A stretch of DNA of 64,000 nucleotides from a virus, in the IMG/VR virus record IMGVR_UViG_3300038463_000277, positions 4,960 through 68,959 of that record; one strand, 5' to 3'. A program made the position numbers and the translations under genes. This document shows positions 1 to 64,000 of this stretch, one piece after another (the stretch's first letter is position 1; each line of letters opens with the position of its first letter). The notes beneath the pieces were generated by a model. The model was not told the origin of the DNA. It ran no database searches and worked only from the letters and a program-made list of their open reading frames with translations.

Positions 1-52
1 GTGCTGGCGTAGTCTCCTGCGGTTGGCTCGCAGTTTCCGGCGCTTCGCTCAT
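1..52 (-). CDS. 5' start of probable scaffolding/head protein (runs off the window)
   Basis: GAGG SD then ATG at 52, MSEAPETASQPQETTPA...; acidic/Pro-rich N-terminus downstream of the portal. Confidence 0.4.
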   Translation of the reverse strand, partial: MSEAPETASQPQETTPA

Positions 53-103
53 AACTTTCCTCGCTTCTCATGCCCTACCGGGTTGGCTCCGGCTGGGGTC
101 GAT

Positions 104-361
104 CTAAACTTGTTTGTCCGCACTCAATGCCTGATCGAGCGTTTCCCATAATTCGGAAAGCTCTTGCGCCTTCGCCGCGTAATCAACCGCGTGCTCGACG
201 TTGCGCGGCACCGTCGCCAATTGCATCGCGCTGTTATTCCGTAAGTGCTGCGCGCGATAGGCGATAAACTTTTCGAAACCGCTGCGCAGCGGCCCGCTCG
301 ACGCGATGAAGTTAACAAGCGCGCCGTGCTCGATCTGTGTCCAGCCGACCTCATCCGCCAT
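104..361 (-). CDS. Small head-module protein
   Basis: 85 aa helical ORF overlapping the portal stop; typical position after the portal. Confidence 0.6.
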   Translation of the reverse strand: MADEVGWTQIEHGALVNFIASSGPLRSGFEKFIAYRAQHLRNNSAMQLATVPRNVEHAVDYAAKAQELSELWETLDQALSADKQV

Positions 362-2960
362 TGTTCTTTCCCATGCCGCGAACGCCCGGCTGTTTCACGC
401 CCGCCGCGTCGAGACCTACCTGCTGCTGCTTTTCCTGCGAGGCGAGCTGATTCTTTTGCGCCGCTGCGGTCGCGGCGAGTGCCGTCTTCTGCTGGCTCGC
501 CTGCGCATCCTGCTGGTTCTCTTGCTGCTCGGCCTGCGCGGCCTGTTGCTGGTTTTGCTGCGCCATGGTGTGTTCGTGCGACTGCTGGCCTTCGACGAGC
601 TTCTGTACGTGCGCAACGGTGCCTTGGTGCAACGCACCCAGATGGTCACGGATCGCGCTCACGTGGTCGTGCTCTTGCTGGCCGACGCGCTGTTGATGTT
701 CGTGCGCCTGACGGCTGACTTCCTGCGCCTGCTGGGTGCCTGCGGCGTGCTCGGCCTTCTCTTGCTCGCCCGGTCCTAGTAGGTTGTCGGCAGCATCGCC
801 CGCCTGCCCGGCTCCGACGGCGGTCTTGATGGCGTCGTTGTGGACAAGCGTCTGACTCGGTTGCAATCCAATCTCGCCGAGGAGTTGGTTGGTGACATCG
901 GCGGGCATCTTGTCGATGGGGATATTGATATTGACGCTGATCTTCGGCGGCGGCGGTGACGGCGGAGCCTGCGGCAGAAAATAGTCGTCCGGGTTGCCGA
1001 TACCGCGAATCGTAGACATCTGGAAGCGAATCACTTTCCGCTTGTCGATAATCTCGGGGTTCGCCATGGCGACTTGTGTCAGGGTGAGCGCAGCCTGCTG
1101 CCGCATCTCATCGTCTACCGCAAGGTACGAACCTGCTTCCGGTTCGCAATCGAAATCCTCTTGGATTTCACTCGGGTCGAGGCGGATGGCGACAACTTTG
1201 TCGTAGTGATCGGAGAGCGCCCAATCCGGCATTTGCTGCTGCTTTGCCTCGTCCTTGCCGAGCGCATCGACGCGCTCGCGCGTGCCCTGATTCCAATAGC
1301 TCGACTGAATTTCGAAAGCTGCGTCATGCTGTTGCTGTTGATTCATCCACAGCTTTTTGAGTCCCAGCTCGCGCAGGTAGCGGTTGCGTCCGTCAAACTT
1401 GAATTGCGTGAGAGCGTCGGCAGCCTTCGAAGAGAGTAGCGCCGTCGTCGCCGTCTTGCCCGCTTGCGGATTCGCATCCGTGCCGTTATCGACGGCGGTC
1501 AGCGAGGGCTCGGCAATCGACATCATGCGCATGATTTGCGCTTCGCGGTCGAATGCGCCGTTCGGCAAGGGCGGTTCCGTCAAGGGCTTGATGCCGTTGA
1601 GGTCAGAAATTTTCAGCTCACGGAAGAGCCCCCGCACTACCACTTCCGGCTCAACCGTCACGCCAATGCGCGAGAGGATGAAAGGCTTGAGCAGGTTCGT
1701 GATGTAATCGAAATTCTGCGCGACGGTGAGGTTGTGCATGGCATACAAGTGCCGGAGCAGGCGCGGAGTCGAGTCGCCATAGGCCGAAATCAGGTCAGGC
1801 AGCGGCGTCATGTCGGTGTAGAGATACTTCCCGTAAAGGTCGTAGGGATAGGGCCGCCTGCCGAGCGGTTTGTCACGGAACTTTTCAGAAACGTAGGTAA
1901 TCCAGATTTGCCCGTCGTCGGCATCCTGCGAATGCTGTTCGAGGATGCGGTACTTGCGCCGGGGCCGCAGATTAAAAGGCAAAGAACTGTCCGGGTCTTT
2001 CTCGCGCCCGATGGACGAATTAAACATATCGCGCAGGTCGTCGCCTTCGTCGCGCTGGTCAGTGTCGCCGCCCATGCTCATAAGTTCCTGCAAGGCATCC
2101 GGGTCGAAGGCGGGAACCGGCGCGCCCGTCTTCTCGTCCTCATAGTTGAGCTTCGACATCTTCTTGAGCCAGAGGTCGGTCTCAACGTACTGCTCAATGG
2201 TGTAAGACGATTGGTCGAGGGTGCGGCAATTCGGTTCGAGAAAAAGGTCGCCGTTGAAGATGAACTTCACAACCGGCCCCTCGTACTGCTTGACTTGAGT
2301 CGGCAGATTGACCTCGCTGCCACTCTTCGACATGAAGTCGGCGATTTCGTCGTCATCCATCTCGGGACCAAGTTCGTCTACTGCTTCATCGACTTCATCG
2401 TCGGCAGCACCCTGAAAACGCATGATCGACGCGCGGTCGCGATACACAACGTCCGAGCCCTTCATGATGGCGCGGCGAAATTTCATCATCCGCGTGAGCG
2501 TGTCTTGATAGAGCTTTGTGTACCCCCAGCCGAACGCCTCGGCGGCGAGCACCATGCGGACATCGTGAAAGGCTTCGTTCGAGCGCGCGTATTGCTGCAT
2601 CGCGAGACCACTGAGCGCGTCCGTCACAGTCGGGTCGCTGCCGCCCGTGTAGCGCAGCCGGTAGGGTTGCGCCGTCATGCGGGCCGCGTTGCGGCGATAG
2701 ATAATGTTGAGGTCCGGCATGGCGACGTTCGTCCGGCTCTTATCTTCGTTGTGCGTTTCTGCGCCGGAACGGTCCTTTTTATAGATCGGCGGCGTCTTAC
2801 ACTTGATGGCCTGCCATACCTCGGTCATCTCGCCATAGAGGTTTTTGCGCATCCACTTTTGCGACTCGTTGCGTCGCCCGATGATGTCGGTAACGAGACG
2901 CGCCGGGTCTTTTGGCATACCGGGCGAACCGATTTTCGCGAGTGCTGTCGTGGTGGCCAT
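351..2960 (-). CDS. Portal protein (P22-like) with Gln/His/Ala-rich C-terminal tail
   Basis: 869 aa directly after the terminase; TAT motif (GKTATTALL), overall portal-like layout. Confidence 0.85.
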   Translation of the reverse strand: MATTTALAKIGSPGMPKDPARLVTDIIGRRNESQKWMRKNLYGEMTEVWQAIKCKTPPIYKKDRSGAETHNEDKSRTNVAMPDLNIIYRRNAARMTAQPYRLRYTGGSDPTVTDALSGLAMQQYARSNEAFHDVRMVLAAEAFGWGYTKLYQDTLTRMMKFRRAIMKGSDVVYRDRASIMRFQGAADDEVDEAVDELGPEMDDDEIADFMSKSGSEVNLPTQVKQYEGPVVKFIFNGDLFLEPNCRTLDQSSYTIEQYVETDLWLKKMSKLNYEDEKTGAPVPAFDPDALQELMSMGGDTDQRDEGDDLRDMFNSSIGREKDPDSSLPFNLRPRRKYRILEQHSQDADDGQIWITYVSEKFRDKPLGRRPYPYDLYGKYLYTDMTPLPDLISAYGDSTPRLLRHLYAMHNLTVAQNFDYITNLLKPFILSRIGVTVEPEVVVRGLFRELKISDLNGIKPLTEPPLPNGAFDREAQIMRMMSIAEPSLTAVDNGTDANPQAGKTATTALLSSKAADALTQFKFDGRNRYLRELGLKKLWMNQQQQHDAAFEIQSSYWNQGTRERVDALGKDEAKQQQMPDWALSDHYDKVVAIRLDPSEIQEDFDCEPEAGSYLAVDDEMRQQAALTLTQVAMANPEIIDKRKVIRFQMSTIRGIGNPDDYFLPQAPPSPPPPKISVNINIPIDKMPADVTNQLLGEIGLQPSQTLVHNDAIKTAVGAGQAGDAADNLLGPGEQEKAEHAAGTQQAQEVSRQAHEHQQRVGQQEHDHVSAIRDHLGALHQGTVAHVQKLVEGQQSHEHTMAQQNQQQAAQAEQQENQQDAQASQQKTALAATAAAQKNQLASQEKQQQVGLDAAGVKQPGVRGMGKNNGG

Positions 2961-4033
2961 TAGTAACTAAAACCTCTCACCATGGGCTCGAAGTCCGACC
3001 GATTTGTCTCTTCCTTGATGTGGATGGGGTTGCACATTTCGATGTAACGCAGGTTGTCGGTCATGTGATTCCTGACCTTGACGGGCTTGCCGGTCGGGTC
3101 TTGCCGCTCGACTTGTGTCGGCGTGAGTTGCTGGCGGCGGTTGTTCTTGAGCTGGTACACAAGCTCGGGGCAACGGTCGCCGAAGATGTGAATGCGGCTC
3201 GACTTCTTATAGACATCGTTGTTACCCAAAACCTCGATGACCTTGAGCCCTTCATTGACGACTTCGACGCCGACTTGCCGGTCCTTCTTTGCGTCGTCGA
3301 AATAGGTGCGGCTCATGTGCATTGCCTGCATGTGCATCTCGTAACGTTGCTGGTAATTCTCCTGCTCCGGGTCGTCGTTACTGCCCTTGCCGAAGGCGCG
3401 CGCGGCGTAATCAATCACGCGCTCAAAAACTTCTTCCTCGACCTTCGTGTGTGTTTGCGGGTCGAAGTTCTCGGGGTTCTGATCTGATTCGAGGTACTTG
3501 ATGGTCTCGACATATTCCTGAATGCGCGGGCCGCGCTCATCCTGCCGACATGGCCCTGACTTGCCGTAGAGGATTCCGTTTTCCCAGCGGAAGCAAACAC
3601 TCGACGGCCACAGCTCGCGGTAATACCAGCGGTCGCCCCACGGGTCGGTCGCGCACCACAAAAAAGCGTGCGGGATGCCGGGATGCGGATCGACGGACAT
3701 GCGCCGCGTCCAATCGTGCGGGATGGGGAACGACTGCTCGACCGAAACCTTTTCGTCGAACTGGAAGAGCAGCGAGCCGAGCGTCGCCTCGGCGTCAATC
3801 TCGTACTCTTTCAGGTACAGCGTTGGGTCGGTCATGCGCCCGTAGGCATTGAGAGCCCAAGGCGAGAGAGACTTGTTTATCTCCGGCACAAAGGTCTTCT
3901 CGCCTTCGCCCTTCATCGGATCGGCTTCGTAGTGCAGGCGCAGAATCGTGATGCCGTGCGCGTTCTTCCACGTAGACATTCCAACGTGGGGATACTCGAC
4001 CGGCATTTCGACGGGCGCGCCATCATTTGCCAT
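2960..4033 (-). CDS. terL: Terminase large subunit, C-terminal nuclease half
   Basis: RLHYEADP, KEYEID, MSVDPHP (RNase H acidic residue), NHMTDNLRY; no Walker motifs; abuts the portal. Confidence 0.85.
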   Translation of the reverse strand: MANDGAPVEMPVEYPHVGMSTWKNAHGITILRLHYEADPMKGEGEKTFVPEINKSLSPWALNAYGRMTDPTLYLKEYEIDAEATLGSLLFQFDEKVSVEQSFPIPHDWTRRMSVDPHPGIPHAFLWCATDPWGDRWYYRELWPSSVCFRWENGILYGKSGPCRQDERGPRIQEYVETIKYLESDQNPENFDPQTHTKVEEEVFERVIDYAARAFGKGSNDDPEQENYQQRYEMHMQAMHMSRTYFDDAKKDRQVGVEVVNEGLKVIEVLGNNDVYKKSSRIHIFGDRCPELVYQLKNNRRQQLTPTQVERQDPTGKPVKVRNHMTDNLRYIEMCNPIHIKEETNRSDFEPMVRGFSY

Positions 4034-4339
4034 TTAGTACCTTGACTGCGCCCCCGCGCCCATCATCGGCGTCGAGGATGCCCCTTGCGGAGCTTGCGGG
4101 CCGAGAATGTTGTGCTGCCGTGACAGTTCCGATTCCAAGTCGCTCAGTGTGCGATGGAGTTCGTGAGCAAGATTCACAAGGCAAATTTCGCTCTGCGGTT
4201 CGAGAGTTTTTTCCGTCGGCGATGAGCCAACGAGTTTCGCGGTGATTGCTTGCGTCGAACTGAGAAGAGCCGACGCGCGTTTGTTTGCTTCGCACATAAT
4301 CCCTAGCAAGGGATCGCTAACAGCCTTCGTACCTTCCAT
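4034..4339 (-). CDS. Hypothetical protein
   Basis: GGAGG SD, 101 aa, fills the gap exactly. Confidence 0.6.
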   Translation of the reverse strand: MEGTKAVSDPLLGIMCEANKRASALLSSTQAITAKLVGSSPTEKTLEPQSEICLVNLAHELHRTLSDLESELSRQHNILGPQAPQGASSTPMMGAGAQSRY

Positions 4340-4354
4340 TGACTGCCTCCGTTT

Positions 4355-4972
4355 CTAAGCACCAAAAAATGCGCCGCGTCCGCTCGCGCGACCTTTAGAG
4401 AAGATTGCGCCGCGCTCTTTCGCTGACAGCTTTGAAGACTGGCCCATGCCGCCCGAGACAATTTTCGGCGTGGGAAACGCGCCATCGAGCACGGGATTCG
4501 GCGGGCCGCCTGCCGGGGGCGGCATCGGCGAAGTGCTCTTGCCCATGTTGCCGTCGCTGCCGATGGGATTGCGCGGAGCCTTTGCGACCGCTCCGCCCTT
4601 TGTGGGTCCGCCTAAGCCGAGAGGCAAAGGTCCATTGCCGCCGCCGAAGCTGCCGGGCGTTGCTTTGCGCGGAGCCGCTGCGAGGTTGCCGACTACCGTC
4701 TTGCGCGGTGCGCCTGCAAGAGAGCCCACCATGGTTTTGACTGGTTTCACGCTCCGCATCGGAACGATGGTTTTGATTGGGTTCATCTGTGCTCCCTTCA
4801 AGGCTTGCGCCGCCATCTGCATTGGGTTTCCCAGCGGGTTCGGGGCGGGGCCTGTGCCCTGTGCCCGAGCCGCTAGATGTGGTCTGAGTTGCGCCGGAGT
4901 CTTCGGCGACTTGAGGGCCGCGAGTACCCCGGCGCGCATATGGCCGGACTGTGATGGATCGCCGAACGCCAT
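4355..4972 (-). CDS. Pro/Gly/Ala/Lys-rich disordered protein ending AFFGA
   Basis: GGAGG SD; internal KT[IMV]V repeats; low complexity. Confidence 0.65.
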   Translation of the reverse strand: MAFGDPSQSGHMRAGVLAALKSPKTPAQLRPHLAARAQGTGPAPNPLGNPMQMAAQALKGAQMNPIKTIVPMRSVKPVKTMVGSLAGAPRKTVVGNLAAAPRKATPGSFGGGNGPLPLGLGGPTKGGAVAKAPRNPIGSDGNMGKSTSPMPPPAGGPPNPVLDGAFPTPKIVSGGMGQSSKLSAKERGAIFSKGRASGRGAFFGA

Positions 4973-4984
4973 GACTAACCTCCG

Positions 4985-6280
4985 TTACAAATTCCGAACA
5001 TCGACAACAAACACGTCGCCGCGCGGCACCGCTTTGCCCTTGACCACGGTCATACCGAGCGAGCCCATGGCGTCCGAAGTGAACGCAACGAAGCTGCCCG
5101 TCTGCGAAGGAACGCCGATAGCGTTCTGCACGATGAAGCTCGGCGAGTTGCCGCTGTTAAAGGTGTGGCAGGCGCGCGAGACGACGCCCGTCTGCGCGTT
5201 GTATCCGCGTACTTCGTTCATCCACGCGCTCGTGAAGGGCGTCACTTGCGACTGACTCGTGTCCCAAAACGTTGCGTTGTCGAGCGGGTCGAACTTGCCA
5301 AAGCCGGTGTGCTGATCGCCGCAATACTTCTGCCCGTTCTGCCCCGGCAAGCCGGTGCGCGGAACAATCATGCGAGTCGCGGCGATGTTCGCGTAAGGCA
5401 CTTCGAGGTACTGCCCGCCGCCCGGCCCGCCGAAATAGGCGTGCAGGTAACCCTTGGCCGCATGGCCGCCGCCAAGCATGTCGGTGAGGTTGAGCGTGGC
5501 CGTGTCCCACACAAGCGGATAGCCTTCCGCGCCGTGCGCAGGCGAGGGGCTGACAATCGCATACTGCGGGTTCGCGGTCTGCATCGCTTCGTGAATGACA
5601 AAAGGAAACGTCGTGTGCGGGGAGACCATGTTGCACGCGCCAGTGATGCCCCAATCGCCGGTAATCTGGCCCTTGGTGATGTCGAGCATCCGGTAGCCGC
5701 CGCCCGCGTGTCCGGTTTGGAACACACAGATGTTCGAGCCGCTGTTCTGCTGGCCTTCGGAGAAGCCCGCGACGAAAGTCGTATCGTCCGCCGAGACCAT
5801 GAAACTCGAAGTCCACTTGACCTTGAAGCCCGCAGGCAGACTGCCCGCAAAATCGCATACTGGTGTCGCCGTGCCGGTGTAGGACATGACGGAGCCGACC
5901 GTTTTGAACGTCAGCTTTGCGATCTTCGTGCCGATCAAGCGATAGAGCACTGCCGGGTCGGTGCGCGAGAAACATAGGTTGCCGTCAAACTTGCCGGTGA
6001 GCTGCTTGCCTTGCAAGGTTGCCGGGTTGAACTGGATGACAACGGAGCTGCCGCCCGTGTTCCTGACTAGGAGCAAGGTGTCGTTCGCGTTCCACAAACC
6101 GCATTCCGGCTGATCGGCGGTTTGCATGGAAGAGCCGAGGCAAGTCATGCCGTCGGTGAGGCGAACAATCTTCGTGCCGAAATCAGGGTCGGTCTGGATG
6201 GTGTTCTTGCCGGTGAGCGCGCCCCAATTCGGGAGCGGCGAGGGAAGCTGCGTAATTTTTAGATCGGTGCGGAGAGTCAT
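4985..6280 (-). CDS. Beta-rich, probable beta-propeller protein (possibly carbohydrate-active)
   Basis: DPDFGTKIVRLTD start and PSQTGSFVAFTSD...RGDVFVV end, typical of propeller blades. Confidence 0.65.
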   Translation of the reverse strand: MTLRTDLKITQLPSPLPNWGALTGKNTIQTDPDFGTKIVRLTDGMTCLGSSMQTADQPECGLWNANDTLLLVRNTGGSSVVIQFNPATLQGKQLTGKFDGNLCFSRTDPAVLYRLIGTKIAKLTFKTVGSVMSYTGTATPVCDFAGSLPAGFKVKWTSSFMVSADDTTFVAGFSEGQQNSGSNICVFQTGHAGGGYRMLDITKGQITGDWGITGACNMVSPHTTFPFVIHEAMQTANPQYAIVSPSPAHGAEGYPLVWDTATLNLTDMLGGGHAAKGYLHAYFGGPGGGQYLEVPYANIAATRMIVPRTGLPGQNGQKYCGDQHTGFGKFDPLDNATFWDTSQSQVTPFTSAWMNEVRGYNAQTGVVSRACHTFNSGNSPSFIVQNAIGVPSQTGSFVAFTSDAMGSLGMTVVKGKAVPRGDVFVVDVRNL

Positions 6281-6292
6281 TGGGGGAGTCCT

Positions 6293-6988
6293 TTAGCGCT
6301 TCGTTTCAGAGTGAAACCAGCCCATGCCGTCGGAACTGACGGCGATGATCTGCTTACACACAGGTCGGACTGCGTTAAACGACTGCTCAGCCTCGGGCAA
6401 GAATGCGGCTTCGTCCATGGCGAATCCGTAGGGATGGAACAAACGAACCTGATTTTCTCCCTGCGGAACAGCCAAGATGTGCGAGCCGTTTTTTCGCTTC
6501 ATCTCAACTGAGTTATCGACCACAACCGGGTTGCGTTCCTTCATCCAGTCGGGTTGACGGTTGAACAAGATGCGGCAGTAGTTAATAAGCTGCGTCGCCT
6601 TGTCCTCTTTCTCCGTCTGCATAATCCAAAAAATGTGTGGCAGCCATTGCGTCATCCATGCGATGTATCCGCAGACGAGCCACGAGGTCATCATTTCGCG
6701 CGACTTTGGAATGAAAAGCGTGTCCTGTGTGAGCATCGCTTTCATGGCGGGCACAAAGTAACTCCACGCCGGGAAGGGTGAGACCGGCTCCGTGCCCTTA
6801 CTCAGCCAGTGCTGATCCTCGGTCATCGTGTGCTGGGTCAGCCACAGAAGCGGCCCCGCTTCGAACGATGCAGTGCGGCGGCTGCACTTCTCCCAAACCT
6901 CGCGCTCCGCCATCTCTTTCTTGATGAGAATGTTCATCACCATGCCCTCGCGTTTGATCGGCGAGAGGTTCGGCGTGACTTGGCTCAC
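6293..6988 (-). CDS. terL: Terminase large subunit, N-terminal ATPase half
   Basis: Walker A-like FIPKSREMMTSW, Walker B FAMDEAAF, motif III IAVSS; ends shortly after the ATPase core. Confidence 0.85.
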   Translation of the reverse strand: MSQVTPNLSPIKREGMVMNILIKKEMAEREVWEKCSRRTASFEAGPLLWLTQHTMTEDQHWLSKGTEPVSPFPAWSYFVPAMKAMLTQDTLFIPKSREMMTSWLVCGYIAWMTQWLPHIFWIMQTEKEDKATQLINYCRILFNRQPDWMKERNPVVVDNSVEMKRKNGSHILAVPQGENQVRLFHPYGFAMDEAAFLPEAEQSFNAVRPVCKQIIAVSSDGMGWFHSETKR

Positions 6989-7650
6989 TTAACCCCCCTG
7001 AAAAAATTTACCGCGATGTTCGCGATGGTAAGAAGAGTTAGAATCGCGCCGATAGATAAGATGGCCCAGTGCCAGCCGTCTCGGTTGCCTACCTTGCGAT
7101 CCTCGACCGAGGCCGCCGTCTTCGTGAGCGCGTCAATTTTCTCTGTCAGAACCTTGTTGACTTGCGACAACTTCTCATCCGTCGCGCGGTGCAACGCCTC
7201 GGACTCGCTGCGCGGCATTAACATGCGTTGCTGATCGCCGAGGGTGCTCCTGAATTCGTTCACACTCTCAAATCTTTTTTCTGCGGCAGTCTCCGCTTTC
7301 TGAATCGCGCGGTCGGCGGCTGCCATGGCACTCGTAACCGCTTCTTTCTGCGCCTGAAACGCCGCGTCAATCGCGGCTTTTTGCGCTATGGTTCTCTCGG
7401 TAAGCGCCTTTTCCTGCGCCTCCGAGGCAAGATCAACCGCCCGCTCATGCGCCTCGAAGGCGATGTGACTCTGTTTTTCCGCCGCCTGCCAACGCTCAAT
7501 CGTGACGTGCTCTAGCGCGTCGATGCGCGTCGTTACTACGCTGGCAAGCCCCTCTATCTTCGCGAGCACGTAGGCGCGCAGCGTTTCCGTGTTCCAGATA
7601 GGAACAACCGGAGCGCCGACGCCGTTTTCTTCTGCCTCTCGCCTAATCAC
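6985..7650 (-). CDS. Coiled-coil protein with C-terminal transmembrane helix
   Basis: Ala/Glu/Lys heptads; hydrophobic tail WAILSIGAILTLLTIANIAVNFF. Confidence 0.7.
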   Translation of the reverse strand: MIRREAEENGVGAPVVPIWNTETLRAYVLAKIEGLASVVTTRIDALEHVTIERWQAAEKQSHIAFEAHERAVDLASEAQEKALTERTIAQKAAIDAAFQAQKEAVTSAMAAADRAIQKAETAAEKRFESVNEFRSTLGDQQRMLMPRSESEALHRATDEKLSQVNKVLTEKIDALTKTAASVEDRKVGNRDGWHWAILSIGAILTLLTIANIAVNFFRGVK

Positions 7651-7879
7651 CGCGCTGCACGCTCGTTTCTGGAGCTGGAGCGGGAACGATTGCGGAAACC
7701 ATCGTGTGAATCGCCCTCAATTGTTCCGTGTGTTGCGCCGAGACCTCGGTAGCTTTCGCGCTCCGTGTGGCTGCCATGCTCGCGGTTACAAGGTTCACCA
7801 CGGCGAGCAGAGCGACCGCTAAGGGCGTCAGGAACGCGAGCCATTCGGCAGTCGATGGGATGGGCGGCGATATGATCAC
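7643..7879 (-). CDS. Small single-TM membrane protein (holin candidate)
   Basis: WLAFLTPLAVALLAVVNLVTA; coupled to neighbours. Confidence 0.55.
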   Translation of the reverse strand: MIISPPIPSTAEWLAFLTPLAVALLAVVNLVTASMAATRSAKATEVSAQHTEQLRAIHTMVSAIVPAPAPETSVQRGD

Positions 7880-8301
7880 TGCACGCTTTCCTCGGGAAAG
7901 TGCCCGTGCTCAAGGTGGTAGAGCAGGTCGGAATCGCTGCGCGCGCGCAAGTCCGCCGTGACATCGTTCACGTCGATCTGCTGTTTCGGTTTGCCTTCGC
8001 AGCGATCTACGATTTGATCCATGGCCATGAGGCGCGTCTTATCGACCTCGGGGTCGGGATGAATCACGCAATGGTAGTAAATGTCGGCGATGCGCTCGGC
8101 GCACGTCGTCTTCGTCTCCGGGTCCATGGATGCGAGCTTCTCGCGCAAGGCGATGGTGACGAGCGTAATCATGCGCGACGCTTTGCCGGTTGGATTCGTG
8201 ACGACGCCCCTCTTAAAAGGGGTTCCGCCCGGTATCGCTTGCCCTTGTACGATTCTCGGTTTCTTCGGCGTTACCATAGACTTTTGAGCCACTCGACCCA
8301 C
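7876..8301 (-). CDS. terS: Probable terminase small subunit
   Basis: FKRGVVTNPTG (FxxGxSGNPxG-like) and DRCEGKPKQ motifs; upstream of TerL. Confidence 0.6.
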   Translation of the reverse strand: MGRVAQKSMVTPKKPRIVQGQAIPGGTPFKRGVVTNPTGKASRMITLVTIALREKLASMDPETKTTCAERIADIYYHCVIHPDPEVDKTRLMAMDQIVDRCEGKPKQQIDVNDVTADLRARSDSDLLYHLEHGHFPEESVQ

Positions 8302-8495
8302 GCATTTTTGTGCGGGGTCTTCTCGACGAGTTCGTTCGGATCGAGTTCGAGGTCAACCGCCAGCGGTTCGGCGGGGATTTCCGGCGCGCCGACTACTTCA
8401 AGCTCCAGATTCACGCGATGAAGCTCGGGCGCGACCGCGACGACCTTCGTCACCTTGACCTTTTTGACCGTGGCCTTTTTCTTTTTTTGTGCCAT
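8271..8495 (-). CDS. Small basic protein
   Basis: GGAG SD, MAQKKKK start. Confidence 0.55.
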   Translation of the reverse strand: MAQKKKKATVKKVKVTKVVAVAPELHRVNLELEVVGAPEIPAEPLAVDLELDPNELVEKTPHKNAWVEWLKSLW

Positions 8496-8506
8496 GAGGC
8501 TCCAAT

Positions 8507-8533
8507 AAAAAGGGAGAGCGCGAACGCTCTCCC
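8507..8533 (-). terminator. Intrinsic terminator
   Basis: GGGAGAGCG-TTCG-CGCTCTCCC followed by TTTTT on the minus strand. Confidence 0.8.
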
Positions 8534-8556
8534 CCCAGAACAACAAACCGGGCTTG

Positions 8557-8907
8557 TTACTGCTCGGTGACCTGAAAGCCGCTCGCGCCGCCCGATACAA
8601 CGTCAATCGGGTTGCCGCTGCCGCTGATCGCGGTGCCGCTCGCCAGAGTCGCCGAGACGGTGATGACTGCGCCAGTGACAAGCACGGGTGGGGTTGCCGG
8701 GGCGACGGTGGCGGTCAAACCGCTCGCGTCGGTCGCGACGGGCGTAACCGTGACGCCGGGGTCGCTCGAAGTCCATGAAGGGGTCGAGGTTCCGGTCGGC
8801 AGCGTGGTCGCGAGTCCGGCAGCATCCTGCGGGGTAGCAGTTGCGAGGGCGGTGCCGTTGTCGAGAAGCTGGAAATCGACGCTTGCTTTTGCGATTACTT
8901 TGCTCAT
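8557..8907 (-). CDS. Ig-like (Big_2-like) beta-sandwich protein
   Basis: PSWTSSDPGVTVT motif, Thr/Ala-rich beta strands; AGGAG SD. Confidence 0.7.
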   Translation of the reverse strand: MSKVIAKASVDFQLLDNGTALATATPQDAAGLATTLPTGTSTPSWTSSDPGVTVTPVATDASGLTATVAPATPPVLVTGAVITVSATLASGTAISGSGNPIDVVSGGASGFQVTEQ

Positions 8908-8936
8908 GAAATTTCTCCTAATGGTTTTGGGTTGAG

Positions 8937-9131
8937 TTACCGCTGCGTTTGAAACGTCACACCAAAGCCAACGGGTAACGGGGGGATGAGAATGCGCAGG
9001 ATTTCTTGTAACTGCCCCTGCACATCGACGATGAGTAAATTCTGTGCGGCGAGAGCCTTCTGTAACTTCTCTTGCCCGGCGAGTAACTCTTGCAGCTCGC
9101 GCTGAAACGGTAGTTGAAGCGGGGATTCCAT
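8937..9131 (-). CDS. Small coiled-coil protein
   Basis: 64 aa, fills the operon gap. Confidence 0.5.
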   Translation of the reverse strand: MESPLQLPFQRELQELLAGQEKLQKALAAQNLLIVDVQGQLQEILRILIPPLPVGFGVTFQTQR

Positions 9132-9135
9132 AGCC

Positions 9136-9354
9136 CTACCCTTCGTTGTTAATTACGTTGTCGATCACGAGCACGCCGCCGCTGTGAATGTAGTAACCGC
9201 CAGCGGGATAAGTCGTCGCGAGATAGAGCCCTAGTTGTTTTTGCGCGTTCGCCTGCGTGTCGGACGCAACGCATAAGTCGCCGGGGGGCGCGGAAGCGAC
9301 TCCCAACTTCTTGTGAACTAAAAACTTGTAGACTTTCAAAAGCGGTTGCGCCAT
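9136..9354 (-). CDS. Hypothetical protein
   Basis: GGAGG SD before ATG 9354. Confidence 0.55.
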   Translation of the reverse strand: MAQPLLKVYKFLVHKKLGVASAPPGDLCVASDTQANAQKQLGLYLATTYPAGGYYIHSGGVLVIDNVINNEG

Positions 9355-9356
9355 TT

Positions 9357-10130
9357 CTATGCCCTCCAAGGTCGTCCGGTATGGACAACCCAAAGATCGG
9401 TATCCGGTGAGGCGATGACTTGGAACGGCATCCAGAAATAGCCCTTCTGCCCCCATGCAGTGCCCCAACTGTTCTGAATCAGCGCCAGCTCTTTCGGCGC
9501 GTCATAGCCGAGACAAAGGGTCTCGTGACCGCCGTCCAGTCGTTCGCCCGGCTTCGGGATCGGCATGATGCCGGTGTCCGCAACCTGCTGCGACATGAAT
9601 GACTCATAGACCGTGAAGCCAACCGTGACCGGCCACGGCGAGGGGTCAGACAAGCAAGTCATGAAGTCGTCGAGGTTCGCGATTCGGTGGTAGGCACCCG
9701 TCTTGTACTTGAGGGCGTTCGCCGCTTGTTCCGGCGTCGGGATCGTGAAGACGCCCGGCTTGTAGGGATAGAGCGCCGCCTCGCAGCATCCGAGCGCGGT
9801 GAGCTGCGCTGCACCCGAGCGCGGCATCGCGCCGTCGTCGTTCGGGTAAGAGCCTTCGGCGCGCAGCTCCTCGACATAGAGGCACTGCGGGCTCAAGATC
9901 GGCGATGACTTTTCGTAGCGCCGCGCAATCCACTCGCGCGCCGAAGAAAAAGCGTGCCCGGTGCAACTGCCTTCGTCGCCCTGATCCTTGATCGGGCCGC
10001 CCCATGGGCGCGTATCGACGTACTGCACAATGGGACGCGCGGGCGATGCGGCGCGATAGAGCCGGTCGCGCACGTCATGAACGTCGCGCTTCGCTCCGAA
10101 CTTGCGACCTTGCACTAAGGGGAAATTCAT
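9357..10130 (-). CDS. Papain-like cysteine peptidase (family C1A)
   Basis: QGDEGSCTGHA (Gln, Cys), GGHETLCLGY (His), IQNSWG (Asn), WGQKGYFW. Confidence 0.92.
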   Translation of the reverse strand: MNFPLVQGRKFGAKRDVHDVRDRLYRAASPARPIVQYVDTRPWGGPIKDQGDEGSCTGHAFSSAREWIARRYEKSSPILSPQCLYVEELRAEGSYPNDDGAMPRSGAAQLTALGCCEAALYPYKPGVFTIPTPEQAANALKYKTGAYHRIANLDDFMTCLSDPSPWPVTVGFTVYESFMSQQVADTGIMPIPKPGERLDGGHETLCLGYDAPKELALIQNSWGTAWGQKGYFWMPFQVIASPDTDLWVVHTGRPWRA

Positions 10131-10744
10131 TTAATGGCGTATGCCTTCTGCTCCGCTGGGAGCTGCCGATTGAAGTCAGCCTTGAACTGCGCGACGCTGC
10201 GCATCTTCGGCGTGGCGTTGATGAGCTTGGTGTCGGGGATCGCCGAGCGTTTCGCGCGCATCTCTTTCGAGCTGGCGGGCGCGGGGAGCTGCGTGCCGAA
10301 GCCCATGAGGGTCGAAACGATGACTTGCAGCAAGCCCTCGACAAGCGTCGCCGTGCTTCCGGCTGGCAGGTTGAGGTTCGACCAAAAAAGTTGGATGTTG
10401 GTTTCGGCGTCGGCGACGACGGTAGAAATCTTGCCGAGTAGCGTCGCCTTGTCGGCGGCGGGCGCGGCTTGGTAATCCTGCACCGCGACGGTCACATCCG
10501 CGAAAGCTGCTTTCACGGCAGTGATAAGCAACTGCACTGCGGTGCCGGTGCCGAGCGGAAGGACGCCAGCGCCCGCGAGCAGGTTCACCACTGCCGTGAA
10601 TCCTTGTAGCCCGACGGGCACGTATTTCTCGATGGCGGCAAAGATGTTGCCGCAGCTCGCAACGCCGAGGAAACTGCCAGCGGCGGCGATGGTCACGGCG
10701 GCTTTGGCGATGCTGGTTGCGAACGCTCTGCGATTCAAATTCAT
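10127..10744 (-). CDS. Tat-exported lipoprotein
   Basis: MNLNRRAF twin-arginine signal, lipobox GVASC; GGAG SD. Confidence 0.7.
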   Translation of the reverse strand: MNLNRRAFATSIAKAAVTIAAAGSFLGVASCGNIFAAIEKYVPVGLQGFTAVVNLLAGAGVLPLGTGTAVQLLITAVKAAFADVTVAVQDYQAAPAADKATLLGKISTVVADAETNIQLFWSNLNLPAGSTATLVEGLLQVIVSTLMGFGTQLPAPASSKEMRAKRSAIPDTKLINATPKMRSVAQFKADFNRQLPAEQKAYAIK

Positions 10745-10754
10745 AAGTCTCCCT

Positions 10755-11489
10755 TCACTGCAAAACCCGGACACTGTAAAACTCGGCGGCGGGTGTCCCC
10801 GCGCTGACGGCGCACACTTCAACCGTTACCGTGTTCGCGGCGGTCACGCTCGCATCGACCTTGAAACTCGCGCCCGGCAGACTGCCATCGGTTGCACTGG
10901 CGACGGCTGGCATCCCAACGGTCGCGCCGGTGATGGTTGCGGTTCCGACCGCGCACGCTCCGGCTGCGAGCGCGGACCCGCCGATATTCGTGCTCGTTCC
11001 CGCAAGCGATTGCACTGCCGGGGGGATTGGAGCGACGGGGCGAAGGTCAGAAACACAATTCGTAATGACAGACACGGTGCAGGCAACGGCGGCGTCCACG
11101 GTGAACGTGGTATTGCTCTCGATCTGATAGGTGTAAGCGGGACCGGCAACGCCGTTGAAGTAGGGCGTGATGCGCCAGCGCGAAAGCCCGAGGGTCGCGC
11201 CGCAAGTAATTTGATCGTTACCGAAAAGCGAAGTGGAATAAACCCCGCTCGAATTGGTGTGAACGTCGAAGGGCACGAAGGCGACGAGGCTCGCCCCGGT
11301 GACGCGGCCCATGTTGCCGCCGCAATAGGTGAGTTCGAAGCGCGCGAAGGTATTCAGCGCGGGCGTGCCTGCGGGAGTTTGCAGAGTGCCGGTGACAGTC
11401 GCCGGGGGTGTGGTCGCGGCATGGGCCACGGGCAGCAAGAGCATGGCGATGGCGGTGCGCAGCAAGTAGGTCTTCCAGCGCATTACCAT
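10755..11489 (-). CDS. Secreted beta-rich protein
   Basis: Sec signal peptide ending VAHA; Cys pairs; Thr/Ala-rich strands. Confidence 0.7.
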   Translation of the reverse strand: MVMRWKTYLLRTAIAMLLLPVAHAATTPPATVTGTLQTPAGTPALNTFARFELTYCGGNMGRVTGASLVAFVPFDVHTNSSGVYSTSLFGNDQITCGATLGLSRWRITPYFNGVAGPAYTYQIESNTTFTVDAAVACTVSVITNCVSDLRPVAPIPPAVQSLAGTSTNIGGSALAAGACAVGTATITGATVGMPAVASATDGSLPGASFKVDASVTAANTVTVEVCAVSAGTPAAEFYSVRVLQ

Positions 11490-11815
11490 GACGCTCCGCC
11501 CGGCACGAGTTGCATGACCGGCATCCCGAGCCCGCTCGGGACTCGCTTCCAGCTCCGCGAGCGTTCAATCACGAGCATCCGGCCCTTCGAAATCCAGCGG
11601 ACATCGCAGAGCCGCACGGGCACGGTTTCCATGCCGCGCACTCCGCCTGTCAGAACGACAACACTGTCGTTCACCATCTCGTTCGCGAGCCTTCGGGAAA
11701 TGTGGTGGTGATGGCGGCAGTCGGATACTGCGCCGTGCATTTCGAATGCAGAGGCTTGCTTAGGAGTCAGGATGCAGACGCCGTTGCTGTGCATTGATTG
11801 GGGTAGTAGGGGCAC
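11483..11815 (-). CDS. Hypothetical protein
   Basis: 110 aa overlapping the next gene; GTG start uncertain. Confidence 0.5.
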   Translation of the reverse strand: MPLLPQSMHSNGVCILTPKQASAFEMHGAVSDCRHHHHISRRLANEMVNDSVVVLTGGVRGMETVPVRLCDVRWISKGRMLVIERSRSWKRVPSGLGMPVMQLVPGGASW

Positions 11816-11837
11816 CTACGGCGTAGGCGCACCCGGA

Positions 11838-12047
11838 CGCGGTTGAAACTGAGGATGGTCGGCTCGCGCAAGCCGGACTGATTGGAAGACCCGAGGTCTC
11901 TCAGTGCTTCCGAACTACCAAAGAGGTGCCGAGGTGTGATCGGCACCCTCTGCGGTTCTAGAGTGGGCTACCTCTGGCGAAATAGCAAGAGCTAAGTTCC
12001 GCCAGAGGTTCACCCACTCTTTTCGGCCCACACTCTGATAACCGCGT
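11838..12047 (-). ncRNA. Candidate structured RNA (closed multi-stem junction)
   Basis: ACGCGGTT/AACCGCGT closing stem enclosing four hairpins; intergenic. Confidence 0.55.
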
Positions 12048-12067
12048 AGAGGCTGTAAAGAAGTTTA

Positions 12068-12532
12068 CTACTGAACCGTCGTGGCGGGCTCCGGTTGTCG
12101 CGGACCCGGCGCAGGCGGCGCATTCGGTTTTGGGTTGAAGAGCGGAGTCGCCTCGGTGATCACATCCGAAACGGCCACAGTGCCGGAACTGACTTTGTAA
12201 TGGGGCCGGTCGTAGATGTGACTGCGCTCGCTGTCATAACTGGATTCGCGCCGATGGGGATCGGGCGGAGCGTTCGGGCCAACGAGGCGGGGCTTGGGGT
12301 TGTTCGGGTCCGGGGCTGGGGTAGCTGGGTCGTGCGGATCGTGTGGGGCGTTCGGGCCGAGCCCGGTGCCGTGGCGTGCTTCAATGTGCTTGATGAGGAG
12401 CTGCTTCGCATCGCCCTCGCTCGTGCCGAGCACATGGGCGCGATAGCCGCCAGAGGGTTCGTTGCCAAGGTTGTAGGAGAAAGTGAAAACGTGAAGCGGT
12501 TTCGGCTTGCCGTCCTTCGTTGGTTCTGTCAT
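12068..12532 (-). CDS. Hypothetical protein with GPNAP repeats
   Basis: GAGGAGG SD; two GPNAPxDPH repeats. Confidence 0.6.
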   Translation of the reverse strand: MTEPTKDGKPKPLHVFTFSYNLGNEPSGGYRAHVLGTSEGDAKQLLIKHIEARHGTGLGPNAPHDPHDPATPAPDPNNPKPRLVGPNAPPDPHRRESSYDSERSHIYDRPHYKVSSGTVAVSDVITEATPLFNPKPNAPPAPGPRQPEPATTVQ

Positions 12533-12635
12533 CTGACCCTCCTCGGGGCATACGCCTCCGAGGGTAGAGCTGTACCTCGGGGAAAGCAAGGGGAGAAATG
12601 AAAGGGGCGGGGGAGAGTACCCCCCCTCCTCAAGG

Positions 12636-12989
12636 TCAGGCTTTCTTTTTCTTCATGAAGCCGGGCAGCTCGCCGCGATCCTTGCGGGCTTGCGCCGTGG
12701 CCCTTCCCGAGATGCTGCGGCGGCGCGTGGTCAGTGAATCACGCTGCGACGCGACGGCGTTCGTCACCTTCGCAGGCATATAGAGCCGCACCGTTCCATC
12801 GCGGTCGATCTGTTCGACGAAGACGGTATCGCCCGCTTCCTCGCGCGCGGTCTGGATGATATAGGTCTTCGTCGAGCCCGTCATCTTCTCCACGTACTTG
12901 ATGGTTGAGGGTTTGGTCATGAGGGCGTTGCCGTCCTTCATGGCCGCATAGAGCCGGTCGTACTCGTTTGTCTTTTGGAATTCGTCCAT
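12636..12989 (-). CDS. Hypothetical basic protein
   Basis: AAGGA SD; followed by a GC hairpin. Confidence 0.65.
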   Translation of the reverse strand: MDEFQKTNEYDRLYAAMKDGNALMTKPSTIKYVEKMTGSTKTYIIQTAREEAGDTVFVEQIDRDGTVRLYMPAKVTNAVASQRDSLTTRRRSISGRATAQARKDRGELPGFMKKKKA

Positions 12990-13100
12990 TGGTATTTTCC
13001 TTTCGAGCTACATCCATTATTTCATGGCGTTCTCGGCGGGACACACGTTTCAACCAATATCCATGGGGTTGCGAGCGAGGTCGCGTTGACAGGAAGGGAG

Positions 13101-13323
13101 TTAATTTTTTTCTTGACAGTCGGGCGGAGATTTTTTAGAGGGTCGCCCTCTGAATGGGATAAAGTCGGGATTGCCGACGTTGAGCCGGTTCACGAGCGCA
13201 ATCCAATCGCCCTCCTCTTTCAAGCCGCGCGCATAGCCGAGCGCGAGCAGGATGAAACGGAAGTCGTCCGGGCTCCATGGTGAGAACTATGTCTCCGTTT
13301 TCCGTGCGAGAATATCCGCGCAT
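13101..13323 (-). pseudogene. Small protein gene interrupted by a +1 frameshift
   Basis: MRGYSRTENGDIVLTMEP continues plausibly (DDFRFILLALGY...NRLNVGNPDF) only after removing one base at CCCGGAC near 13270. Confidence 0.5.
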
Positions 13324-13556
13324 CGTTGCTTCTCCGCTTCTAGGTGGTCTGTGAGTTCTTGATATAGGTCATCCATTTTCACTAGGTCGGCGGGCGTCGC
13401 CTCGGTGCCGGGTGAGAGCATACCCATGACGACATCGAACAGCGCCGACGCCCCGGCGTAGAAGGATCGCCGCATCTCCTCGACTTGCGTCGGGCTCGCT
13501 TGCCGATGAATGACAACCGCCCGGAAGACTTGCCATTGCGCTTCAAGCCGCCTCAT
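13287..13556 (-). CDS. Hypothetical phage protein
   Basis: QVEEMRRSFYAGA motif; ATGA-type coupling. Confidence 0.65.
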   Translation of the reverse strand: MRRLEAQWQVFRAVVIHRQASPTQVEEMRRSFYAGASALFDVVMGMLSPGTEATPADLVKMDDLYQELTDHLEAEKQRCADILARKTET

Positions 13557-13764
13557 GTTCCTGCCTCCAGTGTTCCTCGAATTCTTCGAACGACTGCGGG
13601 AGCCCGCGGACCTCGGACCCCTTCAAGCCGTGCCGCGCGATGCACACCCGGCAAGCGAGACCGCGATGCGCCGAGGTCATAACGAGCGCCGGTTCCCGCC
13701 ACTTCACCCACGGGAAACGCTCCTCCAGTTGCTTGATTGTCCACGGCCCTTCGGGGATGCTCAT
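13543..13764 (-). CDS. Small Cys/His protein
   Basis: CRVC...HxxxxH; coupled to the upstream gene. Confidence 0.55.
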   Translation of the reverse strand: MSIPEGPWTIKQLEERFPWVKWREPALVMTSAHRGLACRVCIARHGLKGSEVRGLPQSFEEFEEHWRQEHEAA

Positions 13765-14087
13765 GCACGTTTCAATTCCCGGTGCTTGCGAAAGAGGTCA
13801 TGGCTGCGCTTCACTTGCAGCCGCATCAAGTTCATGGGCGCGAAGGGATACTTCTTCACCATGGCCGCAAGCGCGTGCTCGCGCAGCTCCTCCCACTTCT
13901 CCGCCGCGATCAGGGCCGCGCACTCCTGACAGGCAAGCCAGTCGCCGCGCGAACGCATCTCGGGCAAGCCCGGCCTTTTCTCATCCATGAGGAAATTATC
14001 CTCGGCGCGCAGGGCGACGACTGGTTTCGGGTCGGAACAGAAATCGCAAATGTCGTTTGGCGAAACGCGGACCTCTAGTTCGATCAT
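13761..14087 (-). CDS. Zinc-binding protein (CDFC...WxACxxC)
   Basis: Two CxxC pairs; paralogous domain in 42637-43113. Confidence 0.65.
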   Translation of the reverse strand: MIELEVRVSPNDICDFCSDPKPVVALRAEDNFLMDEKRPGLPEMRSRGDWLACQECAALIAAEKWEELREHALAAMVKKYPFAPMNLMRLQVKRSHDLFRKHRELKRA

Positions 14088-14413
14088 GGCTCGGGCGGTC
14101 GCTCCCCTTTCGGAAAGTATTTGATCTTCGGGCGCGTCGTGACTTCCGTCACCCAATCCATGTAATCGTAGGTCGGTCGCATCATGCAACTATCGACGTG
14201 CCCCGGCAGAACTTGCAGGCAGTTCACGCAACGCGGCGGCAAGGTCACACCGCGCTTGCGCAGGTCGGTCTCGTAAGCCCATATAATTTCGCGCATCGCC
14301 TGTAACTGGCGGCCACGGCGCAGATTCCGCCACGCGCTCGGGATGAGAATGAAGAAACAGATGGCCATGTTTCCGCAGGCGATGATGAGGCCGACCCCGG
14401 TGTTAAGCGTCAT
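14084..14413 (-). CDS. Membrane-anchored small Zn-finger protein
   Basis: N-terminal TM helix; CxxC...HxxxC. Confidence 0.55.
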   Translation of the reverse strand: MTLNTGVGLIIACGNMAICFFILIPSAWRNLRRGRQLQAMREIIWAYETDLRKRGVTLPPRCVNCLQVLPGHVDSCMMRPTYDYMDWVTEVTTRPKIKYFPKGERPPEP

Positions 14414-14627
14414 TTTGGCCGTCGTCCTCCATATTGATTCTCACGATGTCGTCCACGACGATGCCCGACGCCTTCTGTAACGCATCATTGAGAAACTTCA
14501 CTACTAATAATCCCTCCAGCGGGTTCGCGGTCTCGGCGATGAGTATGTCCACAAGCCGCTTCGTGACGTTCTCGATATGCTGTTGGCGCTCAGGCGTCAG
14601 TTCGAGGAGTCTTATTTTCTGTGTCAC
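14403..14627 (-). CDS. Hypothetical protein
   Basis: Tiles with neighbours. Confidence 0.55.
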   Translation of the reverse strand: MTQKIRLLELTPERQQHIENVTKRLVDILIAETANPLEGLLVVKFLNDALQKASGIVVDDIVRINMEDDGQNDA

Positions 14628-14630
14628 GGC

Positions 14631-14843
14631 TCAAATTTCTCCCCTGTCTATGCAGTTGCGAAGCGCCTCGTTGTCGATCAGGGAAGCGTTGCGGCAGAGC
14701 TTCGCGTACTCCGCCTTTTTGATAATCAGAAAATCGCCGTCCGGCAAGCGCAGGTCACACCACAACGCGAGCAGGGCGATAAATCCCTGCTGCTCCTCTT
14801 CGGAGAGCTGGCGAAAGAATTCGAAAACGTGCGTGCCCGTCAT
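14631..14843 (-). CDS. Hypothetical protein
   Basis: ATGA overlap with the upstream gene. Confidence 0.5.
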   Translation of the reverse strand: MTGTHVFEFFRQLSEEEQQGFIALLALWCDLRLPDGDFLIIKKAEYAKLCRNASLIDNEALRNCIDRGEI

Positions 14844-15187
14844 GCGGTTAGCTTTCTGAGTTTAGCGGAGAGAAACAGTTCCGAGATGTGCTGCGCCGTC
14901 GCGAGCCGGAAGTCGATCATGCAATAGCTGCAAACCATCTCGCCATCGTCGCCGTACCTGTATTCTGGCGGGCACTCGTGATGCTCCCAGAGCAAGCGCC
15001 GCAGGGTCATCTCGCGGGCATGAGAGAGTTTCGCATCACGTTGCCCGATAAACTCGAAGAAGGCCGCGCCCGCTTCGCCCTCATCCGCGTAACCCTCGAC
15101 GGGATGCGCATCGAAAAACGAATTCAGGTTGTGCATGACGTGCGCGAAGATCGCGACCGTCACGGCGCGCTCATGCGCTTTTTTCAT
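14840..15187 (-). CDS. Hypothetical protein with YGDDGEMxC motif
   Basis: LRRLLWxxHxC...YGDDGEMVCxxCMIDF. Confidence 0.6.
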   Translation of the reverse strand: MKKAHERAVTVAIFAHVMHNLNSFFDAHPVEGYADEGEAGAAFFEFIGQRDAKLSHAREMTLRRLLWEHHECPPEYRYGDDGEMVCSYCMIDFRLATAQHISELFLSAKLRKLTA

Positions 15188-15602
15188 GGCGGGCCGCCTC
15201 TCGTTGTTCCATAAGTTTCTCATTGGGCGGGATGGTGCCGAGGGTCGCGCCGCACTGCGGGCAAAAGATCAGCCACACCGGGCTCTCGTTCGAGTAGGTG
15301 CCGAGCTGCTCGACGGTTGACTTACACTCCGGGCAGTGTGGCAGCTTCTTCGCCGCCGTCGCCGCGCGTGTGTCTTCGTGGATGCCGCCCGGCTCGACCA
15401 TCTTCGCAATTTCGCGGGCGTCGGCTACCGGCGTCTCGCTGAAAGCGATGGCGATGCTCATCTGCGCCGGGAGCCCGCGCGGGAAGAGGTCGCGGGTATT
15501 GAATTCGATGGGCTTACCCTCTTTCAGCCGTTCGAGGTTGCCCGGCTCCAGAATGCAGAGCAGGAACTTGCCGTTTTTGCCGTCGCCTACGATTTTATTC
15601 AT
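15171..15602 (-). CDS. Zinc-ribbon protein
   Basis: CPEC...CPQC at the C-terminus. Confidence 0.6.
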   Translation of the reverse strand: MNKIVGDGKNGKFLLCILEPGNLERLKEGKPIEFNTRDLFPRGLPAQMSIAIAFSETPVADAREIAKMVEPGGIHEDTRAATAAKKLPHCPECKSTVEQLGTYSNESPVWLIFCPQCGATLGTIPPNEKLMEQREAARHEKSA

Positions 15603-15775
15603 GCCGGTCTCACCACCTTGATTTCGATAACGCCATGCTCGCTCACCGCGCGCGCGCTGTGCTTGTCGCACTGATCGCAGGTAAAGCCGAAGCACTTTCT
15701 TTTCGGCGACCAAATGACAAAAATCTTGTGCCCCTTCAGGCACGTGACGTAGTTCGCTTTTTCGTTGTCGCTCAT
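15599..15775 (-). CDS. Small zinc-ribbon protein
   Basis: CxxxH...CxxC; ATGA coupling. Confidence 0.5.
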   Translation of the reverse strand: MSDNEKANYVTCLKGHKIFVIWSPKRKCFGFTCDQCDKHSARAVSEHGVIEIKVVRPA

Positions 15776-15999
15776 ACCCCGCTCCGTGAGTCCGTCGTCG
15801 GCCACTGTCCCGACTTCGCCCAATATTTATGCTCGTCCGTGCGAATCATCAAGAGATGCGCGATTACTTCGTCCGTCGGCGTCATGAGCCCGGCGTGCGT
15901 GAACTGATAGAAGCCCATGGGATGCAGGCAGAGCGCCGCGAGCACCTTGCCGCCCGTTTCCTTGTCGCCCTTGATGCTGTGCAGGATTTCAACGTCCAT
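15772..15999 (-). CDS. Hypothetical protein
   Basis: GAGGA SD. Confidence 0.55.
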   Translation of the reverse strand: MDVEILHSIKGDKETGGKVLAALCLHPMGFYQFTHAGLMTPTDEVIAHLLMIRTDEHKYWAKSGQWPTTDSRSGV

Positions 16000-16369
16000 A
16001 GAGTCCTCGTTTTCTCACTCCGGCAGAAGGACAAGATGAAGCACGTCGCATCCAACATGCTCAACCCGATGGCCTTCTGCCGGGGATTGTTGGAGCGGCA
16101 ACTTATATCCAGCGCAATGCGGTAGCTCTGAGCACTTCTTACCGGGGCCGCAAAGCTCGCTCTGTTAAAACGTGAGAACGATCAAGTTTGCACCTTGACC
16201 GCAGCCTCGTACACCCCTCCCGCTCTCGCTGGAACTTCATTGCCGCAACTCCCCGGCTGGGATATGGCGACCACAGCCGGAAACAAGTAAGGCAGCCGCA
16301 CGCCCCGATAGGTAGCCCACGGCTGCCCTAGTGGGTCAGAAAGGAGAAATATTATCTGACCCAACGCGT

Positions 16370-16789
16370 TTAGGCCGGTAGGGCGAACCCCGACGGCGCG
16401 GTATTCGCTAAGTCGCGATCCTTGGCCTGCTCGGCGCTGAGCAAAACATTCTGCGTCGCGCGAAGCTGATCGAGCTTGAGCACGTGCTCCGTCATTTCGA
16501 TTTTCAGGCGCTCAATAGTCTGCTCTTCGCTCTTAATCTCGCCCGCGAATTGTTCCTTGAGCGCGGTGAGCTGGCCGAAGGCTTGGCTCTCTGCGCGCAG
16601 CTCGGGCGCGTGCCCGTTCGTCTTCGCGACGATCTTCGCCTTCCCGACAAACGTGTGCTTGAGCTGCGTGTGCTTCGGTTTGTAGCTCGGGCGGTGTGAG
16701 GGGTTCGCGTTGTAGTGACGGCCTAAATCGCCGGGGCCGCCGTAGGTTTCGCCGCAATTTTTGCACGTGTAGATTCTCGCGGTTCTCAT
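16370..16789 (-). CDS. C2H2-type zinc finger plus coiled-coil protein
   Basis: YTCKNCGETY...LGRHYNANPSH; heptad C-terminus; AAGGA SD. Confidence 0.65.
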   Translation of the reverse strand: MRTARIYTCKNCGETYGGPGDLGRHYNANPSHRPSYKPKHTQLKHTFVGKAKIVAKTNGHAPELRAESQAFGQLTALKEQFAGEIKSEEQTIERLKIEMTEHVLKLDQLRATQNVLLSAEQAKDRDLANTAPSGFALPA

Positions 16790-16822
16790 GATCTTTTTCC
16801 TTTTCAGTTTGGCTGGATTTTA

Positions 16823-17299
16823 CTAGCTGGCTTTCGCCGGGTCGGTCCAATCGGAGAGACAGAGCTTGCCGTCGATTTCGACGATCTGGCCCGCCCGTTT
16901 GCGCGAGGAGACGGCAACGCTTATCACTGTCCGGTCTCTCCCGCTTGCTGCCTGTAGCGCGTCGGTGAGTTCTTTGCCGGTCATCGGCTTGGTGAGAACT
17001 TGGCTTACTAGGCCGGGCCACTTGGCGCTTCCGTTCCCGTTCCCGTTCCCGTTACCGTTCGCGCTCCTCACCATGGCGAGCGGTTGCGTGGTGAGGCTTA
17101 TGACCGATTTCAGCGAGGTTGCAACCTCACGCCAGCGCGCCGCTTCCGCCGCGCAGCGTTTTTGCTCCGCGTCATAGAAACGAACTTTCGTTTCGGCGTC
17201 GGTGAGCGCCGCCTCCATCGTCCCGGTAACGACTTCGGATACTGCCGGAGCTTCGTTTCTCCGAAGGCCCGCTTCCATTTGTTCTGTGTGAAATGACAT
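16823..17299 (-). CDS. Coiled-coil/winged-helix DNA-binding protein
   Basis: AAGGAG SD before ATG 17299; C-terminal PMTGKELTDAL wHTH-like region; NG repeat linker. Confidence 0.6.
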   Translation of the reverse strand: MSFHTEQMEAGLRRNEAPAVSEVVTGTMEAALTDAETKVRFYDAEQKRCAAEAARWREVATSLKSVISLTTQPLAMVRSANGNGNGNGNGSAKWPGLVSQVLTKPMTGKELTDALQAASGRDRTVISVAVSSRKRAGQIVEIDGKLCLSDWTDPAKAS

Positions 17300-18033
17300 T
17301 GAAGTTTTCTCCTTTACTCGGTTGAGATACTCGCGAACAGCGGCGTCTCCACCTTGCGCGCGCAGTATGTTGACATGATTGATGACTTCGGGGCTGTATT
17401 GAAAGCAGGGCGCTTTCTCGTGGTAAGTCGCGCGTTGCCGGATTTCCACGGGATTATGTGCAAAAATCCGTGAAGCAACCGCCATGCGCGGCGCACCTTC
17501 GAGAAACTCATCGGGGCGTGCCTCGGTCAAATGCAGCATCCCGCCTTGCGGGGGAGTGTTTTCGACGATGCGAAACTTCTTAGCTCCGCCCCTTGTTCCG
17601 GGGCGGCTGTTTCTTACTGAGACTGGTTTGGGTGAGCCTAAGACACGGCGAGCGCCGTGCCGTATTTCGTTTGCAACATCATAGGTTGTTCGCATAGAGA
17701 TAAAGTTACTAACTGTCTTGCGAGGCCCAATGTACTAAAGTAACAATGCCCGCATGATACACCTTTTTGTTCCGTGTCAAGAACAATATTTAATCCCTAC
17801 CAGACAGAGGGGGTATCCCTCACTCTTCCTCATTCTCTCCGACCGGCAAACCCCGCGTCCAGCGCGTTGTCCACCATGCCGAGGCGATTCCGTTGTGCGG
17901 ATCGACCTCACGCGCAAGGCAGCGCCAACAATAGTTAAAGCCGGGGCGCAAGGGCTCCGGGTGAAACTGACAGAGGGGCGCGAGACCTTGGTAGGGCGCT
18001 CGTTCCGGGGCTGGTCCGGCAGAGGCCATGAGG

Positions 18034-18462
18034 TCACCCATCGCTTTCTGTAGTAGGCCCGCGCGGTTCGGGCGGAAAGCTGACGGCAAACTTCTCCGGC
18101 TCGCCCTTCTGATAGCGGACCTCGTACCATGCTTCGTGTTTTGTCCAATGCTCGACCGGCAAATGAATGCGGTGCCGGGAGCCGCACTCGTGGCGCTCCG
18201 ATAAGCGCCAGAAGGTATCCTTTGCGACCGTGTAGATTGCGCCCGAGGCGTCCACGAAATGAATCTCTTTCACTTCCGGGGCGTGCTGCATCAAGTACCA
18301 CGCGGCGCGCTCATCGAGCGAGAACGAGCCCGTAGCGAGCGACTCGCGGGGCTTCGAGCGATGGAAAACCGTCGCGTCGGGGAGTGAGACGATGCGCCCC
18401 TCAACCTGCTTTTTGCCCTTCACCGTGACGATGACGGCGCATTCTGTTTCAGCCTGCCACAT
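18034..18462 (-). CDS. Hypothetical phage protein
   Basis: 142 aa; AGGAG SD; tiles with neighbours. Confidence 0.55.
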   Translation of the reverse strand: MWQAETECAVIVTVKGKKQVEGRIVSLPDATVFHRSKPRESLATGSFSLDERAAWYLMQHAPEVKEIHFVDASGAIYTVAKDTFWRLSERHECGSRHRIHLPVEHWTKHEAWYEVRYQKGEPEKFAVSFPPEPRGPTTESDG

Positions 18463-18637
18463 CTAGACTCCTCTCCCGCCGTTCCTTGCGTTCGTGCTCC
18501 GCGAAGACCGCGAGCAGCACCCAGATTGTGACCGACCCCTTGTATTCGTTCGGCAGCTCGTGCCACCAATCGCGAGCGCGCCGCGCTTCCAGTTCGCCGA
18601 CGTTGTAACGGTTGAGCATTTCTAGGTCGAGGCTCAT
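18449..18637 (-). CDS. Hypothetical protein
   Basis: GGAG SD; 62 aa. Confidence 0.5.
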   Translation of the reverse strand: MSLDLEMLNRYNVGELEARRARDWWHELPNEYKGSVTIWVLLAVFAEHERKERRERSLDVAG

Positions 18638-18700
18638 GATTTTGGCTCCATTCCCGTCGGTCCATAAGACGGCTCGTGCTCCAGAAACGCGCCGTCCGTT

Positions 18701-19108
18701 TCACCCATCCATGACACTCCGGTAACGAATCCGCCCGGAACCATCACGAATGTCTGGCGAATAGTCGCCGCCACCCTTCTGAATCCCGGCGCCGTACCCT
18801 TCGCCATAGATCACGACGTTATTCCCATCGCCCTCTTCTGTGGGGAACAACTCCTGCAACTTCGCCGCCGAGACATGCTCATACAGCCACTTAATGAGAT
18901 CGGCGTGAATCTGCGCGTTATCAGTCTTGCCGCCAAAGGTGAGCTTCCCGCCCGCCCAGACGCAGCGGATATTCGTCCCGTCAACCTTCTCAGTCCAGTG
19001 CCAAGTTTTAAGCAAGCCGTAAGTGCGATTCTTTAGCTCGCCCACGTGAACCTTGAAAGTCTTCAGGTCACGCTCGTAAAGAGTCTCGATCTTGCCGTAC
19101 TCGCTCAT
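18701..19108 (-). pseudogene. Truncated RNA ligase-family nucleotidyltransferase
   Basis: Motif I TEKVDGTN and YGEGYG present; later motifs missing after YSPD. Confidence 0.75.
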
Positions 19109-19176
19109 GCTCTCACCCTCCGCTAAAACTCTTGTGCACGCAAATATTATTTGCGTTCCCGCAATTTGTTTGGGAT

Positions 19177-19738
19177 TTATATACTTAACTCCCTAACCTC
19201 TGACAAATGAACATCGGACTGCACTTCGTTGCCCCACGTCTCCCAGCCGTTTCGTTTCTGCCGAGCGAATAGCTCCAAACGAGGACCGTGTGACACTTTC
19301 TCGATTAACTCGTAGGCCGCGTCAGGCTTCTGGGAGTGCCGCACTGGATCACCCGTCTGTATCAGGTTCGGAAAGTACCTCAACTGATCGAAGATGCACC
19401 GCTCCCGGTATCCGAGAAGCAGCGTTTGGCTCCGATGGATGACATAATTCCCGATACCGGACGGTTTAATCCAATGAATCGGGGCTAGATATTTGAATCC
19501 CCATGAGCGAAGCACCTTGGAAACCCGATTCCAGAAACGCATTCGTTGTCCACAGCCAGCAATGGCAGCCCACGTCCGCATACTCACGCACAGGCAGCCC
19601 GCAAATCGCTTCCAGCGTCATCGTGGGATACGGCAACGATGGAGGAGACCCGCCTTTCGGACGAGTGCGCTTGCCCGTCATCGGCTGTTGCCAAGGCGGA
19701 TCAGCGAGGATCGTCCGAAACTGAGTCAAGGGAGTCAT
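19177..19738 (-). pseudogene. MT-A70 family adenine methyltransferase, frameshifted
   Basis: ILADPPW and WTTNAFL in one frame; WGFKY, HSQKP and RLELFAR in the next; one extra base near 19519. Confidence 0.85.
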
Positions 19739-19955
19739 CTATATAATTCCCATTTGTTTCTGCCTATCCCGCACGATTTGCGAGCATCCATCGCGAGAAT
19801 CACGCAAACAGCTAACACTACCGCCGCGCAAGCTAACAATATCGCCCCACAAGCTGCCCAGATGCTCACATTTCCCTTTCAAAACTCTTTCGCCCCCTCT
19901 AGTGTCCCTTTTTTATCTGCACTTCGTTTACGTTGAGAAGGTGCATTCGAGGTAC

Positions 19956-20867
19956 CTACCTACCGTCAGTCTGCTCGTTTACAATTTCACCGAAAGCAAA
20001 TTCTTGCTGCCCGAATGGTTCACAGCTTTCCGAGCATCCTGAATCCTCGTCGCCGTCGTCTGCGATCCGCGAGTTGACTAGTTCTGCTATTCCGATAATG
20101 TCGCCGGTAGTGCGTTGCTCGCGGAAGAACCGTCTTGGCCTGCCATCAGCATAGGTTCCGTACTTTTCTTCCATGCGTGCGGGGAACTCGAATACTTCTG
20201 GAGTCTCCTGCGCGATTGCCACGAGTTTGTTGATATTTTTCTTCCAGCACCAAGTACAGTTGCCCTGATAAGACTTCAGGTTTAGTCGGTAAGCATGATC
20301 CTCCCAGAAGCGATTCACGCCTCCCTTATCCGTTGGGAACATCGTAACTAGTGGGTAGATGATCTTTGCCGCCTCGGCATCGGCTCTTATACGGGAAGGC
20401 TCATCTACCCTGATGCCGATAGCCGTAAAATAGCTATCCCAGCCGATTGATGCCATGTATGAACGGATCGGATTCAGCTTCAACTCCCGAGTGCAATGCG
20501 GATACTTCTGATTCGGGATGCCGTATTTGTCGATCACGGCCTCGAAAGGCTCACCCTTCATCGCAACGCCATCAAGAGATACCAGCCGATGCGTGCAGCC
20601 GATCCTGCCCTCGTGTGTCACGGCCTCAAGTACGTGGATCGGGAAGCCCCACTCTTCATCCATTTGCCGCAAAAACTCGAACGTCTCGCGCCGCTCCTGC
20701 CCTGTATTCGCCATCACGAAGCACATTTCGTAAATGTCGTTGTAGTTTGCGAGCAACTCCTGAGCCATAAAGGCTGAAGTTTCTCCACCCGACACGCTTA
20801 CGCAAAGACGCTCCTTGCTCAAGTTTGTAGCTGCAAGCCTCGGCTCTTGGTGCTTGTGTTCGCTCAT
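19956..20867 (-). CDS. PAPS-reductase-family (PP-loop, Fe-S) protein
   Basis: VSVSGGETS PP-loop, CTRELK, GIRVDE, GNCTWC, GCSESC. Confidence 0.85.
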   Translation of the reverse strand: MSEHKHQEPRLAATNLSKERLCVSVSGGETSAFMAQELLANYNDIYEMCFVMANTGQERRETFEFLRQMDEEWGFPIHVLEAVTHEGRIGCTHRLVSLDGVAMKGEPFEAVIDKYGIPNQKYPHCTRELKLNPIRSYMASIGWDSYFTAIGIRVDEPSRIRADAEAAKIIYPLVTMFPTDKGGVNRFWEDHAYRLNLKSYQGNCTWCWKKNINKLVAIAQETPEVFEFPARMEEKYGTYADGRPRRFFREQRTTGDIIGIAELVNSRIADDGDEDSGCSESCEPFGQQEFAFGEIVNEQTDGR

Positions 20868-21082
20868 CGAATTCCACCCTGTTCAAATCCTGCTTTCATG
20901 CCTGCGATAAATGCTCTCCAGAGGCGATTTTCGAGATAATTCCCGCGCAAGAGACAATCCTCTTGCTTCGTGGCCTGCTGCCCTTCTGAACTGTCGAGCC
21001 AGTCATACCACGGACCCTTCCCTGGCCTCGTTATAGCTTCCGCGGACTTTTTACGTTTGGCCTGCTTGGATTCAGCGCTCAT
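20864..21082 (-). CDS. Hypothetical protein
   Basis: YLENRLWRAFIAG; ATGA coupling. Confidence 0.55.
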   Translation of the reverse strand: MSAESKQAKRKKSAEAITRPGKGPWYDWLDSSEGQQATKQEDCLLRGNYLENRLWRAFIAGMKAGFEQGGIR

Positions 21083-21408
21083 CCTAAATCTCCATTTATG
21101 CGGGTCAGAAGAAGATGGGCTACCTCTTCCGCCTCTACTCTGTTCCTCGGCAAGCGTCCAGCCTTCGCCTCTTCCCGTGTCGCAAATACTCGGCATCCCG
21201 GATAACAGTCCCACCACAATTCCCCGTCCAGCGAGTACCCTTCCCCATTCGGATACCAAGGATGACGCCCGTGATGTTCATGCTGCTCTCGGACCGTCGC
21301 CTCCACGACCTTACATCCACGCGGATACCTATAATCGCGGACCCACACTGTCTGCCCCGCGTTGAATCGGAAGATGGATTCCTGTCCGTCCGTGGATTCA
21401 GCGCTCAT
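21079..21408 (-). CDS. Hypothetical protein
   Basis: AAGG SD; FNAGQTVWV...VFATREEA pattern. Confidence 0.55.
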   Translation of the reverse strand: MSAESTDGQESIFRFNAGQTVWVRDYRYPRGCKVVEATVREQHEHHGRHPWYPNGEGYSLDGELWWDCYPGCRVFATREEAKAGRLPRNRVEAEEVAHLLLTRINGDLG

Positions 21409-21518
21409 CGCTTCACCTTTTCGTGAACACTGGCGGCGGCCCCGGCTTTCCCCTCTTTCGTTCCGATCATCATCCCTATCAAGGAGAGGGGTCGGCAGTC
21501 CTCCGCCGCCAACTCGCA

Positions 21519-21929
21519 CTACCAATGTGTCAAGAGCCCACTCGCGCCGATAGAGATGTAATTGCCCTTCACCCGCGCCCAGCGCGTCTTTTGATCGCGC
21601 GTATCGACATGAATAAACCCGCCGTCATAGACTCCAATGCCGCCCATGCGGAAGGCGGGCACCGCTTCCGCGAGGTTATACATTTCCTGCAACGTCTTCC
21701 CCGGAATCTTCACGTCCGCCGCCCTGCCCTGCATGTGCTGACTCTTCGAGACCCCGCCCGCTTCCGCGTTGTAGATCGGGCAGCGATACCCGCTATCGAC
21801 CTCGACCGGCCCGCCCGCTGCCGCGCGCAGCTCTTCGAGCGCCGGGATGAGCGAAGGGTCAAGCCCGATCTTCCCGCAGTGCGGGCAAGCCAGTTCACTC
21901 GTTGAGAAATGCTCGCTTAGGTCGCCCAT
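21519..21929 (-). CDS. Peptidase M15A (Zn peptidoglycan hydrolase)
   Basis: HFSTSELAC, SGYRC, SQHMQGRAAD, FIHVDTR. Confidence 0.9.
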   Translation of the reverse strand: MGDLSEHFSTSELACPHCGKIGLDPSLIPALEELRAAAGGPVEVDSGYRCPIYNAEAGGVSKSQHMQGRAADVKIPGKTLQEMYNLAEAVPAFRMGGIGVYDGGFIHVDTRDQKTRWARVKGNYISIGASGLLTHW

Positions 21930-22218
21930 GGGTCGCCCCTTTCGTCTCGGCATTCTTGCCGGGCTTGATGTCGTACAACGCGAACGCGCTCTCGACTGTG
22001 TGCTCCGCGTCTACGGTTCCGTCCGCCGTGAGCCATACCGGAACTTCTCCCGTGCCCTCGCCGATGAAACGCCGCAAGGCGTCAATCCAGCCCTGATCTA
22101 CCGCGCTCATTTTCATGTTCTCCTCCAAGAACTAGCGGGACCGGCCCCTGCAATCGTGGGACACAAGCGATTTGGTTCCTGCCACAGAACCCCGCGATTG
22201 CCGTCCTCCGGTCCCAAC

Positions 22219-22596
22219 TCATAAACTGCGCCACAGCTCAAAGCGAAACTCCGCTAGCGTCTCCGGTCGCCCTTGCAGCTTCAAGGTCGCGTTCTCCGTG
22301 TTCCCCGGCTCCCAGCTCCGCAGGAATATGCCAAGCGAGAATTCATCGAGCCCGAGCACCGAGCAAATCCATTTCTCCTGATTGCTCAGCCGCATCGGCT
22401 CCGGCTTCCCCATGACGTGCCGAAACTCCGCGCCCGTCGTCAAGCGATATTTCTGCGTCTTCGGCCAATACGTGACCTCGTGGTACATATCCGGCAGCCC
22501 GCGATTCGAGAATTCCGTGCAGCCCATCGCGTTCCCCGGCTGACACTCGACTATCGGGATCATCCTGCCGTGATCGAGCCGAAAGCGCGGTTTCAC
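22219..22596 (-). CDS. Hypothetical protein
   Basis: GGAG SD, GTGA coupling. Confidence 0.5.
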   Translation of the reverse strand: MKPRFRLDHGRMIPIVECQPGNAMGCTEFSNRGLPDMYHEVTYWPKTQKYRLTTGAEFRHVMGKPEPMRLSNQEKWICSVLGLDEFSLGIFLRSWEPGNTENATLKLQGRPETLAEFRFELWRSL

Positions 22597-22895
22597 TCCT
22601 CCGTCTCCGCCTTCGCGGCCTCTGCCGCCGCGTCTTCCTTCGCGTAAAGTTTGAGCTTGACGTACAGCGTCGAGCGCCCAATGCCGAGCGCCTTCGCCGT
22701 CCGATCCAAGTCGCCATTCAGATCGCGCAAAGTTCTCTGAATCCAGTTTTTCTCGACCTCGTAGAGCGTCAAAATGCCATGCGTTTTTTCGTCCATCGCG
22801 TCTGACCGCTCCTGTGCCCGATCATTCTGCCCGCGCTCCAGATCGCGCACCGTGCTATCAATCCAACGCTTCTCGCCTTCGCCCTTTTCCGTCAT
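22593..22895 (-). CDS. Fis-type helix-turn-helix protein
   Basis: LYEVEKNWI...TAKALGIGRSTLYVKLK, an NtrC/Fis HTH_8 signature. Confidence 0.8.
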   Translation of the reverse strand: MTEKGEGEKRWIDSTVRDLERGQNDRAQERSDAMDEKTHGILTLYEVEKNWIQRTLRDLNGDLDRTAKALGIGRSTLYVKLKLYAKEDAAAEAAKAETEE

Positions 22896-23554
22896 GCGCT
22901 CCTCCGGTCCTGATTGAGAACACCAATGCGGTAGTAGCTGCCAAGCCTTGACGCGAGCCGCTCATCGACCAAGCGCGCCACGTCCTCCAGCCCGAAATTC
23001 GTCGTCACGACCGTCGGCAGAAGCGCGTTCCCTCGGCGGTCGATCAGGTCGAGCAGACTGCGCCGCTCGTGATCGCTCAAGCTCCCACTCGCAATGTCGT
23101 CGAGTACGAGCCACATCGCCCCGGCATACTTCCGCAGGATGTCCATCTCGCTCGGCAAAGCGAGCGGATCGCGGTAGCTCTCCCGCAGCTCGGCGTAGAA
23201 GTCCGCCGCCCGTACAAAAACGGGACGCTTCCGCGCCTCGTACAAACTCCGCATCATGGCGCAAGCGAGATGCGTCTTCCCCGAGCCCGTCGGCCCCCAG
23301 AGCATTAACCCCTCGGTCGGTTTCAGGATGAACTCGGAGACATCCCGGCGAATGTCCGGGTCGAAGTCCGCGAGCTTTGCCCCGTGGAACTTTGGCGGCA
23401 AGACCGTGCGCAGGGTTTTGTCGAGAATGCACGGGCACCGCGTCGTCGAACAGTCCGGCCCGACAATCCAACCCGTATCCCCGCAGTGCGGGCACTCGCT
23501 ATTTTTTTTCATCTCGGCTACTCGTGTACTTGCTAAGGTCGGCCCTCGTGTCAT
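22892..23554 (-). CDS. DnaC/IstB-like ATPase (helicase loader)
   Basis: CPHC..CPC, GPTGSGKTHLA, LVLDDI, VTTN, RLASRL; start may be ATG 23512. Confidence 0.9.
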   Translation of the reverse strand: MTRGPTLASTRVAEMKKNSECPHCGDTGWIVGPDCSTTRCPCILDKTLRTVLPPKFHGAKLADFDPDIRRDVSEFILKPTEGLMLWGPTGSGKTHLACAMMRSLYEARKRPVFVRAADFYAELRESYRDPLALPSEMDILRKYAGAMWLVLDDIASGSLSDHERRSLLDLIDRRGNALLPTVVTTNFGLEDVARLVDERLASRLGSYYRIGVLNQDRRSA

Positions 23555-24362
23555 GAACGGCTCCTGTCGTTTCCCGCTTCACCACATCCCGGCTCCACGT
23601 CTTCGGGTCACGCCGGTACTGCGACTCGTGGAAGAACTTCGCAGCGCCGGGGATGAAATTGAATTCCGCCTTGTCCCACTTTCGGACTACCTCGGCCATG
23701 CTCTTCGTCCCCGCAAAAACCAGATCGCGACCGTCCCGCGCCACGGCCTCGACGATGGCGACCTCGACGTCATGGGGTAGGTGTTGGGGATCGAGCACCT
23801 TGGGGTACAGCTTCGCTATCTCCATCACCACGGCGTCGAGGTTGCCGTTGCTTTTCGTGAGATTTTGACTTTCGAATTTCAAACCCGCCCGGTTTTGACT
23901 CGCCGCTTTTTCCGGCTTCTCAACCGAAAGGGGGGTAGGGGGGTTCTTGGAATCAGGAATCAAAGAATCAGGAATCAAGGAATCAGCCGGGCTAGTACCA
24001 TGCTCGTCTGGTGCGAGTCCGGTGCGAGTCCGGTGCGAGTCTGGTGCTGGTATGGTGCTCTGCGCCTCTTTCACGTGTGGATTCTGATGTTTACGAAAGT
24101 TCACTATCTGCACGGCTTCGCGACCATCCGCCACGCCATAGCGACGAATGAAGCCAGCTTTCTCAAGCTCTACGCACAGTAGCGCCACGCTCACGCGACG
24201 GTATGGCAACACCTCCGCTTTGATCTGCTCCGGGCGATACCAAAGTCGCCCTTCCCGGTCGGCCATACACCACATGCCGATGAACAGGATTTGAGCCGCA
24301 AGCGGTAGGTTTGCCAGCTCCGCGTTCTTAAAAAATCCCGGCTTAATGTTCCTAGCTCTCAC
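23499..24362 (-). CDS. Phage replication initiator (replisome organiser-like)
   Basis: RARNIKPGFF...LFIGMWCMADREGR N-terminus; internal iterons; precedes DnaC. Confidence 0.8.
   Translation of the reverse strand: MRARNIKPGFFKNAELANLPLAAQILFIGMWCMADREGRLWYRPEQIKAEVLPYRRVSVALLCVELEKAGFIRRYGVADGREAVQIVNFRKHQNPHVKEAQSTIPAPDSHRTRTGLAPDEHGTSPADSLIPDSLIPDSKNPPTPLSVEKPEKAASQNRAGLKFESQNLTKSNGNLDAVVMEIAKLYPKVLDPQHLPHDVEVAIVEAVARDGRDLVFAGTKSMAEVVRKWDKAEFNFIPGAAKFFHESQYRRDPKTWSRDVVKRETTGAVHDTRADLSKYTSSRDEKK
23949..24046. repeat. Iteron-like repeats (probable origin) inside the initiator gene
   Basis: (G)GAATCA x5 at 23949-23985 and GGTGCGAGTC(C) x3 at 24010-24041. Confidence 0.7.
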
Positions 24363-24377
24363 TGTTCCCCTTCCCCA

Positions 24378-24566
24378 TCAGTGCCCCACGTGCCATCCCT
24401 CGCAGTACCAGCATCGGTATGCCGATAGCCCCTCCCGTTTCTTCCCCGCCAACGCCCTCACTGCCGCCTTCGCTGTACGTCTATCCCCATAGCGTTGCTT
24501 CCCGTAGCAGCTCGACTTGAAGCTCGGCGTTCGCATCGCGTCCGCTTTTCGGAATTTCATCGCCAA
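24378..24566 (-). CDS. Small basic Zn-binding protein
   Basis: CxGKxRY...AYRCWYCEGWHVGH. Confidence 0.6.
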   Translation of the reverse strand: MAMKFRKADAMRTPSFKSSCYGKQRYGDRRTAKAAVRALAGKKREGLSAYRCWYCEGWHVGH

Positions 24567-25037
24567 AGCCCTCCAGAGCCTCTAGGACGTTTTCCGGGTG
24601 TCACAGGGCCACCCCTTGCAATTCCGCCAGCCTACCCCTGTTTCCTGCCCCGCCTCGGCCATCCTGCGCAATCCTCGAACCCGGTTAGATCGCCCCGCGC
24701 CGGAAGTGAGGCTACCCCCCTTTTGGGAAAAGTCTCGTATTCGGACAACGAACCGGAAAAAGTTCAAGCGCGTGGGGGAGAAGCAGGGACCGGGCTCAGC
24801 ACCCCGCCGCCTTCCCTCGGGTCCGACGGGGGTCTCTCCATGGCCGGGATGGTCAAGACCCCTCCCCCCATGCCTCAAAAAAAACTTTAGTACCCTGCGT
24901 GTGTGTTACGTGACGTTGGTAACCTCGACCGTGTGACCGGCTGCCGTGTGTACGCTGTGTGTACACTGGCAAGGTGCGAGCGTCTAGCGCATTGCAAGCA
25001 ATAGGCTTAACGTTGGTGGCGTGGGTTCGGTGTGAAC

Positions 25038-25862
25038 TCATGCTGCACCCTGACCTCGGAAATACTCGACCCAATTCGCAGGGGCCTTACCCTGTGCCTT
25101 GAGTAGAGCCGCAGGGCCGAATACCTTGTTCCCGGCTGCCTCTAGAGATAATCCCTCATGCCTCGCCTTAACTCTGATTGCCTCAATAACTGTATCGGTT
25201 AGTGTTAGGCTGACAGGTATACCCAATGCGTCTAGCATCCTCGCTGCAAAAACTTCGATAGCTCTTCGCCTTGTTTCGCGGTCCTTTGCCCCTAATCCTT
25301 CGAGGTCACTCTCTAGTACAAAGTCGTGAGTATTACCCTCTGCGGGCTCTTCTAGTGCATCGCTTTCATTTTGCAGTGCTTGCGCATCATCGGAGTGCAA
25401 CGGCTTCGCTACAGGTCCGTTATGCGCCTGCACTGCGGCTGTGCGTTCCACGTGAAACGCATCCGCCTTACACTTCGCGCAATAGCACGCGGCGTGATGC
25501 TCGTGAGGAGATTTCGGGATAGTGGAATGGCTAGGACGGTTTAGAACCAAGTCGGCAATATTGACTATGCGCAGGTACTCGCGGCGTTCGACTTTGTAAC
25601 GTTCGATCAGGTCCGCATCGGCGAGCTGTGCAAGCCATTCGACAACGTTCGCGATGGTAGCGTCGCCTTCGGCGGGGAAGATATAGCTTTGGAGAGCACG
25701 CGGCGAATACTCCATCCGCCCCATGTCGTCACAGAAACACGTGAGGCCAACGTACAGCCACCGGGCGGAGTGCGAGCACTCGGCGAGGGCGTCATCTGAA
25801 AAGTAAGTGGGGCGAATCTTGCGAACTCTTGGCAAGGGTAAAACCTTTCGGTTTACCCTCAT
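25038..25862 (-). CDS. Second replication-initiator-like protein
   Basis: RVRKIRPTYF...LYVGLTCFCDDMGR aligns with the N-terminus of 23499-24362. Confidence 0.7.
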   Translation of the reverse strand: MRVNRKVLPLPRVRKIRPTYFSDDALAECSHSARWLYVGLTCFCDDMGRMEYSPRALQSYIFPAEGDATIANVVEWLAQLADADLIERYKVERREYLRIVNIADLVLNRPSHSTIPKSPHEHHAACYCAKCKADAFHVERTAAVQAHNGPVAKPLHSDDAQALQNESDALEEPAEGNTHDFVLESDLEGLGAKDRETRRRAIEVFAARMLDALGIPVSLTLTDTVIEAIRVKARHEGLSLEAAGNKVFGPAALLKAQGKAPANWVEYFRGQGAA

Positions 25863-25941
25863 TCCTGATCAGCTCGGGGAAGCGGTTAGGAGTCCGAACT
25901 GTACTACCGGAAGAACTTTGGTGTCAAGCGGAATGTTACGC

Positions 25942-26016
25942 AAGTTATCTATACAGGGATACCCTCTACCTTTACTCTAGTTACATAAGCCGAACGAATC
26001 GGCAGGGAGCAAAAAA
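25942..26016 (+). promoter_or_regulatory. Early cassette 1: promoter/operator, GCCG hairpin and SD
   Basis: AAGTTATCTATACAGGGATACCCTCT...AAGCCGAACGAATCGGCAGGGAG. Confidence 0.7.
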
Positions 26017-26559
26017 ATGAGAACCGCAGGCGCACTAAATGCACAAATGATTCTGAGCGATGCCGGGCTAGATGGCGCATGGGCGCTGTTCATCGGCGAA
26101 ATTCCCGAGGGTCGGCAACCGTTCGAAGAGACCACAATTCGCGACATCGTAGGCAAGCTGGTACGTTACGGCAGCGTCTCCGAAAAGCAAACCAACTTCG
26201 TGCGCTCACTACTGGCAAAGATTCCCCAGCGCGCGCAGATCGCAGCCGAGCGCGCAACCGAGCGCGACGCGGCGAGCGATGCACCCGAGGGTAAGCAAGT
26301 CGTCACGGGCGAGGTACTCAAGGCGGAGTATCGCGAATCGCAGTACGGCGAACAATACAAGATGCTCGTGAAATCGGCAGCCGGGTGGCTGGTTTGGTCA
26401 ACCGTGCCCGCAGCCCTTGGCACTGTCAAGCGCGGCGATGTGGTCACATTCCAAGCAACATTAGAGCGTTCGAAGGATGACGCGAAATTCTGCTTCGCGA
26501 AACGTCCAACCGTACCGAATGCACTGCGGGTAGTCTCGACCACGGAAGGGGGCCAGTAA
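26017..26559 (+). CDS. Early protein with C-terminal OB-fold-like domain
   Basis: VTGEVLK...VKRGDVVTFQAT...FCFAKRPT. Confidence 0.7.
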   Translation: MRTAGALNAQMILSDAGLDGAWALFIGEIPEGRQPFEETTIRDIVGKLVRYGSVSEKQTNFVRSLLAKIPQRAQIAAERATERDAASDAPEGKQVVTGEVLKAEYRESQYGEQYKMLVKSAAGWLVWSTVPAALGTVKRGDVVTFQATLERSKDDAKFCFAKRPTVPNALRVVSTTEGGQ

Positions 26560-26888
26560 TGTCGAACTCAATCGCCAACACAATTCTCGAACAGCTCGGC
26601 GGGCATAAATTCGCGGTCATGACCGGCGCGAAAAACTTTATCGGCTCGGCTGACTCTCTCTCCTTCCGCCTACCGGGCGGGGGCGGATTCTGTAAGGCGG
26701 GCATTAACGGTGTGCGCATCACGCTGGCGGCTGACGATACTTACACCGTGATATTCATGAAAACACGCGGCAGTGTGGTGCCTAAGCTCATCTCCGAGCA
26801 CACCGGCATTTACTTTGACGGACTGCGCGAGCTGTTCGAACGCGAGACCGGATTGCGTACCGCGATGGGGAAAGTGATCTTTCAGTAA
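26559..26888 (+). CDS. Conserved phage/plasmid early protein
   Basis: IANTILEQLGG...MTGAKNF...DDTY...FERETGL. Confidence 0.7.
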   Translation: MSNSIANTILEQLGGHKFAVMTGAKNFIGSADSLSFRLPGGGGFCKAGINGVRITLAADDTYTVIFMKTRGSVVPKLISEHTGIYFDGLRELFERETGLRTAMGKVIFQ

Positions 26889-26904
26889 CTCGCAGAATGT
26901 TACT

Positions 26905-26982
26905 AGGGTGCCGTTGACAGGGGCACCCTCTGTGCTAGACTAGGAACATCAAAGCCGATAACGAAACGGCAGGGAGAAAAAA
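26905..26982 (+). promoter_or_regulatory. Early cassette 2: sigma70-type promoter, hairpin and SD
   Basis: TTGACA-16nt-TAGACT; AGGGTGCC/GGCACCCT inverted repeat around the -35; AAAGCCGATAACGAAACGGCAGGGAG. Confidence 0.75.
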
Positions 26983-27519
26983 ATGTTAGGTTCAAACAAA
27001 ATCAGCTTTTTACGCGGCGCGGTCAACGTCACACCGACCGATGCAAAGCACATTCACGTGAGCACGAACAGCGAACCGCTTACCGTCAACAACGTGGTTA
27101 TCAATGCGAGCGCGCACTATCACTTGTGGGCGGATGGCGCTTGGCACATCGGCCCGGAAGATAACCGCAACATGGCGCAATGGCACGCGCTCAGCCTGTC
27201 CAAAGTGAACCGCAAAAACTACAACGACACACCGTCGAACTCGGCGCGCGAAAAGGTCGCGGCGATCCTGACACCGTTGGTCAATGAATGGGTTCTCGCG
27301 AACCCGGTCGCGGTTTTTAACGCGGAACTGGCGGACATCGAAAAGCAGATTGAGCGCGCGTCAATCAAGGCGATGGAAACGCGCTCGGCTGCGGCGCTGG
27401 CACAGCAAGAATTAGAAGCACTGGAGTTAAAGCTCGCCGAGGCAAAAGGCGAACCGACAACGCGGTTGACGTACTCGCAAACTTGGCAAGCGAACCTCGA
27501 CGTGAAAGGGGGCAAATAA
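26983..27519 (+). CDS. Early hypothetical protein
   Basis: Follows cassette 2. Confidence 0.7.
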   Translation: MLGSNKISFLRGAVNVTPTDAKHIHVSTNSEPLTVNNVVINASAHYHLWADGAWHIGPEDNRNMAQWHALSLSKVNRKNYNDTPSNSAREKVAAILTPLVNEWVLANPVAVFNAELADIEKQIERASIKAMETRSAAALAQQELEALELKLAEAKGEPTTRLTYSQTWQANLDVKGGK

Positions 27520-27788
27520 TGCGCGCGCCGTCTGTACTCTGTTCCTGCGGTAATACCGTGTCACTGCCAGTAGTCAAGGGCTTGCCGATGTCCTACCAGT
27601 GCGTATGTGGGAAGAACTACGATGCGCAAGGGATGGAAGAGTGCGACGCGGATGACATTTGTCTCTGCGGCGCGCCGTCGCGCGCTGGGGTTTGCTCGGA
27701 TCGGGTTTGCGTGTGCTCGCCGAAGGGCTCGGCATTCACTCCCGACACCGACGCGGAGAACGCCGCAAAAAAGAAATCAGGTAACTAG
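27519..27788 (+). CDS. Cys-rich small protein
   Basis: TAATG coupling; several CxC pairs. Confidence 0.55.
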   Translation: MRAPSVLCSCGNTVSLPVVKGLPMSYQCVCGKNYDAQGMEECDADDICLCGAPSRAGVCSDRVCVCSPKGSAFTPDTDAENAAKKKSGN

Positions 27789-27793
27789 TACCG

Positions 27794-27885
27794 AAGTTAT
27801 CTAGACAGGTTCACCCTCTGCAAGTAAGATCATCACAGTAAGCAACTAGAAAAACCGGATACGAACCGGCTAAGGGGAAAATAAA
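27794..27885 (+). promoter_or_regulatory. Early cassette 3
   Basis: AAGTTATCTAGACAGGTTCACCCTCT...TAAGAT...ACCGGATACGAACCGGCTAAGGGG. Confidence 0.75.
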
Positions 27886-36748: not shown

Positions 36749-37492
36749 ATGCTTCGTGAAGCAATCGACAAAATTCTCAATCTCGCTCAGCCGGAGCGGT
36801 GGGAAGTAGACGACGGGCGTGTCTACACGAGCCGCCCCATGACCGAAGTTCTCAAACCCCTCTTGCCGCCGATCCACGTGCAAACTCTCACCGGGCTCGC
36901 CGAGCTGTACGAGCTGCAATGCGATGAGGGCACGCTCGAAGGGCCGGATGAGGGCGGTCTCATCATCCACGTTACGGGCCATGACAGGGTAAGCGTCATC
37001 ACGCGCGGAGCCGACGAATGGAGCCGACGCACGGAGTACGTGCGCGCCAAGGTTCCCGATGGAGTGCAGCATTTCCGATTCGGTCAGTACCTCGAACCGG
37101 ATGACTTTATCGTCGGCCTGCAAACTCTCTTCGAAGCCGGGCCGAAGCTCGGCGACCACTATCGACTGCTCAAACTCGTTTCCAACCTCTCCGCCGAGGC
37201 GGTCACCATCGCGAGCGACGACGGCTATTCGCAGACGGTTGCGACGCGGCAAGGCGTAGTCATGAAGGCAGAAGAGAAGATCGCGCCGCGCGTGAAGCTC
37301 TCACCCTATCGCACCTTCCGCGAGATTGAGCAACCGACTAGCGAGTTTGTGCTGCGGTTGAAATCGCGGCAGAACCAAACGCCCATGGTCGCGCTCTTCG
37401 AAGCTGACGGCGGCGAGTGGATGAATACCGCCGTGCTCAGCATCAAGAAGTGGCTCGGGGACAAACTCAAAGACGCCGATATTGTGGCCTAA
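36749..37492 (+). CDS. Conserved phage protein
   Basis: DDGYSQ, LSPYRTFREIEQP, ALFEADGGEW; AAGGA SD. Confidence 0.75.
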   Translation: MLREAIDKILNLAQPERWEVDDGRVYTSRPMTEVLKPLLPPIHVQTLTGLAELYELQCDEGTLEGPDEGGLIIHVTGHDRVSVITRGADEWSRRTEYVRAKVPDGVQHFRFGQYLEPDDFIVGLQTLFEAGPKLGDHYRLLKLVSNLSAEAVTIASDDGYSQTVATRQGVVMKAEEKIAPRVKLSPYRTFREIEQPTSEFVLRLKSRQNQTPMVALFEADGGEWMNTAVLSIKKWLGDKLKDADIVA

Positions 37493-37518
37493 CCCAAAAC
37501 CCGAAAGGAACTCACCTT

Positions 37519-37680
37519 ATGAAAGCACCGTTCCACTTGATTCTGATAGTCCTCGCGATGTTGCTGTTTTTGCTCGCTGGCCTCGGAGACTTTCTCGCGG
37601 GCGGCCCGTGGGCGTGGACCTATCGCCTGATCGCGTGGGGGCTGTTCTGTTGGGCACTGAGCGAGATTGTGACCACGTAA
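37519..37680 (+). CDS. Small two-TM membrane protein
   Basis: AAGGA SD; hydrophobic. Confidence 0.6.
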   Translation: MKAPFHLILIVLAMLLFLLAGLGDFLAGGPWAWTYRLIAWGLFCWALSEIVTT

Positions 37681-37728
37681 ACGAGTGTAGTTAGTAAGTC
37701 AAATCAAAAGCAGGAAAGGACAACAAAG

Positions 37729-38115
37729 ATGGCGAACAAAAAGTATTGGGACGACAACATGGAACTCCATCGCAACGCGCAGCTCGACCTCGAATCGGTC
37801 CTCGCGCTCAAACTCATCGAGCATTGGGGCCTGATCGCAGGCAAGCCGAGCGGCAAAGAAGACAGCGCGGGGCGGGCAATCCTCGCGCTACAAACTCCCG
37901 AGGAACTCGTCGAGCGGGCGTTCATAACCGCTGGCCTCTTCATCGCGGAAGCAGAAAAGCGGGACGGCATCAAGCCACTACCGCCGATGAAAGAGCGGAT
38001 CGACATCATGGCCGAAATGCAATGCGCGCGCTTCGATGCAGCGTTTGACCGACGGCACGAGAACGCACGTCCCGCCAATGAGGAACCAGTACAGGCGCAG
38101 ACGCAACCTGACTAA
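37729..38115 (+). CDS. Hypothetical protein
   Basis: AAGGA SD; EDSAGR...PEELVERA. Confidence 0.7.
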   Translation: MANKKYWDDNMELHRNAQLDLESVLALKLIEHWGLIAGKPSGKEDSAGRAILALQTPEELVERAFITAGLFIAEAEKRDGIKPLPPMKERIDIMAEMQCARFDAAFDRRHENARPANEEPVQAQTQPD

Positions 38116-38313
38116 CAGTTTCCGGTTCATACCGGAAAAGGGTGAGCCGGGGAAGGGAGCGCGGTGACTGGCAAGCTGCCGCGCTTCTGGGGCTCACCCA
38201 AAGTTTTCTAATCCTCGGGTTCATTCGAGTGGCCCGATGGTTGGGATAGTGAGCGGGTCGAGGGGGCGGGTTCACTGGCCCGTTCCCTTCGCTCACAGAA
38301 AAGGAAAATTCTC

Positions 38314-39282
38314 ATGCTGCTGAAAGATCGCTTCATCGCTGCCGGGTTTACCGGCAAACTTCTCTGTCACGTCATGGGCTGGTTCGGAGACGGCAACATT
38401 CACAGAATGAATCGCTATCAATCGAACGACCCGTATGTGATCGCGCACCAACTGGAATGTATGCAAGCCGTCGGCATCGACGGCGTGATTTTCACGTGGC
38501 AGGGGCCGCTCGCACCCTTCCAGCACGAAACCGCGCAGATTATGGCCGTCGAGTGTGGCGAGCGCAATATGCCCTTCGTCCTGCTCCTCGATCCATGGGC
38601 CGCGAAGCTCGGCAAGAACTTTCAGGCGTTGGCGTCGTCGTCGGCTGTCGTCCACGTGCCGAGGCGCAAGACCTTGACCGAGCCCGCCATCATGTCGGCG
38701 CACCGGAAGGAACTCGCCGCGCTGGGGCAAGTGCCGAACTACACCGCGAACGTCACCGACGCGCTCAACGATCCAACCTCGCAGGCAATGCTCAACTCGT
38801 TCGCCTACGTCCCCGAAAAGTACGTTCTCGATTTTGGAACCGGGGCCAACCTCGCGACACTCGGGACCACGTTCCCGGCGCTCAAGTTCCTCGCCATGGA
38901 TCAGGGCTTCTCGTGGATTTCTATCCCGACGACCACTCCCGTTTCTGGATTGAACGCGGTCGCGGTCTCGGCGCTCGCTGGGTTCAACAAGAATCCGGCG
39001 ATGAAGATACCCGGCCTATGCAGGAACTTCATGGACTCCGGTATGCCGACGCCCGCAGGCGTGCAGCTCGCGCAATGGACCGGCAGCCGAGACTTTAGTC
39101 AGTCGGTTTGGGGCGGGATGCCTGCGCGCGTCCTAGACGGTCAGGCGGGGCATCTGTTCTTCGATCAGCTCGCTGTGACGCCCTCGGCGATAGCTTACGC
39201 GGCGCTCGTAACGTGGAACGACCACGACGAGCAGACGGAAATCGAGAGCTTTTGCTCCATGCTCGCGGGAATCCAGATTTAA
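38314..39282 (+). CDS. Glycoside hydrolase-like TIM barrel (GH71/GH99-like)
   Basis: HVMGWFG, YQSNDP, GIDGVIFTW, VTWNDHDEQTEIE. Confidence 0.7.
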   Translation: MLLKDRFIAAGFTGKLLCHVMGWFGDGNIHRMNRYQSNDPYVIAHQLECMQAVGIDGVIFTWQGPLAPFQHETAQIMAVECGERNMPFVLLLDPWAAKLGKNFQALASSSAVVHVPRRKTLTEPAIMSAHRKELAALGQVPNYTANVTDALNDPTSQAMLNSFAYVPEKYVLDFGTGANLATLGTTFPALKFLAMDQGFSWISIPTTTPVSGLNAVAVSALAGFNKNPAMKIPGLCRNFMDSGMPTPAGVQLAQWTGSRDFSQSVWGGMPARVLDGQAGHLFFDQLAVTPSAIAYAALVTWNDHDEQTEIESFCSMLAGIQI

Positions 39283-39285
39283 GGA

Positions 39286-39759
39286 ATGGCTATGGGCGAT
39301 CAAGGGAATCTGTTCGAGGAGCGGATGCCGGTAAGGTTTGCGGTGCGCGTGTCGGTGCCAAGGCTGTCGGTGCCAAGGCGCGAGCCGCCGCAAACTAGCC
39401 GAGCTATCGACATTCAGCGCCCCTTGCCGCGCGAGGCGCACAAAGCTATCGCCGAGGGTATGGCGATGGCCGATGCTGGCGCGAACGAGCTTTGGAAGGC
39501 GGCCTTCCGCACCCTGATCCTCGACGTTGCTCATCGCATGGATTTCTTCACGGTTGACGATTTGCTCGACGAAGCGGACGCGCATCCCCTGCCAGCAAAC
39601 ACGGGCAACCTGTCAGCGATAGGCCCGTTGGTGCGCGAAGCCGTGCGCAACGGCGTCATCGTTTTCACCGGCAGAGTGCAACGCTCCCGGCGAGCCGTCA
39701 AACATGGGATTACTCACCGAATTTGGCAATCTCAAGTTCGAGGGAAGGCAGCGGCGTGA
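39286..39759 (+). CDS. Hypothetical protein (possible wHTH)
   Basis: FTVDDL...SAIGPL...SRR...H...IWQS. Confidence 0.6.
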   Translation: MAMGDQGNLFEERMPVRFAVRVSVPRLSVPRREPPQTSRAIDIQRPLPREAHKAIAEGMAMADAGANELWKAAFRTLILDVAHRMDFFTVDDLLDEADAHPLPANTGNLSAIGPLVREAVRNGVIVFTGRVQRSRRAVKHGITHRIWQSQVRGKAAA

Positions 39760-39835
39760 AGAAAATTATCAAACTCCCAGCTCGGCGACGGCGCGCGGAT
39801 CGCGAGATACCCGCGCCGAAGCCAAAGAAGGCAGC

Positions 39836-40126
39836 ATGAAGACTGACATTTACAGCGTGAAGTGTTTCGAGTGCGGAACGGTGATAGCAGAGGTCGCCGG
39901 TGCCCGCTCTCAAGTGCGCGCTCACCTGAAAGCGCAAGGGTGGGACGTGGCGATTCCATATTTCGCGGTCGTGCCAGCGGGCGAGGCTCGCGAAGCAAAA
40001 CGAACTCACGCGCGGCAAACCGTCGATATTTGTCCGCCGTGCCAGCAAACGCGGATCAATCGAGCGTGTTTGGCGCTCCAGAAGTATTACGAAGAGGGGC
40101 GGCATGAAACCCACACAAAAATATAA
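39836..40126 (+). CDS. Zinc-ribbon protein
   Basis: CFEC...GW...DICPPC. Confidence 0.55.
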   Translation: MKTDIYSVKCFECGTVIAEVAGARSQVRAHLKAQGWDVAIPYFAVVPAGEAREAKRTHARQTVDICPPCQQTRINRACLALQKYYEEGRHETHTKI

Positions 40127-40313
40127 CGCCCGGCAAATCGCGAAGCTCTATGCGGTGTCCTACGGCACCGCTCGCAATTGGATTATGAAGCTAAACGGCG
40201 ACGATGCGGCGATGGGAGTGAATAAGCTCAAGGGGCGCGGAAAGCGCCCTTATCGCCTGCGGAGACTCGACGACTCGCAAATGGCGGAACTCGATTCGCT
40301 CATCAACGGCTAG
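40104..40313 (+). CDS. Excisionase-like small HTH protein
   Basis: YNARQIAKLYAVSYGTARNW; convergent with the integrase. Confidence 0.65.
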   Translation: MKPTQKYNARQIAKLYAVSYGTARNWIMKLNGDDAAMGVNKLKGRGKRPYRLRRLDDSQMAELDSLING

Positions 40314-41743
40314 GCGCTTTCCTTTTCGAGTGCCAACATGCGATCCAGCTCCGCCACGTCTTTTTCGGATTGCTGTAAGCTCTCTAGGTCTTCGTTGCTC
40401 CATGTCCGACGATTCGCCTGATTCGCCTTTTCCTGCAACCGCGTTGAGAATTTGTAATAGTGTTTGCGCACCACGTCGGGCGTGTCGCCGATTAGGGTCG
40501 CAACCTCGGGAACATCCGCGCCCTTGAGGAAAAGGTTTTCGACAAACGAGTAGCGGAAGTTATGGAAGGTTGGCCAGTTCGGTTGATCGTATTCATCGAC
40601 GCCCATGTCCTCGCGTACCATCTTCTCATCGAGAAACTCGCGCAGCCGCACGAACGACTTTTGCCAAGTGTCGGCGGCGTTCGTGACCTCGCCCGATCCC
40701 GCCCAAAAGAAATAATCCTTGTGGGTGTTGGTCGTCGGCACGTCCATCAACTCTTTCGCGAACTTCGGCGAGATTTCGACATAGACCGGGTTGCCTGTTT
40801 TTTGGCGGTTCACGTCAAAGAAGAAATGGTGCCGCACTTTCTTTAGGCGATCCCGGCGCGCGGTGAAGGCGTCAGTGAGCGCGAATCCCGTCCTGTACAT
40901 CAATTCGCAACCGATCTTCATGCGCTGCCCGAAGCCCGCAACCGATTTCTGGTTTGGGGTTTTAATCGACGCTCCGAGATGTCCCCACGCCGCGAGGATG
41001 GCTTTGTAGAGGCGCGGAGTAAGCGGCCTGCGCTCGCGCGGTTTCCTGCTCTTGCCGCGCACCTTGAGAAAACGCGCGGGGTTGTCCTTCGAGACCAACT
41101 TTTCGCCTCTGCGGGTCCGCACCGGCAAGAATTGCTGCGTGCTTTCGATCCAGTTGCGCGCGATACAAAAATCAAAAAACGCGATCAAAAAACCTTTTCG
41201 CTTTTCCTTGGTGAAGCCTGACATCTGCTTTTGCTTTCCGTCCGGGCCGAGTGGCATCGAGGTTTCCCATGTCTTCTGGAACTCATCGAGGAAATCAACC
41301 GTCACGTCATTGGGGGTCGCGACGTTCTTCTCTTCGGCGAAGGCTTTTAGTTTGCGATGCAGAGACTCGTATTTCACGAGGTCTCTGATTCCCTCGCCGC
41401 TTCTCTTCGAGTCGATGAATTTCAAGAACGCATCCGAGAGAGGGATCGCGATGACGCCCGGTCTGGCTCGCTCCGCTGCCTCTTGCAATTTGCGAGCGCG
41501 GGCGGTTTCTGGATCGTGGTACTTCATCCACTCCTTCGCGCGAGTGCGGGCCATCTCCCAGCTCTCCGTACCTGCGGGAGCACGGAGTCTTCCCGGCGCG
41601 ATATAGAAACTCTTTGGGCAATCGCAATCTTTTTCGCGTTCGGTTTTCGGGTGCTTACATTCCGGGCGATGCTGTTTGACGATGACGGAAAACTCGGGGC
41701 GGACATTGAAGACCAATTTTTTCAGGTCGAGTTTAGCTCTCAT
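40310..41743 (-). CDS. int: Tyrosine integrase
   Basis: RQKTG, FHNFRYSF (HxxR), VATLIGD, VRKHY; N-terminal H/C Zn-like motif. Confidence 0.92.
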   Translation of the reverse strand: MRAKLDLKKLVFNVRPEFSVIVKQHRPECKHPKTEREKDCDCPKSFYIAPGRLRAPAGTESWEMARTRAKEWMKYHDPETARARKLQEAAERARPGVIAIPLSDAFLKFIDSKRSGEGIRDLVKYESLHRKLKAFAEEKNVATPNDVTVDFLDEFQKTWETSMPLGPDGKQKQMSGFTKEKRKGFLIAFFDFCIARNWIESTQQFLPVRTRRGEKLVSKDNPARFLKVRGKSRKPRERRPLTPRLYKAILAAWGHLGASIKTPNQKSVAGFGQRMKIGCELMYRTGFALTDAFTARRDRLKKVRHHFFFDVNRQKTGNPVYVEISPKFAKELMDVPTTNTHKDYFFWAGSGEVTNAADTWQKSFVRLREFLDEKMVREDMGVDEYDQPNWPTFHNFRYSFVENLFLKGADVPEVATLIGDTPDVVRKHYYKFSTRLQEKANQANRRTWSNEDLESLQQSEKDVAELDRMLALEKESA

Positions 41744-41837
41744 GGCGGGTGCTCCTATCTAGGAACACCCTATCACGATTGCGTCCGTCTTGTGTCTATC
41801 GAAAGTAACAAACTCTCGATTTCAGCCAAAAAGAAGT

Positions 41838-41859
41838 GTTGCGGGGGGTGGATTTGAAC
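41838..41859 (-). other. Probable attP core matching a tRNA-fMet 3' end
   Basis: GTTCAAATCCACCCCCCGCAAC about 95 nt upstream of int; AT-rich flank with CAAGTTACTGAAA. Confidence 0.65.
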
Positions 41860-41961
41860 TCCGAACATGCTTTTAGAATGTGCAAGTTACTGAAAACACG
41901 TTTTGAATGATTTCAAAGATTGCAATAATTGCAGCCACGTGTGTCCGTCCTGTGTCTATGC

Positions 41962-42249
41962 TCAATACTTCCCCAACACTGCTCTCGCGATGGCCTGCGC
42001 CTTCTCGCTTTCTTCGAGCACGGGGCGAGCTTCGTCCATGGTCTTGAACTTGGTCGCCATGTCTTCGTACTGCCACGCGGTCGAACCGCATATGCCGCAG
42101 TGCGGGTTCGCGAGCTGCCGGTCGAGCGCCGCCTGCACAACCTCGCGGAAACCTTGCATCGCTTCTTCGGGAGAGATGTCGGCGGGATCGTAGGCCATGC
42201 CGAAGATGCAGTGCCGGTCGGGGCACAGGCATTGGATGACGTGAATCAT
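41962..42249 (-). CDS. Small Zn-binding protein
   Basis: QCLCPxRHCI...NPxCGICG. Confidence 0.65.
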   Translation of the reverse strand: MIHVIQCLCPDRHCIFGMAYDPADISPEEAMQGFREVVQAALDRQLANPHCGICGSTAWQYEDMATKFKTMDEARPVLEESEKAQAIARAVLGKY

Positions 42250-42491
42250 TTGCCCTCCTCCGTCTCGCGCAACACTTCGACGACTTGCAGGCGGCAGAAA
42301 TAGATTTTCTTTCCGTAGAGCGCCGCTTGCTCCTCGGCCTGAGTCCAATACTTCGCGAGCTTCTCGCGGTCAATCGCGACCATGGGGATGCAGCCAGCGG
42401 GGACGATGCCCTGCTTGAGCCCGATCTTTCCCGAGCCGAATTCATCCTCGCCGATCCATGCGAAGACTTCGAGCGCCGTGAGGTTGGTCAT
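42246..42491 (-). CDS. Hypothetical protein
   Basis: WIGEDEFGSGxIGLKQ; ATGA coupling. Confidence 0.65.
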   Translation of the reverse strand: MTNLTALEVFAWIGEDEFGSGKIGLKQGIVPAGCIPMVAIDREKLAKYWTQAEEQAALYGKKIYFCRLQVVEVLRETEEGK

Positions 42492-42640
42492 TTGAGAATC
42501 CTCCAGACTGCGAACGCGGCGACGGTGAGACAGATACCGCAAAACAATCCTCGGAGAAACCCGAGCGTGCGCGGATGCCATTCGCGAAAGTCGTCGTAAC
42601 CCGCGAGCATGATGTCGAGTTGGCGACGGAGCCAGATCAT
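42488..42640 (-). CDS. Small membrane protein
   Basis: C-terminal TM helix; ATGA coupling. Confidence 0.55.
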   Translation of the reverse strand: MIWLRRQLDIMLAGYDDFREWHPRTLGFLRGLFCGICLTVAAFAVWRILK

Positions 42641-43113
42641 AGCTCTCCTAAGTGCATTGCGGTCGGGTGCCCCTCGCCACATTTTGAGCAGAGAATCTCG
42701 CCCTCGAAAATTGCGTAGATCATGTACAAGTATCGGAGCTTGAGCGCCTCGCCCCGGTGAATGAGGTTTGGATTATTGGCGAGGTTGCCCGCGACGGAAG
42801 CGTCGGCGAGGTCGTTCCAACGTTTCGCGTCGATCAGCTTTTTGCAGTCGGCACACGCGCCCCACAAACCGGAATCGACGAAAATCTGTCCGTTGTGCAG
42901 CTCGCCGCTGACGGCGCTCTTCGCGGTGTAGTTGCCGGGCAGCGGTCCCTCGGCGAGACAGAAATCGCAGTGCGTATCGTCTTCGAGGAAGATGTGACAG
43001 CTCGCGCAATACTTCGCCTCGACATCGTTCGGGTTCGTGCTCGTCATCTTGCAGTGGTCGCACGTGATGGCGAAGGTGTCGCCGCGCATTGAGATGCTGT
43101 AATGGGTTTTCAT
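42637..43113 (-). CDS. Double zinc-finger protein
   Basis: CxxC..SxNPND..YCxxCH plus CDFC...WGACxxC. Confidence 0.7.
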   Translation of the reverse strand: MKTHYSISMRGDTFAITCDHCKMTSTNPNDVEAKYCASCHIFLEDDTHCDFCLAEGPLPGNYTAKSAVSGELHNGQIFVDSGLWGACADCKKLIDAKRWNDLADASVAGNLANNPNLIHRGEALKLRYLYMIYAIFEGEILCSKCGEGHPTAMHLGEL

Positions 43114-43475
43114 ACCCAAGGCTCTTTTCGCGCATCCTCGCCGAGCATCGCGGCGGCCACTTCGCAGAGCGCGACGCCAGCAATCTGGTTGGTGGTCGGA
43201 TACCAGTCATCGAACGTGCAACCCCACTCCATGTAAGTGATGCCCGCGACGCTTCGCCAGCTATGACCTTCGACGCAGCGCAGATGCCGGATGCGTTGGG
43301 CGTCCGGGCGGTTCATCTTCGCCTTGACGACTTCTGTGATTTCGCGGTGACGCTCGCCCGTCGCCTTCGCCAGCTCGGTTATCTCCTCGACGCTCGCGAC
43401 GTGGGAATTCGCGACTAGCTTTTTTATTTCCGAGGGCGATGCTTTCGGGTCGCCCCAATAGATCGGGTCCGTCAT
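43110..43475 (-). CDS. Hypothetical protein
   Basis: SWRSVA...NQIAGxxLC; coupled. Confidence 0.65.
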   Translation of the reverse strand: MTDPIYWGDPKASPSEIKKLVANSHVASVEEITELAKATGERHREITEVVKAKMNRPDAQRIRHLRCVEGHSWRSVAGITYMEWGCTFDDWYPTTNQIAGVALCEVAAAMLGEDARKEPWV

Positions 43476-43678
43476 AGCTTTATGACCTCCACGGGTGAAT
43501 TTGTAATGAGGTCGCGGTATCCGTCCCCCCAGTCGAGCACGGGCATCATGCCAGCATATCCGCCGAGGAGTGCCTCGAACTCTAGCGCGAGGCTGTTGCC
43601 GTTCTCCGAGGCGAGCACGACGACGCCCTCGACCTCGCGCCCCTTGAAGCGGATTTTCACGCGGTCACCTTTCGTCAT
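43472..43678 (-). CDS. Small SH3/KOW-like protein
   Basis: KGDRVKI...VVLASENGxSL. Confidence 0.65.
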   Translation of the reverse strand: MTKGDRVKIRFKGREVEGVVVLASENGNSLALEFEALLGGYAGMMPVLDWGDGYRDLITNSPVEVIKL

Positions 43679-43938
43679 GGGTTTATATACTCCTTCTCAG
43701 GATCGCCGCCCGGTCGCCGTCTGCCGGTGTCAGGGTGCCGCATCCACCCCTCGGGCTCGCCGGTGCCGTCCCAGCTCTTGAGCGCAGCGACCGCCGCGCC
43801 GGGTGTGTCGTATCACCATGCGTTCTCGGTCCACTGTGCCTCGGTAGGTCCGTAGATGAGGCGCGCGCGCCCGAAGGTGAGCGGGATCACCCACGCCGTT
43901 TTGCCGTCCGCGAAATCTTTCTGCGCGAAGTAGTTCAT
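43675..43938 (-). CDS. Candidate selenoprotein (87 aa, in-frame UGA at codon 42, SECIS-like hairpin)
   Basis: TGATG overlap at start and ATGA overlap at end; single internal TGA at 43813-43815; hairpin GCGCGGC-GGTC-GCTGCGC 13 nt downstream. Confidence 0.7.
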
Positions 43939-44243
43939 CACTGGCACCGCTTATCGGTCTGCATGATTTCCGTGACGGCCTTTTGCACGCGCTCCTGAAA
44001 ATCCGGCTCTCCTATGTCACCCTCGACGATGGCGTCGGCGAGGCGGCGAAGGCGCGCCGGTATTGTTCTGCCGCGTGTGACGATGAGGATGAGCGGTTTA
44101 TCGAGCAGAAGCGACGCGCCAAGCTCTAAGCAAATCTTCGGATCGGGATGCCCGCCGGGGGTAATTATGAGCGTGATGGCGGACTCAATCATCGGCAACA
44201 CTTCATCCGCGAAGCGTTTGAGATATTTATCGTTGGCGTCCAT
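43938..44243 (-). CDS. Nucleoside 2-deoxyribosyltransferase/TIR-like small protein
   Basis: PDPKICLELGASLLLDKPLILIV. Confidence 0.6.
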   Translation of the reverse strand: MDANDKYLKRFADEVLPMIESAITLIITPGGHPDPKICLELGASLLLDKPLILIVTRGRTIPARLRRLADAIVEGDIGEPDFQERVQKAVTEIMQTDKRCQ

Positions 44244-44244
44244 T

Positions 44245-44466
44245 TCAATTTTCCTCGAACTTCGCGATGAACTCGCGCATAGTCGCAATCATGCCCTCGC
44301 GCTCGGCGGAAGAGATGTAGAAAAGTTCCTTGCCCTTGTAGGAGAACACGAGTACGGTGAAGCCGAAGCCGTCGGGCATGGACTCTTTGAGCGTCCGCCC
44401 GATTTCTCGGAGCTTCTTCTCGGCGGCTTCGTTGCGAACTTCGTAGCGCATGGGATCGTTTGCCAT
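44245..44466 (-). CDS. Hypothetical protein
   Basis: MPDGFGFTVLVF...FYISSAER. Confidence 0.65.
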   Translation of the reverse strand: MANDPMRYEVRNEAAEKKLREIGRTLKESMPDGFGFTVLVFSYKGKELFYISSAEREGMIATMREFIAKFEEN

Positions 44467-44547
44467 CCGGGGATTTTACTCCCGTTCCTATCCGGGCACA
44501 ACGGTGTTAGTATGTCGTTCGGGCCAGAGTTACACCCTCTTGTTTTT

Positions 44548-44943
44548 ATGGCTTGGATTGGGCAGTACATTCTCGATGAGAACGGCGACGCGCAGCCGGA
44601 GCCGGACACGTTTCGGTGGGGGCGCTGGTTCGAACACTCGCACGAATCCACGGGCAAAGATAACCGCATCGTGCGGCGGGATGAGGTTGGCGACATTAGC
44701 GTCTCGACCGTGTTCCTCGGGCTCGATCACGCTTACACCCTCGACGCGCACGAGCCGGTGCTTTGGGAGACGATGATTTTCGGCGGGGCGCACGATCAGT
44801 ACCAGCGGCGCTACACGAGCCGCCGCGATGCCGTGGCGGGGCACATGGAAGCATTGAAGCTCATCGAGGCGTGGGCGCTCGACATCGACGAACTCAATCG
44901 GATGCTCGCGCTCGAACCGGCGTGGGTGCGGAAGGTGCAATGA
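44548..44943 (+). CDS. Conserved phage protein (VSTVFLGLDH motif)
   Basis: VSTVFLGLDH...WETMIFGG...YQRRY...AxxGH. Confidence 0.7.
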   Translation: MAWIGQYILDENGDAQPEPDTFRWGRWFEHSHESTGKDNRIVRRDEVGDISVSTVFLGLDHAYTLDAHEPVLWETMIFGGAHDQYQRRYTSRRDAVAGHMEALKLIEAWALDIDELNRMLALEPAWVRKVQ

Positions 44944-45209
44944 CCGTAAGACAGTTCGTTTTGCGCTTTAACGATGACGCATTTCGCACGGCGATGCGGC
45001 GACTGCTCGCGCTCGTGCGCCGGGCGTGGTACGGGCCTGACTTTCGGACCCGTCGCCGTCGCTGCCGCGAGCTGAAACGCCGCAAGAGATAGCACATTAT
45101 TACCATTGTGTTTCACTAAGAACAGGTTTACAAACGCTTAACACATCCGGTAGGTAGTTTCTCGGGCCTCGCTGTAAACTTTCCAACATTTATCAAGGAA
45201 CCCCTTTTT

Positions 45210-45482
45210 ATGGTCAAGGATGTCCCGCGTCCATCTGTCAAGCAGCTAAAAACATTCAAGCTCACCCTCACTCAGTACGACATTTTGGAGCTACTCAAAA
45301 AGACTCGCCGCCCCATGTTGCCGGGTGAGGGCCGCACCATTAACCGCGCCGTCGAAGACCTCTTAGAGCGCCGCCTGCTGACCCGCTGGCCGGAAGATGC
45401 CGACGAGGTTCGCCTGACGAAAGCCGGGCGGGCCGTGGCTCTTGCCGTGGTGACTGCGGTAACGTCAAGGGGTAAACCCTAG
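45210..45482 (+). CDS. Small winged-helix protein
   Basis: LTLTQYDIL...LLERRLL...RLTKAGR. Confidence 0.55.
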   Translation: MVKDVPRPSVKQLKTFKLTLTQYDILELLKKTRRPMLPGEGRTINRAVEDLLERRLLTRWPEDADEVRLTKAGRAVALAVVTAVTSRGKP

Positions 45483-45604
45483 AGTGCATGGTGACAATTT
45501 TTGGCCTTGTGTTCCTGACTAGGAACGCGCTATTTTTGTTTCTAGTCTGTCCCATTCGCACGCTAGGAATTCCCCAAATGGGCTAAACCGATAGGAGCCC
45601 AACA

Positions 45605-46096
45605 ATGTCACTAGGCCAAAAGCAAGCGCTGGAAGTGTTAGAAAGGGAGCTTAAACAAATACGCGAGGAAAATCGCCTTGAAGAGCAAAGCCTCGAAGAG
45701 ACCATCAACGCGCTGCGCCGGAACATGGAGAAAACGGAGCAGTCCAAAAAGAAGAGGAGAGATTTGACTGTCAAGAAAGGCGGCTGGGTAGGTATGGCCG
45801 CCCCGGATGCAATTCACGCCTACCTTGCGCAAGCGGATGGCCCGGTCTCGTTTCTCGCGCTGGTCGATGCGCTAATAACGGGCGGGGTCGATCTAGGCAC
45901 GGACCCGAAACGGTACGAGCGGAACGTGCGCTCGACGCTCGGGAACACTCGCGACCGCTTTCTTTATGATCCTGAAAAAGAGATGGTGGATTTATTGCCG
46001 TCGTCGGGATTGTTGAAACGTGCGAAGGCGAAGCGCGAGGCGAAAACGAAGGCTAGAAAAGCAGAAAAGAAAGCGCACAAAGAAGCAACCGCTTAA
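45605..46096 (+). CDS. Coiled-coil plus wHTH-like basic protein
   Basis: AGGAG SD; Lys-rich tail. Confidence 0.65.
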   Translation: MSLGQKQALEVLERELKQIREENRLEEQSLEETINALRRNMEKTEQSKKKRRDLTVKKGGWVGMAAPDAIHAYLAQADGPVSFLALVDALITGGVDLGTDPKRYERNVRSTLGNTRDRFLYDPEKEMVDLLPSSGLLKRAKAKREAKTKARKAEKKAHKEATA

Positions 46097-46473
46097 CCCC
46101 CGCCAAAGAACGCCTTCGAAGGATCGGGCGCGCCGGGCGCTAGAAGGCTCTTACGATACTGCGGCAGCAATCCCCCTGCTGGCCCGCCCCGGCCCGCCCC
46201 ATAAGGATTCAAAGGTGTCTGCCCCATAGCTGGCGGCGGTGCCTGTCCCGTACCGAGCGAAGTTGAGCCGATAGCGCCGCCGAGCTTTGGCAGCGGCGCG
46301 ATGGGCTGCATCGGCGTGGCAGCCTGAGCCGGTTGCATGGGCGTCGGGGCGCTTAGAGCAGTGCCCGGCAGCAAGGGCGATGCGGTCGGCCCCTGCGCGG
46401 CGCTGACGCCGTTTGACTGTGCGCCGCCGATGCCACTTGGTGCTGCGAAAGTCTTTGCTGAATTCGCGCCCAT
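46093..46473 (-). CDS. Pro/Gly/Ala-rich disordered protein ending AFFGGG
   Basis: AAGGA SD; last gene of the late operon. Confidence 0.6.
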   Translation of the reverse strand: MGANSAKTFAAPSGIGGAQSNGVSAAQGPTASPLLPGTALSAPTPMQPAQAATPMQPIAPLPKLGGAIGSTSLGTGQAPPPAMGQTPLNPYGAGRGGPAGGLLPQYRKSLLAPGAPDPSKAFFGGG

Positions 46474-46647
46474 TTATTTTCCTTTTTCACGCCGGTAGAT
46501 AAGCCCTAATTTGTACGCCACGGGATCAGCGGCACGCTTCGCGTCATCCTCCCGCGCGAACTTCAAGGCGCGCGTGACTCTAGCCCAACCCTCGGGCGTG
46601 AGCTGCTCGAAAGGCTTTTTCTGGGACTCGGTTGATTGTTTCTCCAT
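46474..46647 (-). CDS. Small hypothetical protein (57 aa)
   Basis: MEKQSTESQKK...; stop abuts the next ATG. Confidence 0.45.
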   Translation of the reverse strand: MEKQSTESQKKPFEQLTPEGWARVTRALKFAREDDAKRAADPVAYKLGLIYRREKGK

Positions 46648-46757
46648 AAGTTCTCACCCTAGAACAAAACGCGCGCTTTTACAACGTCACAAAGTAACCG
46701 CGAGTAATGCCACTTTCGGGTGTGGTGAAAGCCCGCACGGCAACCTATATTCACAGC

Positions 46758-46970
46758 ATGATGATTCTCTTCGACTCATTCGACTTGAAGAACCTCCGCG
46801 AGTTTGCCTGTCCGATATGCTTCGAGCCGAGCCCGGTCACGCTCGGCGAAAAGTGGCAAGTGTGCCCGCAGTTCCATTTCACGAAGACGAAGACGATTTG
46901 CCCAACCGACCGAACGATTGACCCTAATAGTGCCCCTTCTCGCCTTCCTTCACCGCATCCGCATCAATGA
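46758..46970 (+). CDS. Small zinc-ribbon protein, antisense to the late operon
   Basis: CPIC...CPQFH; TATATT just upstream of the ATG. Confidence 0.4.
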   Translation: MMILFDSFDLKNLREFACPICFEPSPVTLGEKWQVCPQFHFTKTKTICPTDRTIDPNSAPSRLPSPHPHQ

Positions 46971-49900
46971 CAATCACTCGTCCATCGGGCAGCCTGCCCA
47001 AGTTATAGGTCGCGGCATCCCAGCTTAAACCCTGAGCGTCGAGTTTTTTGGTCATCGCGATGGAGTCTGCCTCGGTGATGCCCGAAGTGTCTACCCACGG
47101 GTAAATTCCGACATGCACTTTCTTGCTTGCGCCCTGAATCACTTCTGTTTTGATCGGCGCAATCACGTCGGGACTCTTGATTGTGCTCGGGGGCTCATCG
47201 CTGACTCGCATCACGTTGCCGTTCTTCAAGTCGAACACTACAGCCTTAGTGCCGCTGTTCAAGTACGAGATGGGCTCGGTACTGTTCTCCGCCGCGAACT
47301 TGCGAATGCTCGACATCGTTTGCGGCCCGGTGGGGATGGTGTTGTTAACGTGGTAATTGAAGTCGGCGCTTTCATCGTCCGACATGGGGCGAGGTTCGTG
47401 AGCCGCTGGAGCTGGAGCCGTGGCTCCGGGCGCGGGCTCTCCTCCTTCGGGAGCTTGTCCAAGTTCTTTGCCGATGGCGGCGCGAATCTGCGGGTAGATT
47501 TCCTTAAAAACTCCATCGAGCTTCTCGCCCTGCGTAACGCGCTTGCCCGCGTCTTCTAGGATTGAGCCCACGGGGCCAGATTTGTACTGCACTCGGTTGA
47601 AGTGTTCCGCGAGTTGCTGCGCGCCCGCCGCTTGCTGCGCGGATTCGTTCATGTCAACGATGTTCTTGCCACGGGCGAGAGCCGCTTGCCGCGATGCGTC
47701 CGCCTTCGAGATGAACTGCAAAGCGGAAGTTTCTCCACGGAGCGCGCCGTCGATCTTCGAAGCGAGGCGGCCCGTTGCGACCGCGTTCGATACCGAGTCT
47801 TCTTGGTCGCCGAAGAGCCCTTGTGTGGTGGTCGCGGTGTTGCCCTGCTCCTTGATGCGCAAAGCCTGCTGCTGTAGGTCCGCCGCCGAGAGGCGATGCG
47901 AGGTTGCCATCTGCGCGAGCGCGGCCTGCTGCTTCGGATCGTCGAGACCTCCAACCGCGACGGCTTTGTTCTCGTCAATCTCACCCGAGCGATACTTGTC
48001 CCACATCGCATCGGAGAGATTGGAGAGGGCGGAGCCTTTCTTTATTACGTCGCCCGTCAGATTGATGCCGCGAGCCGCGAGCGCGCCGGTCGTTGTGCCG
48101 GTCTGCCGCAGATAGCTCGCAGCGTCGAACGGTGTCGCATTCCCCGCCTCTAGATTTTTCTCCGCTCCAAAGCGTTTCGCTTCGGCGGCGTTTGCAAAAT
48201 CATGAAACCGCGCTTCGATTTCCGGCGTGCCCGTCGCGACGGCGTGATTGTAACGATGATGCCCATCGACGACTTTGACCTTGTTGTCGGCTGGATCGCG
48301 CCAAACGTCTATCGGCCCGGCCTTGTCCTGATCCCATGGCGCGCCTTCGGGTATAGTCGGGCGCGGCATCTGCCGCCATTGGAAAGTCGCGGGGTCAGCG
48401 GTCAGGTCTTTGGTCTGCACCATGCGCACTGCCGAGGGGCGGCCCATGGTCTCGCCGTCGGGTTTGGTCGCGGCGGGTTCGGACTCTGGCGAACCGCCAA
48501 ACATTTCGTTCTGCGGGCTCGCGCCGGTTCCACGGAAGAGCGGCGAATTTGACTCCATCGCGCCCGCTGCGCGCTCGATGTTGCCTTTGGGTTGAGCGAG
48601 GTCGGCGGTCATGCTCGCGCCAGCTTCGGCGCTGCGCACGGTCGCACGTTCGGCTACGTGGTTTTCCATGCCCGGCAGTGATGGCTCTGAGGTAGCACCC
48701 TGCGGCTCTCTCACCATATAGCCGAGCGCCGGATCGGTGCCGGGCTCGGGAACGAAGCCGTGTTGCCCGTACCATTTGACTAAATTGTCTTTCCCTAACC
48801 GCGTTGCTTCATCGCCATAGGGGGACGCCGTTAGCTCCATGGTCACGCCGTGCTTGTCCGCGATGTCGGTGATAGACCGAAGTGCGGAATTCCCCGCGCC
48901 GGTGCCGGGCTTTAAGGTTTGGATTCCTTTCAGCCGTAGCCTGCCATCGTTTTCGGCGACGGTAAAGGTCGCGTTCGGCCCGTCCTTGCCCATCGAAGCA
49001 TATTCTTTCGGATTGGTGCCCGCGCCCGGATTGTTGGGGTTGACGGGGAACTGCTTGTCGATTTCCTGTAACGCTCCATGGACTCCGGTCGCCGTTGGCT
49101 CGGGAGTGGCCGCTGCCGGGGCTGGCGGGGCCGCTGGGGCGCTCGCTGGCGGTGGCGTGGTCTGAGGGGTGCCCTCTGTGAGCTGGCGAGGCTTCGAACG
49201 CCCTGCCTCCCATGGCATGACGGGGCGGGTTTGGGCTGGGATCGTGGCCGGGCCTGCCGGAATCGGACCTCTTTCGGTCGGTACATACTGTTGGCTGTCC
49301 ATGAGCTGCCGGGGGACGACTCCAGAGACCGGGTTGTGTTGTGGCGCGGCGTATTGGCCTGCGGGCAACGCGCCCTTGATGGTCGGCGGCGGGGCCGTCG
49401 CTTCCGGCATGTACTGGCCTTCGTGAACTTCGTTTGGCAGCATGAGGCGCGACGGAACGGGAATGGGCGATGCGCCTGCGGGTCTAGCACCGGGCGCGGC
49501 GGCGGCATTGACGGCGCTTGTCGCGCTCGTGGCCGAGGTCGCGGGGAGCTGCGGCGGTACTGGCCTCGGCGCGGCGGTTGCCTGCGGCCCCGGCCCTCCG
49601 GCGAGAGGCGGCCCTTCCGGCATCGCGTTTGCGGCGCGCTGCGCGAGCATGTCAGGCGCGTTGAAATACTTGTGAATTTGGCTCGCCGCAATCGACCCGA
49701 CGCCGCCCAAAGCTGCGAGGGGATGCCCGGCCATGAGCGCGGCGAGAGCTTCGCCGCCGCCGCCTAGCAAAGTTAGTTGCTGTTGGAGAGTCGAGCCTTG
49801 GTGACGCGCGTTTACCACGGCGCGCTTGTCGAAGACTTTTTGAATCTGCTTGAGCGCGCCGTACTGCTGGCGCAACCCGGTCGGATCAGTCTCGCCGTTG

Positions 49901-51105
49901 GCGGTGAGCTTATCGTCGATGGCAGTGCGCAAACCCGCTGCCGCGTCTTCCATTGCCGAGATGCTGCCGCTCGTCATGCCTGCGGCGTGCTGCATGTCGG
50001 GCGTCATTCTGTAATAGCCCTTTAGTTCCGCGTTGAGCGTTTGCAGATAGTCGCTCGCTTTCGCGATGGTGATAGGGCCGTCGAACTTGCTGGCGAAGTC
50101 AGTTGCCCGCTGCGCTTTTTCAGGGAAGAGGTCTCTCATCCCATCCGTGACACCGGAGCGAATTTTGTCGCCGATGGGTGAGCCGTCGATAACTGCCGTC
50201 GCGTTGCGGTCGATCTGCGGTTGATAGAACTGTTTATAGAGCCTGTCAGCGGCTTCGTGTGCGCCGTCCGCCATGTTCTCCGCGCTCTTGATCGGCTTAA
50301 TTTTGTTTTGCTCGGCGATGCGCGGCCCCGCCGTATCTACCGCGTCAGAAAATCCACGGTCGAGGACGGACGGCCCTCCGGCCTTGTTCATTAACTCTTG
50401 ACCTGAAAGCCCGATGCCCGTCGCGTTCTTCCCTGCATTCAAGACGGCCTTCGTGCCTGCCGTTGCGCCTTTCACTACGCCGCCGCCGACGGTATCGACT
50501 ACGGAGTTAGTAACCCCCTCGCCCGTCTTTGTGCCGAGCCCGAGCATCGCCAATTGCGCCGATGCCGAGCCTAAGCCGTGCGCGATCTGTTCCGGGTCGC
50601 CCGACTTGATACCCTGACCAACTTCCTCGCCTGCTCCAACCGTCGCGGGTCCGAGGAGCGGGATCGCCGCGCCGACCGCATGAACGACGCCGCTAAATTT
50701 ATTGGCTAGACCCTCACTCCGTAGCTCTTGCTGACCCTTTTCGAAAAGCGCGTTCTGCGAGTCGTACATCGAGCCGCCGACTAACTTCGCCGATTCGACC
50801 GGATGTTTGATGATGTTCCACAAGCCGGGGACGCCCGTGAAGTCTGAGGCGTGCGAGGTCTCGGGCAATCCAGCGCCACTTGCCGCACCTAACATTCCCT
50901 CGCGCAATACTCCGCCGACCTTTTGGTCAACGGTGCGCGGGGTTGCCGGTGTCGCCACAACTGGCGGCGGACCCGTAGTAACCGGCTTACCCCCTAGATC
51001 GGAGAAGTCAATCGGGCCGGGTGCTGGCGCGGGCGGCGGCGGACCAACCGGCTTGCCCCCTAGATCGGAGAAGTCAATCGGTTGAGTACCAGAGTTACTT
51101 GCCAT
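46924..51105 (-). CDS. Large polyvalent ejection/internal virion protein (GNAT, ParB-like and kinase-like domains)
   Basis: Position after smaller ejection genes; GTGAG..LVKWYGQHGF, VVDGHHRY, NSGTKAVVF..WDAATYN..VIDADA. Confidence 0.8.
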   Translation of the reverse strand: MASNSGTQPIDFSDLGGKPVGPPPPAPAPGPIDFSDLGGKPVTTGPPPVVATPATPRTVDQKVGGVLREGMLGAASGAGLPETSHASDFTGVPGLWNIIKHPVESAKLVGGSMYDSQNALFEKGQQELRSEGLANKFSGVVHAVGAAIPLLGPATVGAGEEVGQGIKSGDPEQIAHGLGSASAQLAMLGLGTKTGEGVTNSVVDTVGGGVVKGATAGTKAVLNAGKNATGIGLSGQELMNKAGGPSVLDRGFSDAVDTAGPRIAEQNKIKPIKSAENMADGAHEAADRLYKQFYQPQIDRNATAVIDGSPIGDKIRSGVTDGMRDLFPEKAQRATDFASKFDGPITIAKASDYLQTLNAELKGYYRMTPDMQHAAGMTSGSISAMEDAAAGLRTAIDDKLTANGETDPTGLRQQYGALKQIQKVFDKRAVVNARHQGSTLQQQLTLLGGGGEALAALMAGHPLAALGGVGSIAASQIHKYFNAPDMLAQRAANAMPEGPPLAGGPGPQATAAPRPVPPQLPATSATSATSAVNAAAAPGARPAGASPIPVPSRLMLPNEVHEGQYMPEATAPPPTIKGALPAGQYAAPQHNPVSGVVPRQLMDSQQYVPTERGPIPAGPATIPAQTRPVMPWEAGRSKPRQLTEGTPQTTPPPASAPAAPPAPAAATPEPTATGVHGALQEIDKQFPVNPNNPGAGTNPKEYASMGKDGPNATFTVAENDGRLRLKGIQTLKPGTGAGNSALRSITDIADKHGVTMELTASPYGDEATRLGKDNLVKWYGQHGFVPEPGTDPALGYMVREPQGATSEPSLPGMENHVAERATVRSAEAGASMTADLAQPKGNIERAAGAMESNSPLFRGTGASPQNEMFGGSPESEPAATKPDGETMGRPSAVRMVQTKDLTADPATFQWRQMPRPTIPEGAPWDQDKAGPIDVWRDPADNKVKVVDGHHRYNHAVATGTPEIEARFHDFANAAEAKRFGAEKNLEAGNATPFDAASYLRQTGTTTGALAARGINLTGDVIKKGSALSNLSDAMWDKYRSGEIDENKAVAVGGLDDPKQQAALAQMATSHRLSAADLQQQALRIKEQGNTATTTQGLFGDQEDSVSNAVATGRLASKIDGALRGETSALQFISKADASRQAALARGKNIVDMNESAQQAAGAQQLAEHFNRVQYKSGPVGSILEDAGKRVTQGEKLDGVFKEIYPQIRAAIGKELGQAPEGGEPAPGATAPAPAAHEPRPMSDDESADFNYHVNNTIPTGPQTMSSIRKFAAENSTEPISYLNSGTKAVVFDLKNGNVMRVSDEPPSTIKSPDVIAPIKTEVIQGASKKVHVGIYPWVDTSGITEADSIAMTKKLDAQGLSWDAATYNLGRLPDGRVIVIDADAVKEGEKGHY
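50980..51082 (-). repeat. Two copies of a PIDFSDLGGKPV-coding repeat
   Basis: AACCGGCTT[A/G]CCCCCTAGATCGGAGAAGTCAATCGG near 50980 and 51046. Confidence 0.85.
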
Positions 51106-51149
51106 TACCTGTTCCCCCGTGAGAACGTGCCAGTTGAGGTACTATTCTT

Positions 51150-51278
51150 ATGTTTCAACCGTGGCCCTGCTTCCTTATCTGCTCAGCCTGCGCAGTCGTT
51201 TTCTGGCTCTCAACCCTCAAGCAAGCCCGCGACATTGAACGCGAGCAACGCCATCTCGATTGGTCTAAGAAACCCTAG
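51150..51278 (+). CDS. 42-aa single-TM protein, antisense moron
   Basis: MFQPWPCFLICSACAVVFWL...; TACTAT just upstream; fills the intergenic gap. Confidence 0.45.
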   Translation: MFQPWPCFLICSACAVVFWLSTLKQARDIEREQRHLDWSKKP

Positions 51279-53098
51279 TGTGTGGGCATCACCGTCAATC
51301 CGGGGTCTCGTATCCTCGCCTTTGCCAGATTTGCAGTCGGAATATCGTGGGGCCGTCCATCGGATGCGGTGATTCGCGTGTACCCAGCGGCGGGCGGTTG
51401 CGTAATGACCGGCGGCGCGGCAGCGGGCGGCCCGCCTCCGGCAGCCTGTTTAGCTTTCGGCTGCGATTTGTTGATTGCGGCTTGTTCCTGCTGATTCAGC
51501 ATGGTCATCTTCGACTGCGCGAGCGACTGATATTTATCGAGCGCCGAGAGCATGGTTTCTGCGTTCGCGTTGTCCGGCAAGGTCGCGCCGTTCTCTTTGA
51601 TTTCGGTGTCGGTCATGTGGCTCGCGGCCAACATCTTCGTAATTTCATGGGTGTACGCGCCAGCGACGACCTTGAAATCGTTAAGGTCTTTCGAGCCGAA
51701 TTCCGCCTCGAATCTATTGCGCAGGCTGTTGATCGTGCGCTCGTCGCCATTGTCCAAAGCCGTGACAACCTGCTTCAAGAGTTCGGCGTGTTGAATCGCG
51801 GTCGTGAATGCAACCTTCTGGTCGCCGATGTTGCTCGGCACTTCCGCGCCCATGGCCTTCTTCGCAACTGTCATACTTGCCGAGTTCGGTCCCGCTGCGC
51901 CAGTAGCGAGCGCCGTCGAGCCTGAGACATACTTGCTTTGTCCGGGGTTATCTGGGTCCGCGATTAAATGCGGCCCCGCGAGCGAAGCCGGGCCGTAACC
52001 TTGTCCGCCCGGACCTTTCACGGGCGTCGCCGACGAATCGCCTCGATTGACGACTACGAGACCGGCATCGGTCATCACCGGCATATTCTGGAAAACTTGC
52101 GCCCTCTCAAGGGAAGCGAGATTCGACATGCTCATCTGCTTGCCGATGAAGTCGGTTGGGATTTTATATTGCTGCGCGAGTTCGGGAGTGATCGCTACGC
52201 CTTGCGCGCTGCCCGGCACCATTTGATTCGTCTTCGTGTCGAACAATCCGACGCCGGGGACGGCCTTGTAATGCTGTGTGCCCTGCTGCGTCGCCTTCGC
52301 GTCGTTCAATCCAGCCGTGGATTGGTTCTTGTTGATGAGCGAGTCCTGCACATCCATCGCCTTTTGCGCCTGCAACCTTTGGAAAGCCATTTGGTTCGGC
52401 AAGTACGCAAGCGCCGCGCGCTGCGTTTGTAGGTTCATCTGGTGCTGCTGCATCGCCTGATTTTGCGCTTGCTGCTGATCTTGCGCCTGCTGCGCCATGG
52501 CGAAGCCCTGACCGAAGTTGTGACCCTGTGACCCTTCGGCTGCGCCTGTCCCCGCGATGCGGAGCAAGGTGAAGAGCTTGCCGAGCTTCGAGAGTCCCGC
52601 GCCCGCCGCGCTCGGTAGTCCTGTGTTCGGATCGGTCGAGGCTTGCCCGTAGCCCGGCGTAACAAGTTTTGGAGCCCCTGCGACGGCGGGCATACTCGCG
52701 TCGAGACTGCCATTCGGCGCGGTCGTTTGGTTTGGGTTTTCCGGCGTCGGCAACGCTGGCACGGTGAGCGGTTGCGACATGACCGGCGCTTGCGCTTGCT
52801 GACTCGGCGGCCCGGCAGCGACCGCTCCGGGCGGCGCGTCGGCGGGTGTCTGCGGCGGAACGGATACGTCCGGTTGCGGCGTGACGTTGGTCACCGCAGG
52901 CGGGTTGATGGTCATGGGCGCACCTTCTGCCGCGCCTTGGCGCTGATCTAGCAGAGTGTTCGCAGTCGCAATCGCGTCGCCCTTTTTCATGTACTTGATG
53001 TTTTTGGGCGGGGGCGGAGTTCCGCCCGCGAGGTCTTGCGCGGTCAGCGGCGGCGTGTAATCAACGCCGGTTTGCGTGAGTGTCGGCCATCCTGACAT
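51275..53098 (-). CDS. Ejection/DNA-transfer protein
   Basis: Pro/Gln-rich N-terminus and helical C-terminus; synteny. Confidence 0.7.
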   Translation of the reverse strand: MSGWPTLTQTGVDYTPPLTAQDLAGGTPPPPKNIKYMKKGDAIATANTLLDQRQGAAEGAPMTINPPAVTNVTPQPDVSVPPQTPADAPPGAVAAGPPSQQAQAPVMSQPLTVPALPTPENPNQTTAPNGSLDASMPAVAGAPKLVTPGYGQASTDPNTGLPSAAGAGLSKLGKLFTLLRIAGTGAAEGSQGHNFGQGFAMAQQAQDQQQAQNQAMQQHQMNLQTQRAALAYLPNQMAFQRLQAQKAMDVQDSLINKNQSTAGLNDAKATQQGTQHYKAVPGVGLFDTKTNQMVPGSAQGVAITPELAQQYKIPTDFIGKQMSMSNLASLERAQVFQNMPVMTDAGLVVVNRGDSSATPVKGPGGQGYGPASLAGPHLIADPDNPGQSKYVSGSTALATGAAGPNSASMTVAKKAMGAEVPSNIGDQKVAFTTAIQHAELLKQVVTALDNGDERTINSLRNRFEAEFGSKDLNDFKVVAGAYTHEITKMLAASHMTDTEIKENGATLPDNANAETMLSALDKYQSLAQSKMTMLNQQEQAAINKSQPKAKQAAGGGPPAAAPPVITQPPAAGYTRITASDGRPHDIPTANLAKARIRDPGLTVMPTH

Positions 53099-53101
53099 AT
53101 G

Positions 53102-53584
53102 TCACCTTCCGTAAAAAGCGTTGCCGGGTCCGCCCGTGTCGCCCATGCTCCCGGTCGTTAACCCTGTCACGTTCCCGTTCGCGTCCTTTTGCACGGCATA
53201 GCCGGGCATCCGAGGGGGTTGCGCCATTTGTGCTTGCTGCACGGGCGGCGGAACATATTGCATCGGCGGCAGGGTGAACTGCGGAGCCGGGCCACCTTGC
53301 CTTGGTTGAAGTGATTTCGCGAGTCCACTCGACGGCGCTGTTCCAGTTCCCGCCCCACTGAGAGCTTTCATTAGGTTCGGGTGATTCTGCGCGAAGTTTT
53401 TATTTGGCGCTAAGCCCGCTTGCAGAGGCATAGTCGCTGCCGGACCCATCTGCGTCGGCGGCATGGCCGGTGCTGGTCCCGCCGCGCCCGGCAATGGCAT
53501 CGGCGGCGCTGCGCCCATCTGTGTCGGCGGCATGTTTGGTGCCGGTCCTGCTCCTCCACCACTACCCGCGCCCGTTGCTCCCAT
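53102..53584 (-). CDS. Pro/Gly/Met-rich disordered protein ending AFYGR
   Basis: GGAGG SD; MPPTQMG repeated twice. Confidence 0.65.
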   Translation of the reverse strand: MGATGAGSGGGAGPAPNMPPTQMGAAPPMPLPGAAGPAPAMPPTQMGPAATMPLQAGLAPNKNFAQNHPNLMKALSGAGTGTAPSSGLAKSLQPRQGGPAPQFTLPPMQYVPPPVQQAQMAQPPRMPGYAVQKDANGNVTGLTTGSMGDTGGPGNAFYGR

Positions 53585-53605
53585 ATAAAACCTCCGTTGA
53601 ACTTG

Positions 53606-54181
53606 TTACTTCCCTGCGTAGGCCGCGCCAACCTGACCCGCTGCTTGGATTCCAGACTGTGCGAGCCCGCCGATAACACCCAGCGCCGTCGGCTTCTGAG
53701 GTCCGCTGATAATCGACTGGTTTGCGTTGCCCTGCATCCCGCCGTAACCCATGGCCTGCTGACCGGCGATCTGCTGTTGTCCCTGCACTCCAGCCGCGCC
53801 CTGATTTTTTGCCATCTGTTGCGCCATCATGTTTTGCGTCATCGAGGCGTCGAAGGAATTCGCTTGCTGCGCGCCGAGGTTCGAGGTCAATGAGTCGCGA
53901 TAGCCCGAGGGCATGTTCCCGTATTGCGACGTTTGCCGAAGCATCTGCGCGCGCGCTGGGGCATAGGCTTGCGCGTTCGCACCCGCGCTGTAGTCGGTGA
54001 GGGAGTTATAGAACGGCAAGCCCTGCTTCATCTGATTGTTGTAAAAGCCGGTGGCCCCGGTTTGATCGGCGTTCTGCTGGCCTTGCTGCTGGATCATCTG
54101 CGAATTCGCATTGCCCGCGAGACCCTGCTGCCCGCTGATTGAGCTATTCAACTGCCCCGCTGATACTCCTCCACCGCCCAT
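53606..54181 (-). CDS. Gln/Gly-rich ejection (pilot-like) protein
   Basis: MGGGG start; C-terminal glycine-zipper hydrophobic segment. Confidence 0.7.
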   Translation of the reverse strand: MGGGGVSAGQLNSSISGQQGLAGNANSQMIQQQGQQNADQTGATGFYNNQMKQGLPFYNSLTDYSAGANAQAYAPARAQMLRQTSQYGNMPSGYRDSLTSNLGAQQANSFDASMTQNMMAQQMAKNQGAAGVQGQQQIAGQQAMGYGGMQGNANQSIISGPQKPTALGVIGGLAQSGIQAAGQVGAAYAGK

Positions 54182-54190
54182 AAATCCCCC

Positions 54191-54631
54191 TTACTTAATT
54201 TCGTAGGTGTAACGGTCTGCGGGCTTCATGCCGAAGGCTGTCATCCAATCGAGATAGTTAGGACATCGCTCCTCGGGAGCTTCGTCCTTCGCGATGTGAA
54301 CGAGCACTTGCGCGCCTCGGTAACCCTGATCGTGTAAGTAGTCGGAAGCTCTATCGACGAGCTTCTTAGTCGCCGCGTTGTCGGTGAAGCGGCAGACGGG
54401 AAAGTCGGGGCGCAACACTAAGCAAAGCAACCCGAGCCCGCGCACCGGCTTGCCTGCCTCATCCACTTCGCAGGCGAACCATGCGTTCTTGTAGTCGAGG
54501 AAATTGATTGGCTTCGGACTCGTGACGTGCTTGTCGGCGTAGTCGGCAGCCAACTGAAACAGCGCGTCATCCACGGGGACAAGCGCCCCGCCAACCGCTT
54601 TCCACATAAGTTGAAAAACGTGAACCTTCAT
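54191..54631 (-). CDS. Possible GNAT-fold virion-assembly protein
   Basis: Position analogous to T7 gp13; ...WMTAFGMKP ending. Confidence 0.5.
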   Translation of the reverse strand: MKVHVFQLMWKAVGGALVPVDDALFQLAADYADKHVTSPKPINFLDYKNAWFACEVDEAGKPVRGLGLLCLVLRPDFPVCRFTDNAATKKLVDRASDYLHDQGYRGAQVLVHIAKDEAPEERCPNYLDWMTAFGMKPADRYTYEIK

Positions 54632-55119
54632 TGCTGACGCACTCCGCTCGGCGGCCCGCTCTGTGTCTTGTCGAGCCCGCCAGAAAATACATTCGTCCAA
54701 TCGGTCGGCGGCGTCGGGTTCGGCCCCGGCGCGGTCGTATCCGGCAAGGGCTGCGCTTGAATGTGAACGCGCGGGCCTTCGCGAAATCCGTTAATGGTGC
54801 TGACAAAGAGGTTGGTGACGGGCGGCGTTGCTCCGCTTGATAGCGGGATGAAGAGCTGCCGCGTGCCACGGTCGCGAATCTGCGCGTGCAAGTTGCTCTC
54901 TGTGCCGAGATAGACGCGGTAGCCGGTGACGTTCTCGGAATTGACGGGCAACTTCCAAGTCAGAAGCGTGCCGCCTGCGCCCGGCTGTACCTGCGCATCG
55001 CGCGCCATAAGTGGCAGCTTCGAAGTGCCATGGGTGCGCACCTTGTTGACCGCTTGGTTCCGCTGTTGCAGCATCGCCGTGCGGTTCGAGCCGAGCTGCG
55101 GGCCGATGGAGCTTTTCAT
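54628..55119 (-). CDS. FN3-like tail protein
   Basis: LLTWKLP...VTGYRVY...VSTINGFREG. Confidence 0.6.
   Translation of the reverse strand: MKSSIGPQLGSNRTAMLQQRNQAVNKVRTHGTSKLPLMARDAQVQPGAGGTLLTWKLPVNSENVTGYRVYLGTESNLHAQIRDRGTRQLFIPLSSGATPPVTNLFVSTINGFREGPRVHIQAQPLPDTTAPGPNPTPPTDWTNVFSGGLDKTQSGPPSGVRQQ

Positions 55120-64000: not shown

Follow-up and report, generated by a model that had tools for sequence, protein, structure and literature searches.

The window, a stretch of 64,000 nucleotides, carries a gene of an uncultured peat-soil phage with a stop codon inside its frame. Positions 43938-43675 on the minus strand form a single frame of 87 residues plus a terminal TGA, with an internal TGA at 43815-43813. 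The features of the region are as follows.

40310..41743, minus strand: integrase, closing the minus-strand gene string to which the candidate gene belongs (phrog_1, E 7e-21; Pfam Phage_int_SAM_5)
43472..43678, minus strand: downstream gene, 68 aa, without a Pfam family; starts with an ATG that overlaps the candidate gene's terminal TGA
43675..43938, minus strand: candidate selenoprotein gene, 87 residues, proposed selenocysteine (Sec) at residue 42, terminal TGA, coupled to both neighbours
43781..43800, minus strand: SECIS-like hairpin (5' arm 43800-43793, loop GGUC 43792-43789, 3' arm 43788-43781)
43789..43792, minus strand: apical loop GGUC, conserved at third codon positions
43813..43815, minus strand: in-frame UGA, proposed selenocysteine codon, residue 42, after ...ENAW
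43816..43938, minus strand: N-terminal part, 41 codons to the UGA, as the frame reads
43938..44288, minus strand: upstream gene, 116 aa, without a Pfam family; stops with a TGA that overlaps the candidate gene's ATG

The overlaps with both neighbours are tight. The ATG of the gene (43938-43936, minus strand) has its A in common with the TGA of the upstream gene (43940-43938), and its terminal TGA (43677-43675, minus strand) overlaps the downstream ATG (43678-43676). An initial annotation of this DNA had described an 88-codon frame with a TGATG overlap at the start and an ATGA overlap at the stop, and all of these are present in the sequence. It had also said that the ORF track missed the gene. 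This is what an ordinary ORF caller does here: it yields a 44-aa ORF (43813..43947) that starts with a GTG at 43947 and ends at the internal TGA. Past that TGA the frame reads YDTPGAAVAALKSWDGTGEPEGWMRHPDTGRRRPGGDPEKEYINP. The phage is temperate because it has the integrase at 40310..41743. There is no conserved gene neighbourhood, as each of the window's 10 neighbouring proteins matches at most 2 of 81 loci.

Relatives of the gene and the codon at the UGA site

There are 94 protein homologs of 47-153 aa. Many of them span 95-100% of the query and match both halves. Since these full-length homologs cover both halves, the two are one gene. The residue aligned with the UGA is Cys in 67 of the 94, and it stands within WCY in 58. 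The W-C-Y motif that the initial annotation gave for similar small phage proteins is therefore real. In the other 27 proteins the site holds D, Q, E, H, W, N, M, F, Y, T or a gap. It is not an invariant Cys, so the residue is not essential in every member of the family. The apparent Trp occurs in two proteins. In the closest homolog (P0002) it is the gene caller's reading of a TGA, which is present in the DNA of its contig, L122; the other (P0047) is seen at the protein level only.

The codons at this site give the same picture. Among 80 viral loci there are 35 with TGA, 37 with TGC or TGT and 8 with other sense codons. TAA and TAG never occur, and TGA or a Cys codon is found in 72 of the 80. 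The 38 metagenome loci have TGA in 35 cases and TGT in 3. When the TGA is taken together with the 38 nt that follow it there are 54 distinct segments, and at the protein level these distinct TGA-bearing sequences are 40-68% identical to the gene in the window. A table of the aligned codons had been called for when a Cys/Sec pair was first suggested, and the pairing holds up in it: Cys predominates, not Trp or random residues.

Three copies in cultured phages were translated, and all of these are Cys forms. Two come from the 9 Caulobacter vibrioides phage records and one from Sinorhizobium phage Phosso. The one plasmid match, in Skermanella rosea, is also a Cys form. Four proteins are longer fused forms, whose sole annotated insertions are FeoA domains and are uninformative. 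The midpoint-rooted tree suggests that, within the phage family, the Sec form may have been derived from an ancestral Cys form.

The hairpin downstream of the UGA

The hairpin has a core of GCGCGGC / GGUC / GCUGCGC at 43799-43782. This is the 7-bp stem and loop of the initial annotation. One further pair, G.U between 43800 and 43781, brings the stem to 8 bp. Counted from the UGA, the stem starts at 12 nt and the loop at 20 nt. Taken alone, the hairpin is no better than chance. A single-sequence fold of 71 nt has z = -0.05 against shuffles, and its minimum free energy structure does not contain the hairpin. RNAalifold gives no consensus structure (0 pairs) for a 31-sequence alignment (A3). Rfam, with its SECIS families included, has zero matches at the gathering score over the whole window, and at E up to 10 it has just two chance-level snoRNA rows in 43600-44000. 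It is the comparison across relatives that makes the hairpin more than this.

Most TGA forms have an 8-bp hairpin 12 nt past the UGA with a loop that is usually GGUC, and the other forms do not. Of the TGA forms 28 of 31 have at least 5 contiguous pairs at this place, versus 12 of 44 other forms, with a median of 7 against 4 (Mann-Whitney p = 1.2e-8). The stem also covaries. Across the 54 distinct sequences 81.7% of cells pair, and the covariation score is 0.417 versus 0.190 when shuffled (0 of 500 shuffles as high); a control with slid partners reaches at most 0.167 on the same set. The 24 canonical sequences have 91.1% pairing and a score of 0.466 versus 0.202. Pairs 21-30 and 18-33 join third codon positions on both sides and alternate between GC, CG, AU and UA. 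The stem is retained in copies that encode other peptides there (GLAVVSL, SAVAGF). The first and last bases of the loop are third codon positions as well, and they are at least 90% conserved in the 24 canonical copies (G24 and C27 are nearly invariant).

A covariance model (R1) has 31 matches of 26.9-57.2 bits, 24 of them its own training rows and 7 new, and every one lies at a TGA site. The window's hairpin scores 51.4 bits, and the next best match anywhere has 15.7 bits. It must be noted that about 8 of the 54 distinct TGA forms are off the canonical register, and that two loci (L047 and L079) have no convincing hairpin. On these alignments we argue that the hairpin is under selection as RNA and is specific to the UGA forms, a specificity that the initial annotation had proposed to check.

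The nearest known system is fdhF of E. coli, which encodes formate dehydrogenase H with Sec140. It too has an in-frame UGA, a stem-loop within the ORF immediately 3' of it, and Cys-containing homologs. The loop GGUC is common to both, as the initial annotation had stated: the K-12 record has GGUC 18 nt past the UGA, and in the phage it is at 20 nt. The fdhF stem is two pairs shorter in the alignment, and the phage-derived model R1 gives the fdhF SECIS only 3.3 bits (E 2.3). Unlike fdhF, the present gene is carried by a phage that has no sel gene of its own, and its protein is unrelated to known selenoproteins or Pfam families.

It is worth comparing the family with published expectations for a new selenoprotein family. 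The relevant passages of PMC1976440 ask for two or more Cys homologs, a share of TGA/Cys pairs above 50%, TGA in two or more different sequences, and, directly 3' of the UGA, a stem-loop whose apical loop has a G. The phage family has every one of these.

Readings of the UGA and the host machinery

We argue that the product of the gene in this temperate phage is probably a small selenoprotein, and we put the probability of this at about 0.8. The alternation of TGA and Cys at the site and the covarying bacterial-type hairpin make a selenium-containing protein the most likely product. The host ribosome would arrive at UGA-42, and the 8-bp stem with its GGUC loop 12 nt downstream would serve as a bacterial-type SECIS. 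The hairpin would bring in host SelB with Sec-tRNA(Sec). Selenocysteine would then be inserted with no termination, and translation would continue to the real TGA stop 45 codons on. We infer SelB binding and actual Sec insertion, as well as a host with selABCD.

The records are consistent with a phage that borrows SelA, SelB and tRNA-Sec from its host. The complete phage genome has no sel genes and no tRNA-Sec, in line with what had been noted for the window. No tRNA-Sec over the cut-off was found in 30 TGA-bearing virus records, and a search of 36 such records for selB and selD had none over the cut-off. The selB-like match of virus record G435 is not SelB but an EF-Tu-like gene that lies in three frames.

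The only genome bin with a TGA copy among the matches listed is G001, a 3.2-Mb MAG. It has no selA match, and no selB, selD or tRNA-Sec over the cut-off; this is weak evidence, as the completeness of the bin is not given. Its TGA contig is 83.7 kb long, and the Pfam matches of 10 large ORFs are a phage tail protein, DUF932 and BNR-type repeats. These are the only Pfam matches and none is a housekeeping gene. The contig looks all-phage, so it may be a binned phage. Among genomes of the same class as G001, 2 of 401 have a match. A control search of C. vibrioides, the species whose phages gave two of the Cys forms, has no SelA match. Neither blastn of the region nor tblastn of a 607-aa protein has a match in 50,697 phage records. 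RecT matches are about 40% identical, and those among the matches listed are in Bordetella, Burkholderia, Gordonia and Geobacillus phages, a spread that does not point to one host.

One can imagine that the UGA is read through without selenium. A near-cognate tRNA (Trp or Cys), perhaps aided by the hairpin, would then give a short and a long product. That Sec machinery was not seen in G001 fits this, as does the tolerance of other residues at the site in 27 of the 94 homologs. However, the aligned residue is Cys rather than Trp, and the one W backed by DNA is the caller's reading of a TGA. The GGUC loop is conserved at synonymous positions and is the same as that of fdhF. The predicted structure also argues against a short product. 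AlphaFold2 places both halves in one compact domain (pLDDT 95.9, pTM 0.85) with residue 42 inside beta-strand 39-43, so a product ending there would be expected to be an unfolded fragment. Bacteria are not known to us to read through a UGA under stimulation by a hairpin, which counts against this reading too. We consider it improbable.

A second reading is that the UGA is a true stop and the hairpin is regulatory. Either the 41-residue peptide would be made alone, or the C-terminal half would be started separately. The 44-aa ORF of the ordinary caller, which ends at this TGA, is what one would expect from it. However, the family is most conserved in the 45 codons past the UGA. The seven invariant columns of alignment A5 (W56, P62, W65, R67, R73-75) all come after the UGA and in frame. 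In the window no in-frame ATG, GTG or TTG lies between the UGA and the conserved part. The Cys forms run uninterrupted across the site, and the model folds as a single domain. A true stop is very improbable.

In the readthrough of Q-beta A1 the protein is already complete at the stop, and what follows is an optional extension. A C-terminal extension of this type was considered and is rejected, as the UGA lies inside a predicted strand of a single domain and the homologs continue through the site with Cys.

Reassignment of TGA as a sense codon across the genome (of the table 4 or table 25 type) has almost no chance of being right. The caller that gave P0002 with a W at its TGA reads the codon in this way. 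However, 22 of the 31 TGA-form copies of this gene also have TGA as their terminal stop, so the genetic code is not reassigned, and both neighbouring genes end in TGA too. Under table 11 the coding fraction of the window is 89.5%, and 37 of its 80 greedy ORFs stop at TGA. The complete phage genome has zero tRNAs, and a tRNA with a UCA anticodon is absent from the 8 tRNA-bearing loci read. Reassignment is refuted for the window, and the initial annotation was right that there is no global recoding.

A nonsense mutation, a pseudogene or a sequencing error has as little chance, and is refuted: a bare in-frame stop would look like this, with nothing further in its favour, and against it are the 54 distinct and divergent TGA sequences, a stop that is invariably TGA, the conserved frame downstream and the agreement of four independent peat-metagenome assemblies. 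These assemblies are four runs from four studies. Their contigs are identical over 43778-43815 with the TGA and the hairpin kept, although two of the four belong to a variant strain that has 17 differences outside this segment. The TGA is real and not peculiar to one assembly.

The protein and other systems

Pfam has no family for the protein. PHROGs has only phrog_24748 (unknown function), for one homolog. A sequence search of the PDB has 0 matches at E up to 1. Foldseek against the PDB has nothing significant (best E 0.38), nor has the wide fold search with VIA (best Z 5.5). The BFVD fold search has nothing significant either, with uncharacterised phage proteins at a best E of 0.05. In the ESM Atlas the homolog P0003, used as query, finds only viral hypothetical clusters. 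The top Foldseek rows are chains of the anti-CRISPR AcrF1, which is alike in fold only: a four-stranded antiparallel sheet and one helix over about 60 residues. This match is not significant (Foldseek E 0.38-0.64, TM 0.47-0.54; VIA Z 4.6, within the tool's stated noise range). There is no sequence similarity to AcrF1 and membership is not claimed. As to its role, we would guess first at a small accessory protein, which would bind or inhibit a host target through one reactive selenol or thiol beside conserved Trp, Tyr and Arg.

Virus-encoded selenoproteins have precedents. The passages of PMC8310308 on this subject place selenoprotein genes of eukaryotic viruses in 'at least two viruses', reliant on host Sec machinery, and they name no phage. 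These are the glutathione peroxidases of molluscum contagiosum and fowlpox, which resemble the phage case in being encoded by a virus that uses the Sec machinery of its host. The poxvirus genes, however, are captured cellular genes with a eukaryotic SECIS, whereas the present gene belongs to a phage-specific family with a bacterial-type hairpin inside the ORF. Phage genes with in-frame stops that are read through have also been described, and the relevant part of PMC9523058 covers crAss-like phages in which TAG is read as Gln (code 15). There the codon is reassigned across the genome. Here each genome has a single such site, marked by a local RNA signal, and TGA otherwise terminates.

The evidence used here is of the same type, with the same criteria, as in the approach of Zhang and Gladyshev, deep-Sep and BSepDB, namely Sec/Cys homology in metagenomes. 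The catalogues from this work concern bacteria, whereas this family is from phages. The main texts of deep-Sep and BSepDB nowhere use 'phage', 'viral' or 'virus', and that of BSepDB does not use 'prophage' either. In the literature searched we found no report of a phage-encoded selenoprotein. As far as the passages of PMC8310308 go, the known cases of selenocysteine insertion are those of cells and of two poxviruses with captured host genes.

A wider reading is tentative and, in our view, rather doubtful. It holds that this is a phage selenoprotein family in which Sec replaced Cys once and was kept through deep divergence. The UGA and SECIS would act as a sensor, with the full-length accessory protein made only in a Sec-competent host supplied with selenium. 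The selenol may also outdo the thiol of the Cys form in attacking or capturing a host target, such as a defence or redox protein.

If the gene does encode a selenoprotein, phages would be able to evolve SECIS signals of their own while using the SelB, tRNA-Sec and selenium supply of the host. Phage gene callers would systematically split or miscall such genes, as with the 44-aa ORF here and the homolog given a Trp at its TGA. The TGA form would be a marker of Sec-competent hosts and of use in host prediction. The hairpin would be a short natural SECIS with an E. coli-type GGUC loop that is directly testable in E. coli. A compact, confidently modelled protein of 87 residues with natural Sec and Cys forms would also be a system for the question of selenium versus sulfur.

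Gene layout and the codon at the UGA site

The candidate gene belongs to a string of small, closely spaced genes on the minus strand that lies upstream of the integrase. The positions are as follows.

43938-43675, minus strand: candidate selenoprotein gene, a single frame with 87 sense positions
43815-43813, minus strand: internal in-frame TGA, the sole interruption, between ...TENAW and YDTPGAAVAAL...
40310-41743, minus strand: integrase

The A of the candidate's ATG doubles as the last base of the upstream gene's TGA, and its terminal TGA overlaps the ATG of the next gene. The mechanical ORF list represents the gene by a 44-aa N-terminal piece only. Pfam has no family for any gene of this string. 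A 309-aa ORF (44014-44943, plus strand) runs antisense to the operon, and is probably a by-product of G+C-rich sequence, not a gene.

The source virus record is 68,959 bases long with a terminal repeat of 50 bases, which indicates a complete genome. Its G+C is 59.2%. No tRNA was found in the phage genome and no Rfam family matched in the window. The integrase, genes resembling RecT and RecE, and a portal domain make this a temperate tailed phage. There are three very long minus-strand ORFs in the window: 46924-51105 (1393 aa), 55116-59354 (1412 aa) and 60795-63701 (968 aa). PHROGs matches the first alone, through the portal domain at residues 888-1174, and otherwise offers no recognisable relatives for the structural module. 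Among 50,697 deposited phage records there are no DNA relatives of the tested region and no match for a 607-aa window protein.

Family copies are called TGA, Cys or other forms by the codon aligned with the internal TGA. A protein query with X at the TGA matched 94 proteins 47-153 aa long, many of them along 95-100% of its length. The aligned residue is C in 67, D in 6, Q in 5, E in 4, H in 3, W in 2, N in 2, M, F, Y and T in one each, and a gap in one. The apparent Trp of P0002, the closest homolog, is the gene caller's reading, since it is encoded on a locus (L122) whose codon is TGA; the two W are P0002 and P0047, and the DNA-level reading covers P0002. A search with alignment A2 retrieved 80 viral loci. 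The 74 readable by the motif script have TGA (30), TGC (19), TGT (17), TAT (3), CAT (2), GAC (1), TAC (1) and TTC (1). Those missed by the script are TGA in five (L006, L029, L032, L043, L054) and Cys in L064. This makes 35 TGA, 37 Cys and 8 others, with no TAA or TAG. A scan with P0002 gave 38 metagenome loci, several on the same contigs as viral loci, with TGA in 35 and TGT in 3. All named copies that were translated are Cys forms: 2 of 9 Caulobacter phage records, Sinorhizobium phage Phosso and a Skermanella rosea plasmid. The plasmid copy (L161, pSR-4, 100.9 kb, 30896-31210) lies between genes for an HTH regulator and a restriction endonuclease of the BsuBI/PstI family. One TGA form with a canonical hairpin, L156, has a diverged and shortened C-terminus (...GRYRLHLSHLEAQ); its metagenome contig of 389,250 bases may belong to a jumbo phage or to a chromosome with a prophage.

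The hairpin downstream of the UGA

The hairpin proposed in the initial annotation is present at 43799-43782, and a G.U pair (43800-43781) lengthens its stem to 8 bp. Alone, the window hairpin is no better than shuffles, and RNAalifold gave no consensus structure. Most TGA forms have a stem of 5-10 pairs and a loop that starts 20 nt past the UGA. The loops closed by the script's best stem in 31 TGA forms are GGUC (21), AGUU (2), CGUGC or CGUGU (3) and GUG (1). In L022 and L036 the script chose a different loop, yet GGTC is present at the aligned place; in L047 and L079 no hairpin is convincing.

Across the 24 canonical copies, 91.1% of cells are paired and the covariation score is 0.466 versus 0.202 when shuffled. 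None of 500 shuffles was as high, and slid partners reached at most 0.133. With irregular copies included, 54 distinct TGA segments have 81.7% of cells paired and score 0.417 versus 0.190 (again 0 of 500; slid partners at most 0.167). The strongest covarying pairs, columns 21-30 and 18-33, have third codon positions as both members, so protein constraint cannot explain the covariation. The loop, too, begins and ends at third codon positions, yet each of these two bases is at least 90% conserved in the canonical copies. The stem is retained where the peptide is altered to GLAVVSL or SAVAGF in place of AAVAAL.

The hairpin is specific to TGA homologs and missing from the non-TGA forms. Of the 31 TGA forms, 28 have 5 or more contiguous pairs there, versus 12 of 44 non-TGA forms (medians 7 versus 4, p = 1.2e-8). 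A covariance model from the canonical copies, applied to 534 kb made up of the window plus 81 loci, gave 31 matches of 26.9-57.2 bits, all at family TGA sites and 7 of them outside the training set. The next-ranked match has 15.7 bits, and the model found no second site in the window. Six divergent TGA forms have at most 15.6 bits or no match at the site.

In E. coli K-12 fdhF Sec140 the GGUC loop follows the UGA after 18 nt, and at the phage site after 20 nt. The phage-derived model places the Sec140 site second in the 3.5-kb fdhF locus, but with a score of only 3.3 bits (E 2.3), so the two sites are alike in design without a statistical match. One can imagine the UGA being read through without selenocysteine. 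We consider this improbable, for it leaves unexplained both why the alternative residue is Cys and why the loop sequence is conserved.

One gene across the UGA

The frame on both sides of the UGA is one gene. The strongest family conservation is 3' of it (WDGTGEPEGWxRHPxTGRRRPGGDPxxEY). An AlphaFold2 model from a 71-row alignment is a single compact domain (pLDDT 95.9, pTM 0.85), with strands at 5-8, 13-19, 25-31 and 39-43 and a helix at 46-55; residue 42 falls within the fourth strand. In two homologs, P0095 and P0103, a FeoA domain (PF04023) takes the place of the WDGTG loop, so that it separates the helix from the C-terminal EPEGW...GRRR motif.

One alternative is a true stop with a C-terminal half that is separately started. 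There is no in-frame start codon after the UGA, the predicted single domain spans it, and by this model a product of 41 residues would be a broken domain. We argue that a true stop is very unlikely. A sequencing error or pseudogene is excluded by 54 distinct TGA sequences, by a stop codon that is exclusively TGA, and by four assemblies from four studies with TGA and hairpin unchanged, two of them from a variant strain that has 17 other differences in 652 bases; the TGA is not peculiar to one assembly. The variant strain (runs X9 and X10) has a 1-base insertion behind 43836 and then a 1-base deletion at 43839, which brings the N-terminal half of its gene back in frame. Global reassignment, already rejected in the initial annotation, is likewise excluded, since TGA terminates the candidate gene, both neighbours and 22 of 31 TGA-form copies, and under table 11 coding sequence fills 89.5% of the window.

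By the criteria given in PMC1976440, the phage family would count among 'new selenoproteins'. A full-text literature search found no phage selenoprotein described by title or abstract. The relevant part of a 2021 viral-recoding review (PMC8310308) has viral selenoproteins in two poxviruses only, and the words phage, viral and virus are absent from the main texts on deep-Sep and BSepDB.

Origin, host and function

The tree has 71 distinct proteins from 75 rows, trimmed at the N-termini to the last 92 residues, and leaves out the five script-missed TGA loci and L064. All 30 TGA rows fall into one 32-row group (support 87/68), together with Cys form L044 and His form L045. The group sits inside a set of Cys forms, with Cys form L024 as its sister (94/86). 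Three changes account for the TGA label, versus a shuffled mean of 23.0. This midpoint-rooted tree suggests one Cys-to-Sec change that would have been followed by reversions.

No tRNA-Sec was over the cut-off in 30 TGA-bearing virus records, and no selD or selB in 36, the window's genome among them. Near-cut-off tRNA matches are Ser and Tyr tRNAs. Since tRNA-Sec, selD and selB were not found in these records, the phage would depend on its host. A selB-like match in record G435 is not SelB but an EF-Tu-like gene broken over three frames (L121:5870-7078, minus strand), about 1.5 kb downstream of the TGA-form gene. A ClpS-like ORF (L121:8808-9137) adjoins that family gene, which has a frame break of its own in the N-terminal part. 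Either many indel errors in the record or a decayed tuf gene in the phage may be the cause. ARAGORN calls a tRNA with anticodon CUA ('tRNA-Pyl') at L112:1497-1573 in virus record G413, which also bears TGA form L013. It would be an amber-suppressor-type tRNA in a phage contig and has no bearing on UGA decoding.

The phage is found in peat and permafrost metagenomes (20 runs, 15 studies, of which 5 are possible sources of the window DNA). Among the matches listed, a TGA copy occurs in a single genome bin, G001, a 3.2-Mb MAG. There selA found no match and none of selB, selD and tRNA-Sec passed the cut-off, which counts weakly against the selenoprotein reading. The contig with the TGA copy (83.7 kb, uniform G+C) may be binned phage: in 10 large ORFs, Pfam matched only a phage tail protein, DUF932 and BNR-type repeats, and none was a housekeeping gene.

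The candidate protein has no Pfam family, no PDB relative by sequence, no significant match in fold searches and no conserved gene neighbours. Structural searches ranked small inhibitor proteins of phages, AcrF1 among them, at the top, all without significance. The gene's place near the integrase, among small unknown genes, would fit a host-directed accessory protein.
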